Origin: a virus
Direction: 5' to 3' (one strand)
Virus record (IMG/VR): IMGVR_UViG_3300035138_000114
DNA length: 64,000 nucleotides
The notes under the pieces were generated by a model. It was not told where the DNA came from, did not search any database, and worked only from the letters and a program-made list of their open reading frames with translations. A program made the position numbers and the translations under genes. Position 1 is the stretch's first letter, and each line of letters starts with the position of its first letter. Positions 1 through 64,000 of this stretch are shown piece after piece.

Positions 1-7
1 AATATGT

Positions 8-898
8 TCATACTAACTCAAAAAACTCAAATACTTCGTCATTCGGGGGAATTTTGAATTTATCAAAAGGATATTGGTTAAACCATTCTTTCGCTTTGTC
101 CTGATATAAGGCAAAGTAATATTCTAATCGTGTTATTTTATAGTCTTTTTCTCCTTTACGGGTATATCGCCGTAAAGGAATGAAAAAAATTGCTTGTACT
201 TCTTCATATAGCATCGTTGGAACTATACCGACATGATGGTCGTAGAATACTTGTTGTCCTTCCCCTCCGAATTGTTTATTTTTGTCATCTCCCCACACAA
301 ACTTCCCTGTATATGTAGGGTTTTGCAAGATTCTATGGATTGCCTTATAGGATTTTGGGAACACTTGAGTCAAATCCTCAATCGTAAATCTTCCAGGAAT
401 ATCCTTATCTTGGAAGCCTTTTGAAAACGTCGCAAAGAGAGCTAACACTTTAACTGCGGCATTATAATCAGGAGTGATCTCTCCGCATTCACGGGTATAT
501 CCGTAAGCGACTCTTCCGGGAGTCTTCCCTTCTTTTACAGCATATAATTGACCATTATGAAGTGTCAATTTTTGGCTAATTGTTTTTATGCTTAAAGTTG
601 ATGAGTTGCTTGTTTTCGATTGATTTAAATTCGTTATATTCGATTGTGTTAAGTTCTCTATGAAAAACATCAAATCTGGTTCGGGCCTGAACCATTCACC
701 ACAAATATTAAAGTGTCCAAATTTCTGATGGAAATATGTCTCTATTTCCGCTGTCCCTTTTAATTGCTTTAATAACACCAAAGGCTCAGATGCCCCTGTT
801 TGTAATGATTTTAATCTTTTATTAGGAGATGCACTTATTCCGATTTTTATGTTTTTTGTGTATGTCCCTTGAATAAAATATACGTAATTTGTCTCCAT
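8..898 (-). CDS. T5orf172/GIY-YIG-like N-terminal domain fused to a serine-recombinase 'Recombinase' DNA-binding-like domain
   Basis: N-term YVYFIQ..KIGIS..P.KRLKSLQTG..E..FH..F..GEWF; C-term PGRVAYGY...IHRILQNPTYTG, typical of large serine recombinase C-terminal domains; no catalytic resolvase domain. Confidence 0.55.
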   Translation of the reverse strand: METNYVYFIQGTYTKNIKIGISASPNKRLKSLQTGASEPLVLLKQLKGTAEIETYFHQKFGHFNICGEWFRPEPDLMFFIENLTQSNITNLNQSKTSNSSTLSIKTISQKLTLHNGQLYAVKEGKTPGRVAYGYTRECGEITPDYNAAVKVLALFATFSKGFQDKDIPGRFTIEDLTQVFPKSYKAIHRILQNPTYTGKFVWGDDKNKQFGGEGQQVFYDHHVGIVPTMLYEEVQAIFFIPLRRYTRKGEKDYKITRLEYYFALYQDKAKEWFNQYPFDKFKIPPNDEVFEFFELV

Positions 899-1146
899 AG
901 AATCTATGGATAAATTTATTTACATATATTGTCAAGTATTGTCAAGAAATATTTTTATTATTTTTACAAGAGTCTGTAAGTAATGTATTAACAACAACTT
1001 ACAAGATATATGTTTAAAAATAAAAAAAATTCTTGACATTTAACCTATTAATATTTTAGAGTGTTCTTTGTCTTTTCGCAGTATTCTTCCTCCCGATAAC
1101 GATTTAAACACGGGAGATTTAACCACTCCAACAACAGGAGGAGCTT

Positions 1147-2115
1147 ATGTCAGAATATAAACGAATACCATTTGTCCTTAGCGAGGAGACCCGCAAGGTA
1201 CTTGATGCCTATAGTCGGGATTTTGAGCAAGGACTTCCGGCATTACAAGAATTACTCCAATCTGAGCAAGGCGTTATTGAGACCGTCAACTGGGTCAGAG
1301 AGATTGAAACGTTAATTGCCGGAAACAGATTGCAAGTAAAAGCACTACAACAGCTAAATACCCTTTATGAGGGGCGTACCGTAAAAGGAGTCAAACAATT
1401 GGGGATTTTTGACAGACTAAGGAAAGAGATTACGTATGCCCTGGATCATCACCATGACGGGCAAATTTCGATTGATGAAAAGAATTATTTGCTTGCCAAA
1501 TATCGCCCTGAATGGGTTGAAATCACCGATTCTGATGTTATTCCCGCCATTATGAAACAAATCACCGTCAAAATTACCATGCCGTATTTTGTCTATGAAG
1601 CCTTCAATAAATTATTAGAAGAGATCAAGCGGAAATTGGGGGATTCCCCGTATGTCCAGTCGTTTTTTCCAGAAGGTGAAGGTCTCAGAGTGACTTTAAA
1701 GAATTTCTTTAAAAAAACAAACGTGGATAAGCTTTTAACGGTCAAAGACGGTGAAGTTACGGTAATCAAAAATTTAGTCGGCGGTATCTTAAAAATCGGG
1801 GGAGAAATCGAAGGGGCGATATATCATGAAGATGAAGAAAGCAACCGCACTACCGAATATAAATACCCGAAATTTGAAGACTTAGAACACTTGCCAGCGC
1901 AGGCTCCCACAGGTTTCCTGAAATCAGGCGAAGCATATGACATTGTAATTCGCTCAACTGACGGGAATGAAAAGTTTACCATTGTTAAAAACACAGTGTT
2001 TGAACTTGATGAAGGCGAAAACGGTTCTTTTGCTCAGGCGAGTCCTGACGGACCTGTGTTTTATCCGCGCAATTCTGCCGTTGCATGGGAACTTCGCTGT
2101 CGCACGGACATATAA
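1147..2115 (+). CDS. hypothetical protein
   Basis: 322 aa ORF with AGGAGGAG RBS upstream. Confidence 0.6.
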   Translation: MSEYKRIPFVLSEETRKVLDAYSRDFEQGLPALQELLQSEQGVIETVNWVREIETLIAGNRLQVKALQQLNTLYEGRTVKGVKQLGIFDRLRKEITYALDHHHDGQISIDEKNYLLAKYRPEWVEITDSDVIPAIMKQITVKITMPYFVYEAFNKLLEEIKRKLGDSPYVQSFFPEGEGLRVTLKNFFKKTNVDKLLTVKDGEVTVIKNLVGGILKIGGEIEGAIYHEDEESNRTTEYKYPKFEDLEHLPAQAPTGFLKSGEAYDIVIRSTDGNEKFTIVKNTVFELDEGENGSFAQASPDGPVFYPRNSAVAWELRCRTDI

Positions 2116-2142
2116 GATTGAAAACATCTCAAATTATCCGTG

Positions 2143-2274
2143 TCGGCGTGAAGACGCGCCAATTCGATACAGGTACGGGCACTCCGCGAGGACGTTCCCA
2201 CTTGCGGACCCTGTCACCCCTGTACCGAGGTCAGGGAACCGTACTCCCCACAGGTTGGGGAGCCTTATAGGACT
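2143..2274 (+). ncRNA. structured repeat element R1, copy 1
   Basis: Near-identical to 3283-3407, 9094-9240 and 24714-24861(-); covarying stems. Confidence 0.55.
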
Positions 2275-2366
2275 CTGGAATATTCCGCTCACTATTAGTG
2301 AGCATAATTCTAATTAAGAAACAACGGGAACTCTCTCATTGTTTCTTCAAACTAAGGAGCGTTATT

Positions 2367-3269
2367 ATGTCTGGACCAATACCCGTAGCACGGGGTTGTG
2401 GTGAAAGATACGGAGGAATTTATTTAGGTTGCGGGCTTTCTCCGTTCGGATTGCCGTGGAATTATTTCATTGTAGATCCGCCGCTGCCGATCCCCGAAAA
2501 AGATTCACTTATGATATTCCCGCCCGATACTGAGCCAGTTAGCCTACAAAAACGAGGTCAACTCCTTTTTCAAGTCAATCCCGACAAAGAAGATGAACCA
2601 TACCATGTTCTGGACTGGATCGGAGAAGAGCATTACCAGAATGTGGCAGACTTCATAGAAGAAGGTAAACGTTTTGGCATCTCACGGCGGGCAAGTGATA
2701 ATCTTGACTTTTCCAAATTAACCAAAAATAGCCGACTTTTACTTGTCCATCGCCGGGCTTTTATCCTTGAACCAGACGGTGGGGAAGGTTGGTTGAGAGC
2801 AAACTATGAAACCTGGAAATGTCCGTTACCAGAGAAGAAAGACCCGCGAGGCATCTTACCCCCATTAGAAGAAGTATTGGCGATTAAAGAGCGCCACAAA
2901 CCAGAGAACTTTCAACAGCTTAGAGACGGGGAATCTGCCGATTTTTGCGCCGGGCTCTGGTGGGAAGATATTCTTGGCGGGACTCTTATCGCTCTTACCG
3001 AAGTTGACGAGGATAACGGAGATGAACAGGAATTGAAAGAAGTTAATCCTCGGTCAGTTATGCGATCCATGCCTTCGTTTACATACTGGGGAAGGGGACA
3101 ACCTGAGCTTGAGGAACCGCCTATTTATATTCCCGCTGTTTTTGCTTCGTTCCCGATTACGCAGGTAGATGTGGTCAAAGACAAGAATAAAGGGAATGAG
3201 GCGGACGAGAAACGAGTAAACGCTGCTAACCAACAAACCGACATCCCGGTTGTGGTCTGTGAAGAGTAA
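2367..3269 (+). CDS. hypothetical protein
   Basis: AAGGAG RBS then ATG at 2367; long ORF. Confidence 0.6.
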   Translation: MSGPIPVARGCGERYGGIYLGCGLSPFGLPWNYFIVDPPLPIPEKDSLMIFPPDTEPVSLQKRGQLLFQVNPDKEDEPYHVLDWIGEEHYQNVADFIEEGKRFGISRRASDNLDFSKLTKNSRLLLVHRRAFILEPDGGEGWLRANYETWKCPLPEKKDPRGILPPLEEVLAIKERHKPENFQQLRDGESADFCAGLWWEDILGGTLIALTEVDEDNGDEQELKEVNPRSVMRSMPSFTYWGRGQPELEEPPIYIPAVFASFPITQVDVVKDKNKGNEADEKRVNAANQQTDIPVVVCEE

Positions 3270-3282
3270 TCCGCTTATCGGG

Positions 3283-3407
3283 ATAAGGACGTGCCGTATG
3301 GATGCAGGTATTGACACCCTGCGAGGACGGTCCCACTTGCAGGCCCTGTCACCCTTGTATCCAGGTCAGGGAACCGTACTCCCCACAGGATGGGGAGCCT
3401 TACAGGG
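3283..3407 (+). ncRNA. structured repeat element R1, copy 2
   Basis: GCGAGGACGGTCCCACTTGC...GGTCAGGGAACCGTACTCCCCACAGGATGGGGAGCCTTACAGG core. Confidence 0.55.
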
Positions 3408-3484
3408 CTTATTGTGATACATCAACCGACAGATAACGAATATAAGGAATTTAACGGATTACATTGCCATCAGTTACAGGACCT

Positions 3485-3665
3485 GTCGAAAGAAAGCCCC
3501 TTCTATGGCTTTAGCCAAGGGATGAATTTCGACAAAAATTTCTTGATTTTTTAAAAGCGTTGGGGCGTCAACGCATTGGGTAAGGCGGTGTTAGACATCC
3601 ATTGAGTGAGGCAACCGCTGCTTGACCCCAGAATCCCAGGTGCTTCAGCCCTGGGAGTACGTCAA
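3485..3665 (+). mobile_element. non-autonomous IS200/IS605-family mini element (left-end and right-end hairpins, no ORF)
   Basis: Left end AAGCCCCTTCTATGGCTTTAGCCAAGGGATGAAT; right end GAATCCCAGGTGCTTCAGCCCTGGGAGTACGTCAA, typical IS605/tnpB right end finishing in TCAA. Confidence 0.65.
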
Positions 3666-3804
3666 GGATGCTAATATTAATGTGGAGTTAGCTTATAAAA
3701 TTTATACTGCAAGGAGCCGAGGTCGGAAGTGGGTGGCGGGTTAAGAACGTTGAAAAGATACCCAAAGAGGGTGAAAGTCCCGTTTTTAACAGTAGGCTCC
3801 GCAC

Positions 3805-4101
3805 TTGAGGAATAATGATATGGATTTAGTCAACAAAGAATTAACGGTTAAAACAATCGTAGAAGGGGAAATAACTGCCCATCAATTAGTGTCTATTGTT
3901 GCCGCTCAAGGAGTTGACTTCGCTTTACAGTTTATAAAAGAACTTGACTTCCAGTTGGATAATGAAACGTTTTCAATACGGGCATTCCTCTATTTTTTTA
4001 AAGAGATTGAAGGAGTCTCTCCGTTATTTGAACATGGCAACGTTGTCCCTGTTGAAGGGTTAGAAGAGACATGGGAAACATTAAAAAGCTTACTGTCGTG
4101 A
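3805..4101 (+). CDS. hypothetical protein
   Basis: 98 aa ORF ending just before an attC-like site. Confidence 0.45.
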   Translation: MRNNDMDLVNKELTVKTIVEGEITAHQLVSIVAAQGVDFALQFIKELDFQLDNETFSIRAFLYFFKEIEGVSPLFEHGNVVPVEGLEETWETLKSLLS

Positions 4102-4110
4102 ACTGCCTAA

Positions 4111-4235
4111 ACTTAACGTTTCAGGCTTCCTGCTTCATGGTCGGCCACCTGTCCGAAGACATGAACTTTACCAACTCCACAGGCGTTATCGGTTCGGGCT
4201 GTTCCGGTCCTACTGTGTAAAACAACATGTTACAC
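4111..4235 (+). repeat. attC-like site (4098-4232 duplicated at 58098-58232)
   Basis: R'' ACTTAAC ... R' GTTACAC; identity with the 58 kb copy ends at the GTTA box; internal L-box pairing is weak. Confidence 0.55.
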
Positions 4236-4254
4236 CGCTTGGGAAAAGTAGTCT

Positions 4255-5154
4255 ATGAGTTGGGCAAAAGGGCCGGTCAAATGGATAGAGAAACGGGTTG
4301 TGTATATCTCAATCCCGTTTACGTGGAATCTGCCAGACGTGCGTTTGTTCTTGCTGCAAAAGTCGTTCATGTGGGATCGTGCGATGGTTGGTGGCCCGGC
4401 TGTCTACTTAATGCCTGATTTTTTTGCAGACTTGCAACATGTTCGCATCGGGCGCAGTATGCCGGGAGTACTACAACGGGCAAACCCACAGGCCACACGT
4501 ACAACGGCAGGCTGCCCGAATAAATGCGGGTTCTGCGGCGTGAAGCGCATCAACGGCGATTTTGTAGAATTGGAAGATTGGCCGGATCTGCCTGTGCTGA
4601 TAGATGACAATGTATTTGCGGCAAGCCAGCGACACTTCGACAAAGTCATTGACAGGCTTTCCAAACACCTGACGCCAATCACGAAGAAAGGCCACACTGT
4701 AGACTTTAACCAGGGCGTTGACAGTCGGTTGCTTTCAGAATATCACGCGGAGCGCATCGCAGGACTCAAGAAACCCATGATCAGGCTTGCACTTGATAGC
4801 ATGGCCTATGCCGATCAATGGCTGAAAGCGGTTGACTTGCTGCGAAGTGCCGGAGTTGCAAAAGGCAATATTCGGAGCTATGCGCTTGTGGGGTTTAATT
4901 CCGATCCGGCGGAGGCATGGGAGCGTTGCGAATTTGTCGAGAAGCATGTTGACAAGGTTCTGCCGATGTGGTTTCATCCTTTAGACGCCTTGCAAAGCAA
5001 TCAAGTCACGCTTACGCAGAATTCTTTCGGCTGGTCGAAATTTGAACGCCGTAAACTGATGGAGTGGTATTATAAACATAAACGGTTGCAAGCCGGTGTA
5101 ACAATTGCGTGCAAACGACCAAACCCGCGCCGCGAGGTTTTGGTGTTATCATAA
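4255..5154 (+). CDS. radical SAM protein (gene cassette)
   Basis: CxxxCxxC motif GCPNKCGFC; DDN and DFNQG motifs. Confidence 0.75.
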   Translation: MSWAKGPVKWIEKRVVYISIPFTWNLPDVRLFLLQKSFMWDRAMVGGPAVYLMPDFFADLQHVRIGRSMPGVLQRANPQATRTTAGCPNKCGFCGVKRINGDFVELEDWPDLPVLIDDNVFAASQRHFDKVIDRLSKHLTPITKKGHTVDFNQGVDSRLLSEYHAERIAGLKKPMIRLALDSMAYADQWLKAVDLLRSAGVAKGNIRSYALVGFNSDPAEAWERCEFVEKHVDKVLPMWFHPLDALQSNQVTLTQNSFGWSKFERRKLMEWYYKHKRLQAGVTIACKRPNPRREVLVLS

Positions 5155-5199
5155 ACAGCGTACAGGCGCGTGTTTGGCGTCTGACGCATAGCGTTATGC
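5096..5199 (+). repeat. attC site
   Basis: R'' GTGTAAC, L'' TGCGTGCAAAC / L' GTCTGACGCA with extrahelical G, R' GTTATGC. Confidence 0.7.
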
Positions 5200-5226
5200 A
5201 GTGTAGTAAAAAGGGGAACGAATAAA

Positions 5227-5445
5227 ATGACATCTGCTTTTGAGGATATGTTGACAACTCTCATTGAAGAGGGATACGCTATAAAAATAGAACGTGGGGA
5301 ATATATCGGGGAAGACGACTTTGGCGAATCATTTGGGCATGAAATTAAAATTACGGCGTCAAATAATAATGGTTTTGCGGAGTCGGCTGAAGGTATTAAT
5401 TTAACAGATACAATGCAAGATGTTTACTCAATGGTTCCTGAGTAA
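5227..5445 (+). CDS. hypothetical protein
   Basis: ATG shortly after the attC R' box with AAGGGG RBS. Confidence 0.5.
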   Translation: MTSAFEDMLTTLIEEGYAIKIERGEYIGEDDFGESFGHEIKITASNNNGFAESAEGINLTDTMQDVYSMVPE

Positions 5446-5694
5446 TTGCATAATAATTCTAGTTATGCGGTTTTCAACGAAGGTGCAAAAGTGAAAGAAA
5501 AGCGGTGGAATAAGAACGATACGTTCCCCTGGGGCAAGCACAAAGGGGAAACGTTAATCAGTGTCATGCTTCACGATGTCAGATACATTACATGGTGTAT
5601 TGAAAATGTTGCCGGTTTTGTCCTCGACAATGAATCTTACGAAACTTATGAAGCTTTTGCGGATACACCGTATTTAAATTCACACTTGAGGTAA
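5446..5694 (+). CDS. small protein with PWGKHKG motif (DUF3820/exonuclease X C-terminal-like)
   Basis: FPWGKHKGETL....D.RYI.WC motif. Confidence 0.45.
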   Translation: MHNNSSYAVFNEGAKVKEKRWNKNDTFPWGKHKGETLISVMLHDVRYITWCIENVAGFVLDNESYETYEAFADTPYLNSHLR

Positions 5695-5898
5695 ATTTAA
5701 AATAAATTATTTTTTTCTTGACAAATACTCATAAAATACTCATATTGTGAGTATGGAAACTAAAAAACGTATTCAAGGTGATTTGACAGAAAAAGAAATT
5801 CAAACCTGGAAATCTCAAATGAGAAAGGACGGGTTTGAAAAATTTTGGACTTGGATTTGTTGGGTAGTTCGTCAACATATCAACAAGGGGGAATAATC

Positions 5899-6159
5899 AT
5901 GAGCATTAAAAAAGAAGTAACAATCAGTTTTGAATGGTGGACTGATGACCATGGGTGGACTGATGACCATGACAATGAAGAAATCAAACAGAATCACGCG
6001 GAAGCCCTCGAAGAAACTGCAATGGAAAAAATTATCTCTATGATGAAAGAAGGGTTTACGTCAGGAGAACTTGAAGATAATATCAATATGGATGACGACG
6101 ATCCTGAAGAAGGTGTTGGGTATAGCGGGTGGTGGTCATTGAAATGGAAAACCGCATAA
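5899..6159 (+). CDS. acidic hypothetical protein
   Basis: ATG at 5899 after AAGGGGG; stop codon overlaps attC R''. Confidence 0.55.
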   Translation: MSIKKEVTISFEWWTDDHGWTDDHDNEEIKQNHAEALEETAMEKIISMMKEGFTSGELEDNINMDDDDPEEGVGYSGWWSLKWKTA

Positions 6160-6257
6160 CAAAAATTTGCAGTTGACGCAAACCGCGATGTCGAGTTGCG
6201 GTGGTCGCGTCAGGGCTTTCCTGGCGCGGTTTCCGCAACTGAAATTCAGCGTTAGGC
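6154..6257 (+). repeat. attC site
   Basis: R'' GCATAAC, L'' TTTGCAGTTG / L' CAACTGAAA with extrahelical G, GC-rich inner stem, R' GTTAGGC. Confidence 0.85.
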
Positions 6258-6502
6258 AGTCTTTTCCTCCCAGATATTCTTTTGTTCACAGGCGAAATTT
6301 AGATTACTTGTTCTTGGAATTTTCACCACTGTTCCGTAATGTGCTGTCAGTCCCGTGTCAAAAACTGAATTTCAGAGAGATACTCCTTGACAATTTGTCA
6401 TAAAAGTGAACGAAAGGAGTATTGAGTGTACTGTATGAATATTCTTTTATAATAATTTGTATACGTTATAGGTAATATATCGTATTAGCCAATAGCTGGT
6501 GT

Positions 6503-7654
6503 ATGGGACGAAGAAAGATAGCATTTGGGTGGTATGGAGGGAAATACGTTCATCTTGAATGGCTTTTGCCATTATTGCCGCAAGCAAAACATTATTGTGA
6601 GCCTTTTGGTGGGTCTGCTGCGGTACTACTAAACAGGGAACCATCGCCTGTGGAAACATATAATGATATTGATGGTGAAGTTGTTAATTTTTTTCGCATG
6701 CTTCGTGAGCAGAAAGAACAGCTTCTTGAAGCTATCGGTCTCACCCCGTTTTCAAGAGAGGAATTGCGGATAGCTGTCAGTAATAATGGCGGAAAAATTT
6801 CAGATGTAGAGCGAGCACGTCGGTTTTATGTTCGCGCTCGTCAGGTACGGACGGGACTAGCTCAGACGGCAAGTGAAGGACGCTGGGCACATTGCAAACT
6901 GACAAGTCGTGCTGGAATGGCCGGTGCTGTCTCACGATGGCTTGGAAGTGTTGAAGGATTGTCGGAAATCGCCCAACGGTTATTACGCGTACAAATAGAA
7001 AACGCCACAGCGATAGAGGTTATTACACGGTATGATAGCCCAGATACGCTATTTTATTGCGATCCCCCGTATGTTCATGAATCGCGGGCTGATACGAAAG
7101 CCTATGCCTTTGAAATGAGTAATGACGAACATTGTCAATTAGCCAAAATTCTTCACAACGTTCAAGGCAAAGTTGCACTTTCCGGGTATCATTGTGAACT
7201 TATGGATGATCTGTATCATGATTGGAAACATGTCGAATCACCTACCAAAAAAGCTCATTCTACCAATACGCGACCCAATAATTTGAAACAGGAACGTACA
7301 GAGGTACTGTGGATCAATTATCCGCTTGCTGGCGATTCATCAGAACTTGTTAAGAAAGTATTCGAAGACGGACATTTTAAGAATTATTCTGAAATGGCTC
7401 GTCATTTTTATCGAGATCCATCACAATTCAACCGAATAAAAACCGGAGAGCAAACAATAGGCAATCGTCAAATTCGTGAAGAGTTGGAATGGCTTATTGA
7501 AAAAGCTCTACCTGATGGACTTGGGGATGGAAAGTGTTTAGAATGTGGAGAAAAAGTAGAAGCTAATGAATACGGATATTACGGCAATCGTGCAGCAAGA
7601 TTCTATTGCCGTAAGCATCTTCATGAATATTATGCCAAAGGGGGTAAGAATTAA
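6503..7654 (+). CDS. Dam-like (D12 class) N6-adenine DNA methyltransferase with C-terminal HTH/Cys extension
   Basis: WYGGK, EPFGGSAAV, YND, YCDPPY motifs. Confidence 0.9.
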   Translation: MGRRKIAFGWYGGKYVHLEWLLPLLPQAKHYCEPFGGSAAVLLNREPSPVETYNDIDGEVVNFFRMLREQKEQLLEAIGLTPFSREELRIAVSNNGGKISDVERARRFYVRARQVRTGLAQTASEGRWAHCKLTSRAGMAGAVSRWLGSVEGLSEIAQRLLRVQIENATAIEVITRYDSPDTLFYCDPPYVHESRADTKAYAFEMSNDEHCQLAKILHNVQGKVALSGYHCELMDDLYHDWKHVESPTKKAHSTNTRPNNLKQERTEVLWINYPLAGDSSELVKKVFEDGHFKNYSEMARHFYRDPSQFNRIKTGEQTIGNRQIREELEWLIEKALPDGLGDGKCLECGEKVEANEYGYYGNRAARFYCRKHLHEYYAKGGKN

Positions 7655-7663
7655 TTATCTCCA

Positions 7664-7719
7664 CGATAACAAGCAAATTAAGCTGAGTCGAGGGACGCGG
7701 CTTAATTTGAACATTGTAC
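7664..7719 (+). repeat. degenerate attC site
   Basis: CGATAAC-AAG-CAAATTAAGC...GCTTAATTTG-AAC-ATTGTAC; R' lacks the G of GTT. Confidence 0.45.
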
Positions 7720-7870
7720 ATGTCATCAAGTTTTGTGGCAGCATTAAGTTGGGAGCCTTCGTTGGGCGCGTGAGCGCGGGCGTTATATTGACAAGAGCGT
7801 GGTTGCCGCGTTCGTCCTTAAGCATAGCAAAAGATAGAAAGCTTGTCAAGTTTTTATATCAACTTGTTGA

Positions 7871-8686
7871 ATGGATATGAAAAAAGACTTTGCGTCACAA
7901 AGAAAAGGATTTGGAGTACAGGAATGGGCAGAGTATAGAATGAACTTCCAAACAGGCTGTAGACATGGTTGCGTCTATTGTTACGCCCGTGAACAGGCAA
8001 TCCGATTTAAATGGATTTCTACATGGGAAGAATGGGAGACCCCGAAAATCCGGGAAAATGCTCTCAAGAAAAAATTTGGGAAACGGCAAGGCGTTACCAT
8101 GATGCCGACAACCCACGATATTACGCCCGAGAACTGGAAGACCTTCAAGACAATCTTAATCCGACTCCTTACTCCGGGGAATAACGTTTTATTAGTTACG
8201 AAGCCACATCTTTCCTGTATGCGGGAACTGGCAAATTGTTTCGGGCCATATCGGGAGAACCTCTTGATCCGGATTACATTAGGCACTACTGATGATACCA
8301 TAAGAGAAGTATTGGAGCCAAATGCCCCAAGTGTAGGCGAACGGCTTGAGGCATTACGATGGCTTTTTGAAGAACGGTTCAGGACATCCGTGTCATGTGA
8401 ACCGTTATTAGGAGACTCTGCGACATTTAAAGCCATTGTGGAGGCTGTTAAAGCGTATGTAACGGACGATGTTTGGGTTGGATTTATGAATAACCCAACC
8501 AGACGTATTCGGAAAGACCTGTTAAAGGACGAAACGGTTAAACAGGTCTTATCACATATTACACCAGACAAAATTAAAGATACCATCGAAGGAATCCTAT
8601 TGTTGCGGGCGGAGTATGATGCTTTACATAATCCCTCGGTGACAATACGATTAAAAGAGAGTATCACACGTCAGTTGCCTTTATAA
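7871..8686 (+). CDS. radical SAM protein (SplB/DUF5131-like)
   Basis: GCRHGCVYCYA motif; LEP.AP....R..AL and SCEP motifs. Confidence 0.75.
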   Translation: MDMKKDFASQRKGFGVQEWAEYRMNFQTGCRHGCVYCYAREQAIRFKWISTWEEWETPKIRENALKKKFGKRQGVTMMPTTHDITPENWKTFKTILIRLLTPGNNVLLVTKPHLSCMRELANCFGPYRENLLIRITLGTTDDTIREVLEPNAPSVGERLEALRWLFEERFRTSVSCEPLLGDSATFKAIVEAVKAYVTDDVWVGFMNNPTRRIRKDLLKDETVKQVLSHITPDKIKDTIEGILLLRAEYDALHNPSVTIRLKESITRQLPL

Positions 8687-8698
8687 GGAGAGTATGCT

Positions 8699-9103
8699 AT
8701 GTACCAAGCTGTAAAGTTCATTGACTTCTGCTATGCCCACAGGCTGATGGGTTATAACGGAAAATGTTGCAAACTACATGGACACAACGGAAGGCTCGAA
8801 ATTATTGTTGAAACAAAAAATCTTGACTCCTTAAGCCTTTCCGTTGATTTCAGAGACATTAAAAGGACTATGGCAAGATGGGTTGAGACGAATTTTGATC
8901 ATAAAACCATCCTGCGTCAGGACGACCCACTTGCTCCGATATTACAAGAGCACGGACAAGCTGTTACTTGTGCCGAAGAAAACCCCACAGCAGAATATTT
9001 AGCCAAATTGGCTTTTAACTACGGGAAGGAAGCAGGGTTACCTATTATCGAAATCCGGTTTTGGGAAACTTCTTCAAGTTATGTCTGCTACCGGACTTCA
9101 TAG
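8699..9103 (+). CDS. queD: 6-carboxy-5,6,7,8-tetrahydropterin synthase
   Basis: AHRL..Y.GKC..LHGHN, DF, FDH, NPTAE, WET motifs. Confidence 0.92.
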   Translation: MYQAVKFIDFCYAHRLMGYNGKCCKLHGHNGRLEIIVETKNLDSLSLSVDFRDIKRTMARWVETNFDHKTILRQDDPLAPILQEHGQAVTCAEENPTAEYLAKLAFNYGKEAGLPIIEIRFWETSSSYVCYRTS

Positions 9104-9240
9104 CCGGTTATCGGCGTGAAGACGCGCCACACGGATGCAGGTACGGACACCCTGCGAGGACGTTCCCACTTGCAGGTACGGACACCCCTGTACCCAGGTC
9201 AGGGAACCGTACTCCCCACAAGATGGGGAGCCTTACAGGA
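9094..9240 (+). ncRNA. structured repeat element R1, copy 3
   Basis: Longest copy; begins GACTTCATAGCCGGTTATCGGCGTGAAGAC, overlapping the queD stop. Confidence 0.55.
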
Positions 9241-9533
9241 TTTTTATGACAGAAGGAAACTATCTATATAGACCAATCTTTTTTGCTACAGGACGGGCGG
9301 TGATTTTTGAAGAAATACCGGGGAAAAGTGCCCAAATTGTCAAGATTAAAGCTATAGAATTTCATGATAACGGGCAGGCCACATATATCCAGCTTACGGA
9401 AGATGAAACAAAGCTCCTTTATGCCCGGCTTAAGGAGATTATCGAAAATGAATAATACCAGCAGGTTTCAATATTGGCTTTTTTCACAGAGAAAAGTCTT
9501 TCATTTGGCAAAACCTAAGGAGGACAAGACTCT

Positions 9534-10130
9534 TTGCGGAAACCCTACTACAACGTAACGAAAATTTTTTATTCTATCCAAGGAGAAGGTATCTGGACAG
9601 GAACTCCTGCCGTCTTTGTCCGTTTTTCAGGTTGTAATCTTGCCTGTTCTTGGTGTGATACTGATTTTAAAACGGATTTAAAGATCACGGAGCACCAAAT
9701 TTTAAACTGGATATGTGAATTCCCGTCCAGAATACTTATCCTAACGGGCGGTGAACCGATGCTCCAATTATCAGGAGAAGAAGGGTTGACCTTCTTGAAA
9801 AAACTTAAAAATTGTGGCTGGTCTCCCCACATAGAGACAAATGGAACGATTGAAATTCCAGAATCTATCAAAAATTTTCTTGACTGGATAACTGTTTCGC
9901 CTAAAATACCGAATAGCAAAGACCTTCCGTGGCTACAGAAAACAGGAAATGAGTTAAAAGTGGTCTATGAAGGACAGCGGTTAGATCAATATCTAATCAA
10001 AACAGATTTTGAACATTATTGCCTTCAGCCGTGCTCTATGCAGAATACCCAGGAAACGGTCGAAGCGGTCATGAAAAGCCCATTATGGAGACTAAGCTTA
10101 CAAACTCACAAATACCTACACATTCCTTGA
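9534..10130 (+). CDS. queE: 7-carboxy-7-deazaguanine synthase (radical SAM)
   Basis: IFYSIQGEG..G.PAVFVRFSGCNL.C.WCDT, TGGEP, ETNGT, VSPK, LSLQTHK. Confidence 0.93.
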   Translation: MRKPYYNVTKIFYSIQGEGIWTGTPAVFVRFSGCNLACSWCDTDFKTDLKITEHQILNWICEFPSRILILTGGEPMLQLSGEEGLTFLKKLKNCGWSPHIETNGTIEIPESIKNFLDWITVSPKIPNSKDLPWLQKTGNELKVVYEGQRLDQYLIKTDFEHYCLQPCSMQNTQETVEAVMKSPLWRLSLQTHKYLHIP

Positions 10131-10699
10131 CTCCTCAGCTTGTAAGACAGAGCTTACGGGAATTTATCGCCTATATCGGAGACGATCCAGATCGGGAAGG
10201 ATTGATAGAAACTCCGGATCGAATTCTCAGAAGCTGGTCCGAGTTATTTTGGGGCTACCAAGAAGAGCCTGAACGATTCTTTAAACTCTTCACCCAAGAA
10301 GCAGAAAATGACGACCTAGTGGTAATCAGTGGGATTGAATATTTTTCGATGTGTGAACACCACGCAATCCCATTTTTCGGAGAAATGCACATAGGGTATG
10401 TCCCTGACGGGCATATCCTGGGGCTGTCTAAATTCGCCCGATTGGTTAATGTCTTTGCCAGACGGCTGCAAACAGAAGAGCATTTAGTTTCCCAAATTGC
10501 GGATACCTTGATGCAATATTTAACTCCTCAAGGTGTTATTGTGATAAGCTGTGCCAAACATTTATGTGCTTGTGGTCGTGGAGTCAAACAACGAAATATG
10601 AAAATAGGCAAGTCCGCACTACGGGGGAATTTCAAGCAGGATGATGCCCTGAAACAAGAATTTTTTGAACTAATTAAAATCCATCTAAACATGAGGTGA
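10127..10699 (+). CDS. folE: GTP cyclohydrolase I
   Basis: DPDREGL.ETP.R, SMCEHH..PF.G..HIGY.P, GLSK..R, HLC...RG; probable TTG start overlapping the queE stop. Confidence 0.93.
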   Translation: MTPQLVRQSLREFIAYIGDDPDREGLIETPDRILRSWSELFWGYQEEPERFFKLFTQEAENDDLVVISGIEYFSMCEHHAIPFFGEMHIGYVPDGHILGLSKFARLVNVFARRLQTEEHLVSQIADTLMQYLTPQGVIVISCAKHLCACGRGVKQRNMKIGKSALRGNFKQDDALKQEFFELIKIHLNMR

Positions 10700-10773
10700 G
10701 CCTTCTACTAGGTTAGCTCCTCGCGCCCGATTTAATAACAATGTCATGTATAGGTAAATTTATTTGTCCAGCG

Positions 10774-11667
10774 TTACGTTTTTTCATGTGAATCGTCCTC
10801 CTTTTGGGCCTTTTCGACATCTTCAAATTGAAGTTCCGAATGTGGCGAAGACAATTTCATCTGTAAAAGTTCTTCCAGGAACGCCCGTTGTTCATCAGTT
10901 TCATAGAAGATGGTCACATATAGGAGATCCGGAGAGCCTTCATCTTGTCTACCTAACGGTTCTGTCATAGAGCCCCAGTAACTATCATCCCCGTCAGTAA
11001 ACTTATTCCAATCAAAATCTAAAACCTGAAGGTATCGCTTCGCTTCATCCGGGGTAAATGGTAAAGTCTTCATTGCCTGTTCATACGTCAAAGATGAAAA
11101 GATTTCCTGTAAACTCCGGGCTAAACTATACGGATTATCCGGGAATCGGGTAAAATTAAGCTCCATAGACTTTAACGTAGCCTGATCTTTAGAAATTTGC
11201 CCGAAGTTGTAACATAAGGCGTGAGTCATTCCCGCTCCTTGAAAGGCGGGGAGTCTATGGTTGCCATTGACAATTTCGTATTTCCCTTCGACCGCAGAGC
11301 GGGCGACAATTTCTTCTGGTAAAAACTCACGGATTTGGATATTCTCTACTTGCCCGCCATTCTTCATATTTTCAAGAAGTTGTTGGGCTTTATAGTCATC
11401 ATCCTCCTTATAATTCCAATCTGCCAGTACCAACCGGTCTAATTCGACCATGATCAGGCGTTGTAACCAGCCGTGTTGAAAGGCAATGAAAAGTTGCCGG
11501 TATAACGTCTGTTCATTTTCGACGCCCGGCAGAAGGAAAAAGAGAGAAACAATGTCTTGTCGGGACACAAGATATTCCCAAAATTCTTCAATAGTTTCCC
11601 CGTTCTGAGGGAATTGTACTTGCAGATATGCTTTTACTTCTTTTTCTTCCATAGACCTATTTCTCAA
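10774..11667 (-). CDS. ParB/sulfiredoxin-like domain protein
   Basis: YEIVNGNHRL ParBc motif; located in the deazaguanine cluster. Confidence 0.7.
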   Translation of the reverse strand: MRNRSMEEKEVKAYLQVQFPQNGETIEEFWEYLVSRQDIVSLFFLLPGVENEQTLYRQLFIAFQHGWLQRLIMVELDRLVLADWNYKEDDDYKAQQLLENMKNGGQVENIQIREFLPEEIVARSAVEGKYEIVNGNHRLPAFQGAGMTHALCYNFGQISKDQATLKSMELNFTRFPDNPYSLARSLQEIFSSLTYEQAMKTLPFTPDEAKRYLQVLDFDWNKFTDGDDSYWGSMTEPLGRQDEGSPDLLYVTIFYETDEQRAFLEELLQMKLSSPHSELQFEDVEKAQKEDDSHEKT

Positions 11668-12502
11668 GTGAAAAGATTTGGTTCGTATGAAGGGCGGGCG
11701 GTCCTTCTAACTGAGGAGTCTGGTATATCCGATTATCGGACAACCGTGCCCGTACCCGTTGTAATGCCTGATACGGAGTAATTTGCCAGTTTGCCCGTTT
11801 CAAGACGTGTCCCAGGTAATATGAAAATGCTCCCCTGACCTGACGTTTGATCCGTTTCTCTTTCGCCTCTTGATGGGCAGCGCAAGCCGCAAAAAAGACA
11901 TGTCTTATCGAAGAGTGATTGACCGCGCCCGATTCATTAGTATTTTCCAGTGATACGCCTCTTGTCCGGTATTCTATGTCAAGTGGAGGTGGTAAATAAC
12001 GGGTTTTCTCGTAACCATCATCATCCAAAAATGGGCGAGGAGGCCCGCTAAACCCGCCTTCTCCTAATGACCGTGTTCCCGTCCCGGAATGGCAACAATC
12101 GAAAATGACCGTCAACAAGACGCCGGTAGGCAGCATATTGAAATATGTATGGAGGATATCATCTGATAACGGATCATCCCAGTCAAGGTCAGTCGGACAA
12201 AGAATTTCGTCAAGATGGTCTTTTAATTCATCTCCGTCCCGATCCCGAACTTGTGAGCCGTGTCCAGCAAAAAAGAAAACCAGACTATCCCCTTTTTGGG
12301 CGTCTTTGACCAGCCACATTAACCGGTCTTCAATGCCCCGCTTTGTTGCCCGTTCGTTTAATAATACGCGAAGACTTTCTCCAGAAAAACCAAAATGATC
12401 TTGTAGCATCCCCCGCATAACGGCAGCATCCATTGTGCAACCTTGCAGATTCCATGCCGGGTTTCGATATTTGTCAACACCAACAATCAGACCTTTTTTC
12501 AT
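11657..12502 (-). CDS. caspase-family (C14, metacaspase-like) cysteine peptidase
   Basis: LIVGVDKY..L.GC..DA, FFFAGHG, DEILCPTD, IFDCCHSGT, FAAC...Q.A.E, GAFS..L, QTPQLEG. Confidence 0.88.
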   Translation of the reverse strand: MKKGLIVGVDKYRNPAWNLQGCTMDAAVMRGMLQDHFGFSGESLRVLLNERATKRGIEDRLMWLVKDAQKGDSLVFFFAGHGSQVRDRDGDELKDHLDEILCPTDLDWDDPLSDDILHTYFNMLPTGVLLTVIFDCCHSGTGTRSLGEGGFSGPPRPFLDDDGYEKTRYLPPPLDIEYRTRGVSLENTNESGAVNHSSIRHVFFAACAAHQEAKEKRIKRQVRGAFSYYLGHVLKRANWQITPYQALQRVRARLSDNRIYQTPQLEGPPALHTNQIFSLEK

Positions 12503-12561
12503 TTCTTCACCTTCTGTGTAGCACACCTTTAACCGATAGATACTATTTAAATCATTCTAAT

Positions 12562-12876
12562 TCATTTTACGAGCCTTCCACAATAAAGTGACATCCCGTT
12601 CCAATTGAAGATAATTTTGGATAGATGCACTTTGGGAAAGTCTCTCATATTGGCTGTATTTCCCATCCTTTTTTTGTAGCTGGGCCACAGATCGGACAAG
12701 AGTGTCCATGCTGAAAATGCTCCACTATCCAACATGATAGCTACGTCTTTTTGCAAAAGGATTTCTGGAAAAGGCATTTTTTTTATGAGGTAAAAAAAAG
12801 AGACTAATAGACTCCGGCCTCCTGCTTTGTAGATGGTTTCTAAATGGCATGGCAATGACGCAAAGTAAATTTTCAT
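12562..12876 (-). pseudogene. truncated TGT/DpdA-like (deazaguanine transglycosylase-like) gene
   Basis: MKIYFA...LLVSF...IMLDSGAFSAW N-terminal barrel motif; ORF ends at about 104 aa. Confidence 0.55.
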
Positions 12877-12922
12877 AATCTTTAGCACATTGGGTTTAAA
12901 AATTTCAGCAAGTTTAGGCGTT

Positions 12923-13333
12923 TTAGACTTCAGTAGTTAGCGACAACTTTCCCAAAGAGCAAACAGTATGGAATCCACCCCTGACATTATAATCCGTACA
13001 AACAATAATGTCTCCATTTTTTAATTTCAAAATTTGCCGCAGAGTATTATAAATAATTTGGGTAGCTTTCTCTTGATATACACCGACATTTCGGAAACTT
13101 ATAACGAAATACTTGAGACTTTTTAACTCTATACATACGTTTCCGCGTGGATAATATCGTATTGTAAGTTTCCCATAATCAGGAAGTCCACTAAAAGGAC
13201 AAACTGCTGTAAACTCAAAGGTTTCAATTACGATAAGTTCCTCTGGACAATCAAAGCCAAATGTTTCTAAAATTTCACTTTTTATGTGCGATATATCGGC
13301 AAAGTCAAACGTCTTCCCTTCTGCTATAGGCAT
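12923..13333 (-). CDS. queF: NADPH-dependent preQ0 reductase (unimodular QueF)
   Basis: EFTAVCP.SGLPDYG, QueF motif ELKSLKYF, FRN.G..QE, RGG. Confidence 0.85.
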   Translation of the reverse strand: MPIAEGKTFDFADISHIKSEILETFGFDCPEELIVIETFEFTAVCPFSGLPDYGKLTIRYYPRGNVCIELKSLKYFVISFRNVGVYQEKATQIIYNTLRQILKLKNGDIIVCTDYNVRGGFHTVCSLGKLSLTTEV

Positions 13334-13346
13334 ATTATCTCACCTT

Positions 13347-14009
13347 TTATTGTTGGTATTCTGTAAGATCGAACCCTAATAACGCCTCTTTGCGTTCCAC
13401 ACAAGTCCCGCAAGTTCCACAATGGAATTCCTCCCCTTTATAACAACTCCATGTTTTGGAATAGTCAACTCTTAGTTCACGACCTCTTACTGCAATTTCA
13501 CGTTTAGTTAACGTAAGATATGGCGATATAAGTTGTATTCCACTATATGTCCCTTGTTCAATCGCTTGGGCCATAGGCAGAATAAACGTGTCCCGGCAAT
13601 CGGGATAAATAGCATGGTCACCAGCATGATTAGCCATAAATAGACATGTCAAGCCTTGACTTTCTGCCAGCCCTGCGGCAATAGACAACATAATCCCATT
13701 CCTGAACGGCACTACAGTTTTCTTCATGCTTTTGTCTTCATAGTGCCCATCGGGGATTAATCCTCCTGATTTCAGCAATGAACTTTTGAAAAGTTTATTT
13801 ATGAAAAGTAAGTCAATAGTTTCAAAAGGAATTTGAAGTAATTTAGCATGGTAAATAGCAAAAGGAATTTCTTTCTGATTATGTTTACTCCCATAATTGA
13901 AACATACAATCATTTTTATGGTTTCACGGAAATCATACAACATGGTAACACTATCCATACCACCTGAAATAATCGCCATCCCATATTCTTGATTATTTTT
14001 ATCCATCAT
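13347..14009 (-). CDS. queC: 7-cyano-7-deazaguanine synthase
   Basis: SGGMDS, YGSKH, VPFRNGIMLS, YPDCR, TWSCY.G...CG.C.TC.ER. Confidence 0.95.
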   Translation of the reverse strand: MMDKNNQEYGMAIISGGMDSVTMLYDFRETIKMIVCFNYGSKHNQKEIPFAIYHAKLLQIPFETIDLLFINKLFKSSLLKSGGLIPDGHYEDKSMKKTVVPFRNGIMLSIAAGLAESQGLTCLFMANHAGDHAIYPDCRDTFILPMAQAIEQGTYSGIQLISPYLTLTKREIAVRGRELRVDYSKTWSCYKGEEFHCGTCGTCVERKEALLGFDLTEYQQ

Positions 14010-14191
14010 TGTCTCCTTTTTTCCCGTTTAACGGCTTCCTCAAGGACTTCGGCTGCCCATTCATTCCGACTTTTCCCTTTACTTGTGGCGATTTTTTCCA
14101 TATCTGTCAAAAGGTCTGCCGAAATATAGAGGCTTGACATTGTTTTTGGGCTTGATCGGGATGATTTTTTGTAAAGCTTTCCTGCTTTCAT
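14006..14191 (-). CDS. ribbon-helix-helix (CopG-like) regulator
   Basis: SLYIS.DLL....KIA...G.SRNEW. Confidence 0.6.
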   Translation of the reverse strand: MKAGKLYKKSSRSSPKTMSSLYISADLLTDMEKIATSKGKSRNEWAAEVLEEAVKREKRRQ

Positions 14192-14304
14192 GTCTTTAGA
14201 ATATCCATAATACGGGAATTGTCAAGCTTTATTTATTTAATAAAAATTTCAATCCTTCAGATGCCTTAAAAAAGAGCAAATTTCAGGAAAATATTTCCAA
14301 AAAA

Positions 14305-14415
14305 ATTCGCCCGTAAGACGGCTCAGGAACATTTTTTTTGAAAAAAAATGTAAATTTTTTTGCTCTGGCTATTGACATTTTCATACTTTGATTATATGGT
14401 AGTAACGACGTTACA
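14305..14415 (+). promoter_or_regulatory. repeated sigma70-type promoter module 1
   Basis: TTGACA(14372)-17 nt-TATGGT followed by AGTA..GACGTTACA; upstream TTCGCCCG..GGCTCAGGAACATTTT A/T tracts. Confidence 0.7.
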
Positions 14416-14766
14416 AACATTGTTTTTTCACTGATAACAGGAGGTCACAAATGATTTTAAGCCAAATTTTAAATAAATTAATCGAAACATCTGAACAAGG
14501 GCTTTTTGAAGTTGCCGAAGTTCTTGACGAATTTCATCCCTGGGATTTACACACCAGAGAAGCATCAAACCTCTTTCATGACGGGGGAAAGAGATCCCTG
14601 ACTTCGTAACGGGCAAAGCTGACATTTTTATCGAAGTGTGGATCAATAAAAGAATCGTTCAGTTTAAGCAAGTCAAGCATAATCTCTATTATGTCAACGA
14701 AGTTATTGTCAATTATTAATCACTGGGAAAACCTGACTTTTCCCGCTAACAAAGTGAGGTCACACT

Positions 14767-15099
14767 ATGTCAAAATATAATGCCACTGTTTACGGGTATG
14801 ATGCTGACGGGCAACAAATCTCAACGTCCGTCTGCCATGCCATCGAAAGAAACGGGCGGTTACAGATGTTTGCCGCTAACGGACTCCAATGTACGGGCTA
14901 TGAAGGCAAAGTCTTTTCTAAAGATGAGCCTAATTTAGGCGTCAAGAAAGGCGATGCGGTCTATGATTGGTATTACCGACAACGTGAAATCGGGTCAGAT
15001 CGTCTTATCGTCCGAATTGAAATCGTCCTTGACGATTGTGAAGGCTACAAGAACCGAATTAAAGGGCTTGCCCTTCCCCCGGCGTATAAACGTATTTAG
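14767..15099 (+). CDS. hypothetical early protein
   Basis: AACAAAGTGAGGTCACACT-ATG leader. Confidence 0.6.
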   Translation: MSKYNATVYGYDADGQQISTSVCHAIERNGRLQMFAANGLQCTGYEGKVFSKDEPNLGVKKGDAVYDWYYRQREIGSDRLIVRIEIVLDDCEGYKNRIKGLALPPAYKRI

Positions 15100-15149
15100 T
15101 AAACTGGGGGAGGCGCTGCCCTCCCCCGTTAACAAAGTGAGGTCATATC

Positions 15150-15872
15150 ATGAAAAAACTTATTGAACCCGAAAGAACCCGAAAAGCAACCTACTGGAAG
15201 CTTAACAATTACTATTGGACAAAGTTCAATGATGCTTTGAAAATTGCCCATAACGTGGTCAATTTGAAAGTCTCTGAGGCATGTCACGTTTTGACCCGGT
15301 ATGAATATCATGTCAAAGCATACATTCCAAGAGCCCCGTATAAAGAGAACTTTGGGGATCCTGAAATCAGGATTGTCCCGAAAAAAGCTGAAACCGATCC
15401 AAAACGTCAGTCCACCATGCCGTATATTGTCGTCAACTTCTCTCCTGACGGGGATGTTACGAATATTGAGTTTTCCCCATTTCGTTACTTCAAAGACATT
15501 CAGAGTGACCAGACGGGAAGAGCGTTTTTGAAACTGACTGGCGACATCGTAAGCAAGGTTGTTTTTGATGAGTTTGAAAAGTATATGAAACAACAACTTG
15601 CCGTCCTCGATAGTTTCACAAAGAAACGCCTTGAACTCAAAGAAGCCTTTGAAAGCGGGCGAACTGAGAAAGAGTTATTGCAATTGACCGGGTTACGTTT
15701 CGCCCCGTGTCCCGAATGTCAAGGCGAGGCATTCTTTCAAGACTTCAATGAACAGATTGCCGTATATGATGAGACCGTCACTGACGGGCAAACAACGGTC
15801 GATCTTCATCCTGGTTTTATGATTGACTGCCCACATTGCAGATTTCAAGACGGGGAACGTCCCCAATATTGA
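15150..15872 (+). CDS. hypothetical early protein with C-terminal CxxC...CxxC
   Basis: AACAAAGTGAGGTCATATC-ATG leader; CPEC, CPHC. Confidence 0.6.
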   Translation: MKKLIEPERTRKATYWKLNNYYWTKFNDALKIAHNVVNLKVSEACHVLTRYEYHVKAYIPRAPYKENFGDPEIRIVPKKAETDPKRQSTMPYIVVNFSPDGDVTNIEFSPFRYFKDIQSDQTGRAFLKLTGDIVSKVVFDEFEKYMKQQLAVLDSFTKKRLELKEAFESGRTEKELLQLTGLRFAPCPECQGEAFFQDFNEQIAVYDETVTDGQTTVDLHPGFMIDCPHCRFQDGERPQY

Positions 15873-15962
15873 GGCAATACCGGGGACGTTTAGGACTACG
15901 TAAAAAATAGCTCCTGAGCGTTCCCGTTAAGCGGTCAAGAGAAATTTTCCGAAAAAAATCTC

Positions 15963-16006
15963 TTGACATTATCATATTTCGATTTTATGGTAGTACAGAC
16001 GTTACA
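15963..16006 (+). promoter_or_regulatory. repeated promoter module 2
   Basis: TTGACA-17 nt-TATGGT AGTACAGACGTTACA. Confidence 0.7.
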
Positions 16007-16041
16007 ATATTTCAGTTTAACCGTTAACAGGAGGTCACATC

Positions 16042-16308
16042 ATGAAAAAACATCATAACAACCATCAAGTTTCTAACCGAACCATTCTTTTACGTATCTT
16101 AAATGCTTTACAACAGTCGGACGATACTGAAATTTTTGAGTCGGCCCTTTTTTATGATCATAAGTCTCAAGTATCCTGTCAAAAAACAGGACGGGACATG
16201 AAATCATTTATGAGGTATTTATTGTTTGATCTTGCTGTGGACTTAGGCATTACGAAAGAATTTGGGGCCAAAGCTGTTAAGTCTGCGTTAGATCAAGAAA
16301 TTCTTTAG
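16042..16308 (+). CDS. hypothetical early protein
   Basis: GGAGGTCAC RBS. Confidence 0.55.
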   Translation: MKKHHNNHQVSNRTILLRILNALQQSDDTEIFESALFYDHKSQVSCQKTGRDMKSFMRYLLFDLAVDLGITKEFGAKAVKSALDQEIL

Positions 16309-16319
16309 GAGGTCACACT

Positions 16320-16889
16320 ATGAAGGCAGAAGCAATAAAGCAAGAACTTATTAAAGTCCGGCGCATCCACGCCGAATTTAGCCCAAAGAAGGCAGACGGA
16401 TTAACTCAAGTAGTTACCACAGTCCGAACCTACATCAAAAATTTTGACGTAGGTTTGCAGGATCGACGGAGTGCCTTTCTTGCCCGTCTCAAGGAGACAA
16501 TGGCACCGGGTTATGTGAAGCAACAAACACAGAGACGAAAAGAAAAAGCCCGTCAGATGCTTGACGAGGGCTGGCATGTCTCTGATCCGGATGCCCTGAA
16601 ACGATTACTCCGCTCTAAACAATTTAACACCCCCGATCTCCGGGCACTGGCAAAGTTATCTAACGTCCATTTGCACGGAATGACGGGCAAGGCAAACATT
16701 GTCGGAATTCTTATGTTACAACAGGAAAACAAAGAATTTTTATTCAACCTTGCCGTAAAACGGGTATGCCTCGCAGAAGAAATTGACTTTCTGAGTGAAC
16801 AGGACCGCGCAGGCTTCACCGTTTCACGGGAACGCAAAGACGAAATTACCCGGCGTTTACGTCAATTTGACAAGGCGCTGTCTTATTAA
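16320..16889 (+). CDS. hypothetical early protein
   Basis: GGAGGTCAC RBS. Confidence 0.6.
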   Translation: MKAEAIKQELIKVRRIHAEFSPKKADGLTQVVTTVRTYIKNFDVGLQDRRSAFLARLKETMAPGYVKQQTQRRKEKARQMLDEGWHVSDPDALKRLLRSKQFNTPDLRALAKLSNVHLHGMTGKANIVGILMLQQENKEFLFNLAVKRVCLAEEIDFLSEQDRAGFTVSRERKDEITRRLRQFDKALSY

Positions 16890-16987
16890 TCCCATGAGCA
16901 AGCCCAGGTAGCGGCTGAAGCCATTGTCTTACTCTTAGCTCAGGAAGTCGTTACCCTATTGTCGGGAGAAACAAAGGGAGTGTAATC

Positions 16988-17530
16988 ATGAATACCGGAA
17001 TTTTATTAAGTTTACGGGGAAGTACATTGTATTTAGTCCAGGCACTGGGAGAAATTTATATTGGAGTCGTTGAGGCTCCTACAAAGAAGGCTACCGTCAA
17101 AGACCTCCATAGCTGGACGCGAAAAACGACATCGGGACTTATCTGCCTTTCAGCGGGTTACACGCCGCAAACCGTCCCGAATCATCAGATTGAAAATATG
17201 ATTCCCGTTGATGCCTTAGAAGAACGGGCGAAAGATCAAGCGTTCCAGGTCATTTTCGGAACGGGGGCAGAAGACGCCGATCTTGAGCAGGTTCACCGTG
17301 AAACGGTCAGAAGCGGAGTCGCCCAACGCCTTGATTTTAGGCGTCTATTGACCCATATATGGGGAGATTCAAAGGTGATGCGGCAATATGAAATATTGGT
17401 TGAGGAATACTTTGTTACCCTCTATAAGGGCATGTTACTTGAGTTATACGGGAACGAAGAAGTTGAAATTGACCTCAATGAGGGCTTTTCACACGGAACA
17501 TGCGGGCAGTTTGCAGAAATGATGACATGA
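16988..17530 (+). CDS. hypothetical protein
   Basis: AAGGGAG RBS, 180 aa ORF. Confidence 0.55.
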   Translation: MNTGILLSLRGSTLYLVQALGEIYIGVVEAPTKKATVKDLHSWTRKTTSGLICLSAGYTPQTVPNHQIENMIPVDALEERAKDQAFQVIFGTGAEDADLEQVHRETVRSGVAQRLDFRRLLTHIWGDSKVMRQYEILVEEYFVTLYKGMLLELYGNEEVEIDLNEGFSHGTCGQFAEMMT

Positions 17531-17731
17531 ATCTCCCGACACACGGGACACTTCGAGACGGCGTGACCTCCTCTCGGAATCCTGATCCGGTCGGGACAAG
17601 ACGCCCTACAAACGGGGTGCTTTAGGGAAAGGTGACCTCCTCCTGGGCATTCTGAAGCGTAGGGCGTTTTCTGTTTCTGTCCCGATACTAAACACTCTTG
17701 AAACCAGCAAGGCAGAGACGAAAAAATCATA

Positions 17732-17827
17732 CTCTGGCGAACGTATGGGTAGCCAGAAGACGCTAAAACGATATAGCCCCTATGTTCATAGGGCCAGCAT
17801 TACCAAGTCCTTAGAAACGAAATTTAG
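17732..17827 (+). repeat. R2 dispersed repeat (CCCCTAT..ATAGGG palindrome)
   Basis: CTCTGGC...CCCCTATGTTCATAGGG...TCCTTAGAAACGAAATTT. Confidence 0.55.
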
Positions 17828-17862
17828 CACTCAAGAAAAAATGCGGAAAAATCAAAAAAATC

Positions 17863-17971
17863 TTCGCCCGCTATTCGGCTCAGGAACATTTTTCTTGAAA
17901 AAAATATAAATTTTTTTGCTCTAGCTATTGACATTCTCATCATTTGATTATATGGTAGTACAGACGTTACA
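17863..17971 (+). promoter_or_regulatory. repeated promoter module 3
   Basis: TTGACA(17928)-17 nt-TATGGT AGTACAGACGTTACA; about 110 bp similar to module 1. Confidence 0.75.
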
Positions 17972-18147
17972 GTCATTCACGTTCACAATTTTCAGGAGGT
18001 CACAACATGACAAGACAGGAAAGAATAGAAGAGTTAAAACAAGACGTTTTAGAGGCAGCCCAAGCGTTATTGATTGGTTAGGTTTCTAACACCGTTAACC
18101 GGGGGAAGGCAACCCCTTCCCCCACTAACAAAGTGAGGTCACACACT

Positions 18148-18678
18148 ATGAATACACCAAATGTTATTGTCAGAAAAGGGAATAAGCCCGGTGGTTGGTT
18201 AACTCCATTGAAAGTTGAACAAGTGCTTGAGTTTATCCCTGAAGTCCTGAAAATCCCCGATTACGAAGGGTTTACAATTTGTTTTCAACTTAAACAACGA
18301 AAAACACAAAAAACAAAACGCCTTCCTAATCAATACCGCGAAGTTACCCGAACTTACCTGCGTGAAACTGCCTCTCATAAACAAAAACTTATCACGATTT
18401 ACCCGGTCTCTCAAGATTTTAAAACCCATTATAGCCCGTTAGAGGTCGCTATGGTAGTCGTCCATGAATTCGGGCATATTGAAGACATCCACCTCGAAAA
18501 GACCGTTACACAGTCTTATCCAACTAAGGATCATGTGTATTATGCAAAAGAACAATATGCCGAAAACGCCGTAATCCGGGTAGCTAAAGTCATGTTAGAT
18601 GCGGGCTTTTTGACCGTTGCCGAATTCCTCGCAGTCAAAAAAGAAAGTCAAGCATATTTGAAAACAAAAGAAGTTTAA
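18148..18678 (+). CDS. hypothetical early protein with HExxH motif
   Basis: AACAAAGTGAGGTCAC leader; VVHEFGH putative zincin motif. Confidence 0.55.
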   Translation: MNTPNVIVRKGNKPGGWLTPLKVEQVLEFIPEVLKIPDYEGFTICFQLKQRKTQKTKRLPNQYREVTRTYLRETASHKQKLITIYPVSQDFKTHYSPLEVAMVVVHEFGHIEDIHLEKTVTQSYPTKDHVYYAKEQYAENAVIRVAKVMLDAGFLTVAEFLAVKKESQAYLKTKEV

Positions 18679-18697
18679 CCTATCAACCAGAGGTCAC

Positions 18698-19024
18698 ATG
18701 ATGAACAAAACAGTCCAAGAAGTTGAACACGAAGCAAAGTTGCGAAAACGACTCTTTATCGGGGTATTCCCGACCGGTCTTTCGTATGCTGACCAGGACG
18801 TTGACGTGCATGGAGACTATAAAAAATTAGCGTTCCTGCCCTTCAATGACCTGGAATTAGAGATTTACGAAGGCTGTCCAGAAGAGTTGAAACCGTTAAT
18901 CACTCAAGATGCCCAAAGCATCATTGACCGCAAAGGTGAAGAGTATTACATCTCCACAAGCGGGCAAACTGTTGTTTTGGGCTATGCTCTGTGGGAGGTC
19001 ACGACCTATGCAAACTACATTTAA
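18698..19024 (+). CDS. hypothetical protein
   Basis: GAGGTCAC RBS. Confidence 0.6.
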   Translation: MMNKTVQEVEHEAKLRKRLFIGVFPTGLSYADQDVDVHGDYKKLAFLPFNDLELEIYEGCPEELKPLITQDAQSIIDRKGEEYYISTSGQTVVLGYALWEVTTYANYI

Positions 19025-19574
19025 CCGCTATGACGTTGTTTACCCGCTTTCCGCCGTTGACATCTCTGCCCTGAAAAAAGCGGACAGGATTATCTTCCGA
19101 TCAGGCTCTCTTAACGGGGAAAGCTATAGTTACGTTGAGTGCCTGAAGAAAAAAACGCAAACTGAACGGTTTAATGACCCGTTTGGGGAGTACAAAGAGC
19201 ACATTATCAAAGCTAAATCAAACATTGATGAAGGCACCAGAATCCGCAATAAATACCCGTCTGTTAACGCCTGTTACTCGTTTTATAACTCTCTTGAGGA
19301 TGAGCTGATCTATACACTTACCCACTATGTCATCAGAAAAGGAGACACTCTGAAATTGAAATGGGGAGCTAACAATTCCTCTGACCTGGGCAAATCACGG
19401 GGCGTGACAGAGGATTCCGTCGAATTAGTCATTGAACGCCCTACGAACACGGGCAGCGGTGTTAAGTTCATGCACTTCTTGCTTGAAGTTCAAGTCGTGT
19501 TTCTCGATCCTGATGACTCTGGCTTCTCAAGACCCCATCGCATGGTGCATGGAGTTGACGCGGAACACTTTTAA
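19008..19574 (+). CDS. hypothetical protein
   Basis: GGAGGTCAC RBS, ATG at 19008. Confidence 0.6.
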   Translation: MQTTFNRYDVVYPLSAVDISALKKADRIIFRSGSLNGESYSYVECLKKKTQTERFNDPFGEYKEHIIKAKSNIDEGTRIRNKYPSVNACYSFYNSLEDELIYTLTHYVIRKGDTLKLKWGANNSSDLGKSRGVTEDSVELVIERPTNTGSGVKFMHFLLEVQVVFLDPDDSGFSRPHRMVHGVDAEHF

Positions 19575-19775
19575 CCGTATAATATCCGTACAGGGACTCC
19601 GTATTAATCGGGGTCTCTGCACACTTACAAAGGAGTTATCATGAAAAAACATCACTCATCTTACTCACAAGAGATCACGCTTGCGGTACATACATAAAGC
19701 AGTCTAACTTTAATGTCTAAACCGTTTAGAATGTCCATCACACGGGCATTCTAAACCTTAACAAGGAGCTTTACA

Positions 19776-20471
19776 ATGAAAGCAACATTCCCACACTTTG
19801 ACGAAACCGCTTATATGACGGTCGAAGACCCCATTAACCGGGCCATGATAGATCTCGCTGTGACCTGTTTCTCGTTTCTCTTCTGCCAGTCAGAGCAGAT
19901 TAACGGGTTCTTTGCCCTTGAACTGGCAACCCGAATTGAAGAGGTCTGCGATACTAAGGAACCCCGAATTTTCATGATCTTGGATGCCTTGCTTGACAAT
20001 TACGATCTCTTTATTCTGCCCTCAAGTCGGGTTTACGCCGTCCGATATGGTTTTCTATGCCACCTAACGTTGACGATCTTAGGGCCGAAATATCGCCGCG
20101 AACATCCCGGACAACATGGGAATTACAAATATCTCATTAAAAACGGGGCACTCGGACATACCGCGTTTGAGACTAAAGACGGGCTGATCCGCTTCTTGCA
20201 AATTACCGGTTTAGAAATCGGGGAACGGCAACGACACCTGTACCAGACTTTCTTAGTTGACGGGCAATATGTAACCAATGTGATGGCTGATCAGGCCCTG
20301 TTTGACCGGATGAAGGCGTCCGGTCAATTTAAGATTACTGTTTGGGAGAGTAACGGCGAATTGACAACCGCTCTGATTGACGACCGACTCCCAGGCTGTA
20401 ACGTGATTCATTACCTTAACCCGAATTGCCCCGACCGTGAAGGCCATCCTTCTAACTCCATCCCGAAATAA
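19776..20471 (+). CDS. hypothetical protein
   Basis: AAGGAG RBS, 231 aa ORF. Confidence 0.55.
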   Translation: MKATFPHFDETAYMTVEDPINRAMIDLAVTCFSFLFCQSEQINGFFALELATRIEEVCDTKEPRIFMILDALLDNYDLFILPSSRVYAVRYGFLCHLTLTILGPKYRREHPGQHGNYKYLIKNGALGHTAFETKDGLIRFLQITGLEIGERQRHLYQTFLVDGQYVTNVMADQALFDRMKASGQFKITVWESNGELTTALIDDRLPGCNVIHYLNPNCPDREGHPSNSIPK

Positions 20472-20745
20472 CGCTCTTTCGACCGCGCACTAACTCCCTG
20501 AAAATCATAACTATTTTTATGAAAAGCCCCTGAGATCGGGAAAGATGCTTCGCGCATCCCCAATCGACGGGGCTTTTTCTTTGACTTCTTGCTTCTTGAT
20601 CACCGCCCCGAGTTTTTCACGATCTTTGGCACAAGGAAGCCTCTTCGACGCCTTTAGGCAGAGGAGGAATTGTGCCCAAAAATTTCTTAATTTTTGATGT
20701 TTTTTCATTGACAAAAACATTCAATGATGTAATCCTGACATTATT

Positions 20746-21654
20746 ATGAAAACAACCTTGAAAATCAAACTGATGCCAACAGAAACACAGCGTCAAGCAC
20801 TCCTGAAAACGATGGAACAGTTCAATAATGCTTGCAATGAAATTTCGCAGTTTGCATTTAATCAAAAATGCTTCGGCAAATTCAACATTCAGAAACAGGT
20901 GTATCATGACATAAAGTCGAAATATGGTCTGTCTGCTCAAATGGTTATCAGAGCTATTTCTAAGGTTGCTGAAAGTTATAAGGCTGATAAAAAGACATTG
21001 CATCAATTCAAAGAACACGGAGCAATAGTCTATGATCAACGGATTCTCTCGTATAAAGGACTGTCCCATGTAAGCATCTGGACAATTGAAAAACGACAAA
21101 AGGTTGCTATGGTTCTCGGTGACTATCAAAAAGCCCGTGTTGACCGTATCAAAGGACAAGCCGATCTTATCCTTGTCAAGGGAGTCTTCTTTTTGTTGGC
21201 GACTCTTGACTTGCCTGAACCTCCCACGACCTCCCCTCAAAAGTTTCTTGGGGTTGACCTGGGAATTATTAATATAGCAACTACCTCCGAAGGAGAGCAG
21301 TTCTCCGGCAAACAAGTTGATCAAATCCGCGAAAAGTATAGTCAATTGAGAAAAACTCTTCAAAGTACCGGCACAAAGTCGGCAAAACGGAAACTCAAGA
21401 AAATTGCTAAGAAAGAACAACGATTTCGCCGTGATGTAAACCACTGCATAAGCAAAACACTCGTTGAGAAAGCCAAACACACCTCTCAGGGAATTGTTCT
21501 TGAACACTTGAAAGGTATCCGCGAGAGGATCAGGGTACGGAAATCTCAGAGAAGCCGTCATCATGGCTGGTCGTTTTATCAATTGCAACAGTTCATTTGT
21601 TATAAAGCTATATTGGCAGGGGTTATCGTTCAGTTAGTAGTGCCTCGGAAATAG
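20746..21654 (+). pseudogene. tnpB: IS200/IS605 TnpB, C-terminally truncated
   Basis: FLGVDLGI.NIA (RuvC-I), IVLEHL (RuvC-II), WSFYQL..FI.YK; stops before the Zn finger and RuvC-III; left-end hairpin AAGCCTCTT..CCTTTAGG..AGAGG at about 20636-20675. Confidence 0.85.
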
Positions 21655-21690
21655 TTACTTAAAATCTATAAAAATATTCTAAGTTCTTTG

Positions 21691-22740
21691 TCATGCGGCG
21701 ACTATAGGCTGCCGTACTCCCTTCTGAAGAATGTTTTTCGCCCCGTTCCAGTCAGCATCAAGTTCGACGCCGCAGGTTCGGCACTGAAACCGTTCTCCTT
21801 TCCGAGAGAGCTTGTCCCTGATTCCGCAGTCGGAACAAGTTTGAGACGTGTATGCGGGATCAATGAACGTCATTGAGATGCCCTCGCATTCACAGCGATT
21901 CGTCAGGCGTTCCAACACCAACGGGTACGTCCAGCGTTGGAGCTTGTTATTAAAGGATTTCCGAATTTTGCCTTTTGATTTGTGTTTGACAGACTTCAGA
22001 TTTTCAACTACCACCGTCTTTACATTCTCAAGTGGAAGCGCATTGACCGTCTGGTTGACAAACTGATTGCGCTCCGTCAAGGCACGAAGGAAGCCTTTGC
22101 TGCCTTGCTGCTTTCGGGCGATTTTCTCGGCATACTGTTCAAAGTCCTTGCCGAATTGTTGACCGTCAGAATTCACCAGCAGCTTTTTATACCCGATGTC
22201 GAAACCTTTCACTGTCCCGGTTTTCTTGGGAGCCGGAGCCTGTTTCTGGAAATACACATCTGCCCAAAAGCCCTTTGCGTTCACTCGGATACGGAGGCTC
22301 TTCTTGAGTGTCCAGCCCTGTTCAAGGAAGCGATTGAAGTGAGCATGTTTCTGGGTCGGAATCTGAAGTTTCAGCTTCTTGCCGATGGAGGACAGGGTAA
22401 TCCAGCAGTCAAATGAATTGACATCCTGCTCAAGCTCAACAAAGCGGCTGTCCAGTTCCATCACACGCTTATTGAAGACGGGTTTTGTCTTCTGCTCCTT
22501 CTTCCGTTGTGATTTGACAATAGCAAGGGCTTGTTTGGCGGCGCACTGCTTCATTCGAGCGGAGAGATAGGTATCAATCCAGGCGGTGTCTTTGACAAAG
22601 GAGCCGGAAAACTGTTCTTGCTCCCACAGGTCGTCAATGCAGAGATTGACCACACGGTTGTACTCCGTGCTGATGTCGAGCAAGGTCTGTTGTTTGCCGA
22701 TATTCGCGTTATTGAGATTGAGCGTTGTTTTTCGTATCAT
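21691..22740 (-). CDS. tnpB: IS607 TnpB RNA-guided nuclease
   Basis: GFDIG, VVVENL, TSQTCSDCG..CRTCG, DADWNGAKNIL; all three RuvC motifs and the Zn finger present. Confidence 0.92.
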   Translation of the reverse strand: MIRKTTLNLNNANIGKQQTLLDISTEYNRVVNLCIDDLWEQEQFSGSFVKDTAWIDTYLSARMKQCAAKQALAIVKSQRKKEQKTKPVFNKRVMELDSRFVELEQDVNSFDCWITLSSIGKKLKLQIPTQKHAHFNRFLEQGWTLKKSLRIRVNAKGFWADVYFQKQAPAPKKTGTVKGFDIGYKKLLVNSDGQQFGKDFEQYAEKIARKQQGSKGFLRALTERNQFVNQTVNALPLENVKTVVVENLKSVKHKSKGKIRKSFNNKLQRWTYPLVLERLTNRCECEGISMTFIDPAYTSQTCSDCGIRDKLSRKGERFQCRTCGVELDADWNGAKNILQKGVRQPIVAA

Positions 22741-23302
22741 CTTGAAGGTCTTTGATCAATTGTTCAGTTTTCCGTTTACAGCGGCGTTTTCCGTATATTC
22801 TGGCACAGAAGGATGTCACTAAGCTGATAAAATCTTGCATCAGATCTTCTTTGTCGTTTGCTGCCGGGTTGATCACTTCAAGCGTACATCCATGTCGTTC
22901 CAACAGAATCCGGATCGGATTGATACCGAATCGGGCGAAACGGTCAGTATGCTCAACAACAATTCGTGTCATCTTTGGATTCGACAACATCTTGCAGAAT
23001 TTAGGGCGTGTGTCATTCAGGCCAGAGGCGCATTCTTTAATGACTTCTTGCACAATATAGCCCTTCGCCAGACAGTAGGAGGTCAGCCGTTCAGCCTGTC
23101 GGTCAAGATTATCCCGGTTTTGAGAGGAAGACACTCGCGCATAGCAGACGACATACTCTGGTTTGGCTTGTTGCTGTGGTTCCGGGACAATAATTGTCCC
23201 GGATTCTAATTGATACGCTTCTGGAAGCTGCCCTTTTTTGAACAGGTTCCAGGCCGTCTGATAACTGACGCCTTGCCGTTTTGCCCACTGTGATAATTTC
23301 AT
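22709..23302 (-). CDS. tnpA: IS607 serine-recombinase transposase
   Basis: MKLSQWAKRQGVSYQTAW MerR-like HTH; YARVSS..Q...L.RQ; E.ASGLN..RPK; DRFARFG. Confidence 0.93.
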   Translation of the reverse strand: MKLSQWAKRQGVSYQTAWNLFKKGQLPEAYQLESGTIIVPEPQQQAKPEYVVCYARVSSSQNRDNLDRQAERLTSYCLAKGYIVQEVIKECASGLNDTRPKFCKMLSNPKMTRIVVEHTDRFARFGINPIRILLERHGCTLEVINPAANDKEDLMQDFISLVTSFCARIYGKRRCKRKTEQLIKDLQDDTKNNAQSQ

Positions 23303-23543
23303 GATGACACTATGGAATAGTGCTATCATATAGTCAAGTTATTTTTATATAAAATCCTATGTTTTTTTTTATATAGAACTAATATTCATATACGATACCT
23401 TCCTGCGCCCCGAACTACCCCACGAACCGCTTAGAAAATCAGCGGTTCTCATCAGTTCCGTTTCTGCGAACGGTTCTTGATCTTTCTCCGAACCGTTCCG
23501 ATTCTTAAACCAACCACGAACTGTTCAAAATTTCATTTTTTGA

Positions 23544-23626
23544 CGCTCTGAGAGAGCCATATGGCGACGATCTGGACACGTCCCCTATGAAGATAGGGGT
23601 TGACTGTCCAACGTCTTAAAATCGAA
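23544..23626 (+). repeat. R2 dispersed repeat
   Basis: CTCTGAGAGAG..CCCCTATGAAGATAGGGGTTG..TCTTAAAATCGAA. Confidence 0.6.
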
Positions 23627-24496
23627 GGGAGAGAGCGGATTTTCTGGATTGGACAGTAAGATTTCCCAGTATTCTTGAGACTCATGGGTTAACTTCGCTA
23701 CGGACGCATAGAACCGCCCTACTAACCCGGCTGTAAACGTTAACACGTCTTGCTCTTTATCCTTAATCAACGGTCGTAAATCAACCGCATTGATCACGGA
23801 TGTCAACGGAACTCCCGTTACCTGGGACACTATCGCCGCATTGACCCGCCGACGTAAAACAAGTCCTTCCAATAATCCCGCGTCCTGGGTTGCATAGACC
23901 TGAATTAAGGACATGCCTAACTCTTCATGCCCGCTTACATCAAAACATGCCCGTAAATCGGGAGGTATCCAGTCCATGCTACGCCACCCTTCACACCCGT
24001 AAACATATTTCGGGCGAATCGCTTCAGGTAACCGTCTTACGGCATCGACCACCGCCTGACAGACCTGAATGTGATGGGGATGCCCGTCTGCCGGGTCATG
24101 CGTGTAAACAGTCTCTGGACGGGCAAGCTCAAGATACCCCGCAATCTGGTCAACAACCATTTCTCCCTTAAAATACGGGGAATCCTCAGCTTTCAGTCCG
24201 ACAACCGACGCATAGTTCCCGTAATTAGCGGCATGACACTGTTCTTGCCACCTCAACCGGATAAAGTCACTCTTGCTAAACTCCGCATACCGGGGAAGAA
24301 TCGGACACCCGATCCCGTTCGTACAAACTATCCCCGTAAACCACCTGCTCTCATCCTCGAAACACGCCACAACCCCCGGAAACATTGATAACTCCAAATC
24401 GTCCGGGTGTGCGGCGATCCCTACATCTGTAGTCATTGATAATGCCGTCTGAAAACTTCTTTCATACGGACAAAAGATGTTTCCTGAATACTCCAT
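23585..24496 (-). CDS. PIG-L/LmbE family deacetylase
   Basis: AAHPDDLE, TNG.G, R..EQ..AA, YTH.P.DGH.HH. Confidence 0.8.
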   Translation of the reverse strand: MEYSGNIFCPYERSFQTALSMTTDVGIAAHPDDLELSMFPGVVACFEDESRWFTGIVCTNGIGCPILPRYAEFSKSDFIRLRWQEQCHAANYGNYASVVGLKAEDSPYFKGEMVVDQIAGYLELARPETVYTHDPADGHPHHIQVCQAVVDAVRRLPEAIRPKYVYGCEGWRSMDWIPPDLRACFDVSGHEELGMSLIQVYATQDAGLLEGLVLRRRVNAAIVSQVTGVPLTSVINAVDLRPLIKDKEQDVLTFTAGLVGRFYASVAKLTHESQEYWEILLSNPENPLSPFDFKTLDSQPLSS

Positions 24497-24713
24497 CTTG
24501 TCTCCTTTCTGGTTAAGTATTTAGTGGGCTACCTAATTAATTTCAATTATTTAATAAAGCACCGCTGACCGTTTGGCGGCTGGAAATGGGTGATCGAGAA
24601 GGGAGAACTGGGGGACACCCCCCCTCCCTTAGAATTTCGGGCGATCCCACCATTGACCGCCTTTCGGTATGTTCAGGGATTGAATGGGTTTTCTTGCGCC
24701 GCTATCTATAAAA

Positions 24714-24861
24714 GTCCTGTAAGGCTCCCCATCCTGTGGGGAGTACGGTTCCCTGACGTCGGTGTTGGGGTGACAGGGTCCGCAACTGGGAACGTCGTCG
24801 CGGAGTGCCCGTACCTGTATCGAATTGGCGCGTCTTCACGCCGATAACCGGCTATGAAGTC
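24714..24861 (-). ncRNA. structured repeat element R1, copy 4
   Basis: Reverse-complement copy; carries a compensatory G-C to C-G change relative to copy 1. Confidence 0.55.
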
Positions 24862-25250
24862 AGGTATGACAAAGAACTTAGAATATTTTTATAGATTTTA
24901 AGTAACTATGATAATGTCAGCAAGTTTACATAATAAAATGTTATCAGACCCAACCCCTGACTATCACCGTAGTACAGGCATTATGAAAACCTTCACATAC
25001 AAAAATTGAAACATTTCGTCTTTTCTTCACTTATACTGTGAAAAGCTATGTTATAGCTTTTCACTATGACGACCTATCGTAACATTCTTTTCCCGCTAGT
25101 TGTCATGTCGCTTTATATGACGATGATATAAAACTAAAGCCGTATATATACCTACAATCGAAAAAATACTGTCAGTGAATACCAGAGTATAGGTTCAACA
25201 TTTTAACGCCTTAGAACGCCTCTCAGGTATCAAATTTTCGATTAACGATT

Positions 25251-26045
25251 TTATGAAGCCATCAAAGCTTGAGCTTCGGGCAATTCCAGGAACTGCTTGA
25301 ACCATTTCCGTAAGGCGGGTGCACCAGCTTGACAGGCCGCTTTGTAAGAATCGAAGCCTGGATCTCCTCGCATTATAAACTGGGGTAACTGCCCGAAATC
25401 CTCTTGAGTAAGCTTATCAAATTGGTCATCTGGTAAGTCCCGTAATAAGGCAAAGGTCAAGACTTTACCAGAAGCCTTTCCGTTTCCATTCCCGCTTTCA
25501 GGGGTAACAACCGGGAAGGTTGTAACGGGAGCTTTCTTCTTTGCCCGCCTCTTCTTTCGCACTAGGGCATCATAGGTGTCCGCTGTCCGATCAAAGGGTT
25601 GTAAGGTATTCTCAAGCCCGTCTGCCATCCCTTCAGAAATAAGAAACGAGTATTCACAAAACTCCCGTGAATACTTAATAAATTCGGGCGTGAAGGTATA
25701 CCAAGTAACCCGCTTGTTCTGTTCAAATGACATTGCTTGTAACGGGATAACTGTAAGAATTTTCCTACAATCACCAGAATAAAACCGCCCTGAAAGCACC
25801 CTCAATGCTCGTCTTAACGTTAAAGATGAGAATGTTTTGAATTCAGGCTGACGGGTCAGTTGGCGCGGGCTTTGGAAAACCCAGGCTTTGTTATTCCAGA
25901 TGTTTCGTTCTTGTTGGAGGTTGATAACAAGCCACTTATCGAACCATGTCAAAACGGCGTTCTCTTCATACCGAAAGGCGGTCAACTTCAGGTTTGTAAA
26001 AGTTTTACAGAAGAATTTTGGAAATTCCATAAGAATTCCCGACAT
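25251..26045 (-). CDS. putative replication initiator protein
   Basis: Adjacent to the iteron array; aromatic/helical N-term and basic linker KKRRAKKK; family not recognised. Confidence 0.4.
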   Translation of the reverse strand: MSGILMEFPKFFCKTFTNLKLTAFRYEENAVLTWFDKWLVINLQQERNIWNNKAWVFQSPRQLTRQPEFKTFSSLTLRRALRVLSGRFYSGDCRKILTVIPLQAMSFEQNKRVTWYTFTPEFIKYSREFCEYSFLISEGMADGLENTLQPFDRTADTYDALVRKKRRAKKKAPVTTFPVVTPESGNGNGKASGKVLTFALLRDLPDDQFDKLTQEDFGQLPQFIMRGDPGFDSYKAACQAGAPALRKWFKQFLELPEAQALMAS

Positions 26046-26490
26046 AATCGTAAAACACGGAGAAAAAACTTGACAGAATTTTAGAAGTCGTTTACTCTGT
26101 ATCTCATAATCATGCCGTTTCTCTCTTGTAAGCGGTTATCTTGCACTTTGTCTTACCAGAAATGCCTATAGGAGGGGTCGTCACCCCCTCCTTCCTTCTA
26201 CCTTTTGATGTACTCTCACCCATCAGACGGTCTATATATCTTATCAAAAGCTTAACAATCTTGTCAAGTATTTTCTCGTTATCCCCAACGTCCGATCTTC
26301 TCTTCTGAGAAAATGCCCGCCGACTTTCTCAGAAAGGCGGGCAAATTTTCTCTTAATATAATATTTTTAAAATAATTTTAATTAATTATTTTTTCTTTTT
26401 TTAGAAAAAATACGCGCGTGCGCACGCGAGAGAACACATATCTTGCTTAGAGAGACGGGTATTCCCAGACACAAAAGGAAGGCCGCAACT

Positions 26491-26633
26491 AAGACACATG
26501 TGTTCTGGTAATAAGACACATGTGTTCTGGTAATAAGACACATGTGTTCTGGTAATCGAGACACATGTGTTCTGGTAATAAGACACATGTGTTCTGGTTT
26601 ATAGGCCGCAACTAAGACACATGTGTTCTGGTT
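26491..26633. repeat. iteron-like tandem repeats (22-bp unit AAGACACATGTGTTCTGGTAAT, six cores)
   Basis: Directly visible; 10-bp palindromic core ACACATGTGT. Confidence 0.85.
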
Positions 26634-26640
26634 TAGCCAA

Positions 26641-26970
26641 AATATGATAAAGTATGATAAAGTATGAGCCGCCAGAAGTCTTCATTGTATAATCACTTAC
26701 AAGAAACTTGCGTAAATTGCTAAACTTGCTAAAGTTCCCGAAAACAAGAATATGATAAAATATGATAAAATATGAGGATTTGTAAGCTCTTTCTTTATAA
26801 AAGCTTACAAGAAACTTGCGTAAATTGCTAAACTTGCTAAAGAAAATAACGAAATATCGGGTAAAAAACGAGTCTATAGGATATGAAGTTTTTTGAATTC
26901 GCCTCGAAAAAAAAGCTAGAAATCCCCTGATACGGGACATCTTATAAGATATGAAGTTTTTTGAATTCGC
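26641..26970. repeat. AT-rich direct repeats of the putative origin
   Basis: Duplicated AATATGATAAA.TATGATAAA.TATGAG, CTTACAAGAAACTTGCGTAAATTGCTAAACTTGCTAAAG and ATATGAAGTTTTTTGAATTCGC. Confidence 0.7.
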
Positions 26971-27302
26971 TCAACGGGAAGTGCTACAATGTAACATAGG
27001 ATTTCTTGCTATTGACACAATCATCTTTTGATTATAAGTGGAAAGTATACTAAAAAAGGATAAATTGACGAATTTCGTCTACTACAAAAAGACACAAAAG
27101 GGCTTTTTGTAAAACCAGAAATGGGATTTCTACAAATGAAATATATTCGTTGCAATTTGCAACACCTGTCAACCAGTTCGATTTCCTGAGAAACCTATCT
27201 ATGTGGGCAAAATGACTGAAATATCAGAAAGTTTATATAGTTGCACCTACAACTATTTTGTGACTATACGATGTAGGACATGAGAAGCGTAAAAAATAGT
27301 AT

Positions 27303-27400
27303 TCTGGCTTCATGAGAGAGTCATATGGCGACGATCTGGCTATAACCCCTATATTTATAGGGTTGACGTGCTGACAGTCTCTGGCGCAAGGTAAATCGAA
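27303..27400 (+). repeat. R2 dispersed repeat
   Basis: GAGAGAGTCATATGGCGACGATCTGG..CCCCTATATTTATAGGGTTGAC, close to the 23544 copy. Confidence 0.55.
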
Positions 27401-27409
27401 TTACCGAAA

Positions 27410-28003
27410 CTATCCCCAGGTCTCGGTAGTTCCTGTTTCGGCATACGCGGTTCGTAGCTCTTGAACCGTTTCTGTAGGGGGAGTCTCACAAGGCTCCGTC
27501 AGTCCTTCCCGTATCTCGGTTTGAGTGACTAATCCGATAATAACGTCCTCAAGAGTCTTCAGAACTGCTTTCCGAATTTGTTTTCCGAATTTTTGGGCAT
27601 AAAGCCGCTCCCATGCGAGTAATCCCTGTATAACTCGTTCCGCAAACTCTCCTTTTGTCAAGTCCTCAACCATATACGGGTCAATTGCAGGCTCATTCTC
27701 TTGATCTATTTCGACAAGGCGAACGGCAGCTTCCAGAACACGGGCGACCTCACCGGGGTTGTTAAAAATTGAAAGGCTCTCATCTTGCTGGTATCTTTGC
27801 CCGGCTCGCAGTAATTCCTGGAAAGTCAGGTTGTAAAGTGCCATGCCTGCTTTCGATGGTGGCATTTCCTCCCAAAACTTTTTCAAGTTATCGGGTAGAG
27901 TTGACTTTTTGGGGGTGGTAGTGTTATCATTCATATATATCCCGCTCCTTTCCCGTTTTTTGGGTACTAGGGACATTGTACCAGACGGCGGGGATTCCGT
28001 CAA
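27410..28003 (-). CDS. hypothetical protein
   Basis: 197 aa ORF; true start probably about 27934. Confidence 0.5.
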   Translation of the reverse strand: MTESPPSGTMSLVPKKRERSGIYMNDNTTTPKKSTLPDNLKKFWEEMPPSKAGMALYNLTFQELLRAGQRYQQDESLSIFNNPGEVARVLEAAVRLVEIDQENEPAIDPYMVEDLTKGEFAERVIQGLLAWERLYAQKFGKQIRKAVLKTLEDVIIGLVTQTEIREGLTEPCETPPTETVQELRTAYAETGTTETWG

Positions 28004-28326
28004 CCAAATTAGGGGCGCGGAATTCCCCGTTATTCGGGCAACCCCAAAACGCCCATCAGACGGGATGTTCTCAAAATGCCCGGATTGCGGGGGAAGGCAG
28101 GTTCGCCCGCCTGACGGGGGCGCGTGTTTATTAACAACAGCAACAACCTTCGATTGGGCGTTGTCTCCCCCCGTGCAGGGGGCGAAGACAAGCGGGATGG
28201 GTTATGTTAAAGAAAAGATATGGGATTTGGCAAAAAATGTCACCCATAAATTAGAGATAATATGAGTGGGATGCACTCAGGTTTATAACTTTCTGGTTAT
28301 AATGGGGAACGTGAGGTGATGGAGGG

Positions 28327-30420
28327 GTGTTAAAGCGCCGGGAGAAAGGGGATGAGAAGCGTCAGGTGTTGGTAAGGGGGGTATATGACCCGTTGCGTGG
28401 GGAGTGGAGTCGGTTACATTTAGCCTTGGGGTTTCACACGACACGGCGGATGGACACGGAGACGGGGCATTATCAGCGGATGATATTTAGTGATCGGGCG
28501 TTTTTATACGGGATGTATGCAGACGGGCATCCATTTCGGGTAGTTCGGAAGGCGGTTCAGGTGTATATGACCGAGGCCGCGTATTTACAGGTGGTAGATT
28601 GGTGTCGGGCGGGGTATCATGGGGGGTATATATTACCGACATTAGGGGAGGCGCAGAAATTTGTTCAGCAGCGGATCAAGACCTCGATATTGCGGAGTCC
28701 CTATTATCAGTATTTAATGCGGGGAGCGGCGGCGGCGACTCAGAGTGTAGACATACGGAACATCGGGTTAGGATCGGTGACATTTATTGGGGCGCGGGTG
28801 AAAAGTGCGTTGGCGGGGCATGATTGGGATTTTTATGTGTCGGATGAACATGATTTTAACGTCTTAGGGGGCGGGCAGGCGACGGTAGACATGGCAAGAG
28901 ACCGTGTAACGGCGAGTATGTTACAGGCCAGCATCATACAGGGCAACCCGCAAGCGTCCCAGGTGATGGTAGACGGGGAGTATCGGGCTGGTGATCAGCG
29001 GATATGGGTAGCGAAGTGCCCGCATTGTGGGCGGTGGCAGCCGTACAGTTTTTTTGCGGGGGTAGTTCGGCAGATAGAAGAGTGGAAATATATCTTGAGG
29101 GATGCGACCTGGGCGCGGGAAGATACGCGGGACATACACTATATGTGCCGCTATTGTACCCGTCCGATGCCGCGTTTTGGGTTACCTTCGGAGTGGGTGG
29201 CGATGTTTCCGGGTCGGGAGGTGCATAGTTACTGGGTGAATCAGATTATGGCCCCGAATTTAAGCTTGAGGCAGATGTCCTTTCGGTTTTTTAATGAGGC
29301 GGTACGCAGTATAGACGGAATGCAGCAATTTTGGGCGACCACGGAAGGGAAGGGGTATAGCCAAGCCCGTGGAGAGATTACAGAGGCGATGTTACAAGAT
29401 TGTGTCATTGCCTTGAGTGAGCGGCCCGCGAACTGGCAAAAGACGACCGTGATGGGGATAGATGTGGGGAAGCTCTGGTTATATGTGGTGATTGCCCGTG
29501 TATGGGGAGAATGGTTGATTTTGGAACACTGGGGCAAGTACAAAGATGTGGATGAGGTATACCGGCTAATCAACCGGTATAAGGTATTATCGTGTTTAAT
29601 GGATGCACAGCCGGAATACCGGACATTTTTGAATTTACGGGAGAAATCGGCGAAGACGCGGCGGGTAACATGGGGGTTATACTACTTAACCGGTCCCAAA
29701 CAGCGGGCGAAAGTGGATCAAAAGAACCATTTAATCCATGATGACCGGACGTTTATGATAGATCAAGTCTATGCCCATATCGTGGATAAGCTCTTAATCT
29801 TGCCTGGAAACGCGCTGATAGATAAGGAGCTTAAAGAACACTTGACAAGCTCTGTTCGGGTTGAGATAATGCCTAAGAACTCAGATGTTCCGATGAGAGG
29901 ATGGGAGAGGAAACGAGGCATGGAGGATCACTTTTTACATGCGTTAGCTGCCGCAATTCGGGCGAAACTGATTTTAGATGACGGGTTAATGGGGGAATTG
30001 GCTAATGCTTCCCATGTACCGGGCGACATGGTAGACCTGATTGCATTCGACCGTCCGTTAGGAGATGATAAGTCGGAGGAACGCTTTCGAGCCTTGCAAC
30101 GGGAGCGGTTTCAGATAGAACAGCGTTGGAAAACCCGGTTAGATGTTTCGTTATTGTCAGGAACGATAGTCCAGGCGGTTGACATCTGTGTTCCCGAGGA
30201 GTATTTAATCGTCCGGGCGTTATTGCAAGAACTGATTAACCGCTGTCAAGAAGAAGGCCGTCCCGTGTGGAAAGCAGCGGCGATTTTAGCCTTACAGCGG
30301 TTAGACGCGCACCATGAAGTTGACGATCACGCTGGCAACGGGGAGAGGCAGAGAGACGATCTTGGCAGTGGAAGCTCTGAAGAAGAGCTTGACGCGGATC
30401 TCCTCGAAGAACTTGCCTAA
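28327..30420 (+). CDS. terL: phage terminase large subunit (GpA-like)
   Basis: RKAVQVYMTE (KxxQxGxTE position), YVSDEHD Walker B, CPHCG...CRYC Zn motifs, GIDVG nuclease motif, DHFLHA. Confidence 0.75.
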   Translation: MLKRREKGDEKRQVLVRGVYDPLRGEWSRLHLALGFHTTRRMDTETGHYQRMIFSDRAFLYGMYADGHPFRVVRKAVQVYMTEAAYLQVVDWCRAGYHGGYILPTLGEAQKFVQQRIKTSILRSPYYQYLMRGAAAATQSVDIRNIGLGSVTFIGARVKSALAGHDWDFYVSDEHDFNVLGGGQATVDMARDRVTASMLQASIIQGNPQASQVMVDGEYRAGDQRIWVAKCPHCGRWQPYSFFAGVVRQIEEWKYILRDATWAREDTRDIHYMCRYCTRPMPRFGLPSEWVAMFPGREVHSYWVNQIMAPNLSLRQMSFRFFNEAVRSIDGMQQFWATTEGKGYSQARGEITEAMLQDCVIALSERPANWQKTTVMGIDVGKLWLYVVIARVWGEWLILEHWGKYKDVDEVYRLINRYKVLSCLMDAQPEYRTFLNLREKSAKTRRVTWGLYYLTGPKQRAKVDQKNHLIHDDRTFMIDQVYAHIVDKLLILPGNALIDKELKEHLTSSVRVEIMPKNSDVPMRGWERKRGMEDHFLHALAAAIRAKLILDDGLMGELANASHVPGDMVDLIAFDRPLGDDKSEERFRALQRERFQIEQRWKTRLDVSLLSGTIVQAVDICVPEEYLIVRALLQELINRCQEEGRPVWKAAAILALQRLDAHHEVDDHAGNGERQRDDLGSGSSEEELDADLLEELA

Positions 30421-30976
30421 AAATCCCGTTGTACGGCATGAACATGGAAGAAATGAATTTGTCTATGTAGAGGACTCCAATGAAACCGATTGTAGGGGAA
30501 TCATACACGATACAAGAATACCTTAACATGTTGCCGGATTTCCGTCAAGCGGTACTTCGCTTTCAACGTCAAATTTTAACCGGTTGTAAAACAGGAGATA
30601 AAATAAGCATGTATCTTGTAAAAGACTTGTCAATAGGGGAATTACAACGGTTTGAAGAGTCTGTTAAAGCAGGGAAAATATTTTAATGGAGGTCATTATG
30701 ATTGTTTACAAACAGTGGTTGAAGATCACCACAAAACGGAAGAAAGAAGATCAAGAGCCATCTAACACCCGATTACTTTGTGATGGTTGGTTTCTTTTCG
30801 GGGTTATTCCGTTATATATCCGCCGAAAAAATCTTGATCTTCCGTCTGTTTAACATGAATATACGCCAAAACACCGTTATTTGGGCAACTGGGATAGTCC
30901 AGTTTTGCCGGGGACTTCTAAAACGCATAAAACAACGAATTTTCCCGGAAAAGCCCGAAAAACAAGAGGAAGAGTC

Positions 30977-31798
30977 ATGAAAACGTCAAAAACGTTGTTT
31001 ATCCTTACCTGTGTCCTTGTAATGGGCATTTTGGTAGCCTGCGCGGAGCTATTAGATGACATCGGAGATTTTATTGACACATTACCTGATCCGGAAACGA
31101 CACCGACACCTGGACCAGAAGAAACGCCGACGCCGACAGAGACCCCGTTACCGACTGTAACGCCAGAGCCAACCGAAACTCCTGAGATTCCGACTCCCAC
31201 ACCGACCGCTACGCCGGTGCCACTCCCCGATAATGTGTTTTTTATCGGATTTGATCAGGCAGAAACACGGTATGGAAAAGTTAAAGACGGGGTTTATACT
31301 ACAGAATCCCGCTGGTGGTATGCACACTGGGAGATTCCGACAACGGCTTCCGGGTATATCGAATTTACGGCAAAAGGCTTTCAACAGGACGAACTATACG
31401 GGGGAACAGAGTTTAAGAGTGTTCTGGTGTCAATGTGGTCGGGCGAAGACGGCTATGATTACGCCAATGCTCCGTATATCTTTGAAATTCGGAAATATGG
31501 CTTTATCAAAGACCGTCCAGACGCTTCAAACGCCTTTAAAGCAAAGATCAAAAGCCGGGGAGAGTGGGAAGAAAGCGGTTACGTCACCAGAGATTGGGAT
31601 CCCGAAAAAGAATATCATTTCCGGATCGAGTGGGGGAATTCAACCGTTTTAGTGTTCAGAGACGGAGAGCATGTCTTGACAGGGCAGTATAATGGGCCGT
31701 TTGCTCCGACAAAACATCAAATCCAACTGGGAGCTAACCCACGGCGTTATGCCCCAAAAGGTCTGGTTATTTCAAACGTAATCATCGGGAAAAAGTAG
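30977..31798 (+). CDS. lipoprotein with Pro/Thr-rich linker and beta-sandwich (LamG/ConA-like) domain
   Basis: Signal peptide with LVAC lipobox; (PTE)n linker; YHFRIEW..V.V.RDG. Confidence 0.6.
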   Translation: MKTSKTLFILTCVLVMGILVACAELLDDIGDFIDTLPDPETTPTPGPEETPTPTETPLPTVTPEPTETPEIPTPTPTATPVPLPDNVFFIGFDQAETRYGKVKDGVYTTESRWWYAHWEIPTTASGYIEFTAKGFQQDELYGGTEFKSVLVSMWSGEDGYDYANAPYIFEIRKYGFIKDRPDASNAFKAKIKSRGEWEESGYVTRDWDPEKEYHFRIEWGNSTVLVFRDGEHVLTGQYNGPFAPTKHQIQLGANPRRYAPKGLVISNVIIGKK

Positions 31799-31799
31799 G

Positions 31800-31905
31800 C
31801 TTTCAATCTCTAAAAAGAGTTTGGAGGAAGAGTCACACTTCCCACGCTGGACGTGAAATACGCCACATAGCCGGTCAGCCTATAGGCTTTCCGGGTACTT
31901 GTAAT
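31800..31905 (-). ncRNA. stand-alone natural single-guide RNA scaffold (copy A)
   Basis: 32-nt core identical to the tracrRNA; ends in CTCT-TTTT-AGAG-ATTGAAAG. Confidence 0.7.
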
Positions 31906-31909
31906 TCCC

Positions 31910-31939
31910 ATATTACATACAAGTAATATCTGTTGTCAA
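31910..31939 (-). promoter_or_regulatory. sigma70-like promoter of copy A
   Basis: TTGACA-18 nt-TAATAT, same layout as the tracrRNA promoter at 40441-40470. Confidence 0.6.
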
Positions 31940-32126
31940 GAAATTTTTTATCTTGCACGAAAACTTCCATTTTTTCTTCACCTGATATTGCCCGTCAATA
32001 GGAGAATTTGGGGCGATCTTTCAAAAATACCTTTACAGAATTGCTAAAGTTTTCTTGACAAAAGTTTAGCAAAGATTTATCCTCTTCTGTCTATGCCCTT
32101 AAAATGGGCTAACTCAGGAGAAAATT

Positions 32127-32978
32127 ATGGAAAATGCACTCAAAAAGGCACTTGTCAAAATAGGACAAAATAGGATTTTAAAGAATGTTCCCCGAATAAC
32201 GGAACATTTTACTGTCCAGCGAACTGCCCAAACTGAGATAAAAGTCACGTATATGGGGGATATTGCTTTTCGGGTTGCTTTCGATACAACGGCATCGCCA
32301 TTTATGCCCCGTGTGCTGTTTTATCTGGAAGATCCGGATATTCAAGCCGTCTTTTCCCCGGCGAAGGGGTATGACAAGGCAACAAACATCGTTTTTGAAT
32401 TGTTGCAGGCGATTGTCCAAATATCTCCATATCTCCTTGTCTATCGGGCATTAGAACAAAATCCGGTACAACTTCGGCAACAAGGAACACCGCAAGAATT
32501 ACGGCAGAAGTCAGACCGTATAAAGGCTTATCAGGAACGGATTGAATATTTAGCCGGGTTCTGGTTAAAAGATGCTTTTCCACAGACGGAGCCTATTTTA
32601 TTAGGGGAATGGCTATGGGCTCAAGATTGGCTCTCTCAAGACGGGCTTGACGTTGAACCAGAAGAAGGTTACGTATATGTCTTGAAAGTGGTTAATTTGT
32701 GGCAACGTTATACTAATACCGAATGGCGGTGTTGGATCGGGAAAACTCGGACAAAGAGAGAAGAGATGGAATCCCGATTAGCAACAATTTTCCCGGAGGT
32801 TGAAATCTCATTTCCAATATTTCGGGCGTACCGGATGTACGGGTTAGTGGAAGAAGGGTTATATCGGTTCTTCCAGTCGAAACATTTACAAGAAGGTTGG
32901 TTTGGTTTCAGAAAAGAAGATTATCAAATCATCTCCATTTATGAACCTAAATATGCCTTAAACGGGGAGCCTGAATAA
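32127..32978 (+). CDS. protein with C-terminal T5orf172/GIY-YIG-like domain
   Basis: GYVYVLK...IGKT...E..LY..F....L.EGWF. Confidence 0.5.
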   Translation: MENALKKALVKIGQNRILKNVPRITEHFTVQRTAQTEIKVTYMGDIAFRVAFDTTASPFMPRVLFYLEDPDIQAVFSPAKGYDKATNIVFELLQAIVQISPYLLVYRALEQNPVQLRQQGTPQELRQKSDRIKAYQERIEYLAGFWLKDAFPQTEPILLGEWLWAQDWLSQDGLDVEPEEGYVYVLKVVNLWQRYTNTEWRCWIGKTRTKREEMESRLATIFPEVEISFPIFRAYRMYGLVEEGLYRFFQSKHLQEGWFGFRKEDYQIISIYEPKYALNGEPE

Positions 32979-33382
32979 TGAATGATATGTCAACGTTGAA
33001 AGAGCTAAGTTTCCCTGATTTGATACGGAGACAGCGGGAAGAAAAAGGTCTGACAAAGAAAGAATTGGGCCATAAAACGGGTGTCAGTGAGCCGTTCATT
33101 AGTCGGCTTGAATCAGGGAAAATCGGGACACCGAAGAAACGAAAAGAATTTTTTCTGGAAATGGTGGCTGTGGAGTTAGAAATTCCGATGCCGATTTTAT
33201 TAGAAGCGGCGTTCAAATGGGATTTGCGGTTTCGTGGTGAACTATTGGAAAAGCTTTGTGCCATTGATGATAAGTTGACGGCAGAATTATTTAAGCTTGT
33301 CCAGGAAGCTGCAAACTATCAGGTAAAGGAAATGCTGTGCCAAAGCTGCTCACTTTTACGACAATATTTACCACACATTTAA
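32978..33382 (+). CDS. XRE-family HTH regulator
   Basis: IRRQRE.KGLT..ELG.KTGVS..FISRLE.G. Confidence 0.85.
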   Translation: MNDMSTLKELSFPDLIRRQREEKGLTKKELGHKTGVSEPFISRLESGKIGTPKKRKEFFLEMVAVELEIPMPILLEAAFKWDLRFRGELLEKLCAIDDKLTAELFKLVQEAANYQVKEMLCQSCSLLRQYLPHI

Positions 33383-33438
33383 AAATCTATCCGATATTTA
33401 GTTGACAAATAACTAATATCGTTATAGAATAACGAATA

Positions 33439-33624
33439 ATGATGAAGCCATTAAATTTGTCTGTCCCTGAACAGCAAAAGTCCAGATTAGAAGAAATTTG
33501 TTCTATAACGGGTTTTACGAAGTCTGAACTTGTGAGACAAGCATTAGAAGATTTCCTCCGAAAATGGTGGCAAGAACATCCTGAATATCAAAAACTAGGC
33601 ACGGATGAGCGGGGAAGGCAGTGA
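33439..33624 (+). CDS. ribbon-helix-helix regulator
   Basis: LNLSVP.....LE......G..KSELVR.AL..FL. Confidence 0.75.
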   Translation: MMKPLNLSVPEQQKSRLEEICSITGFTKSELVRQALEDFLRKWWQEHPEYQKLGTDERGRQ

Positions 33625-33730
33625 GTGGACGTGCCTGGATAGACACGGCAAGAGAAAGGAATAGAGTGGCATGGTAACGACAATAAAACTTCGTTGCCTT
33701 GCCGCTACAACTTATAATAAAGGCTATAAC

Positions 33731-34996
33731 ATGAATAAAGAAATATTACTTTCAGAAATTATTTATGAAGAAGAGTTTTATCCACGGTCGGGATTTGATC
33801 CCAAAGTCGTTGAGCAGTATCAAGAAGCCCTTGATCAACTTCCTCCGATTGTTATTACTCATGAAAAATATCTTGTTGACGGGTATCATCGGCTTATTGC
33901 CCATAAAGTCGAAAAACGAGAGACGATTTTAGTTGAAATTATTACACTTCCGAAAGAGCAAATCTTGTGGGAATCAGTGACACGGAATGCCGGACATGGT
34001 TATCAATTAAGCCGATCCGATAAAAGACGACTTGGACAGCAGTTTTATCGGCAAGGCAGAACGATTACAGAGATTGGTACTGTGTTAAGTGTCAGTGAGC
34101 GAACAGTAAATGATTGGACGAAAGAAGACCGCAAACGGAAGAACGACGAACGGAACGAGAAAATCTGGACCTTGTGGATGCAATGTTACACGGCAGATAA
34201 AATTGCAGCAGAACTTACAGAAACTTGTAAGATTACGCAACAAGCCGTATCAAATGTTATTAATACAAAAAAGAGCAAAGCTGCTGAAACTTGTAAAGCC
34301 CCTGAATCGGTGCAAACGGACACGATTTGGATGTTTCAACAGAATGATTCCCGATATGGCATGAAGTATCCTGGCCGTATTCCCGGCCAGATTGTTGAAA
34401 ACGTGTTATGGGCTTATACCGAGCCGTTTGACATCGTGATTGACCCGATGGCCGGTGGCGGCACCACGTTGGATGTCTGTAAGGCCATGTTGCGGCGCTA
34501 TCAGTGTTATGACCTTGCTCCAGTTCGTGATGACATAAAACAACATGATATAACTCAAGGGATGCCAGAAAATGCCGTAAAAGCAAATTTAATCTTCTTA
34601 GATCCTCCGTATTGGAAGCAAAAACGGGGAGACTATTCAGATGCGTCCACAAATCTGGCAAATGTATCCGTTAACGAGTATACGGTACAAATGAAAGCGA
34701 TTTTCAAGACGTGTTTCAAACAGCTTTCGCCACATGGACATTTAGCTGTGATTATCGGGCCAACACAAGAAAATGGAATCATTTATGATCATGCAAAGGA
34801 GTTTATGTTTTTCTTGGATACAATAGCAACACAAATTGCCCGGATTATTGTTCCGTACACAACCCAACAATTACAGGGATTCCAAGTTGCCGACGCCAAG
34901 AAAAACCGATATTTTTTAAAACGTCACCGAGATTTATTGATTTATCAAAAGAAATATGGATATTTGATAACTCTTTACGTATTCATTTGGCATTAA
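33731..34996 (+). CDS. ParB N-domain / HTH / N4-N6 DNA methyltransferase fusion
   Basis: FYPR, LPPI, LVDGYHRL; YPGRIP, VIDPMAGGGTT, IFLDPPYW. Confidence 0.85.
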   Translation: MNKEILLSEIIYEEEFYPRSGFDPKVVEQYQEALDQLPPIVITHEKYLVDGYHRLIAHKVEKRETILVEIITLPKEQILWESVTRNAGHGYQLSRSDKRRLGQQFYRQGRTITEIGTVLSVSERTVNDWTKEDRKRKNDERNEKIWTLWMQCYTADKIAAELTETCKITQQAVSNVINTKKSKAAETCKAPESVQTDTIWMFQQNDSRYGMKYPGRIPGQIVENVLWAYTEPFDIVIDPMAGGGTTLDVCKAMLRRYQCYDLAPVRDDIKQHDITQGMPENAVKANLIFLDPPYWKQKRGDYSDASTNLANVSVNEYTVQMKAIFKTCFKQLSPHGHLAVIIGPTQENGIIYDHAKEFMFFLDTIATQIARIIVPYTTQQLQGFQVADAKKNRYFLKRHRDLLIYQKKYGYLITLYVFIWH

Positions 34997-35085
34997 ATAA
35001 TCCTGAAAAAGTTTATTTGGGGTAACAAGTAAACTCCTGAATCGTTGCTTGACGGGCGTCAAGTGAGACACAGAAGGAGGCTTTT

Positions 35086-36906
35086 GTGGCTTTTCAAAAC
35101 TTTACACATGAATCATGGTCGGATACTGGGGGAATCCAGCGGATTTTATTACCGGTCGGCATTGTTGCCGCTGTTTTTTTCGTGGCATTTCTGATTATTT
35201 GGCTCTTTTGGAGTACTCCGGATCTCCCGGAATCGTATGAAGAAAAGATCGCCATTGAACACGGGAAAGCAATTCTGAAAAAAGCAGAAACATGGACAAA
35301 AATAGCTCCATTTATCCCGTATTTACAAGCAATCGGAACAATTACGGTAGTAATAGCAGTGGTATTCCTTCTCTATAAAACGGTTGGAATTCGGTATTTG
35401 ACAAGTACTCAAGTCAACCTTGACGGAACACAAATGGTAAATAGAATTCCGATTATCCGAAATACGTTACCCTTTATCCGTCAACTGGGGACGGCGCTGG
35501 TGGAAAATGCGTCCTCTGACCGGATCTTGAGAGCAAACGAGGAAGCCCGTGCGTTGGTCGAAACAACGAGTCATCTTGTAAAAGCATTTCCTCATCCTCG
35601 CTATGGGGCACGGGGACACTATAACATCCCGGCAGAAGTGTTGCCGTACCGACAGGATATTGCTCTGCCCCCACATGACGGGAATGACGGTGGAGGAGGA
35701 CAAGAAATTCTCTGGCTTAGAGATATTTGGAACGATATTCCTCAAAATCAGATTTGGGTTGGTGAGCCGGTAGTGACAGAACGGGCATTTCATCAACCGA
35801 TCAAAATCTTTTTGAAATTTTTTGAGGCGGAATCTATCGCCGTTGCCGGGCGGACCAATCAAGGAAAATCCGTTTTCGCCGGGGATTGTATTGTCCAGCA
35901 ATTACGTAACCTTTGCCGGATCAGCATCATTGACGAACATTATCATCCAATCGGACGGAATCCCCACGCTATGACAACCCGAATTGAAGGAGTCCTTCCT
36001 CTGGTGCATAGCACGGCTTTTCATGATGAGGTTTACGAAGGCAAAGGACTTGCTATTTTTCGGGAATTTGAAGCGGAATATCATCGCCGGGTTGCTTTAC
36101 CCCCTAGATCATTGGCAGACGCCCCGATCTGGTATCTCTGGTTAGAGGAATACTCTACATTTGTGGATACTTACAAAGATGAAGGCATTAAAGAAATTAT
36201 CGCCAACTTGCTCCGTGTTGGAAGGAAATTTGGATTAGCGTTAGGGCTAATTGCCCACGAAATACACAAACGCCATTTACCGTTTCATCAGTTAATCCAG
36301 AACCGGATTGTGTTCTCTTCAGATAAGGACGCGGCTCATCATTTGTTACAAAATAAGAAAATAGCTCAGGACTGCCTTGACATGAAAGCTGGTGAAGCCC
36401 GAATATTAAACACAGAACGGTATCCGAATCGTCCGAAGTTTCAAGGATACTATTATGAACCTAAAGAATTGAGAGAGCTATTGCCGGTACCTCAAGAAGT
36501 ACGGGACGCATACGAAGAAGATCAATTAGCCAAACAAAAAGAAACAATTTCCCTACAAATATCGAAAACTCAGGACATAACCGAATACTGGCGGATGGCA
36601 GAAAGTTCCAAGGTTGTTAGGGCAAGATTAAACGTCCTGAGTCAAGCAATTAATTCGGTTGTTTCTTACCCGAAAATTGAGGCAATGGGGAAAACAATTT
36701 TTAAGGAAGATTCTGTCCTGACATTAAGCCAGATTAAAAAATTTATGTCTCTTGATCCGAAAGTCAAGCCGAAAGGCGGATTTTCTACGGAGTTTATTCA
36801 ACAACTTTATAAGGTGCTTTGGCAGACAGATTGGTCGGCCCAGGTCGTATTTCCAGGAGATCCGATAGATGGCAATACCGTCAAAAAAGACAACACAGAG
36901 GCGTAA
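35086..36906 (+). CDS. membrane-anchored FtsK/HerA-like P-loop ATPase
   Basis: Two N-terminal hydrophobic segments; AGRTNQGKS Walker A; WLEE Walker B; GRKFG.L. Confidence 0.7.
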   Translation: MAFQNFTHESWSDTGGIQRILLPVGIVAAVFFVAFLIIWLFWSTPDLPESYEEKIAIEHGKAILKKAETWTKIAPFIPYLQAIGTITVVIAVVFLLYKTVGIRYLTSTQVNLDGTQMVNRIPIIRNTLPFIRQLGTALVENASSDRILRANEEARALVETTSHLVKAFPHPRYGARGHYNIPAEVLPYRQDIALPPHDGNDGGGGQEILWLRDIWNDIPQNQIWVGEPVVTERAFHQPIKIFLKFFEAESIAVAGRTNQGKSVFAGDCIVQQLRNLCRISIIDEHYHPIGRNPHAMTTRIEGVLPLVHSTAFHDEVYEGKGLAIFREFEAEYHRRVALPPRSLADAPIWYLWLEEYSTFVDTYKDEGIKEIIANLLRVGRKFGLALGLIAHEIHKRHLPFHQLIQNRIVFSSDKDAAHHLLQNKKIAQDCLDMKAGEARILNTERYPNRPKFQGYYYEPKELRELLPVPQEVRDAYEEDQLAKQKETISLQISKTQDITEYWRMAESSKVVRARLNVLSQAINSVVSYPKIEAMGKTIFKEDSVLTLSQIKKFMSLDPKVKPKGGFSTEFIQQLYKVLWQTDWSAQVVFPGDPIDGNTVKKDNTEA

Positions 36907-37501
36907 TACGGGAAAAGCTACGTTTAAAAACGGACAGTTAATTACCCGAAAATGCCGTGTTGCGGGGATTATAGACGGAGATACAATAGATGTCATGTTT
37001 GCCGTCCCCATATATTGGGGTTTTGGAAAGCGGCTGATCCGCGAACGGATCAGAGTCTGGCCTATACAGGCTCCTGAGAAAGGGGAAACTGGGTTTAAAG
37101 AGGCAACGGATCTTCTCGGGTATCTCCTAAGCCTGGGAGACGAACTCCGGATCACGTATTATTCGGAAGGGAACAAACAATGGAGAGGTGCTTTCGGGCG
37201 GTTGCTCGGTATTATAACAGTCGAAACTGGTTGGTTTCGTCAAATTGACGTATCCGAGGCAATGCTTAAGGCGGGGTATGCCAAGCTTTATCACGCCCCC
37301 GATCTTATTGCGCCTGAAGCGTTACAACGGTATCGGCAAGTAGAGCAGGATGCCGCCCGTCAAAAGGTCGGATTATGGGGATTTTCGGATGTCAAAACCG
37401 CTTTTCCCCACACGTCTAATTTAGGGAAAGTCGTAAAGACCGTTTTTAAAGGGTTCTTGATCGGGCTGGCTATTGTAATTATCGTTTGGTTGTTTACATG
37501 A
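36869..37501 (+). CDS. thermonuclease (SNase-like) with C-terminal TM segment
   Basis: IDGDTI, IQAPE, GRLLG, L..GYA, A...K.GLW. Confidence 0.88.
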   Translation: MAIPSKKTTQRRNTGKATFKNGQLITRKCRVAGIIDGDTIDVMFAVPIYWGFGKRLIRERIRVWPIQAPEKGETGFKEATDLLGYLLSLGDELRITYYSEGNKQWRGAFGRLLGIITVETGWFRQIDVSEAMLKAGYAKLYHAPDLIAPEALQRYRQVEQDAARQKVGLWGFSDVKTAFPHTSNLGKVVKTVFKGFLIGLAIVIIVWLFT

Positions 37502-37725
37502 CATATCAGGAACGAAAACAAGCACGGAAAGAACACTATTTGAAACATGTTTACGGATGGAGACTCCGCCCGTGTTCCGCATGTAGCGGGTCAGGAGTAT
37601 ATGATAACACAGGGAGCCCGCCGTGTGGGGCTTGCGATGGTACAGGGAAAGAACGGTATCCTGGCCCGAAAGCTCTTGCATTACGGGAACAAGGGAATAA
37701 TGGAAGTAGAAGAAAAACGATTTAA
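37498..37725 (+). CDS. small DnaJ-type zinc-finger protein
   Basis: CSACSGSG ... CGACDGTG. Confidence 0.55.
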   Translation: MTYQERKQARKEHYLKHVYGWRLRPCSACSGSGVYDNTGSPPCGACDGTGKERYPGPKALALREQGNNGSRRKTI

Positions 37726-38218
37726 AGGGATTATTGTTCCGGTAACATTTTTAACCCGGTTTCTGGCGAAACCTGAGCAGGAAAAATTTTCAATTCCCGT
37801 TATACTGAACATTCCGAAAGATGCAACCGTGAAACAGGTATTTTGGGATTATAGTAGAGACGGGTTAGTTATTTTTTATGAACACCCGTCTTTTGAGGCA
37901 ATCGGCCCAACAAATCCGATTCCCATAGAGCCACTTGAGGTTACGATACTTGACCTTAAAGAGCTTGTAAAAACTGAGGCATCGGAGCTTTTCACAAGGA
38001 TGGAATCTTTACGGTCAGGTCTGACCGTTATTGGAGAAGAATTCGAGAATATGACCGTTTATCGGGTAGGTAATGATCCGGTGAGCAAAGAACAGTTTGA
38101 TCAATGTCAATCGCCAATTATCGGGGTAACAATCGGAAATACATTCTATCCTGCAAGCCAGATCGCCTTAGTAAAACGGGATGAAACAAACAGATTCTTG
38201 AAGGATTACAGATTATAG
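37700..38218 (+). CDS. hypothetical protein
   Basis: ATG at 37700 after AAGGGA. Confidence 0.5.
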   Translation: MEVEEKRFKGIIVPVTFLTRFLAKPEQEKFSIPVILNIPKDATVKQVFWDYSRDGLVIFYEHPSFEAIGPTNPIPIEPLEVTILDLKELVKTEASELFTRMESLRSGLTVIGEEFENMTVYRVGNDPVSKEQFDQCQSPIIGVTIGNTFYPASQIALVKRDETNRFLKDYRL

Positions 38219-38517
38219 CGAAGTATTTACCTGAAGGTGATAACGGGGAATTTAGTGCCACTCATGATTCTATAGCAGCGGGATCATCCTGTATCGGGGC
38301 TGGCCCGGAATTCACGAAAATTTCTACAGAAGACCATGCCCGACTGAAGGTGTTAGGCTGGTACTATAATGCTAAATACGAGGCATGGTGTCATCATTGT
38401 TGACTCAATAAGTCATCCAGTCGGGAATCTTCAGGGATTCCACAGTTAAACATCTGGTTAAAATCACGGGCAAACTTTTCTGTTAAGGCATGGTGTTGCC
38501 CGTCGTCAAGATAAAAA

Positions 38518-38889
38518 TCATTCTCCCTCCTGGTTTTCTTCTTGTAGCGGGCACCAATAGTTTCTCAAGAACTGGGCAAAAGTTGTCGAAATACAGAAGT
38601 TAATAACAGGCGAAGCCGGGATGGTTCTCATCTGTTTAACCTCTCCCCCAGTTTTATTAAAGGTTTCAATGTCAAATCGGGAATGTGCCCGCCGATTTGT
38701 TAAGGAAATGACTCCTAAATGTTTCCATGTAAATTTAGGAGATTCAAACAATAGTTCCACAAGTGCTTGTGAAAAAGCCCCGATTACCTTCTTGACCGTC
38801 CCTCGGGGAAGGCCAGTTTTTTCCATTATCCTGTCAACTACCGGTTTACTTGCTTCCCATTTTTTGGGATAAATTGGAATATCCTTCAT
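38518..38889 (-). CDS. HU/IHF-like DNA-binding protein
   Basis: V..I..KTGL....V..VI..F...L.E.L, LG.I....R, IPA...I.F pattern. Confidence 0.65.
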   Translation of the reverse strand: MKDIPIYPKKWEASKPVVDRIMEKTGLPRGTVKKVIGAFSQALVELLFESPKFTWKHLGVISLTNRRAHSRFDIETFNKTGGEVKQMRTIPASPVINFCISTTFAQFLRNYWCPLQEENQEGE

Positions 38890-39515
38890 AATGTTTTATT
38901 CCTTTCTTTCGCTTTACTTTCAGTCTCTTTCAGAGATTTCTTTCTTTTGCGTAAACGGTGTAACCCGCTGTCCTCGATACGTCTTACCCATTCACGGCAA
39001 ACTGAAAAAATCCGGCTTATTTGTTCTAACGTGTAGCCTTTATCCTCTCCAAATGAAGACAAAAGCCGATACCGGGCTAAAAGGCAATAAATCTCTCTGT
39101 TAACTCCGGGAGTTTTTTGCCAGTATTGACAAGTCCGGTAAGGACACTGTTCTTTCCGAAATTCGGCATGGATTTTCTCAATGGGTAATAATAAAATTTC
39201 ATCTCTCACCGCCCGTGAACACTTGTAAATAATAGAAACCCATGTCCGGTTTTCCCGTTTCATCAAAGGTTCTTTCTGTCCGAAGTTCAGAGCAAAAAGA
39301 TCAACATAAAGCACATTGAAAGAAGTATCTAAAGTAATAGGAAGTTTCCCTAGTCTAAACGGATTATATTGATCTTTGGATAATTCAATCGTGTCTTGTG
39401 TTGTATAGTCAATGATTATGTAATTTTGGAAGCTCAAATGTGTCCGTGTCGGGAGAGAACATATTTCTTGGTTTCTATTAAGAATCATTTTAAAGAAGTA
39501 TCCAAAGTCTTTCAA
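38886..39515 (-). CDS. sigma70 region-4-like HTH protein with Cys motif
   Basis: YTLEQIS.IFSVCREWVRRIE..GL.RLR; CPYRTC..W...C; start may be ATG at 39488. Confidence 0.7.
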   Translation of the reverse strand: MKDFGYFFKMILNRNQEICSLPTRTHLSFQNYIIIDYTTQDTIELSKDQYNPFRLGKLPITLDTSFNVLYVDLFALNFGQKEPLMKRENRTWVSIIYKCSRAVRDEILLLPIEKIHAEFRKEQCPYRTCQYWQKTPGVNREIYCLLARYRLLSSFGEDKGYTLEQISRIFSVCREWVRRIEDSGLHRLRKRKKSLKETESKAKERNKTL

Positions 39516-40128
39516 TCCCTTTCAGAGATTTATTAGCTTTTCTACATGGAAATAAACCGGGAACGCCTAACAGACCAATATCTTTCAATCCCTTTCAGAG
39601 ATTTATTAGCTTTTCTACGCACGTTAAGGAGAAAATTATGAACCAATTACTTCAACCTTTCAATCCCTTTCAGAGATTTATTAGCTTTTCTACCAAATCT
39701 ATAATCTGGAATCTGCTATCTATCAGCGGCTTTCAATCCCTTTCAGAGATTTATTAGCTTTTCTACTTGGGCGTCCTGGCGAGGGCGCCTTTTTTATGCC
39801 CCCTTTCAATCCCTTTCAGAGATTTATTAGCTTTTCTACGCGATTGTTGACGGGCAAACAGGGGATATTCTGGTACTTTCAATCCCTTTCAGAGATTTAT
39901 TAGCTTTTCTACTCAATGACGGGCTATTCCCGTCAACGGTATGGGACTTTCAATCCCTTTCAGAGATTTATTAGCTTTTCTACTCAACCGGGCTTCCTGG
40001 ACAGTTAACGAATCCCGGTCCTTTCAATCCCTTTCAGAGATTTATTAGCTTTTCTACAGCATTACAAGCAGAATTTGCCGGGTATGAGAAGCTTTCAATC
40101 CCTTTCAGAGATTTATTAGCTTTTCTAC
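39509..40128 (-). CRISPR. CRISPR array: 9 identical 37-bp repeats, 8 spacers of 34-38 bp
   Basis: Repeat on - strand GTAGAAAAGCTAATAAATCTCTGAAAGGGATTGAAAG; + strand starts 39509, 39582, 39657, 39730, 39803, 39876, 39947, 40021, 40092; orientation inferred from the ATTGAAAG 3' end. Confidence 0.98.
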
Positions 40129-40335
40129 TGCTTGTTTCTATCTGCCCGGTATCACGTAAGTCAATTTCCTGTTTCCGAGCACCTGGCACAAATCTCTAAA
40201 AATGCTGTCAAAGAACTATAAATTTTGTCTTTTTAAGGGTACAAATGCCTTATATATAGTCTCCGAGCAATCATTTTGTCTTAGCCATGTTTGTAGGCAG
40301 ATACAGAATGTTGCTTTGTCAGCATCCCCTGCTCG

Positions 40336-40436
40336 GCAATCTCTGAAAGCGTTCGGAGGAAGGGAAAACCCTCCCACACTGGACGTGAAATACGCCACAT
40401 AGCCGGTCAGTATCATACTTTCCGGGTACTTGTAAT
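40336..40436 (-). ncRNA. tracrRNA (copy B)
   Basis: Anti-repeat CTTTCAGAGATT (40338-40349) complementary to repeat AATCTCTGAAAG; promoter TTGACA(40465-40470)-18 nt-TAATAT(40441-40446). Confidence 0.8.
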
Positions 40437-40466
40437 TCCCATATTACTTGTATGAAATATCCGTTG

Positions 40467-42302
40467 TCAAGAAATTTCTGATAATTTTATTATTTTAGGT
40501 GAGCGTAAACAAGCAAGGAATTGGCTACGATCCCCTTGCCAATTTCCGCTTTTTACGGCGATATTAGCGGCTCCGTTACAATCGGCGTTAACATGAGTCC
40601 CGTTATTTGTCTGGTATAGTCCTCGTTTCCTGCGTTTTTTTAATGATTTGGAAAATGTATGGAGTTCGTTGCTTCCATCATACGTAGGAATCTCCATATA
40701 ATCCAAAAAAGAACATAAAGATGTGAAACTTTCTTCATGTTCAATATAAGCTATTCCTTCCGGCTCGCAGGCATATTTTAGATAATTCCGTAACTGTAAA
40801 AACGGGATTTGCACAAAATTTTGAGTATTCCGTTTCCCTATATTTACACCTTGTTTCCATCCGACGTTCACCCCAACAACAACCGTATTGATGTGATGCT
40901 TAACGCAGTAATCTACAATATATCTGGCAACCTGTTGCATGATATATTCAATTTTGGCATTCCGGCGACGGGTGATTCGGTAAAGCTGCCGTGACTGTGG
41001 AAATTTGTGAGATTGAGTCGAAAACGGGACAACCAATTGTTGCCATTGCTTCTGTTCATCTCCTGTTAAATGACATGCTAAAATGAGTTTTTGCGCTGTG
41101 GCAAAAGACTGTCCACAAAGTTGTTTATACCGTAATAATAGGTCATCAGGAAGAACGGTTTGTAAAAGTTGGATACTCTCTTCAGTTACACTATATTTTG
41201 AACGAGGATCTTGATCTGCCATACATTCCCGTAATCGGGCACATTCTTTATTCCAAAACCAATTGATTGATTTGACAGAAGATCCTTTGAATAAAAACGC
41301 GAATGGAGTCTCCATGTCCACACAGGCCGCAAGATTATTAACCCCAAGATCAATTCCCATTATCCTTATGCTGTCAGGCGTTGTAGTTGTCGGAACAGAT
41401 GCTTGGTATGTCAATGATACCGAAAACTCTTCACTCCGAAATTTCGGAGTAATTTGAAGTTTCCGAATATCATTAAATTGAAGCCACTCAGGGATCGGGA
41501 TACAAATTGGTGTAAAGCCTTTATCTTTAAGCGTTTTTGAAAGGCTTAGGCGTAATGTTCGGTCATCAACTTTAACGAACCCATTCCCTATTTCGGCGAT
41601 AATTCGTCCGAATGGTGGAGCTTGATCACTTCTATGGTTTTCGCCTAAATAATGCTGGTCTTTTTTATATCCTGGAATTCGTGGAGCATCACGATACTTC
41701 TTCTTTTTTTGCTCTGCCCGAAGCTGTAAGAAAGAAAGGTGGTGCTTCTGCAAATATTTCCAGATACTTTTATCATAATTCCGTATATCTTTAACAGCTT
41801 GATCTACCATATAATGGGCGGTTTTGCTAGATATTTCAAAGTGAACCCGTGTAGACTCCCGGTGTCGAAGCACTTTTGAATCTAACGTATAGGTTGTCAG
41901 AAACCTATCGTAATATTGGCAAGATTCAAAGATTTTCTCTCCATACACGGTCATTTCAGACCGTGATAAACACTCTTTGAGGTGTTCTTCAAACTCTGAA
42001 CGGAATACCTTGCGCTTGGTAATTGGACGCAATTTAGCCCGTATTTCTTCAGGAACCGCCAGTTGTGCGATCTTATTTTTTGACAATGAATATCGGAGTG
42101 TTTCAAACTGCTCTTTACATGGGCATACCAGGCAATCAGGGCAGTCAGGGATTATTGACGGGTTAATATAATGCTGCCGACAACACCATAATGCCGCATT
42201 ATAGATTCTTGCGGCATGGATACAGAGTAGTGTTAAATGTTCCCGGTCTTGTTTCGACAGATTTGTTAAGGCAATTTTAATGGTTCTTGCTGCTAATTCC
42301 AT
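40467..42302 (-). CDS. compact TnpB-derived type V CRISPR effector (Cas12-like, 611 aa)
   Basis: RuvC-I IMGIDLGVNNLA; RuvC-II position VVVGVNVGWKQ; NFVQIPF..L..L.Y; EESFTS; RuvC-III NADCNGAANI; adjacent tracr and array. Confidence 0.85.
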   Translation of the reverse strand: MELAARTIKIALTNLSKQDREHLTLLCIHAARIYNAALWCCRQHYINPSIIPDCPDCLVCPCKEQFETLRYSLSKNKIAQLAVPEEIRAKLRPITKRKVFRSEFEEHLKECLSRSEMTVYGEKIFESCQYYDRFLTTYTLDSKVLRHRESTRVHFEISSKTAHYMVDQAVKDIRNYDKSIWKYLQKHHLSFLQLRAEQKKKKYRDAPRIPGYKKDQHYLGENHRSDQAPPFGRIIAEIGNGFVKVDDRTLRLSLSKTLKDKGFTPICIPIPEWLQFNDIRKLQITPKFRSEEFSVSLTYQASVPTTTTPDSIRIMGIDLGVNNLAACVDMETPFAFLFKGSSVKSINWFWNKECARLRECMADQDPRSKYSVTEESIQLLQTVLPDDLLLRYKQLCGQSFATAQKLILACHLTGDEQKQWQQLVVPFSTQSHKFPQSRQLYRITRRRNAKIEYIMQQVARYIVDYCVKHHINTVVVGVNVGWKQGVNIGKRNTQNFVQIPFLQLRNYLKYACEPEGIAYIEHEESFTSLCSFLDYMEIPTYDGSNELHTFSKSLKKRRKRGLYQTNNGTHVNADCNGAANIAVKSGNWQGDRSQFLACLRSPKIIKLSEIS

Positions 42303-42315
42303 AAAGCTATCTCCT

Positions 42316-42600
42316 TTATAATTTGAAGTACCACTTTCTGATCCGTTTCCAACCCAATATTGGTATTTCTAAAGTTCCGTGACCAATTATCCAAAAAGAC
42401 CAATCCATGTGGCGGGGACAAGGGGTAAGGATACTGTAAAGACCCAGACCAAACCCTAAAATGTAAAGACCCATAAGGAAGACAAAAGACAGGACATAGC
42501 TTAAAGCCACGGGATGAGTTAAGATCAAACGATGTAAAAGATTAGCCACCTTTTTGTCTCCGTATTGTTTTCGGACGAAACGTTCCTGCCGCGATGCCAT
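42316..42600 (-). CDS. small membrane protein
   Basis: Long hydrophobic segment. Confidence 0.4.
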   Translation of the reverse strand: MASRQERFVRKQYGDKKVANLLHRLILTHPVALSYVLSFVFLMGLYILGFGLGLYSILTPCPRHMDWSFWIIGHGTLEIPILGWKRIRKWYFKL

Positions 42601-42736
42601 TTCTTACCCGTGCGGCGGCTTTCGCCTTTGATTCTGTTTTTGAGCGGCCTTCGATCCGCCCGGTTCTCTTATTAACTATAGCCCAGTTCCCTCTTTTCCG
42701 GGATTTAACAGGTCGGTATCTAACTACAACTGGCAT
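42542..42736 (-). CDS. small basic hypothetical protein
   Basis: AAGGA RBS, 64 aa. Confidence 0.45.
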   Translation of the reverse strand: MPVVVRYRPVKSRKRGNWAIVNKRTGRIEGRSKTESKAKAAARVRNGIAAGTFRPKTIRRQKGG

Positions 42737-42771
42737 GATAAAAATGTCCTTCGCAGATTAAAAATTTATAG

Positions 42772-42875
42772 CTCTGGCGCTCAGAATACCCTCCAAAATC
42801 GTTTGAAATTTCTTCCGAATATCTTCATAGGGGTTGGCGTTCCGAGTCCTTAGAATTGAAATCTGGTCGCCATTT
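42772..42875 (+). repeat. R2 dispersed repeat (degenerate)
   Basis: CTCTGGCGCTCAG...CATAGGGGTTGGC...TCCTTAGAATTGAAAT. Confidence 0.45.
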
Positions 42876-42919
42876 TTACGTCTGGACATTACTATACCCG
42901 AAACCTGGGCTTTCGTCTA

Positions 42920-43348
42920 CTAAATACCTAATGTGATTTTGTTAAATTGAGTTTTGACGGCAGCATACGCCTCATTCCAGAACTTATTTTCCCAGTTCAC
43001 GGGTTTTGTTCTTGCTTTCCCTTCTTCTTGATCCCATTGGTATTCCAAAACGCCCAAATTCGTAGGCGATCCTCGTTTTACATGAAAGATCACCACACAA
43101 GAGTCAAGCTCTGTACCTTGACCTTCTTTCGTATAGCAATCCAGTCCAAAGATTTCTTCTTCAAAATCAAAGCGGCTGACAAGCTCCGTTACCCGGCGAA
43201 ACATCTCATCCGGTTGGCACATAAACGATTGAACCTCAAGCGTTCCGTCCGATTTCTTCAGAATTCCCGGAAACGGGTAACAGCCATTCTCATCCATCAT
43301 TCTTTTAGCCAAACTGACAAACTGTTTTAATACACTAATTTCTCCCAT
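42920..43348 (-). CDS. hypothetical protein
   Basis: AAGGAG RBS, 142 aa. Confidence 0.55.
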   Translation of the reverse strand: MGEISVLKQFVSLAKRMMDENGCYPFPGILKKSDGTLEVQSFMCQPDEMFRRVTELVSRFDFEEEIFGLDCYTKEGQGTELDSCVVIFHVKRGSPTNLGVLEYQWDQEEGKARTKPVNWENKFWNEAYAAVKTQFNKITLGI

Positions 43349-43507
43349 TATTTGCTCCTTTCTTTCGCCGCCTTGAGGCGATTCCGTATGTTTCTTTGGT
43401 GACTTTTTTTCTGATTTCTCGTAATAGTTCCCGGTAAGACTGTTCCTCTCCGATAGATAGTGTTTCAGGCATCTTCTCTCCCATCATTTGGTTGATTTCG
43501 GCAAATC

Positions 43508-44041
43508 CTATGTCCCGATACCATACCGGTTGAGAATCCGCCGAAAAGCCCAACAATGGATTTGGGTCATGTTATGAGAAAGAGGGGCTTCCGCTGAGGC
43601 GGTTAAACAACACGCTAACGCCTCTGCCTCAGTTCCATATCGGGCGTTTTTCAGATCCAGATTATATTTCTCCTCGAAAATCAGGATCAACCTTTCCCGG
43701 TAAATAGCATCACAGAGCCACGGAATTGATTTTAACGAGTCTGCCCACATCCAGCTATGGGTAACTATCGGAGCCCCAAAATAATTCAATTGCTCCGTGG
43801 TTAACCCGGAAGCAGGCATAAATACGGCAAATAACATTGTTACATATTTAGGCGACATCCCCGCCCGTAACATGGCATCAATTCGTTTATACACGTTCAG
43901 GTCATCAGCGGTCCAATCCCCATTTGGTGGGAAAAGCTCAGAGTGTATCCTAAATTCAGGCGACTCAAAATCTTCTGGCATCGGGGAGTCCTGCAAGACC
44001 TGGGTAGTCAAATCATTAAACATTGTAAGTTGTTCCGCCAT
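43508..44041 (-). CDS. hypothetical protein
   Basis: AAGGAG RBS; starts MAEQLTMF. Confidence 0.55.
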   Translation of the reverse strand: MAEQLTMFNDLTTQVLQDSPMPEDFESPEFRIHSELFPPNGDWTADDLNVYKRIDAMLRAGMSPKYVTMLFAVFMPASGLTTEQLNYFGAPIVTHSWMWADSLKSIPWLCDAIYRERLILIFEEKYNLDLKNARYGTEAEALACCLTASAEAPLSHNMTQIHCWAFRRILNRYGIGT

Positions 44042-44580
44042 GTTTTCACTCCTTATACTCAATACGGTTAACAAAAATTCGGCTATGGGTAAGGGGTTCG
44101 ATAACAAGGCTTTCCATCAGGACTTTCCCTTCGTGTTTGCAAGTCATCCCGCCTTCAATTTCAAGTGTTCCGTCTTTCTTGAGCCTGAGATGAAAAAGAC
44201 ATTCCCCAGTGTCCGATAAAATTGAAAGTCTTTCCATTTCTTGTTTCGGGACATCTTTGCCCGTCCTAATTCCTTCTTGTATGAACATAATTACCTCCCG
44301 TTGTTTGGGATATTACTCCCATCCTTCATCTTGAAAAAAATCACTTTCCCAAAAGATTTCTTTCCAGGCTACAATAGTGCCCACTCCACGGGTTCCTGCT
44401 CTTCCATACGGAGTAATCCAGTGCATTCCATTCCAGCAAGCAATTACGGAAACCCCGTTTTTAAAGAGAGCCTGGACTTGACGGGAATCATCTGGCACAT
44501 GAATTTCGGCATTATATTCTTCTTCTCCCCGCAGTTTGGGTATTTTCCCCCGGGCTTCTTGGCTTACACGTCCCTCCCTG

Positions 44581-45441
44581 TTAACAGTCGGAAGCAATAT
44601 GTTGGTGTTTCCACGCCGCATAATCACCGACTGGAAAGTCTGTTAATCGTTTGAAGTGAACTGCCTCAAGGATATGTTCACTCAGAATCTTTTGACTTTG
44701 GGCTAAATTAGCAATAACCCGTCCGATTTGACAAACTTGTTTGACAACAGTCTCAGAAAGGTCAAAACGTTCTTTAGAAAGTTGTAAGAATTTTCCAGCA
44801 TCCAGATCTAAATCCCCGCCCCTGTAGGAAGCTGTTAACATCCCGTCAATACGTTTTAACATGTCTTGGTGATCTTTTAATCGGAATTCCCGCATAGCGG
44901 CGGTAAACCTGTTTTCTGCCGTGTTCTGAGGAGATAATCCGCCAACTTCGACCATAAGATGGAACGCTTCCTGATTTTTCCAGAAGTCTTTCCGGGCGAA
45001 TTTTTGAGAAATGACCACTGCCGGTAATTCGTATAAATGGGCATATTGCGCCAGAAGCCACGCATAAGTATGGAGTTCTGTAGGAACCAATAAAAGTGAA
45101 AGTTTTCCAGCAACGGCGACTTCGACTGCCCGTTTTCCGGCATAAGTCCCGACAATATTCAACCAAACCGCCGTCTTCAGGTCATCAAACTCTATAGGTT
45201 GAAACATTAACGGTTGAATTCCCAAAACATCGGCAGGATCAGCCATATGGTGGTCTTGCATATAGACCCTTGCCTTTGAATATGTCGGTTCTTCATAACA
45301 AAGAGATTGAGGGAAACTATCTTTATCATAGCAGTATCCCCGCCAGATATGAGAATTCGTGAACTCCGGATCAATTTCTTCCCGGAGCAAAAAGTGGGCA
45401 CTCATAAGCATACCTCCATTTAGCTTTTTAAGGGCTTCCAC
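44581..45441 (-). CDS. ComM/YifB (Mg-chelatase-related AAA+) derived protein, degenerate
   Basis: IVG...GKRAVEVA.AG...LLL; L.RID; LS.....I.RVIA.L..S..I...HI.EA..F; no intact Walker A. Confidence 0.6.
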   Translation of the reverse strand: MEALKKLNGGMLMSAHFLLREEIDPEFTNSHIWRGYCYDKDSFPQSLCYEEPTYSKARVYMQDHHMADPADVLGIQPLMFQPIEFDDLKTAVWLNIVGTYAGKRAVEVAVAGKLSLLLVPTELHTYAWLLAQYAHLYELPAVVISQKFARKDFWKNQEAFHLMVEVGGLSPQNTAENRFTAAMREFRLKDHQDMLKRIDGMLTASYRGGDLDLDAGKFLQLSKERFDLSETVVKQVCQIGRVIANLAQSQKILSEHILEAVHFKRLTDFPVGDYAAWKHQHIASDC

Positions 45442-46883
45442 TGTTTTGTTTCGACTAACAAAAGTTCCGCTTTAAATAAGTCCGGATCTTCTTCTCCGTC
45501 CCACAAAACAAGAGCCCACCATCTATCCTTGACGAAAAAATTCCCGAAATATTCTCCTTCTGCATCCGCTTTATCAGTATTTGGTTTCCCTTTGCAGCGG
45601 AGCGTTTCATCGGATTCAAAGTCAAAATCTATTGGTAACGGCATTGTTATCCTCCTGATGGTCTTTTTCGGAATTGGCTGCGTTCCAAAAGTCAACCATC
45701 TCCTGTTCATGTGGCGGGAAAACTCGGATCTCTACACAAAGCTTATCGCATAGGTGGTAAATTTTTCGGATGTCTATGTCATGCGGCTGTCCGATCGCGG
45801 GTTTTCTCCCACAATGTTTACAGGGTAATAGGTTATACTTCATGTTCCTCTAAATATCTGGATACTACGGGATTCATGGGGTTTTCATCCACATAAGGTG
45901 AACCAGGTAGTCCGTACCTCTCCCGTAACATCCGGTATTCATGTTCAAAGTCCTGTAATGATTGAATGGTTGTCGGAATAAAACGAATTTGCCCGCCCCC
46001 CACTCTTGAGAAAAGGATCATAATCGTATTCCCGGAACGCGGGCTAACATCTAACCCAATCCCGGATTGTCTCAAGACAAGTTCCTCAAGACGGGCGATC
46101 CTGGCTTCAAAATCGTTTTCAACTTCAATTCGACATCGCCTTCCGTTGTCAACTTCTACCTTCCAATGGGGTAACCACCAGACCTCTTTTAAGACTCTTC
46201 TGATATACCAGAAGACACACCGGAGCGTTATTCTTCCTCTCCAATTTGTTGTTTCCTGTTTCATGAAATTCGGCGCAAGGAGACCCGGTTTTTTAAAGCC
46301 GAGTAGTTTACGGTGTATTGATAAAGTAAACCCAATCTTGAGAGATGTTCCACGTCTTTTGTATTTTGAACAGTCTCAAGAAGTAAAGCCGACTTGACTT
46401 TTCACAAACGACATAAAAAGTCCCGTTATTCTCCCAAAAATAAAGGAGATTGTATTCAGCCTCAGAAGAAAACCACTCGTTTAAAACTGCCCAGGGCTCT
46501 TCAGGCATCCCGCCACGCGGGGCATCTTCGCAAAACATCCACATTAATAGCCACCTTCCCCTTCATCGTAAATATCGGTCTCCCATTCTCCCGCAACCAG
46601 GAACTCTATAAGCTCTTTTGCCCGGTCTCGGTCAGCCGCATGGACTGAAATCTTGAAATGAAATTCATCCGTCCCTTCTGTATAAGGGAAACCAGAAACT
46701 TCAAAAGTAAACTCATTCATGCCTAACAACGGGTGTCATCATCATGGAAAAGAATGATAATTTCGGTACCATCTTCTTCCTGAATCAATTCCCGCCCAAT
46801 ATTTTCGATTAGAAACGGGTTTAACGGTGAAATCGGGTAACACCCGACAGAAAATACACAAAGCACTGTTAAAAACCATTGTT

Positions 46884-47249
46884 TCATATAGCTCCTCCTC
46901 CTGAGCCAAACGCCCCGGCAGGAAGCTCCCAATGACGGGCAAGCGCCTCGACATAACCTTCTGTAACTTGCCAGTCAAAAAACGGTTTATGAAACTCTTC
47001 TTTCCCGTCTACTGCCTGATGCCATAACCATATTTTGTGAGCAGGGACGCCTAAATCCATAATATGGAGAGTCTGCCCGGTACTGTCTTTTCCCCCGCTT
47101 ATCATATCAATAACCATATCATACTCATCTAACGGGAGAAGCTCCGGGGTCGGATCAGGTTGTATAAAGAAAGAAAGTTGTTCCATTATCCGCTGAAAAT
47201 CTCCCTTAGAATCCCGGCAATTACGCAAACGGCAACTATCACTAAACAA
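46884..47249 (-). pseudogene. PAPS-reductase-family N-terminal fragment
   Basis: SGGKDS PP-loop, LWHQ.VDG, FFDW..TE.Y..A.A; ends early. Confidence 0.6.
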
Positions 47250-47568
47250 ATCATAATGCCTTTTGTTATCATTCTATTTACCCGGTATATGGTCTACAAA
47301 CGGTATATTCATACGTGTTCTCGTCTGTTTTGACAAATTTATAATAAGAATCTAACCCGAAGGGGAATTGGCTTGCCCCATTATAGCGTCCATTTGGGGC
47401 TTCGTGTTTTGCTGGATACAAAAATGTTACACAGAACCGCTTGACATCCTTTTCTGGAAGGTCACTAACAATTTTGTATCGGTAAATGGAGTCGGTATAT
47501 TTCCGTATTTGCCCGTAATGTAAGACTTCCCATTCTATTTTATGCTGTTTATTCATAACTCTCCTTTT

Positions 47569-47644
47569 TGGAGATTGGGGCGGGATTTGAACCCGCGATA
47601 AGGGATTTGCAGTCCCCTGCCTTAAGCCACTTGGCGACCCAATC
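47569..47644 (-). tRNA. tRNA-Cys(GCA)
   Basis: GATTGGG/CCCAATC acceptor stem, U discriminator, encoded CCA, anticodon loop CT-GCA-AA, GGTTCAAATCC T-arm. Confidence 0.93.
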
Positions 47645-48136
47645 TTAGTTTGCAAGAACACATTCCGTATCCGTGACCTGCCAGCGGGCATCATGCCAGC
47701 CGACATTTTCTGGTTTCATATCCAACGTAGGCAACCCTTCAGCCTCTATCTGGACAATAAGCTTTTCTAATTGAAGCAATCTAATTTCTCCTATCCGTTC
47801 CGCATACGGGAACACATCAAAAATAAAATCATTTCGGTAAAACGGCCCAAATAACGGCTGTAATACATGCTCAGATTCAGGAATTTCCCACCCGACATAA
47901 TCATATTCTCTGAACTTTAAGGTAGCAGGTGTCCCGTCATTTAATCGAATAGAGAACGTAATGGTTTGATGTCCCATGCCTTCATATTCTCCAAGCCGTC
48001 CCCCGAATTCCTCTAATACATCACCGATTATTCCGCCTAACGCCCAAAAACGGTCAGGATCACGACCTAACTGTCCTTGCCACGTCTCTTCATGGCAGTC
48101 TAATAAATCCATCTGTAGGTCATGTAACGTTCCCAT
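47645..48136 (-). CDS. minimal protein-kinase-like fold protein
   Basis: G.G...TF, ATLKF, DMKPEN catalytic-loop-like motif, W.VTD. Confidence 0.45.
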   Translation of the reverse strand: MGTLHDLQMDLLDCHEETWQGQLGRDPDRFWALGGIIGDVLEEFGGRLGEYEGMGHQTITFSIRLNDGTPATLKFREYDYVGWEIPESEHVLQPLFGPFYRNDFIFDVFPYAERIGEIRLLQLEKLIVQIEAEGLPTLDMKPENVGWHDARWQVTDTECVLAN

Positions 48137-48836
48137 GTTTCTTGAAAGCTCCTTCTTGCCCGAATAGACTATAGATATACATGATCGCCTTATATCGGGC
48201 ATCTCGTTCAGTAGTTTCAAAATCATACGCCGACAAATCAATAGAGTGGGGCTTGACGGCTTTATCGTTTCCGAAACAATCCCAACCTTCTCTCTTTTCA
48301 CGGGCGAATAACTCAAGATGAGGACCAGGGAATTGTTCTGCATAGGCGTAAATGTCGGGCGGTTTGCGGCTATGCACTTTTGTCCTTTTTGCTACCAAAA
48401 ACAAATCATAATCCCAAATTAGCCCCGCTGATTGGGAATGTGGGCACGGAGCATAACCACGGCGGGCAATGATGACAGGCTCTGTTGAACCACGAATCCA
48501 GTGCCCGTTTCCGTAAGCAAAGTCAAGATCAAGCTTCCCGAATAAATCTATTTTCGGGCGTCTTGTTGTCTTCACCCACGGGAATCCGGTTTTCGGATAA
48601 AAGCCCCATGCCCACATCGTCAGAAGGCAGTCAACTAACATTGCCCACATTCCCCAGGCGATAAGAACAGCCTGATCCTCTGCCAGATTAATCACCGGTA
48701 AGGCGCATATATCGGGAGTCGGCATTGTCCCGTAATGATTCTTAGCCGCTCCCCGTCCTCCTTGCTCGGGCTGCGGCTGCCACGGTGAATCACAGAGGAT
48801 CGTTTTATATCGTTTTAATGTGGTCATACTTGCCAC
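48120..48836 (-). CDS. MT-A70 family adenine methyltransferase
   Basis: ILCDSPW, Y.TM, WGF..KT..PWVK, G.WIRG.TE, HSRKP, LELFAR..R.GWD.FGN. Confidence 0.88.
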   Translation of the reverse strand: MASMTTLKRYKTILCDSPWQPQPEQGGRGAAKNHYGTMPTPDICALPVINLAEDQAVLIAWGMWAMLVDCLLTMWAWGFYPKTGFPWVKTTRRPKIDLFGKLDLDFAYGNGHWIRGSTEPVIIARRGYAPCPHSQSAGLIWDYDLFLVAKRTKVHSRKPPDIYAYAEQFPGPHLELFAREKREGWDCFGNDKAVKPHSIDLSAYDFETTERDARYKAIMYIYSLFGQEGAFKKHGNVT

Positions 48837-49384
48837 ATCGGTTGAAGTAAAAGCCCGCCAGGACTTGCACCTTTGGTCTTTTCTTCAACGTTGTTTGCCA
48901 TAAGTCTCATCATGTTTAAAGAAACGGTTGTTACTTCTGAAGTCCCAACAACTGGGTATTGGTGCTCTCCTTTAAGAGAGTCTTTTGGAACTGCGATAAC
49001 CCCAAAGACCATAAACAGGTCTTTGTCATCTCCTTCTAACCCGGCATTTTTAGCGGCCATGCCGGTTTCCCGGACAATAAGTTGTCCTGTTACTTGGTGT
49101 TTTTGGCTGTTTTTCATTTTCTCTCCTTTGTTTGCGTTCCTTTTTTAGGGAGCGGTTCGCCGTTCCCATGTCGGATGACGGGTTCCGGTCACCCGTTCAT
49201 GATAATTTCGATTTGGATAATGTATTGTTGCCCAAAACGGGGGAGACCCCCACCAGCTATACCGAATAAGGAAATGATGGTTATATAAGTGATACGGCTT
49301 GACAAATCGAAAAAAAGACATATACCCCCTCCTTTCTAAACAGTGTAAAAATGAAGTATGATAATGTCAAGTTATTTTTTTATA

Positions 49385-50254
49385 TTAAACCGGATAAAGT
49401 TGAACCATTTTGATAAGTTCCCCGTCATATCGTTCATCCAGGGCACAGGTGTCTATTTCTGCAAATTCAAAGAACGCTTTCCCTTTTGTATCGAACCGGA
49501 GATCAACAGTACTGCCCGCCGCATGGATAAGTGGAATGTCATATTTCATTTCTTTCCGAGTCAATCTCTTATCCACATGTCTATGACCGAATAGAAGGAT
49601 GTCTACTTTTCCTGCAATAAGGTCTTTAAACGCCCGATCATCCTTCAACTTCAAAAAGAAGTTGTAATAAAATGGATGATGGTGAAGGAAAAGTACCGTA
49701 TAAAGGTTCGGACGGTCAAACTCTTCTAAATATGCGGCGATTTCTGCCCGTTGTTGCTCTCCTATCTCTCCTTGAGCAAAAAGCACGTCAAATCCGCCTA
49801 ATTCACCCGCCATTGAGTCAACTGACATAAAGACTACGCCGTTATCCGGATCTCCTGGGTCTACTATTGTATAAACAACGGGGAAGTCAGGACAGGAAGT
49901 GCTATTCATAGCATAAAAACCAAATCGTTCTAAGGCGATTCGTATTGCCCAGTTACCTTTAAACCCGTAATCATGATTACCTGGGCAGACATACACAACA
50001 AAGCCCACATTTCGGAGATTACGGAGTAGTTCACGGAGTCTCTGGTATTGATTTTGAGTGCCGCTTTCCACAATATCCCCGGTAATGATGATAATTGGGA
50101 GCATCTTAAATTCCTGATCTTCAGGAATCTTCCCGTTTTCAAGACCATGATCAAGTCCTGCATACATCTTAATCAAGCCCTGTACCAGCCACTCACATTT
50201 TAGCAAGTTCCATCCTTGCCCGATATGTAAATCCGACAAATGAATTATTTTCAT
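49385..50254 (-). CDS. calcineurin-like metallophosphoesterase
   Basis: HLSDLH, TGD, PGNHD, HH, GHRH. Confidence 0.88.
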   Translation of the reverse strand: MKIIHLSDLHIGQGWNLLKCEWLVQGLIKMYAGLDHGLENGKIPEDQEFKMLPIIIITGDIVESGTQNQYQRLRELLRNLRNVGFVVYVCPGNHDYGFKGNWAIRIALERFGFYAMNSTSCPDFPVVYTIVDPGDPDNGVVFMSVDSMAGELGGFDVLFAQGEIGEQQRAEIAAYLEEFDRPNLYTVLFLHHHPFYYNFFLKLKDDRAFKDLIAGKVDILLFGHRHVDKRLTRKEMKYDIPLIHAAGSTVDLRFDTKGKAFFEFAEIDTCALDERYDGELIKMVQLYPV

Positions 50255-50802
50255 TGCTTTTGTTCCTCCTGATCTTCTTCTGAATCTCCAAACCCCACGA
50301 TCTTCAACCATTCTTCGGCAGCCGTATGAAGTGAAGATGAAGAACAGATAAAAGGATTTTCACGATTTAACTGTTGACAAGCTTTTTTTGCTAACTGAAC
50401 ATGGAACGGAAGAATTGTTCCGCCAGGACGTCCTTCAAAGTTCTCAATTGCCCCGTGAAGTAACGCCATAGACCGGGCAGTCGGTTTTGTAAATCCGACT
50501 CCAAGAAACCATTTATACCGCCAGAATGTCCCGGCATTCTCTTGTTTCCAGACTGGATCATCTCTATGTGGTTTGATAAAGAGAAAAAGCAATGCCGGTT
50601 GACAGAGCAAGTCATATACCCAAAATCCCTGATGGCGGCAGAAACCAGGACGATAACATCCCCGGAAAAGTTCTCTGAATAATTGCCGTCCTGTTTGTCG
50701 CCAACGATTTCGGTTTTTGACACTACATTCAAGGGCGTTTCCAGCAATTTCAAGAAACTGGTTACGATAAAATTCTAACGTGTCCCATGTGTTCTTTTTC
50801 AC
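50251..50802 (-). CDS. hypothetical protein
   Basis: GAGG RBS with GTG start. Confidence 0.5.
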   Translation of the reverse strand: MKKNTWDTLEFYRNQFLEIAGNALECSVKNRNRWRQTGRQLFRELFRGCYRPGFCRHQGFWVYDLLCQPALLFLFIKPHRDDPVWKQENAGTFWRYKWFLGVGFTKPTARSMALLHGAIENFEGRPGGTILPFHVQLAKKACQQLNRENPFICSSSSLHTAAEEWLKIVGFGDSEEDQEEQKQ

Positions 50803-50834
50803 GGCATTTCCTCATCTTGTGATAGGGGAAGCTT

Positions 50835-50970
50835 CTTTCAATCCCTTTCAAAGGTTCTTTATTTGGCAATCTCTGAAAGCATTCGGAGGAAGGGAAAACC
50901 CTCCCACACTGGACGTGAAATACGCCACATAGCCGGTCAGCTTATAGACTTTCCGGGTACTTCTTATCCC
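50835..50970 (-). ncRNA. stand-alone natural single-guide RNA (copy C: tracr fused to repeat 3' half)
   Basis: Nearly identical to the tracrRNA, then a 17-nt loop, then TGAAAGGGATTGAAAG (exact last 16 nt of the CRISPR repeat). Confidence 0.8.
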
Positions 50971-51475
50971 CATAGTTGACAGCCGTGCCCGTATCTAATT
51001 CTGATACCGGGCGTTCCTCTCTATCATAGTCCAGTATGTGGGGTCTCCATTCAAGTTCCTCACCATCAGAAATGTCCTCTTCTTGCATCCGATCCGTCCG
51101 TTTTAAGGTAAACCAACGGGTACACTCGTTTTCCTGTTCTGTCCGGATCGAAGCGTTTTTCATCAGGCGATGGAGCCCCATTGTTGCCTCAATTAATGTG
51201 TCATATTCAAATTTTTCCGATCCATAATCCACGCTGGTCATAATGACCGTATGCGGCTGTAAAAGCTCCTCTTCTGCCTGAAACCCGAATTGTACCGGGG
51301 TTTCTGCCTTTAAGATTTCTTCTGATGTGAAAACTTCCTTCTTTCCATGTAAGATTTGTTTATTGACGGGCGAAGCTCCCCAAAAAACTGTTATTTGTTC
51401 TCCTGTTTGATCCCATTTACGGTGAACTTCGTAAACTATCCCGTCATAAATGAATTTTGTCCCGATTAAATTCAT
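50942..51475 (-). CDS. hypothetical protein; 3' end overlaps sgRNA copy C
   Basis: AAGGAG RBS; stop lies inside the scaffold. Confidence 0.55.
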   Translation of the reverse strand: MNLIGTKFIYDGIVYEVHRKWDQTGEQITVFWGASPVNKQILHGKKEVFTSEEILKAETPVQFGFQAEEELLQPHTVIMTSVDYGSEKFEYDTLIEATMGLHRLMKNASIRTEQENECTRWFTLKRTDRMQEEDISDGEELEWRPHILDYDREERPVSELDTGTAVNYGDKKYPESL

Positions 51476-51511
51476 ACGTTATAATCTCCTTTTCTCTGTT
51501 AAAAAATACGT

Positions 51512-51610
51512 CTCTGGCTCTCTGAGAGACGCCAGAAGACACGTTTAAAGTACAACCCCTATGAGTTATAGGGGTTGGCTCTCCGAGTCTTTACAATCGA
51601 AGTTTGGCGA
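51512..51610 (+). repeat. R2 dispersed repeat
   Basis: CTCTGGCTCTCTGAGAGACGCCA..AACCCCTATGAGTTATAGGGGTT. Confidence 0.65.
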
Positions 51611-51864
51611 TTAATCGCCTTCTGGTTTCCATACTTTCTTAGAAACCAGGGCTGCCTTGACTTTCTGGTATTTCAAATATTTCTGCTCTTCAAAGTATAT
51701 CGGGAGAAAATGGCACATTTGTTGTAAGGCTTCTACCGTATTCCCCGATATTTGGGAGACTCTACTAAGCCCTTGCATAAGCTCTAATAAATATTTTGGA
51801 TCGTCCTTTTCTGCTTTCCTGCAAAGTCGGGCTATTTCGCCGGTTCCAATGTAGTCTATAAAAG

Positions 51865-52560
51865 TCATTTTGTGACCTCATTCTTGAGAATATCCGACCC
51901 TGAAATTGCCCACAGTCCCGTCCGATCTTTCTTCTTAACTGCCTGATGCCACCACATTCCAGGGCAATGTTCACATGGGCCGGTCACTTCGTTTTCAATT
52001 CCATCCGTCATAAAACGAATACCTGTCAGGTCTCTTGTGTTGGGCTTTGGCAGAGCTTTTATGATACTTTCTCCGACTCTGAGAAGAAGCTTCCGTCCTT
52101 CATCTGTGCCTAAAACTTCATGGAGTCGGGATTTAAGCACTTTGATCGCCTCAATTATTTGTTGTATCCCTCCCCAGGTTTCCTCTGAATACGGGAGATA
52201 GTAATGCCTTCGTGTCATGTCCGAAACAAACGGTAACGGGAAATCTCCCTCAAGAGTCCCGTCATCATTGAGGATATTCCTATCATAGAACCGCTTGGCA
52301 TGATATATCGGAGGTTTTCCGTAATAACGGGCGTCCTCTTTGCTATGATGAAAAATTCTCCAATCTGCCCGTACAAATAGCTTATCCGGGCGTTTGGCGA
52401 TATAATACCGTTCCGTAGAGAACCCGATAAAAGCGGTTCCTACTTGGTGTTCATCATGCCAGGATTGAGACTCTTCTACCTCGATAACGGGAATCCATTC
52501 AAACTCTGCCGTAAATTCTAATGATTCCGGATCAAGCTTTAATGATGCCTCCAACCCCAA
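51865..52560 (-). CDS. hypothetical protein
   Basis: 231 aa ORF. Confidence 0.5.
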   Translation of the reverse strand: MGLEASLKLDPESLEFTAEFEWIPVIEVEESQSWHDEHQVGTAFIGFSTERYYIAKRPDKLFVRADWRIFHHSKEDARYYGKPPIYHAKRFYDRNILNDDGTLEGDFPLPFVSDMTRRHYYLPYSEETWGGIQQIIEAIKVLKSRLHEVLGTDEGRKLLLRVGESIIKALPKPNTRDLTGIRFMTDGIENEVTGPCEHCPGMWWHQAVKKKDRTGLWAISGSDILKNEVTK

Positions 52561-52650
52561 ATCACTTTCTACAATTTTCCTTACTTCTTTTGGTTTGCGT
52601 TTTCGTGGCGTGGCATTGTATCACCTCCGGTAAGTCGCTATAGTCAAGCA

Positions 52651-53472
52651 TTACCTGCGATCCTTATAATAATCCGACTCAATTGTCTTTGGATAGAGAA
52701 AAGACGGGACATTCTCGGAAGAAAAAATTGACGTTTCTCCGTTCAGGAACTGTATAGGAACTTGAGCCTTCCCGTTTTGTAGCTTGGTCCGCTGTGCCGA
52801 CGTGACTCTACCCAAATTCATGTAAATTGCCCGGATACTCCCGTATTTCTGCAAAAGTGACCTTGCGGTCTTTTCTCCGATCCCATGTACGCCCGGAAAG
52901 CGGTTGTCTCCTGTAAGCGCCGCAAGTTGTTCCATTTGTTCAGGTGTCAGCTTGTATGCCTTTTGAAGGTTGGAGACGGTTACATATTCAAACCGAACGC
53001 TCTGAGAAGGACGGGAATAAAGCCCGCAAACTCGTTTTTCTCCGTCTTCTCTGAGAAATGGATATAATCTTGAACCGCCCGCCAATAAAATCATATCCCA
53101 CAACTTGAGTGATCGGGGAATCCATGCGGACAGATAATCTCCGTAAAGAAAACCGGGCTCACAGCGGGAAAAGGCAGCGTTTTTCTCTTCCAGAAATTTG
53201 ATAACGTCAGGAATGATAGTTTTATCCACATCTTTTTGATACCCTGAGTCGGTAAATCCTGGGTATCGCTGGATAATCGTTTCGGCATCTTCAAAGAGAA
53301 CTGCCGTGGAAACGACCGTTGCTATTGCTTCAAAACTCCGGGCAAAGTTTCCTTGCCCGAAATACTGTTGTTTAGCAAAAAATGTCCCGTCAAATAGGCA
53401 AAGGGTCTTTTCAAAGATTAATTTCGGAACTTCGCCTTCTTGCGGGAATAATGGGAGTCTAAATGTGTTCAT
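52651..53472 (-). CDS. 5'-3' exonuclease / flap endonuclease
   Basis: FDG, LTGD..PGV.GIGEKTA..LL.KYGSI..IY.NL (H3TH). Confidence 0.8.
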   Translation of the reverse strand: MNTFRLPLFPQEGEVPKLIFEKTLCLFDGTFFAKQQYFGQGNFARSFEAIATVVSTAVLFEDAETIIQRYPGFTDSGYQKDVDKTIIPDVIKFLEEKNAAFSRCEPGFLYGDYLSAWIPRSLKLWDMILLAGGSRLYPFLREDGEKRVCGLYSRPSQSVRFEYVTVSNLQKAYKLTPEQMEQLAALTGDNRFPGVHGIGEKTARSLLQKYGSIRAIYMNLGRVTSAQRTKLQNGKAQVPIQFLNGETSIFSSENVPSFLYPKTIESDYYKDRR

Positions 53473-53476
53473 ACGA

Positions 53477-53965
53477 TTAACTCCTTTTCTTTCTTTTTAT
53501 AAGTTGTATTCCTTCTAATCTCCGTGTAACGATTGGATCATCCGTATAAAGGCGGTTTCGTCTATACCGGGCATCTTCTTTCTTAATCTTCCATTTTTTC
53601 GCCCATTTCGTAATACAAGCAATGGATACTTTGAACGTTTCAGCCGCTACACGGTAAGGTTGCCGTTTTGTTACAAGAATTTCTGTTAACTCTTCCTGTG
53701 TAAATCCGGCACGCGGGGTATCTATTTGAGGAATTTCATCTTGAAAGTCTAGATCAACCCGTTCTTTGTATAATTTCCTCATCCATGTATAGCTTTTCCC
53801 GTATAGAACAGCCAGCGCACGGTACGGAATGTTTTTCTTTTCTCGTAATTTTACCAGATTCTTGAGAGTCAACATGCCCTCAGTTAGCCCATATTTTACC
53901 AATAGTTCGCTTTTTATCTCTTCTTTGGATTTAAATGGCACAGGTGGCATAATTTCTATGATCAT
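53477..53965 (-). CDS. tandem HTH DNA-binding protein
   Basis: Two helix-turn-helix-like segments. Confidence 0.45.
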   Translation of the reverse strand: MIIEIMPPVPFKSKEEIKSELLVKYGLTEGMLTLKNLVKLREKKNIPYRALAVLYGKSYTWMRKLYKERVDLDFQDEIPQIDTPRAGFTQEELTEILVTKRQPYRVAAETFKVSIACITKWAKKWKIKKEDARYRRNRLYTDDPIVTRRLEGIQLIKRKKRS

Positions 53966-53967
53966 AT

Positions 53968-55101
53968 TTACAGCATCTCTCCCAGGTCACGGGCAAATGC
54001 TTCGATTTTCTTCAACCGTGCCTGTAATTGGATGACGGTCTCTGTTTTTTCGTATTGAGTTTGAGTTAAAATCGCCTGAAGGCTTCGTATTTGCGGGCTT
54101 GCCTCTGCTTCAGGAATTGTTTCAAGTTGTCCGGGTTCAATATCTCCACCACCGTTTGACGGGGCAGCAAAAAGGTTCAAAGGCATTGACGAAAAGAATT
54201 TCTGATGTTGCCCCTTTTTAAGGGTGACAACATCGTGCATCCTGATCTTGCCCGGTTTCTGGTCAGCAGCGGCTATGATCTCTTTGCTATGCTCTTTCAT
54301 CCAGGCTTCATCCGTCTCAAGGCACTTTTGGACAGAATTTAAAAACGCTTCTTCCCCGGACACTCTTTCATTTAGCAGCGGACGAAGTTTTGCCACTTCA
54401 TCCGTCTCAAGGGCACCAGAGACGGTTAGCGCGGCTAACATCCCTTGGTTGACGGTAAATGTTGGTTGAGAAAGCTTTTGGTATAGTAATTTCTGGTTGT
54501 CATGAGAAAGTCGGGTTGCCGCTTCCTGTGCGGCGGAGACTTTAATTCTCCCGTCAATAAGAGCTTGTTGGAGTTCAGGAATCAATCCCTGTAGTTTCAA
54601 GAGGCTTTTGACTTCCGCGACTGAAATCCCTACAGCATGGGCAATGTCTTCTTCAGTTATCTGGCCTTTCTGTGCTAAGGCATCATTCCAAAGCCCTTTA
54701 ATGGCTAACCATGAAGCTATTTTGTTGGGTTTACGTTGGTGATTTTCGGTTAATGTCAAAAGATGCCGAATGTGGCATCTTGTTACCCAAGCAGGATAAA
54801 TTTTTGCTTTGATCTCCGTCTGTTTCCAATATCGGGCAGTCATCACCCGACGTTTTCCAGCATGGATAATATACGGATTATCCGGGGTAGGTTCACCTTC
54901 TAACGGCATTCCTAACCAGATTTCTTCTTGTTGGCCTAACCGTTTCCAACTTTCACGAAAGCCTTTGTCCGGCAGTTCCGCCCCGATAACTGGCTCAATA
55001 AACTCAAGGCTGATAACGCCGACTTCCGGCTCTGGTATCGGTTTATCCGGCAAAAGGTCAATCTGTAATTCTTCGGCTGTTTCGGCTGTTTGTTTTTCCA
55101 T
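53968..55101 (-). CDS. ParB/RepB/Spo0J family protein
   Basis: IHAGKRR, L.EN.QR, HTH T.EDIA.AVG.S...V..LL.L..L.PELQ. Confidence 0.75.
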   Translation of the reverse strand: MEKQTAETAEELQIDLLPDKPIPEPEVGVISLEFIEPVIGAELPDKGFRESWKRLGQQEEIWLGMPLEGEPTPDNPYIIHAGKRRVMTARYWKQTEIKAKIYPAWVTRCHIRHLLTLTENHQRKPNKIASWLAIKGLWNDALAQKGQITEEDIAHAVGISVAEVKSLLKLQGLIPELQQALIDGRIKVSAAQEAATRLSHDNQKLLYQKLSQPTFTVNQGMLAALTVSGALETDEVAKLRPLLNERVSGEEAFLNSVQKCLETDEAWMKEHSKEIIAAADQKPGKIRMHDVVTLKKGQHQKFFSSMPLNLFAAPSNGGGDIEPGQLETIPEAEASPQIRSLQAILTQTQYEKTETVIQLQARLKKIEAFARDLGEML

Positions 55102-57059
55102 CGCATTGTGAACTGCCGGGAGCTAAAACCTTCTATTTTGAAGATTAAAGTCCTCTAGCTTCTTAGTTCATCGTGAATTCCAACGAACTCACTCCCTAAG
55201 CGTTAGGTTTGGGCTGTCCCATCCCTACCATATTAGTTTTAGCGTCTTGTGGCGTCTCTCAGAGCGCCAGAGTTATGTTTTTAGTTATCATCAAAGAGCA
55301 AATATCCGAACCGATGTTTTAGCTCAGGAGTCATGATTTGACGTAGGATTACCCGATCGTTCACACGTTCTCGGATACGCCTACAGTCTCGGGACAATTC
55401 GGTTTGATAAATACTCTTCCATTTTCGACCTTTCCCGAAATGAGGAAGATGGCGGTTGATCCGATCGTGCATCCCTGTTCTAAACTGATTAACAACATCC
55501 TCCCCAGTACACGGCCACCAGCAGGTAAGCCCGGTCGAAAATCTTTCCGTCTTATGGGCTTTAGCAAGCTTAACCGCCTGAACATACTGACGGAGCCCTA
55601 TCTTTCGTTGTAAGGCGGGCAAAGAGATGTATTGTTTCCTCATAATTCCTTATTATTCCTCATACACGGACGCCTTTGCCCGTAACGGGTATGTTTCCTT
55701 GTCTTCATATTTCGGATTAAGATTCGGCCAGCCCTGTTGACGGGCTTCTTCAAATTCTTCTCTGGTAAGAAGACGGGTCGGGTCAACTATACACATTAAT
55801 CCGCTCTCTCCATCTTCACAGCATACACTATATCCTCTTACCAGCCGATAACCGGGATGTTGCGAAAGAACCCATGAATCATGCGGATCATCTGTTCCGA
55901 TAATTTCCCCGTAAATAGTCGGTTGATGGAACGGATTTGTATCAATATAGCCTACAGGACATTCAATAATATAGCAATCTCCCGGCTGAAGGGCTGCTTG
56001 CCATTCTTGCGGAGAATTCTCTTCTCCGGTAATTCTGTTTTTAAAGACTAATTTGGTCTCATTCATCCGTTTTCTCCTGTTTTCGGGTTAGCGGGTATCC
56101 GGTGAGCGGTTCAAATCCTAACTCTTCGTAAATCCGTATTGCTACGTTTCCACTAACTGGGCCATCATGGTGAGCAAGGCAGTCCCATAATTGAAAATCA
56201 GAAATCCATCCTCCTTGATAGGCTGCCGTAATGTGGTCAATTGCGGCTTGATCGGGTTTCGGAATTTTAGCCCACCAGTCCCGATTTTCGATAGATTTCC
56301 GTATATAGTCACGGTCTCTATGTTGCCGGATTTCCCGTACCATAGAGATTAGCCACCTCGGATCAATCGAAATAGATAGAGGTTTGGTTTTATCCAGATC
56401 AAAACCCAACATACGGTGAAGACAAAGACCTTTTATCCCGCCTCTTTCAACTTCGTCCAATTCCTCATGAGTTAACGGGATGGTTTCAATAGAGGTCTTG
56501 TCTATATCGCTAACAATTCCCGATAATGTAAGAACCTCAAGGTTTTCATCTGATAATAGGTCAGCTATTTTCTGGCTTTCGTTCATTGTCTTTTACCTTT
56601 CTCAGGTCTTTAAGATGATAAGTAATTGCCCAGGCGATGTCATCTGTCTTCCGTCTACAGGCTGCCGTGTACTTCCAAAAACTGCCTTCCGGGTTCTGGT
56701 TCTTTGGATCGGCCCGAAGTGCATCCATTTTCGCCTGTAATTCCTCAATGGTATATCTGACATATAGGTCATAGGCACGGCTCACTTATTATCTTCCGGA
56801 TTTGGTTTCGGAAATTCCGCCTCATGACGGGCGAAATATTCTAATACTTCAAATACGTTTGCCAAAAGTTGGGCAAACGAGAACCCGTGTTCCTCACGGG
56901 CGTTTTCCAACTCTGCTAATAAATCATCCTGAAACGTGTTGCCGAATGTACTCATAACCTCCCCCTTTTGACTGCCTAACAGTGGGTTTGAAAAAATTCT
57001 TGACATTTCTATACTAAAATAAAAATAAGTGTTAAAAATGTCAAGCTATTTTTTTTAAA

Positions 57060-57440
57060 TTATTCTTCCGGGATGATAATAATACTGAATTTGACCGGAT
57101 CAGTAGGACTTCGAGTTCCTTCAATCGGAGCAGAGGCGTCTTTAATTTGTCCCGTGAACAGGGATGCCTGTTTAACAGCGTCCTCAACGGTTTCGCACAT
57201 TGCCAGAAAATCAATTCCCGTCTTTTCTTTTAACATGTCAAGCCCTTTTATATTCTTTTCCCGGTCATCGTAGCTCAGGAGAGCCCATATTTCTAAGGCT
57301 TCCGAAAACGTGAACTCCACTTCGCCTATCATAATGGGCTTATTCGGGATGTTCACAATCTCCTGGATTTGTGAAGAGCTACAGGCTCCCAGTAATAGGC
57401 AAAGTATCATGAAAAAGCAGATTTTCTTTAACGTTTCCAT
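57060..57440 (-). CDS. putative lipoprotein
   Basis: Signal peptide with LLGAC lipobox. Confidence 0.55.
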   Translation of the reverse strand: METLKKICFFMILCLLLGACSSSQIQEIVNIPNKPIMIGEVEFTFSEALEIWALLSYDDREKNIKGLDMLKEKTGIDFLAMCETVEDAVKQASLFTGQIKDASAPIEGTRSPTDPVKFSIIIIPEE

Positions 57441-58097
57441 TTTATGACTCCTTATCTGTTATAACGGGGAAACAGGAATAATAGGCTCTCAACTTCTCCC
57501 GTCAGAAAAGAAAACAAGGGGAGAAGGGTAGGAATGGCGAAATTCCTTGCTCTGTAAGCAATGAACTCCGAGAAACGTCAAAAAAGTTCTTTGCCCTTCT
57601 CTCTTGCTTTTTCATCATTTTGATACTATAGGCAATACCAATAGTCAGGCGGAAGAAAAAACGTCTTAAAACGCAAATTTGAGCGCCTTAGAGCTATATT
57701 TTTTTCACGGTTTTCATGACCGCTGATTCCGCCCGTTATTAAAGCATTACGATTTTTTATGGAACCGACTTTGCCCGCAATTTCGACCAGGATACCGTTT
57801 CTTTTTCTGGCGTAACCTTCGTAAATGGGCTTTCCTGTTACTGAGAGATAAATTGACCTCTTCTTTTGGCATGATTATTCATTGACTAAACTCCCTGACA
57901 TCGGGATAACTTCATAGTCTCTGTCATCCAGATCAGGATGTTTGCCTACTATAAATACTTGACATTATTTTCACAGTCTTATAAAATTACTACAGTTCAT
58001 TGACAAGATAGATGGTTGAAATTTACAACCCTGAATTTCGTAAAATCTTGTAGGTCGTATGACAAGGACGAACGCGATAACCAAGCTCTTGTCAATA

Positions 58098-58232
58098 TAA
58101 CATGTTGTTTTACACAGTAGGACCGGAACAGCCCGAACCGATAACGCCTGTGGAGTTGGTAAAGTTCATGTCTTCGGACAGGTGGCCGACCATGAAGCAA
58201 GAAGCCTGAAACGTTAAGTTTAGGCAGTTCAC
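58098..58232 (-). repeat. second copy of the attC-like 135-bp segment (4098-4232)
   Basis: One mismatch seen over 135 bp; directly follows the ASCH gene. Confidence 0.8.
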
Positions 58233-58241
58233 AGACTACTA

Positions 58242-58847
58242 TCATGGTTCCATAACCTCTCTCAATAAGTAATAAATCGGATCTTCACGCCGAAAATAGG
58301 CGTAATAACGACCTTTAAGGCGTCGGACCAACATTTTATCTTCCGTTTCTATGGTTCGTATATCCCCGGTATAAGGAGTTATGAGTGTCCCTCTTGTCAA
58401 TTGAATTAAAGTTTCTTCGTTTTCTCCCAATTCTAAATAAAGGCCCCAAATGACCAGCATAAGGATATGACGGAACTCAACCCGATTTACGGCTGTAGAC
58501 GGGTTACAATGTTTTGTCCGGTGCATGGCACAAAACATTTGAATAAATTGAGTCGGATTCATCCCTGGGAAGCCCTCTTTCTGGCATTCTTCTTGAGTCA
58601 TTGCTTTTAAACGTTTTTTCTGGCTAGACAGGACTACAATTTGTCCGTATTTGGTCATCTTTTCGCCTTTTTTAAATCCCATACAACGGTTTGCTACGTT
58701 CAAAAGGTCACCCGATTGCAGAAACCACCAGCCTAACCGCCGTGTAACGGTCTTTATGACAATATGAGGAGGTAGTTTTGTTGCCAGATATTCCTGCCAC
58801 ATGGTCATCTGTGGAAGCGTTGCCATAAAAGACATGTTTCGTGCCAT
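58242..58847 (-). CDS. ASCH/PUA-like domain protein
   Basis: MSF..T..Q, KTVTRRLGW, MG.K.GE, EC..EGFP...FI..FC, V.R.EF. Confidence 0.7.
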   Translation of the reverse strand: MARNMSFMATLPQMTMWQEYLATKLPPHIVIKTVTRRLGWWFLQSGDLLNVANRCMGFKKGEKMTKYGQIVVLSSQKKRLKAMTQEECQKEGFPGMNPTQFIQMFCAMHRTKHCNPSTAVNRVEFRHILMLVIWGLYLELGENEETLIQLTRGTLITPYTGDIRTIETEDKMLVRRLKGRYYAYFRREDPIYYLLREVMEP

Positions 58848-59534
58848 ACGTTAATCCTCGGTTATTCTGCGATCCGGGTAATGACAAAAGTAACAAATCC
58901 GATGATACCTACAGCCCCTATTCCGGGGTTTATAAAGTACCCAACGACTCCGATAATGGTCAGAATTATTCCGACAATTTGTACTTTTTTGACTGTCTTC
59001 ATTGCCGCTCTCCTTTCCCGTTAATGGCGTATATTTCGGGCGGTGACACTGAAATATCTACCACCATAAACGGCTTTTCTTTTTGTCGGGCGAAGTATGC
59101 AACCGCCCGACCTTTCGAGTCTTGTTGGAAAATGGTCGCTTTTTCATCTGATATTTCCTGATATTTTTTGATAGATGCCCGTATCCGGTTTTTATGCGGG
59201 CACCCGCCTTCTTTCGGCTCTATAAAGATGACAGTTAATGTTCCTTCTTCCATATCAAAATAACCGTTGTTGCCCTAATCTTTGTTCAAGGTATTTTTGC
59301 ATAATCACAAAAGCCTCACTACGGAAGTTTTGATCAAGCTCTTTCTCGTTTTCGCCGTCTTCATTAGGATGCCAGGTCTCAGGATATGCCTTCTCTAAAA
59401 TCATATCCCAGTCTTTGGGAGATACCTCTGCCAGTGAGGTATAGTCTTCTCCTACAAGTTTCCCGAAAAGAAAGCAACATTCTTCCTCTGAAGATGCCTG
59501 TACCTCTCTGCCTAACGCCCGTAATCGGGCTTGC

Positions 59535-60158
59535 TTACGCTTTGACAGGGGCTTCATCTGTGGAATGTTTCTTTTCTTGTGAAGAAAAGATGGCAATAAA
59601 TGTTTCTACTGAGATACCAAGTCGGTTACAAACATCTTCCCGGTATTGATTCATAGCTTTCTGCCCGTCTTCTTGAGTTATAATGTGGATCTCCTTATTC
59701 CCGATTCTGACCTTTTGCGTAGGAATCCGCTTTTTTTCACTTTCAACCGTAGTACACCGGGCGCGGAATGTCCGAAATTTCATGCTTAGTCCAGCTTTCT
59801 CAAAAGCATCATGAAGGGTGCTGATGGTGTAATGTTGGTTAAAGAATCCTTCAATTAATTCTATATTCGCCGCGATAGATGGGCGTTCCGAGAAGTCAAA
59901 CGTTTCCGGATCAATATGATCTTTTAATAGAGTCAGATATTTTTCCGCATCCTTCCGATTTAACACAGCAATTTTATCTTTTCCGATTTGTAGAACCCCA
60001 GTGGTCGGGAATATTGGTGGACGGTATGAAGTTACGCGGCTTCGTATCGTAGCAAGTGGAATATCCGTTTCACGTGTCACTTGTCTGATCCATTCTGTGA
60101 CCGTAATAAATGTTTTCAATTTATTGGTAACATATTCTGGTATTATAAGTTCTGTCAT
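59535..60158 (-). CDS. hypothetical protein with an internal two-fold sequence repeat
   Basis: Two similar ..T.R.R.T....PT....IG.K.I units. Confidence 0.45.
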   Translation of the reverse strand: MTELIIPEYVTNKLKTFITVTEWIRQVTRETDIPLATIRSRVTSYRPPIFPTTGVLQIGKDKIAVLNRKDAEKYLTLLKDHIDPETFDFSERPSIAANIELIEGFFNQHYTISTLHDAFEKAGLSMKFRTFRARCTTVESEKKRIPTQKVRIGNKEIHIITQEDGQKAMNQYREDVCNRLGISVETFIAIFSSQEKKHSTDEAPVKA

Positions 60159-60768
60159 ATTTCCCTCCTAAGGGCCATCAAGACAATAGTTTCGGGTTGT
60201 TATGTCTAATATAAAAATATATAATGAAAATGTCAAGCTATTTTTTTATTAAAATTGTCCGCCTTGCGGGGAAGGGGTTTTGAGACGTGATCCTTAGAAA
60301 TTTTTTACCATCTAAAACGTCCAAATTTCGATTCTAAGACGTTTTTATTTCCGCCTGACTATTGGTATTCCCATACATACCAAAATCCCGAAATCTTCCA
60401 TGAACCGGGCAATTTATTTTTTCACGTTTTATCTCCGAACAGGGCTATAAAAGCGTTATATTTCGCCGCCCCTACCTTTCTTCCCTTGTTTTCTTTTCTG
60501 ACGGGAGAACCTGGGAGCCTGTCATGATTAGATACCCGTAGAATACCCGATAAATACTCTCAAGTGGCAGTTGACAAAGCTTTACCCCGTCAAGATAGAG
60601 GAATGAGACTGTTTTTCCTTGCGTGAACCTGCCTCCGACCCGTTTTTCACGGCATTCGAGGTCTCCGGATCGAAAGTTCTGGCATAATATCCCCGGAGCG
60701 GTTATTTCGATTTCTCCCCGTTGTATACACTCGTTTAAAAACGTCCTTACTGTTCTCATAATTTAACA

Positions 60769-60855
60769 CTCTGGCGCTCTGAGAGACGCCACACGCTGTT
60801 TTATAGACCCGTCCCCTATGAGTATAGGGGTTGGCATCCCCAAATGCTTAAAACG
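60769..60855 (+). repeat. R2 dispersed repeat
   Basis: CTCTGGCGCTCTGAGAGACGCCACACGCT..CCCCTATGAGTATAGGGGTTGGC. Confidence 0.65.
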
Positions 60856-61133
60856 TTTATCTGTAAATGTCGGTTATCGTTTCTGCTTTCTCTTTGACCG
60901 TAAAACGGACAACACAGTGTTGGAAATGTTTCCCGTATGTCGATCTGTAACGCCTTAAAAATCGTTGAAAGTGCTGGTAATCCCGAAAATAAACTTCACT
61001 GGCGGTATCACTGATTTCAACGGGCCAATACTCGGAGTCAGGCTCTACCGTTACCCGTTGCTTCTTCTTTTTTTGCTTTTTTGAGGCTGTTGTCGGCTGA
61101 AAATTTAATGGTAATTGACACATAAAATTCCCT

Positions 61134-61232
61134 CTCTGGCTCTCTGAGAGACGCCACACGCTATTTTATAGGCCCATCCCCTATGAAGATACAGGCACGG
61201 CGTTCAAATCCTTAGAAACGAAATTTGAACGC
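61134..61232 (+). repeat. R2 dispersed repeat
   Basis: CTCTGGCTCTCTGAGAGACGCCACACGCT..CCCCTATGAAGAT..TCCTTAGAAACGAAATTT. Confidence 0.65.
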
Positions 61233-62120
61233 CGACCTGAACTATGGAGGCTCAGGATACCCACAGATTGGCGATAACTGCGTTAACTGCTAAAAGTTGT
61301 TCCACTGAATTTATCGTAATTTCCCGGACTGCTTGGTAATTGAAATAAGTGTCAATGATAATGCCCGTATCTTCTTCAATTTCAGAGAAATCATAGTCAT
61401 TTCGGGCACAGTGGGCTTTTACCCAGTCTCTCATAAGCTGGTCACTTGCTTCGGCAAGAAAGTCTGCTTGTAATTCAATATTCCGTTGTAACATCCACGC
61501 GGCCTGAGTATCTGTTGGGTCAATTGCGGCATAAAAAACACCTGACACAAAATTCCCTTGCCATGTCTCTGTCCCGTAGATCGGTCTCGGAGCATTACAA
61601 ATAAACCAGCCTTTTGCAGCATACCGGAAGAATGCCTCAGAGAGGCGCTCTGTGATAACTCTTCTAATTCTTATTTTCATGTTATTCTCCTTAACATTAA
61701 CACATGAATCCTGATACCGTATATCCGCATTTTTGACAAACGAGGCAAAAACTCCCGTGTTCGGCGGCTGTTTCAGGATCGGTTTCATCTATGAAGTCAT
61801 GTTGACAACGCCAAATTTTAAACTCTTCCCATAAATAAGTGCAAATGAATTGTAAAGCTGAAGTATCAGGAAGCTCCACAATATCCCCCGTTATAGGTTC
61901 AACGTCTACATTCTAGTCATTACGATGTTTTGTAGCTTCAATGAACTCTTTTGCCCAAATGACGGGCTTAGGTGTTCTGAAAAAATGAGTTTTTCCCCAA
62001 ACTGTCGTCATGATGTTTTGGTACGGGCTTTTTCTGCTTCCTGTGAATCTGATTTTTAAGTTTTTCATAATGTGACCTCCAAAAAAGTTAATGTCACTTG
62101 TAGTTAAGTTAAATACGGGC

Positions 62121-62693
62121 TTAGAAGGACATCATTGCTTCTTCTGCCCAGGTTGCAAAGTCGTTTAAAGTATACGTTCGGTTTCCTCTGCCTTGAAACT
62201 TGTTAAAAGCTGTTTTGGCTAATAATTGCGGGTCTTTATCGGTTGTTGCTTGCATAAATTCAATGGCTAGATTTTTAATACTTTTCCCACGTGTTTTGAT
62301 ATGAATATTTTTTTGTTCATCTAAAGAAAGTCCTTCGACCCGCTGTTGGGCTTTTTCGCCGTGTAACAATATATCGAATTTGCTATATTTGCGGGCTTCT
62401 TTGAATCCCCATTCCAGGATGAGATAATACATATTTTCGGGGCGTGGGACTGTGAAAATAACTTTATAAGTAATTCCGGCTTCCTGGGCTGCCCGTAAAA
62501 AGGCGCAACCTTTACCGCTTTCATGATCAGTGAAACGCTCTTTGACCGTCTTTTGGGTGTATCCGCCGTAATATTCCTTGCCTTTGAATTTTCTGCTTAA
62601 CTTTGCTAAATAAAAACAGTCTTTATCATTCCCGAAGCCGTTGACGATCCGGGTTACTTTGCGTTTTTTGTTTGCTTTCTCTTTCTTTGTCAT
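62121..62693 (-). CDS. GIY-YIG nuclease-like early protein
   Basis: FYL.K.....YYGGYT....ERF..H.SG.G; GGAGGTCAC RBS; ATG at 62693. Confidence 0.6.
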   Translation of the reverse strand: MTKKEKANKKRKVTRIVNGFGNDKDCFYLAKLSRKFKGKEYYGGYTQKTVKERFTDHESGKGCAFLRAAQEAGITYKVIFTVPRPENMYYLILEWGFKEARKYSKFDILLHGEKAQQRVEGLSLDEQKNIHIKTRGKSIKNLAIEFMQATTDKDPQLLAKTAFNKFQGRGNRTYTLNDFATWAEEAMMSF

Positions 62694-62727
62694 GCTGTGA
62701 CCTCCTATTTGTAGTGGAAACAATGTT

Positions 62728-62838
62728 TGTAACGTCCTTACTACCATATAATCAAAAGATGAGAATGTCAATAGCCAAGTGCAAAAAAATTACGGAAAAA
62801 TCAGGCGAAAACCTTGTTTTTACCGTGTATCGGGCGAA
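62728..62838 (-). promoter_or_regulatory. repeated promoter module 4
   Basis: TTGACA(62771)-17 nt-TATGGT AGTAAGGACGTTACA on the - strand. Confidence 0.7.
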
Positions 62839-62965
62839 GATTTTTTAAAAAAATTTTTGATTAATTTCGATAAAGAGCGGTATAGTTGACATCCACAAAA
62901 AGTTTTGCTATACTCAGAAGGAATTGAAATTTCAATCCAACTAATCTCAAAAGGAGAACATACGT

Positions 62966-63664
62966 ATGGATCCAGTTGATGCTAAATTCGGGATGACCGG
63001 CCCTTTTTCCGCCATAGCCAAAACTTACGGCTTTACCGGATTAAAAGTTCAGGCTGGTTGCGACCGCCCGGAATACTTTCATCGGAAGACTGATACCGTC
63101 CGGTGTGATTCAGAGTATTACAATTCTTGGGGAATTGAACGTCAAGCTGGCCCGTTCGGACGGGATAGTATCGCAGGGGTGAATTATAATGAAGGAGAAG
63201 AAGTCGGCTTTATGCATGAAGTTTGCCGAAATCCAGAAACAGTCCCGGCATTCGGGGAATTGCTTCTCAAAACGGATTATTTGATTCTTCCTTTCCTTAA
63301 CATTACGTGTTCAGTTAACGGGAAAGGAGAGTTGCCATCTGGATATGATGAAGATACCAGAGGACAAGTGGTTAGCCCGTTTTCAATAGCTTCTTGTCGA
63401 GGCAGTTTTACACTAAATATTCCTGAAACGATCCAAAGAGACTGTTCTGAGGAATATCCGTTGACCGATTTCTGGACATGGACGGTCAATTTCGGAGTGG
63501 ATGAAAAGTCTACAGACCCTGACGGGACGGATCATTTGATTACCCTCTCAACAGAAGCACAGGCGTTTATGGCGACGTTTTGCTCCTTGTCACGGGCAAT
63601 TGTCATGAGTGAAAATGCTCCGCCCCGGCTGACAGAGACCATTACCAACTATCCAGATACCTAA
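62966..63664 (+). CDS. hypothetical protein (possibly structural)
   Basis: AAAGGAG RBS; beta-rich composition. Confidence 0.45.
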   Translation: MDPVDAKFGMTGPFSAIAKTYGFTGLKVQAGCDRPEYFHRKTDTVRCDSEYYNSWGIERQAGPFGRDSIAGVNYNEGEEVGFMHEVCRNPETVPAFGELLLKTDYLILPFLNITCSVNGKGELPSGYDEDTRGQVVSPFSIASCRGSFTLNIPETIQRDCSEEYPLTDFWTWTVNFGVDEKSTDPDGTDHLITLSTEAQAFMATFCSLSRAIVMSENAPPRLTETITNYPDT

Positions 63665-63666
63665 AA

Positions 63667-63990
63667 ATGGCTGAAGTAACAGACGTTCCAATCATTACGA
63701 TTAAGATTTTAGCGTCCGAGCCTCGGGATGTCCGTAGAGATACCCTTGACGGATATGAAGTCGGACAGAGGCTCGGTGTGGTCACCCGAAAGCTGGTCTA
63801 TGCCGATCTGGTTACGGAAGATGAAGTTGAAAACCTCATAGCAACCGAATTTCCTGGACCAGAAGGCGGGCAAGGAGCGTTCTATTTTGAATCCCGCTCC
63901 GGTCAAGACATCGTAGGACACTGTTATGACCGGAGCAACGTCTTATTGACGGGAAGCCGAAAAACCCCGTCAACTACGCCTGGGCTATAA
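63667..63990 (+). CDS. hypothetical protein
   Basis: Directly follows the previous ORF. Confidence 0.45.
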   Translation: MAEVTDVPIITIKILASEPRDVRRDTLDGYEVGQRLGVVTRKLVYADLVTEDEVENLIATEFPGPEGGQGAFYFESRSGQDIVGHCYDRSNVLLTGSRKTPSTTPGL

Positions 63991-64000
63991 TTTATTCCTC

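What the first reader, a model, noticed from the sequence alone, without database searches (positions are those of the whole stretch)
40467..42302. Effector has a rearranged RuvC-II, no C-terminal Zn finger and two insertions
Seen in sequence: the canonical RuvC-II Glu position is Gly (VVVGVN), a Glu lies downstream in EESFTS, and the usual CxxC...CxxC finger is replaced by CSFLD. Established: this matches the RuvC-II-rearranged TnpB clades (and Fanzor1), where a downstream Glu substitutes catalytically. The protein is about 200 aa longer than typical TnpB, with an N-terminal Cys cluster (CPDCLVCPC) and a helical insert after RuvC-I. Inference: a probably active nuclease with domain accretion towards a Cas12-like form.
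Basis: partly seen in the sequence, partly recalled or inferred. Interest (0 to 1): 0.6.

Follow-up and report, generated by a model that had tools for sequence, protein, structure and literature searches.

The report
Phage CRISPR nuclease with relocated glutamate
A 132-kb phage carries a small CRISPR nuclease that grew out of a transposon-type TnpB family whose catalytic glutamate sits in an alternative place and whose zinc finger is gone; its new features are four insertions (about 175 residues) and a CRISPR array, which make it a useful but not unprecedented snapshot of how Cas12 enzymes arise.

Summary
The 611-aa ORF (40467-42302, minus strand) is a TnpB/Cas12-fold protein. It has Gly477 at the canonical RuvC-II Glu position and a Glu (E524, the second E of EESFTS) 47 residues downstream. 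It has no CxxC...CxxC finger, and about 175 extra residues. The unusual RuvC/TNB features are inherited, not new. All 266 relatives collected have Gly at that position, 264 have the downstream Glu, and none has the finger. This is the published Ealt/TnpB2/RIIr layout, which has been shown active in TvTnpB and Fanzors. It is not the Fanzor-specific form, because RuvC-I reads DLG rather than DPG.

Four things are specific to this lineage:
- an 83-aa REC insertion with the CPDCLVCPC cluster;
- two short loops;
- a 61-aa helical insertion between RuvC-I and RuvC-II, where several Cas12 types carry REC2;
- a CRISPR array.

A 37%-identical sister protein keeps the 61-aa insertion and has its own 37-nt-repeat array. 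A 97%-identical sister phage has the same repeats but eight different spacers.

My reading is a probably active RNA-guided DNA nuclease, but no activity or active-site geometry was measured here. This scan earlier noted another CRISPR-linked Ealt nuclease on other DNA (e1-5297068).

The parts
40467..42302 (-). Effector gene, 611 aa (P0001), TnpB/Cas12 fold
   Evidence: ORF. Pfam and NCBIfam hits above cut-off. Fold matches AsCas12f at Z 17.0 and ISDra2 TnpB at Z 15.3. A 420-aa phage TnpB cluster matches at TM 0.87.
41349..41351 (-). RuvC-I catalytic Asp, D318 (GIDLG; D-Phi-G type, not DPG)
   Evidence: Asp in 265 of 266 relatives. Codon checked.
40872..40874 (-). G477, at the position of the canonical RuvC-II Glu, at the end of beta-strand 473-478
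   Evidence: Aligns with the Glu of AsCas12f IQMEDL. Gly in 266 of 266 relatives. Strand from the AF2 model.
40731..40733 (-). E524, the alternative (Ealt) catalytic Glu, immediately after beta-strand 518-523 and 47 residues after G477
   Evidence: Glu in 264 of 266 relatives. Aligns with the Pro of canonical DPQYTS, the same position as ApmFz2 E467 according to 10.64898/2026.06.23.733943.
40590..40730 (-). TNB domain remnant without a zinc finger (residues 525-571). S531...D534 stand in place of the first CxxC. R557 is invariant.
   Evidence: Pfam TNB hit over residues 502-581. CxxC...CxxC in 0 of 266 relatives and R557 in 266 of 266.
40581..40583 (-). RuvC-III catalytic Asp, D574 (NADCN)
   Evidence: Asp in 265 of 266 relatives.
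41904..42152 (-). Insertion 1 (residues 51-133), in the REC domain between its first helix and the conserved continuation. Predicted mostly helical at low confidence.
   Evidence: Absent from the 59 other sequences of the top-60 alignment. pLDDT about 42-61. No homologue found.
42117..42143 (-). Cys cluster CPDCLVCPC (C54, C57, C60, C62), with C40 and C41 nearby
   Evidence: Sequence. Identical in the 97%-identical variant P0267, whereas C128 is Ser there. No structure or metal assignment was possible.
41772..41816 (-). Small insertion, residues 163-177 (REC)
41613..41654 (-). Small insertion, residues 217-230 (a loop at the REC-WED junction)
41010..41192 (-). Insertion 2 (residues 371-431): four short helices between the long helix after RuvC-I (341-364) and the long helix before RuvC-II (438-468). 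This is the REC2-type position.
   Evidence: Absent from TnpB relatives. Present and alignable in the sister effector P0121 at 37% identity. No amino-acid change between P0001 and P0267. Helices from the model.
40321..40356 (-). Candidate tracrRNA anti-repeat in the 338-nt spacer between the gene and the array (context)
   Evidence: RNA duplex with the repeat at -25.9 kcal/mol, including 12 contiguous pairs, z = -3.35 against shuffled repeats. Inverted repeats I1-I3.
39509..40128 (-). CRISPR array: nine identical 37-nt repeats and eight spacers of 34-38 nt, on the same strand as the gene (context)

Best explanation
The gene encodes a probably active RNA-guided DNA endonuclease that serves as the effector of a phage-borne, adaptation-less type V-like CRISPR locus.

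It descends from inside a large family of about 425-aa TnpBs, common in phages and cyanobacteria. That family already had the alternative-glutamate RuvC site (D-altE-D) and had already lost the zinc finger of the TNB domain.

The catalytic centre is inferred to be D318 (beta-1), E524 (just after beta-5) and D574 (RuvC-III). The invariant R557 in the finger-less TNB remnant is proposed to help load the substrate.

After the locus became linked to a CRISPR array, the lineage added two main pieces. One is an 83-aa segment in REC that carries a Cys cluster. The other is a 61-aa helical module at the tip of the RuvC helical hairpin, the REC2 position. Both are inferred to give extra contacts to the guide-target duplex and/or to the split tracrRNA:crRNA scaffold.

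By analogy with TvTnpB and Fanzors, the enzyme is expected to cut its target in cis with little collateral ssDNA cleavage.

Shown here: family membership, residue conservation, insertion boundaries, conservation of insertion 2 and of the array link in a distant sister, and spacer turnover.

Inferred: nuclease activity, active-site geometry and the roles of the insertions.
For: TnpB/Cas12 membership.

Catalytic layout:
- G477 aligns with the canonical Glu, and E524 with the Pro of DPxYTS.
- Among 266 relatives, G477 is present in 266, E524 in 264, D318 in 265, D574 in 265, R557 in 266, and a finger in 0.
- In the model, strand 473-478, helix 501-515 and strand 518-523 place E524 at the end of beta-5. 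PMC10691335 describes this position for RIIr-5.

Published activity of the same layout:
- ApmFNuc E467A abolishes cleavage, and TvTnpB cleaves in a TAM-specific way without collateral activity (PMC10530073).
- The Fanzor2 structure shows D324/E467/D501 holding a Mg2+ ion (PMC11832414).

Evidence that the gene is in use:
- dN/dS is 0.19 against the 97%-identical P0267.
- P0001 and P0121 form a clade (support 0.97) nested within the TnpB family.
- P0121 keeps the triad and insertion 2. Its contig ends in two 37-nt repeats whose 3' end resembles the window's repeat.
- The sister phage locus L112 has identical repeats and eight of eight different spacers.
- An anti-repeat lies between the gene and the array.
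- The phage genome has no Cas1 and no Y1 transposase, and no spacer targets the phage itself.
Against: - No activity data exist for this protein or for any member of this exact finger-less family.
- I could not read model coordinates, so the distance of E524 from D318 and D574 was not measured.
- Both main insertions are modelled with low to moderate confidence (pLDDT about 42-61 for insertion 1 and 59-78 for insertion 2).
- Insertion 1 has no homologue, and its dN/dS of 0.67 rests on only seven changes, so it may be weakly constrained.
- No protospacer was found, so neither a PAM nor DNA as the target is shown.
- A sigma-region-4-like ORF lies directly downstream of the array. It recalls the sigma-associated dead TnpB/Cas12f systems of PMC10691335.
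Confidence: 0.7

Rival explanations
1. The protein is a binding-only, nuclease-dead RNA-guided factor, comparable to Cas12m, Cas12k, TldR or sigma-associated dCas12f. It would repress or direct transcription, perhaps together with the sigma-region-4-like ORF downstream of the array.
For: The canonical RuvC-II Glu is missing. A 209-aa ORF with a sigma-factor region-4-like C-terminus and an HU-like gene follow the array on the same strand. Exapted, inactivated TnpBs paired with sigma factors are known (PMC10691335).
Against: All three residues of the alternative triad and R557 are kept in P0001, P0267 and the 37%-identical P0121. The same layout is active in TvTnpB and Fanzors. No spacer matches the phage's own genome. 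The spacers are completely exchanged between sister phages, which fits defence or competition better than fixed regulation.
Confidence: 0.1
2. The gene is an ordinary selfish, homing-type solo TnpB that merely lies beside an unrelated array borrowed from the host. It would use its own omega-RNA, and the insertions would be neutral baggage.
For: The closest relatives are solo TnpBs in phage genomes without arrays. From my own knowledge, the repeat's 3' end ATTGAAAG looks like the handle of Cas6-processed type I/III repeats, so the array could have been captured.
Against: The gene-array link recurs with homologous 37-nt repeats in a sister protein that is only 37% identical. An anti-repeat complementary to the repeat lies between the gene and the array. 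Insertion 2 is conserved across that distance. The genome holds one copy only and no transposase.
Confidence: 0.08
3. The enzyme is active but with a different substrate or cleavage mode from a standard Cas12: it targets RNA, or it nicks.
For: Rearranged RuvC sites are proposed to alter substrate handling (PMC10691335). Rewiring the site in ApmFz2 switches cis and trans activities (10.64898/2026.06.23.733943).
Against: Every characterised Ealt enzyme (TvTnpB, Fanzor1 and Fanzor2) makes guided double-strand DNA cuts. Nothing in the sequence points to RNA cleavage.
Confidence: 0.1

Closest known systems
RuvC-II-rearranged TnpBs: 'TnpB2' (e.g. Thermoplasma volcanium TvTnpB; PMC10530073), 'Ealt + D-Phi-G' TnpBs (PMC10711439), and RIIr branches such as RIIr-5 (Glu to Gly) or the virus-enriched RIIr-4 (PMC10691335)
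   Same: Both have Gly at the canonical Glu position, a conserved Glu 47 residues downstream at the Pro position before TS, a D-Phi-G RuvC-I motif and a NADxN RuvC-III motif. The nearest sequence relatives are such TnpBs, at 36-40% identity overall and about 50% in the RuvC half.
   Different: The window protein is 611 aa against about 425. It has four insertions, is linked to a CRISPR array and an anti-repeat, and has no transposase and only one copy. It has no zinc finger, whereas the published regular expression for Ealt TnpBs requires CxxC...CxxC. Which named RIIr branch it belongs to could not be determined.
TranC (transposon-CRISPR intermediate) systems and the V-U* branches of type V (PMC10691335; 10.64898/2026.03.27.714800)
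   Same: Both are CRISPR-associated nucleases still closer to TnpB than to any named Cas12. They have short arrays with 32-38-nt repeats, no cas1 or cas2, and a tracrRNA between gene and array. Some are phage-borne (CauTranC9). Their REC or bridge-helix regions are enlarged to varying degrees.
   Different: I found no statement in the papers I could read that any TranC or V-U clade has the Gly/alternative-Glu site without a finger.
Cas12f (type V-F), e.g. AsCas12f (PDB 8dzj, 8j12)
   Same: These are the best solved-structure matches (Z 16-17, about 375 aligned residues). They are of similar small size and use a tracrRNA.
   Different: Cas12f has the canonical Glu and zinc fingers. Sequence similarity is weak: NCBIfam Cas12f2 scores 32.9 bits against a cut-off of 450, and the PADLOC Cas12f model gives E 1.9e-10. 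Sequence identity in the structural alignments is 13-17%.
Fanzor2 / pro-Fanzor (ApmFz2, PDB 9b0l)
   Same: Both have the D-altE-D layout (G416/E467 in ApmFz2, G477/E524 here). The fold match has Z 13.8.
   Different: Fanzors and pro-Fanzors have DPG at RuvC-I and keep the zinc finger. They are eukaryotic, giant-virus or cyanobacterial IS607 elements without CRISPR.

Membership tests
TnpB/Cas12 superfamily | RuvC-I/OrfB_IS605 and TNB domain profiles above their curated cut-offs | tested here: met
   PF01385 scores 40.7 bits (cut-off 30.5) and PF07282 scores 29.0 (cut-off 26.3). NF040570 guided_TnpB scores 103.5 (cut-off 100).
TnpB/Cas12 superfamily | WED-REC-RuvC-TNB fold | tested here: met
   AF2 model with pTM 0.74. 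AsCas12f matches at Z 17.0 and ISDra2 TnpB at Z 15.3. An Atlas TnpB cluster matches at TM 0.87.
Ealt / RuvC-II-rearranged TnpB (TnpB2, RIIr) | Inert residue (Gly or Pro) at the canonical RuvC-II Glu position | tested here: met
   G477 aligns with the Glu of AsCas12f. Gly in 266 of 266 relatives.
Ealt / RuvC-II-rearranged TnpB (TnpB2, RIIr) | Conserved alternative Glu about 45-50 residues downstream, at the Pro position before TS | tested here: met
   E524 lies 47 residues after G477, is Glu in 264 of 266 relatives, and aligns with the Pro of DPQYTS.
Ealt / RuvC-II-rearranged TnpB (TnpB2, RIIr) | The alternative Glu lies in the active site beside the two Asp residues | not testable with these tools
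   Model coordinates cannot be read here. Only the topology (end of beta-5) agrees.
Ealt TnpB as defined by the regular expression of PMC10711439 | Glu six residues before a CxxC...CxxC zinc finger | tested here: not met
   The spacing is kept (E524, six residues, then S531), but the finger cysteines are absent here and in all 266 relatives.
Fanzor / pro-Fanzor | DPG motif at RuvC-I | tested here: not met
   The motif is GIDLG, i.e. D-Phi-G.
Type V CRISPR effector (Cas12 in the broad sense, TranC-like) | Conserved linkage to a CRISPR array on the same strand | tested here: met
   The window array has nine repeats. The link recurs in L112 (97%-identical protein) and in L001 (37%-identical protein). 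It is absent from 160 loci of TnpB relatives.
Type V CRISPR effector (Cas12 in the broad sense, TranC-like) | Guide RNA components: an anti-repeat (tracrRNA) complementary to the repeat | tested here: inconclusive
   Duplex of -25.9 kcal/mol with z = -3.35, but one of 300 shuffled repeats scored lower (-27.5). No expression data.
Type V CRISPR effector (Cas12 in the broad sense, TranC-like) | RNA-guided interference against matching DNA | not testable with these tools
   No protospacers were found. Spacer turnover is only indirect evidence.
Cas12f (V-F) | Match to the subtype profile at its curated score, canonical D-E-D triad and zinc fingers | tested here: not met
   NF049972 scores 32.9 bits against a cut-off of 450. 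Gly stands at the Glu position and there is no finger.

The most novel reading that the evidence does not exclude
This may be the first recognised lineage of natural CRISPR effectors built on the alternative-glutamate (D-altE-D), finger-less RuvC/TNB chassis. One structural paper argues that this branch is separate from the Cas12 family (PMC11832414). The lineage appears to be caught early in domain accretion, with a REC2-position module and a new Cys-rich, possibly metal-binding REC segment. It is borne by phages and predicted to lack collateral ssDNA cleavage.
Probability: 0.35. Interest if true: 0.65.

Novelty: new variant of a known kind. Interest (0 to 1): 0.5.

Why it matters
TnpB is known to have become Cas12 many times. 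Even so, the alternative-glutamate branch has been treated mainly as the road to eukaryotic Fanzors.

A CRISPR-linked member of that branch, conserved across two very different GC backgrounds, shows that this chassis was also recruited for CRISPR.

It offers a natural comparison of 'before' and 'after'. The 'before' is a 425-aa phage TnpB. The 'after' is a 611-aa effector with dated insertions at the REC and REC2 positions.

If it is active and free of collateral cleavage, as TvTnpB and Fanzors are, it would be a compact candidate editor with a new PAM and guide architecture.

The finding also corrects one impression: the lost zinc finger and the moved glutamate are ancestral traits, so they say nothing about a recent change of function.

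Tried and rejected
- Close relatives in IMG/VR, searching with the whole protein: none apart from the window's own record.
- An alignment-based scan of IMG/VR and of GTDB genomes returned 160 loci of TnpB relatives. None has the 61-aa insertion as an intact gene, and none has an adjacent array. L128's long match is a broken gene.
It found no sister effector, so it is not evidence of absence.
- A word-indexed search with residues 1-300 found only the protein itself.
- Pfam on the two insertions gave nothing meaningful.
- A language-model look-up of residues 40-200 returned only TnpB N-terminal families (Aq_aa04, MJ0013), that is, the REC context and not the insertion.
- tblastn and blastp of the insertions against the phage genome and against the protein itself gave no sign of duplication.
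- The array against GenBank phages, and three spacers or spacer cores against IMG/VR, gave no match.
- Spacers against the phage's own genome: only the array itself.
- I considered folding a dimer to ask whether it works like Cas12f, but two copies exceed the size limit.
- I considered a complex with the sigma-like neighbour, but I make no binding claim, so no job was sent.
- Measuring distances between catalytic residues in the model was not possible, because coordinates are not exposed.
Full report
**What is there**

The window is part of a 132,054-bp virus record that CheckV rates as 95% complete. On the minus strand, 40467-42302 is a 611-aa ORF, P0001.

It passes the curated cut-offs of three profiles:
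- Pfam OrfB_IS605
- Pfam Cas12f1-like_TNB
- NCBIfam guided_TnpB (103.5 bits against a cut-off of 100)

Named Cas12 subtype profiles match only weakly. NCBIfam Cas12f2 scores 32.9 bits against a cut-off of 450, and the PADLOC Cas12f model gives E 1.9e-10.

On the same strand, 338 nt downstream, lie nine identical 37-nt repeats with eight spacers of 34-38 nt, at 39509-40128. Between the gene and the array, 40321-40356 can pair with the repeat at -25.9 kcal/mol, including 12 contiguous pairs. That is z = -3.35 against shuffled repeats, although one of 300 shuffles scored lower.

The phage has no Cas1 and no Y1 transposase. It has only this one TnpB-like gene.

**The catalytic motifs**

A phmmer alignment to AsCas12f (8j3r) puts VVVGVN opposite IQMEDL, so G477 stands where the catalytic Glu should be. 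It puts EHEESFTS opposite KIDPQYTS, so E524 stands opposite the Pro. There is no acidic residue between 464 and 512.

This matches what the literature describes:
- PMC10691335 reports Glu replaced by Gly in RIIr-5, with a compensating Glu that sits in beta-5 rather than beta-4.
- PMC10530073 reports an alternative conserved Glu about 45 residues away. It shows that ApmFNuc E467A is inactive, and that the rearranged TvTnpB cleaves in a TAM-specific way without collateral activity.
- PMC11832414 shows D324/E467/D501 holding a Mg2+ ion in the Fanzor2 structure.
- A 2026 preprint notes that Pro is the most frequent residue in canonical TnpBs at the position of the alternative Glu.

In the AF2 model (pLDDT 76.9, pTM 0.74), strand 473-478 ends at G477. 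Helix 501-515 and strand 518-523 follow, and E524 comes straight after that strand. The topology therefore agrees. I could not read coordinates, so the geometry itself remains untested.

**These features are inherited**

I collected 266 relatives from two database searches and aligned them.

| Position | Residue | Relatives with it (of 266) |
|---|---|---|
| 477 | Gly | 266 |
| 524 | Glu | 264 |
| 523 | Glu | 226 |
| 318 | Asp | 265 |
| 574 | Asp | 265 |
| 557 | Arg | 266 |
| TNB finger | CxxC...CxxC | 0 |

The consensus reads IVIGxNxGWKQ ... EESYTSKxSFLD ... RxKRGLY ... NADxNGAxNI. In P0001, C530 is one residue before the position of the first finger Cys, which is S531 and is nearly invariant.

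RuvC-I reads GIDLG. This puts the protein in the 'Ealt + D-Phi-G' class of PMC10711439 and not in the DPG class of pro-Fanzors and Fanzors.

The family is large: 3066 representatives at E ≤ 0.001. It is common in phages (Atlas cluster 56% viruses) and in cyanobacteria, Bacillota and some archaea. Its median length is 425 aa, and P0001 is the only collected member of 550 aa or more.

The two closest TnpBs are solo genes in phage-like replication modules, without a transposase or an array.

**What is new in this lineage**

Against the nearest TnpBs, P0001 has four insertions, 173 aa in total:
- residues 51-133
- residues 163-177
- residues 217-230
- residues 371-431

The rest superposes on a 420-aa phage TnpB model with TM 0.87 over 414 residues. 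It superposes on Cas12f and TnpB structures with Z 15-17 over about 330-380 residues.

Insertion 1 lies in REC after the first long helix. It opens with CPDCLVCPC (C54, C57, C60, C62), with C40 and C41 nearby. Its pLDDT is about 42-61. No homologue was found by any search.

Insertion 2 is four short helices between the long helix that follows RuvC-I (341-364) and the long helix that precedes RuvC-II (438-468). PMC10711439 describes these two helices as extending to form REC2. From my own knowledge of solved structures, Cas12b, Cas12e and Cas12j carry their REC2 or Helical-II domain at the same point. [quoted passage not shown]

**Sister systems**

The exhaustive representative search found one protein that matches through insertion 2 in a single stretch. 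This is P0121, 37% identical over residues 262-607, on a 1520-bp ENA contig of 60% GC.
- It keeps G, E, D, NADCN and an alignable insertion 2.
- In a tree of 264 sequences, P0001 and P0121 form a clade with support 0.97, nested within the TnpB family.
- The 3' end of its contig holds two copies of a 37-nt repeat separated by 36 nt. The repeat's 3' end (TGAAAGTGATTGCAAC) resembles the window's (TGAAAGGGATTGAAAG).

The array link and insertion 2 therefore predate the split of these two proteins. The N-terminus of P0121 is cut off by the contig end, so the age of insertion 1 is unknown.

A second phage contig, L112, encodes a 97%-identical protein, P0267.
- Its Cys cluster is intact, although C128 is Ser.
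- Overall dN/dS is 0.19. Insertion 2 has no amino-acid change.
- Insertion 1 has five non-synonymous and two synonymous changes, too few to interpret.
- L112 has the same repeat but eight of eight different spacers. The arrays therefore turn over, presumably through a host adaptation module.

None of 160 loci of TnpB relatives from phages and genomes has an array beside the gene.

**Mechanism and rivals**

The best reading is an active RNA-guided DNA nuclease. It would use the D318-E524-D574 site and tracrRNA:crRNA guides. Its REC and REC2-position insertions would add contacts to the guide-target duplex or the scaffold RNA. It would probably have little collateral activity, like the other Ealt enzymes.

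Three rivals remain:
- A dead regulator is disfavoured because the triad is retained across 37% identity, no spacer targets the phage itself, and the spacers are exchanged between sister phages. It keeps some weight because a sigma-region-4-like ORF and an HU-like gene follow the array.
- A plain selfish TnpB beside a foreign array is disfavoured by the recurrent linkage and by the anti-repeat.
- A different substrate, such as RNA or nicking, cannot be excluded.

**Novelty**

Recruitment of TnpB into CRISPR is well known. PMC10691335 counts about 50 events and the branches V-U6 to V-U45, and TranC systems have been described. Altered catalytic sites are mentioned for some V-U branches.

In the papers I could read, I found no description of a CRISPR effector with the Gly/alternative-Glu, finger-less layout. 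One structural paper treats the rearranged site as marking a branch separate from Cas12.

The TranC source paper and the supplementary trees were not available to me, so this lineage may already sit in a named branch. This scan has also noted another CRISPR-linked Ealt nuclease on other DNA (e1-5297068). I did not check that note.

I rate this a new variant of a known kind, of moderate interest.

Noticed in passing
L112:5795-6486 (JGI 3300056879 contig, sister phage): This phage has the same 37-nt repeat as the window, and its effector is 97% identical. All eight readable spacers differ from the window's eight, so the array has been completely replaced between near-identical phages that lack cas1 and cas2.
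   Followed up: partly
L001:1040-1520 (ENA ERZ15185718, 60% GC): The sister effector's contig ends in two 37-nt repeats (GTTGCAAC...GATTGCAAC) separated by a 36-nt spacer. The called ORF runs 106 codons past the end of homology, across what should be the tracrRNA region. This could be a GC-rich read-through artefact or a real C-terminal extension.
   Followed up: partly
window 39509-40128 (repeat 3' end ...GGGATTGAAAG): The last eight bases of the repeat (ATTGAAAG, and ATTGCAAC in the sister) look like the 8-nt 5' handle of Cas6-processed type I/III repeats. That comparison is from my own knowledge. If it holds, the array type may have been borrowed from a host class 1 system that also supplies adaptation.
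   Followed up: no
window 38518-39515 (-): A 209-aa ORF whose C-terminus hits a phage sigma-factor family (phrog_351, E 5.7e-5) starts inside the last repeat. An HU-like DNA-binding gene follows it (phrog_379, E 5.6e-5). The arrangement recalls sigma-associated dead TnpB/Cas12f systems, although the nuclease here keeps its triad.
   Followed up: partly
L106:1-5308 and L108 (Logan contigs): The closest TnpB relatives (P0002, P0003) are solo genes in phage-like DNA. They sit beside a NUMOD4 homing-endonuclease-like gene and a RecA with LAGLIDADG (intein) hits, with only about 85 nt to the next gene. This suggests homing-type spread of this TnpB family in phages.
   Followed up: no
L113-L192 (GTDB genomes): The finger-less Ealt TnpB family is strikingly abundant and multi-copy in filamentous and unicellular cyanobacteria (Okeania, Crocosphaera, Microcoleaceae). 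This may hint at the phage's host range. L128 is a broken copy.
   Followed up: no
L005:2430-2667 and L030:7778-7928 (IMG/VR): Short arrays of three or four spaced repeats lie about 1.3 kb upstream of one phage TnpB relative and at the contig end near another. I did not examine whether they are CRISPR-like.
   Followed up: no

What the first reader, a model, noticed from the sequence alone, without database searches (positions are those of the whole stretch)
50815..50970. Orphan natural single-guide RNA: tracr scaffold fused in cis to the CRISPR repeat 3' half
Seen in sequence: 8.5 kb from the cas gene lies a near-identical tracr copy. On the - strand it reads ...GCTTTCAGAG-ATTGCCAAATAAAGAAC-CTTTGAAAGGGATTGAAAG, giving a 9-bp stem (CUUUCAGAG/CUUUGAAAG), a 17-nt loop and the exact last 16 nt of the repeat. 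It is followed by a candidate guide, AAGCTTCCCCTATCACAAGA. The scaffold overlaps the stop of ORF 50942-51475, much as omegaRNAs overlap tnpB ends, and the guide is the 5' UTR of the next gene. Inference: a natural sgRNA loaded in trans, used either for homing against scaffold-free alleles in related phages or for gene regulation.
Basis: partly seen in the sequence, partly recalled or inferred. Interest (0 to 1): 0.87.

Follow-up and report, generated by a model that had tools for sequence, protein, structure and literature searches.

The report
Mobile stand-alone guide RNA in phage
A marsh phage that carries a small TnpB-derived CRISPR nuclease also carries separate single-piece guide-RNA genes for it; the one examined here is a recent 143-base insertion whose guide matches related phages that lack the insertion, which fits a selfish homing or phage-versus-phage weapon of a partly known kind.

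Summary
Window 50977-50835 (- strand) is a 143-nt copy of the tracrRNA scaffold, 92% identical to the copy beside the 611-aa TnpB-derived effector. It is joined in cis, through a 9-bp/17-nt hairpin, to the last 16 nt of the CRISPR repeat, and flanking DNA follows as the "guide".

It is one of a family:
- G000 (the 132-kb phage genome the window comes from) has four scaffold copies: tracr B and orphans A, C and D.
- A related phage contig has a fifth orphan, E.
- Stems keep pairing through compensatory changes.

Related contigs carry scaffold-free alleles:
- **C:** in the empty allele the guide sequence (19/20) is the coding end of the upstream gene. A second, deletion allele lacks the target.
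- **D:** the insertion is precise, with a 100% target match.
- **E:** the window itself is the empty, perfectly matching allele.

Targets in the empty alleles are preceded by TGTY at two of three sites.

Best reading: a stand-alone omegaRNA-like guide element, used in trans by a TranC-like effector, that targets scaffold-free relatives (homing or exclusion). Expression, loading and cleavage are untested. Gene regulation is unlikely.

Stand-alone omegaRNAs, PATEs and TranC are already described, and this scan has noted orphan omegaRNAs in other phages. This is a new variant of a known kind.

The parts
50835..50977 (-). Orphan element C: a 143-nt stand-alone guide-RNA scaffold. It comprises a 5' end AACTATGGGG, hairpin 1 (CCGG...CCGG), the invariant core with UUUCA, hairpin 2 (GGGAGGG-UUUU-CCCUUCC), hairpin 3 (9 bp, 17-nt loop) and the handle GGAUUGAAAG.
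   Evidence: The 5' boundary comes from homology with orphan E. The 3' boundary comes from the empty allele L010.
50815..50834 (-). Guide-equivalent flank AAGCTTCCCCTATCACAAGA (true length unknown). In scaffold-free relatives this sequence is the coding 3' end of the upstream gene.
   Evidence: It matches only its own locus in the genome, L010 at 27/28 and L009 only from guide nt 16 onward.
50978..50981 (-). TGTC immediately 5' of the element: a candidate TAM/PAM retained at the left junction (inferred).
   Evidence: Compare GTGTT| before the D target and ATGTC| before the E target in the window. L010 has TCATC| at this position.
50942..51475 (-). Upstream 177-aa ORF (no family hit). Its last 13 codons are read from the inserted scaffold.
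50251..50802 (-). Downstream 183-aa ORF (no family hit). In empty alleles its ATG overlaps the upstream stop (ATGA).
40467..42302 (-). 611-aa TnpB-derived effector. RuvC-I is D318, the canonical RuvC-II Glu position is G477 with candidate alternative Glu at E521-E524, and RuvC-III is NADCN (D574). There is no C4 zinc finger.
   Evidence: PMC10691335 for the RIIr type.
40330..40470 (-). Promoter-like TTGACA-18-TAATAT (40470-40441) followed by tracrRNA B, with the anti-repeat CUUUCAGAGAUU.
39509..40128 (-). CRISPR array of 9 identical 37-nt repeats ending AUUGAAAG, with spacers of 34-38 nt.
   Evidence: The related contig L011 has the same repeat and entirely different spacers.
31780..31951 (-). 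Orphan A. It has a copy of the promoter and of the effector's last codons, then the scaffold, a collapsed hairpin CUCU-UUUU-AGAG and AUUGAAAG. Its guide is antisense to the end of + ORF 30881-31798. It is conserved at the same site in a more distant relative.
42865..42888 (-). The window's own empty allele for orphan E of the related phage: TGTC followed by CAGACGTAAAAATGGCGACC, a perfect target.

Best explanation
Copy C is a stand-alone, omegaRNA-like guide-RNA element of 143 nt. It consists of the scaffold of the phage's own tracrRNA joined in cis, through a hairpin that replaces the repeat:anti-repeat duplex, to the repeat's 3' handle AUUGAAAG.

Shown: it entered this phage lineage as a discrete insertion at the end of a 177-aa gene. 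The DNA to its right therefore became its guide.

Inferred: it has no promoter of its own, so it is transcribed by read-through from the upstream gene. It is then trimmed and loaded in trans by the 611-aa TnpB-derived (TranC-like) effector, which also uses the tracr plus CRISPR array.

The element's own locus is protected because the scaffold end (GAAAG) sits where the target-adjacent motif would be. A co-infecting relative without the insert presents motif plus target and would be cut. Repair from the occupied allele would then copy the element in (homing), or the rival genome would simply be lost (exclusion).

How the element first reached the site is open. The two candidates are an IS200/605-type insertion 3' of TGTY by a transposase supplied in trans, and spacer/protospacer recombination.
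For: 1. Identity. The scaffold is 92% identical to tracr B and the repeat handle is exact over 16 nt. Predicted folds of A, C and D agree with the tracr B + crRNA cofold.
2. Selection on structure across the family. In 7 copies, 93.3% of cells pair against 31-62% when partners are slid. Four pairs have changes on both sides, and only 1 of 500 shuffles reaches the observed pairing. Hairpin 3 takes five different forms that all end at AUUGAAAG: B in trans (12 bp), C 9 bp, D 8 bp with a tetraloop, E 7 bp, A 4 bp.
3. Insertion polymorphism. L010 is an empty allele for C with a 19/20 target. L009 and two marsh metagenomes carry a 266-nt-skipping deletion allele that removes the target. D is a precise 125-nt insertion without target duplication, with 100% matching empty alleles in two samples. 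E in L011 faces a perfect empty target in this window.
4. Motif. TGTY stands 5' of the target at D-empty and E-empty and at C's left junction.
5. The effector keeps RuvC-I and RuvC-III and has the Gly-for-Glu RuvC-II rearrangement, which PMC10691335 predicts to remain active.
6. Precedent. Stand-alone omegaRNAs work in trans (PMC10691335, citing Altae-Tran 2021). PATEs encode omegaRNAs (bioRxiv 10.1101/2023.03.14.532601). TnpB homing is described in the same preprint.
Against: - No transcript data are available: no RNA run holds this DNA. No sigma70-like promoter precedes C on its strand.
- The effector's PAM is unknown. No spacer found a protospacer.
- The only C-empty allele has TCATC instead of TGTC. 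The 7 nt at C's left junction are not homologous to it, so 'precise insertion' is inferred for C. E's left junction is not clean: 32 nt differ.
- C's hairpin 1 is the weakest of the family (3 pairs, one of them U-G).
- C is young, so its intactness alone does not show selection.
- The phage has no Y1 TnpA, and the element's two end hairpins are unlike each other.
- The genome holds four other TnpB genes. Their 3' flanks are unrelated to this scaffold.
- Alleles come from short metagenome contigs, so linkage to one phage genome is not shown.
Confidence: 0.55

Rival explanations
1. Neutral scar. C is a recent, non-functional by-product of transposition or illegitimate recombination of the tracr/repeat module. 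It is still intact only because it is young, and is neither processed nor used.
For: C occurs in one lineage only. It has no promoter and the weakest hairpin 1. It destroyed the native C-terminus and the stop/start overlap of two genes. No RNA data exist. The genome is littered with TnpB elements and orphan right ends.
Against: Older sister copies (D at 79%, A at 82% and E) keep all helices through compensatory changes and keep the exact 3' boundary. Three of three testable orphans sit next to sequences that are intact targets in relatives. A deletion allele removing exactly the C target is common.
Confidence: 0.25
2. Regulatory natural single guide, like tracr-L or scaRNA for Cas9 or the guide RNAs of TldR. 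The RNA would direct the effector to the start region of the 183-aa gene, or act in cis on the mRNA, to tune its expression.
For: The guide ends 12 nt before the GTG of ORF 50251-50802. In D the guide begins at the ATG of the next gene. A sigma-factor-like gene follows the array.
Against: The guide is simply the ancestral flank and is coding sequence in the empty allele. The element's own locus has GAAAG where empty alleles have TGTY. The effector keeps a predicted-active RuvC. Guide A lies at the 3' end of a convergent gene, which is not a regulatory position.
Confidence: 0.07
3. Different origin, same use. C, D and E arose from the CRISPR locus rather than as transposons. A crossover between a spacer and its protospacer in a rival phage placed tracr-leader-repeat next to the protospacer. 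Deletions then fused tracr to repeat at three different points.
For: The junction to the repeat differs in each copy: A at GATTG, C keeps about 29 nt of the repeat and D keeps 18 nt. A still carries the effector's last codons and the promoter. This model explains the exact 3' boundary and a legitimate motif in the empty alleles. A tracr plus half-repeat re-fusion is documented for Sigma-TnpB (PMC10691335).
Against: C and E share the same 5' end, (A/T)ACTATGGGGAT, and D is a clean 125-nt insert. This looks like a unit with fixed ends. No leader or spacer remnants are present.
Confidence: 0.1
4. Assembly artefact: a chimeric join at a repeated sequence.
For: Independent assemblies break inside scaffold copies (L008, L014, L016).
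Against: Both junctions of C are seen outside the IMG record. The right junction is in Logan contig L008. The left junction is supported because the 177-aa protein with the scaffold-encoded tail is on record from a Logan contig too. However, run X1 may be the same sample.
Confidence: 0.03

Closest known systems
Stand-alone omegaRNAs of OMEGA (TnpB/IscB) systems and PATE-like gene-less IS200/IS605 elements
   Same: An effector-less copy of the guide scaffold lies elsewhere in the same genome. The guide is whatever lies just outside the right end. Such RNAs have been shown to work in trans with a compatible effector (PMC10691335; bioRxiv 10.1101/2023.03.14.532601).
   Different: Here the cognate effector is CRISPR-associated, with its own tracr and a spacer-turning-over array, and sits in a phage. 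No Y1 TnpA is present, and the end hairpins are unlike each other. Empty and occupied alleles are seen between competing phages, not between sister chromosomes.
TranC (transposon-CRISPR intermediate) systems; Jin et al. 2025, Cell 188:6283 (as cited in PMC13639567, PMC13565253 and bioRxiv 10.64898/2026.03.27.714800)
   Same: A TnpB-like effector with a downstream array and a tracr that together equal a split right-end RNA. Some are phage-borne (CauTranC9). From memory of that paper, one TranC can use both crRNA and an unsplit reRNA.
   Different: Clade membership was not tested. The effector is larger (611 aa) and of the RuvC-II-rearranged type. To my knowledge, dispersed natural unsplit guides coexisting with the array, and polymorphic among relatives, have not been described for TranC.
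Re-fused omegaRNA of the Sigma-TnpB clade (tracrRNA plus half direct repeat); PMC10691335
   Same: The tracr fused to the 3' half of the repeat keeps the same scaffold 3' end as the CRISPR repeats.
   Different: There the effector is nuclease-dead, the array is lost and the role is regulatory. Here the array persists and the nuclease looks active.
tracr-L natural single guide of S. pyogenes Cas9, and Francisella scaRNA (from memory)
   Same: A natural single-piece guide made from tracr-type scaffold.
   Different: Those repress a promoter through partial matches and serve regulation. Here the guide is the full flank, with no motif at its own locus.
Homing endonucleases of T-even phages (intron and intronless homing, marker exclusion); reviewed in PMC13565253
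   Same: They cut the allele that lacks the element in a co-infecting relative. The element's own allele is protected because the site is disrupted.
   Different: Recognition here would be by RNA guide. The mobile unit would carry only the guide, not the nuclease.

Membership tests
Stand-alone omegaRNA / PATE-like non-autonomous IS200/IS605 element | The scaffold is homologous to the guide RNA of an effector encoded elsewhere in the same genome. | tested here: met
   92% identity to tracr B; nhmmer E = 5e-25; same predicted helices.
Stand-alone omegaRNA / PATE-like non-autonomous IS200/IS605 element | The guide is the sequence immediately outside the right end, so the empty site is the target. 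| tested here: met
   Empty alleles: L010 for C (19/20), L012 and L013 for D (100%), and the window itself for E (100%).
Stand-alone omegaRNA / PATE-like non-autonomous IS200/IS605 element | Insertion without target-site duplication, 3' of a fixed target-adjacent motif. | tested here: inconclusive
   D is clean, with GTGTT retained on the left. C has CTGTC on the left, but L010 shows TCATC. E's left junction differs by 32 nt.
Stand-alone omegaRNA / PATE-like non-autonomous IS200/IS605 element | Similar subterminal hairpins at both ends and a Y1 TnpA available. | tested here: not met
   No PF01797 match in the 132-kb genome. The left hairpin (CCGG...CCGG) and right hairpin (CUUUCAGAG...) are unrelated. 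A host TnpA cannot be excluded.
Stand-alone omegaRNA / PATE-like non-autonomous IS200/IS605 element | The RNA is made and works in trans with the effector. | not testable with these tools
   No RNA run holds the locus.
TranC / TnpB-derived type V CRISPR-Cas | TnpB-family RuvC effector. | tested here: met
   Pfam OrfB_IS605 and Cas12f1-like_TNB; NCBIfam guided_TnpB at 103.5 bits. The nearest relatives are 400-440-aa TnpBs.
TranC / TnpB-derived type V CRISPR-Cas | A downstream CRISPR array and a tracr whose anti-repeat pairs with the repeat. | tested here: met
   9 repeats; 12-nt complementarity; cofold -46.9 kcal/mol.
TranC / TnpB-derived type V CRISPR-Cas | The array is live (spacer turnover). 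| tested here: met
   L011 has the same repeat and 9 or more different spacers. There is no cas1 in the phage.
TranC / TnpB-derived type V CRISPR-Cas | Placement in a published TranC clade; cleavage with both split and unsplit guides. | not tested
   The primary paper and its sequences are not held in the library.
Regulatory natural sgRNA (tracr-L, scaRNA, TldR guide) | The guide matches a promoter or start region that carries the motif. The effector is dead, or the match is too short to cut. | tested here: not met
   The guide matches only its own flank, which lacks TGTY. The RuvC residues are present in the rearranged form.

The most novel reading that the evidence does not exclude
Guide-only gene drives between phages. 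Related marsh phages share one TranC-like nuclease but carry different sets of 125-143-nt stand-alone guide elements (C and D here, E in the relative). Each element is aimed at the scaffold-free allele of the other phage. On co-infection each element would convert or eliminate the rival allele, as an RNA-guided counterpart of intronless homing in which the mobile unit is the guide alone. The common deletion allele at the C site would be an escape variant. The same genome would also preserve split and unsplit guides for one effector, a living intermediate of the omegaRNA to tracr/crRNA transition.
Probability: 0.3. Interest if true: 0.85.

Novelty: new variant of a known kind. Interest (0 to 1): 0.62.

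Why it matters
PMC10691335 states that the biological role of stand-alone omegaRNAs is unknown. This locus offers a concrete and testable case.

- One nuclease has both a CRISPR array and dispersed single-piece guides.
- Natural occupied, empty and deleted alleles are at hand in related phages.
- The arrangement predicts reciprocal RNA-guided attack or homing between relatives.

It also shows split and unsplit guide architectures for the same effector side by side, which bears on how type V CRISPR arose from transposon RNAs. On the practical side, nature provides four different single-guide designs for a compact effector: hairpins of 4, 7, 8 and 9 bp.

Tried and rejected
**PAM from spacers.**
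- All 18 spacers (window plus L011) were compared with the genome and related contigs and with GenBank phages.
- Three spacers were scanned against IMG/VR.
- No protospacer was found.

**More scaffold or array copies elsewhere.**
- The scaffold core gave no hit in IMG/VR, JGI metagenome contigs or GTDB genomes.
- The repeat gave no hit in IMG/VR.
- A 19-mer of the repeat in GTDB gave 4 single hits, equal to the chance expectation, and none had a scaffold.
- The C empty-junction pattern in metagenome contigs found nothing.

**Close effector relatives.** A search in IMG/VR by protein found none.

**omegaRNA of the nearest TnpB.** The 3' region of the nearest TnpB (L006) shows no convincing similarity to the scaffold.

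**Expression.** No RNA run holds the locus.

**Rfam.** Only a tRNA was found in the window.

**Sole partner claim.** My early statement that the effector is the only TnpB-type gene in the genome was wrong. A Pfam search finds four more. They are unrelated to the effector by BLASTP and have other 3' flanks, so they were rejected as partners.

**IS607 mobiliser.** The IS607 serine TnpA was considered as the mobiliser. There is no similarity between its element's ends and the scaffold, so this stays open.

**Core helix.** The helix predicted in the invariant core (GGCGU/ACGUC) is not supported by copy E, whose two changes break it. A UUUCA:UGAAA pseudoknot is possible but invariant, so it cannot be tested.

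**Weak nhmmer hit.** The hit at genome 49790-49843 (E = 0.024) was read as noise.

Full report
**Setting.**
The window is the reverse strand of bases 2942-66941 of a 132,054-bp IMG/VR virus record, estimated 95% complete. DNA runs that hold it come from wetland and marsh metagenomes.

At 40467-42302 (-) lies a 611-aa TnpB-family protein:
- Pfam gives OrfB_IS605 and Cas12f1-like_TNB, and NCBIfam gives guided_TnpB.
- Its best relatives are 400-440-aa TnpBs, several on phage-like contigs. The top hit is 51% identical over the RuvC half.
- It keeps RuvC-I (GIDLG, D318) and RuvC-III (NADCN, D574).
- It has Gly (G477) at the canonical RuvC-II Glu position, with Glu residues downstream (IEHEESFTS), and it lacks the C4 zinc finger.
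- This is the 'RIIr' arrangement. PMC10691335 predicts it to stay active and finds it in viruses.

Its stop codon overlaps the -35 box of a TTGACA-18-TAATAT promoter. Next comes a tracr-like RNA whose CUUUCAGAGAUU pairs with AAUCUCUGAAAG of the repeat. Then follow nine identical 37-nt repeats ending AUUGAAAG. There is no cas1 in the genome.

A related contig (L011, effector at least 90% identical) has the same tracr and repeat but nine or more entirely different spacers. The array is therefore live. By architecture this is a TranC-like, TnpB-derived type V system. Clade placement was not tested.

**The observation.**
On the - strand, 50977-50835 repeats the tracr scaffold (92%). It then reads CUUUCAGAG, a 17-nt loop, CUUUGAAAG and GGAUUGAAAG. 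This is a cis hairpin where tracr and crRNA pair in trans, followed by the exact last 16 nt of the repeat and then by AAGCTTCCCCTATCACAAGA.

The predicted fold of C superimposes on the cofold of tracr B with the crRNA handle.

**A family, not a single orphan.**
The genome has four copies:
- B, the tracr.
- C, the copy examined here.
- A (31.8 kb). It has a copy of the promoter and even of the effector's last codons. Its hairpin is collapsed to CUCU-UUUU-AGAG.
- D (genome 104510-104634, outside the window). Its hairpin is CUUUCAGA-GAUU-UCUGAAGG, and its guide begins at the ATG of the next gene.

A fifth orphan, E, lies in the related contig L011 (2722-2850). Marsh metagenome contigs show the scaffold core in at least three contexts.

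Across seven copies, hairpins 1 and 2 are 93.3% paired, against 31-62% when partners are slid. Four pairs show changes on both sides, and only 1 of 500 shuffles reaches the observed pairing.

Hairpin 3 differs in length and sequence in every copy, yet every copy ends at AUUGAAAG. Each copy joins the repeat at a different point.

**Empty alleles.**
Protein-cluster look-ups gave near relatives.

- **Site C, empty allele.** ENA contig L010 lacks the scaffold. The 177-aa ORF runs ...GATACGGGTAC-TTTCATC-AAGCTTCCCCCATCACAAGATGAGGAAACACCATGA, so the guide sequence (19/20) is its coding end, and its stop overlaps the next ATG. In the window the last 13 residues (FIKLPPSQDEETP) are replaced by scaffold-encoded AVNYGDKKYPESL.
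- **Site C, deletion allele.** JGI contig L009 and contigs of two marsh runs carry an in-frame deletion that skips 50815-51080. It lies between CAAGA(A/T)GAGGA repeats and removes the scaffold position and 15 of the 20 target bases.
- **Site D.** L012 and L013 read ...GGATACGGTGTT|ATGCGATACAAAGG. The 125-nt element is a precise insertion without duplication, and the target is 100% identical.
- **Site E.** The window itself is the empty allele. AATGTC|CAGACGTAAAAATGGCGACC at 42890-42865 matches the flank of E over 36 nt. Thirty-two other bases stand where E lies.
- **Site A.** A is present at the same site in a more distant relative, whose neighbouring gene is 85% identical at the protein level.

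C and E share the same 5' end, (A/T)ACTATGGGGAT. This places C's left boundary after GGCTGTC.

The base string 5' of the target is therefore GTGTT (D), ATGTC (E) and CTGTC (left flank of C), against TCATC in L010. This gives a tentative motif, TGTY. My rough estimate of chance is 1e-3, because the motif was defined from the data.

**Interpretation.**
The anatomy is that of a TnpB omegaRNA: scaffold, fixed 3' boundary, and a guide equal to the flank. The population data are what the homing model requires: occupied alleles lacking the motif, and empty alleles with motif plus target.

The pattern is reciprocal:
- G000 carries C and D and is empty for E.
- The sample that holds L011 (with E) also holds a D-empty contig and a C-deletion contig.

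Linkage of those contigs to one genome is not shown.

Stand-alone omegaRNAs that act in trans, and PATEs that encode omegaRNAs, are documented. So is the re-fusion of tracr with a half repeat. What is unusual here is threefold: the partner is a CRISPR-array-bearing effector, the setting is a phage, and the polymorphism lies between relatives.

Regulation is unlikely. The guide is ancestral coding flank, its own locus lacks the motif, and the nuclease looks active.

A neutral-scar reading cannot be excluded for C itself, because C is young, promoter-less and has the weakest hairpin 1.

**Mobilisation is unresolved.**
- No Y1 TnpA is present.
- An IS607-type pair (serine TnpA plus a 349-aa TnpB) and three more TnpB genes exist, with unrelated 3' flanks.
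- Spacer/protospacer recombination followed by fusion is an alternative origin.

**Limits.**
- There are no RNA data.
- No PAM could be derived from spacers.
- No further copies were found in the public collections searched.
- All comparisons rest on a handful of short metagenome contigs.

This scan has noted orphan omegaRNA scaffolds in other phage genomes before.

Noticed in passing
G000 genome 104510-104634 (- strand; locus L004:1481-1605), outside the window: Fourth scaffold copy, D. It is a precise 125-nt insertion between a 248-aa ORF and an 81-aa ORF. It has a tetraloop hairpin, and its guide starts at the ATG of the next gene. Empty alleles exist in two JGI samples.
   Followed up: yes
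L011:2722-2850 and window 42865-42920: The related phage carries an orphan, E, right after the 142-aa ORF. The window has 32 other bases there (a small hairpin flanked by GGTAT..AGTA repeats) plus the intact TGTC and target.
   Followed up: yes
window 21691-23329 (-): An IS607-type pair. The serine-recombinase TnpA is 206 aa, with its resolvase domain at residues 60-182. It overlaps a 349-aa TnpB (TNB domain, DADWN motif). A 44-nt piece of its 3' flank recurs inverted 3 kb away.
   Followed up: partly
G000 genome 71523-72692 (+), 92971-94119 (+) and 123709-124824 (-); orphan at window 3576-3665: Three more TnpB genes (371-389 aa, 28-37% identical to each other) lie outside the window. The 3' flank of one has a 90-nt, 91% identical orphan copy inside the window, and another recurs at the contig end. 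Stand-alone right ends are therefore a general theme of this phage.
   Followed up: partly
One lies about 800 nt from element D.
   Followed up: partly
window 38886-39491 (-) and 38912-38943: A gene with a sigma-70 region 4 domain starts 18 nt after the last CRISPR repeat, so its start lies in the pseudo-spacer. Near its 3' end the coding sequence contains AAATCTCTGAAAGAGACTGAAAG, matching the repeat at 20/23. Sigma-TnpB associations are known (PMC10691335), but here the effector looks active.
   Followed up: partly
window 51503-51607, 60760-60829, 61125-61228, 23529-23632, 27313-27362 and 42827-42866: A repeated module is made of a GC hairpin (TCTGGCGTCTCTCAGAGAGCCAGA-like) and a palindrome, CCCCTAT-N-ATAGGGG. 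It lies upstream of several gene blocks, including the ORF that C is inserted into and the E target. It may be a phage terminator/promoter or operator unit.
   Followed up: no
L010 (C empty site) versus window 40446-40463: The C empty site ACGGGTACTTTCATCAAG resembles the stretch between the -35 and -10 boxes upstream of tracr B, ACGGATATTTCATACAAG (16/19; shuffle p about 0.009). GATACGG also recurs in the left flanks of C and D. Unexplained.
   Followed up: partly
L011:5290-5440: The related phage has about 170 extra bases between the effector stop and the tracr promoter, and its effector is 618 aa instead of 611 aa.
   Followed up: no
window 47569-47644 (-): tRNA-Cys (GCA), the only Rfam or ARAGORN hit in the window.
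   Followed up: no
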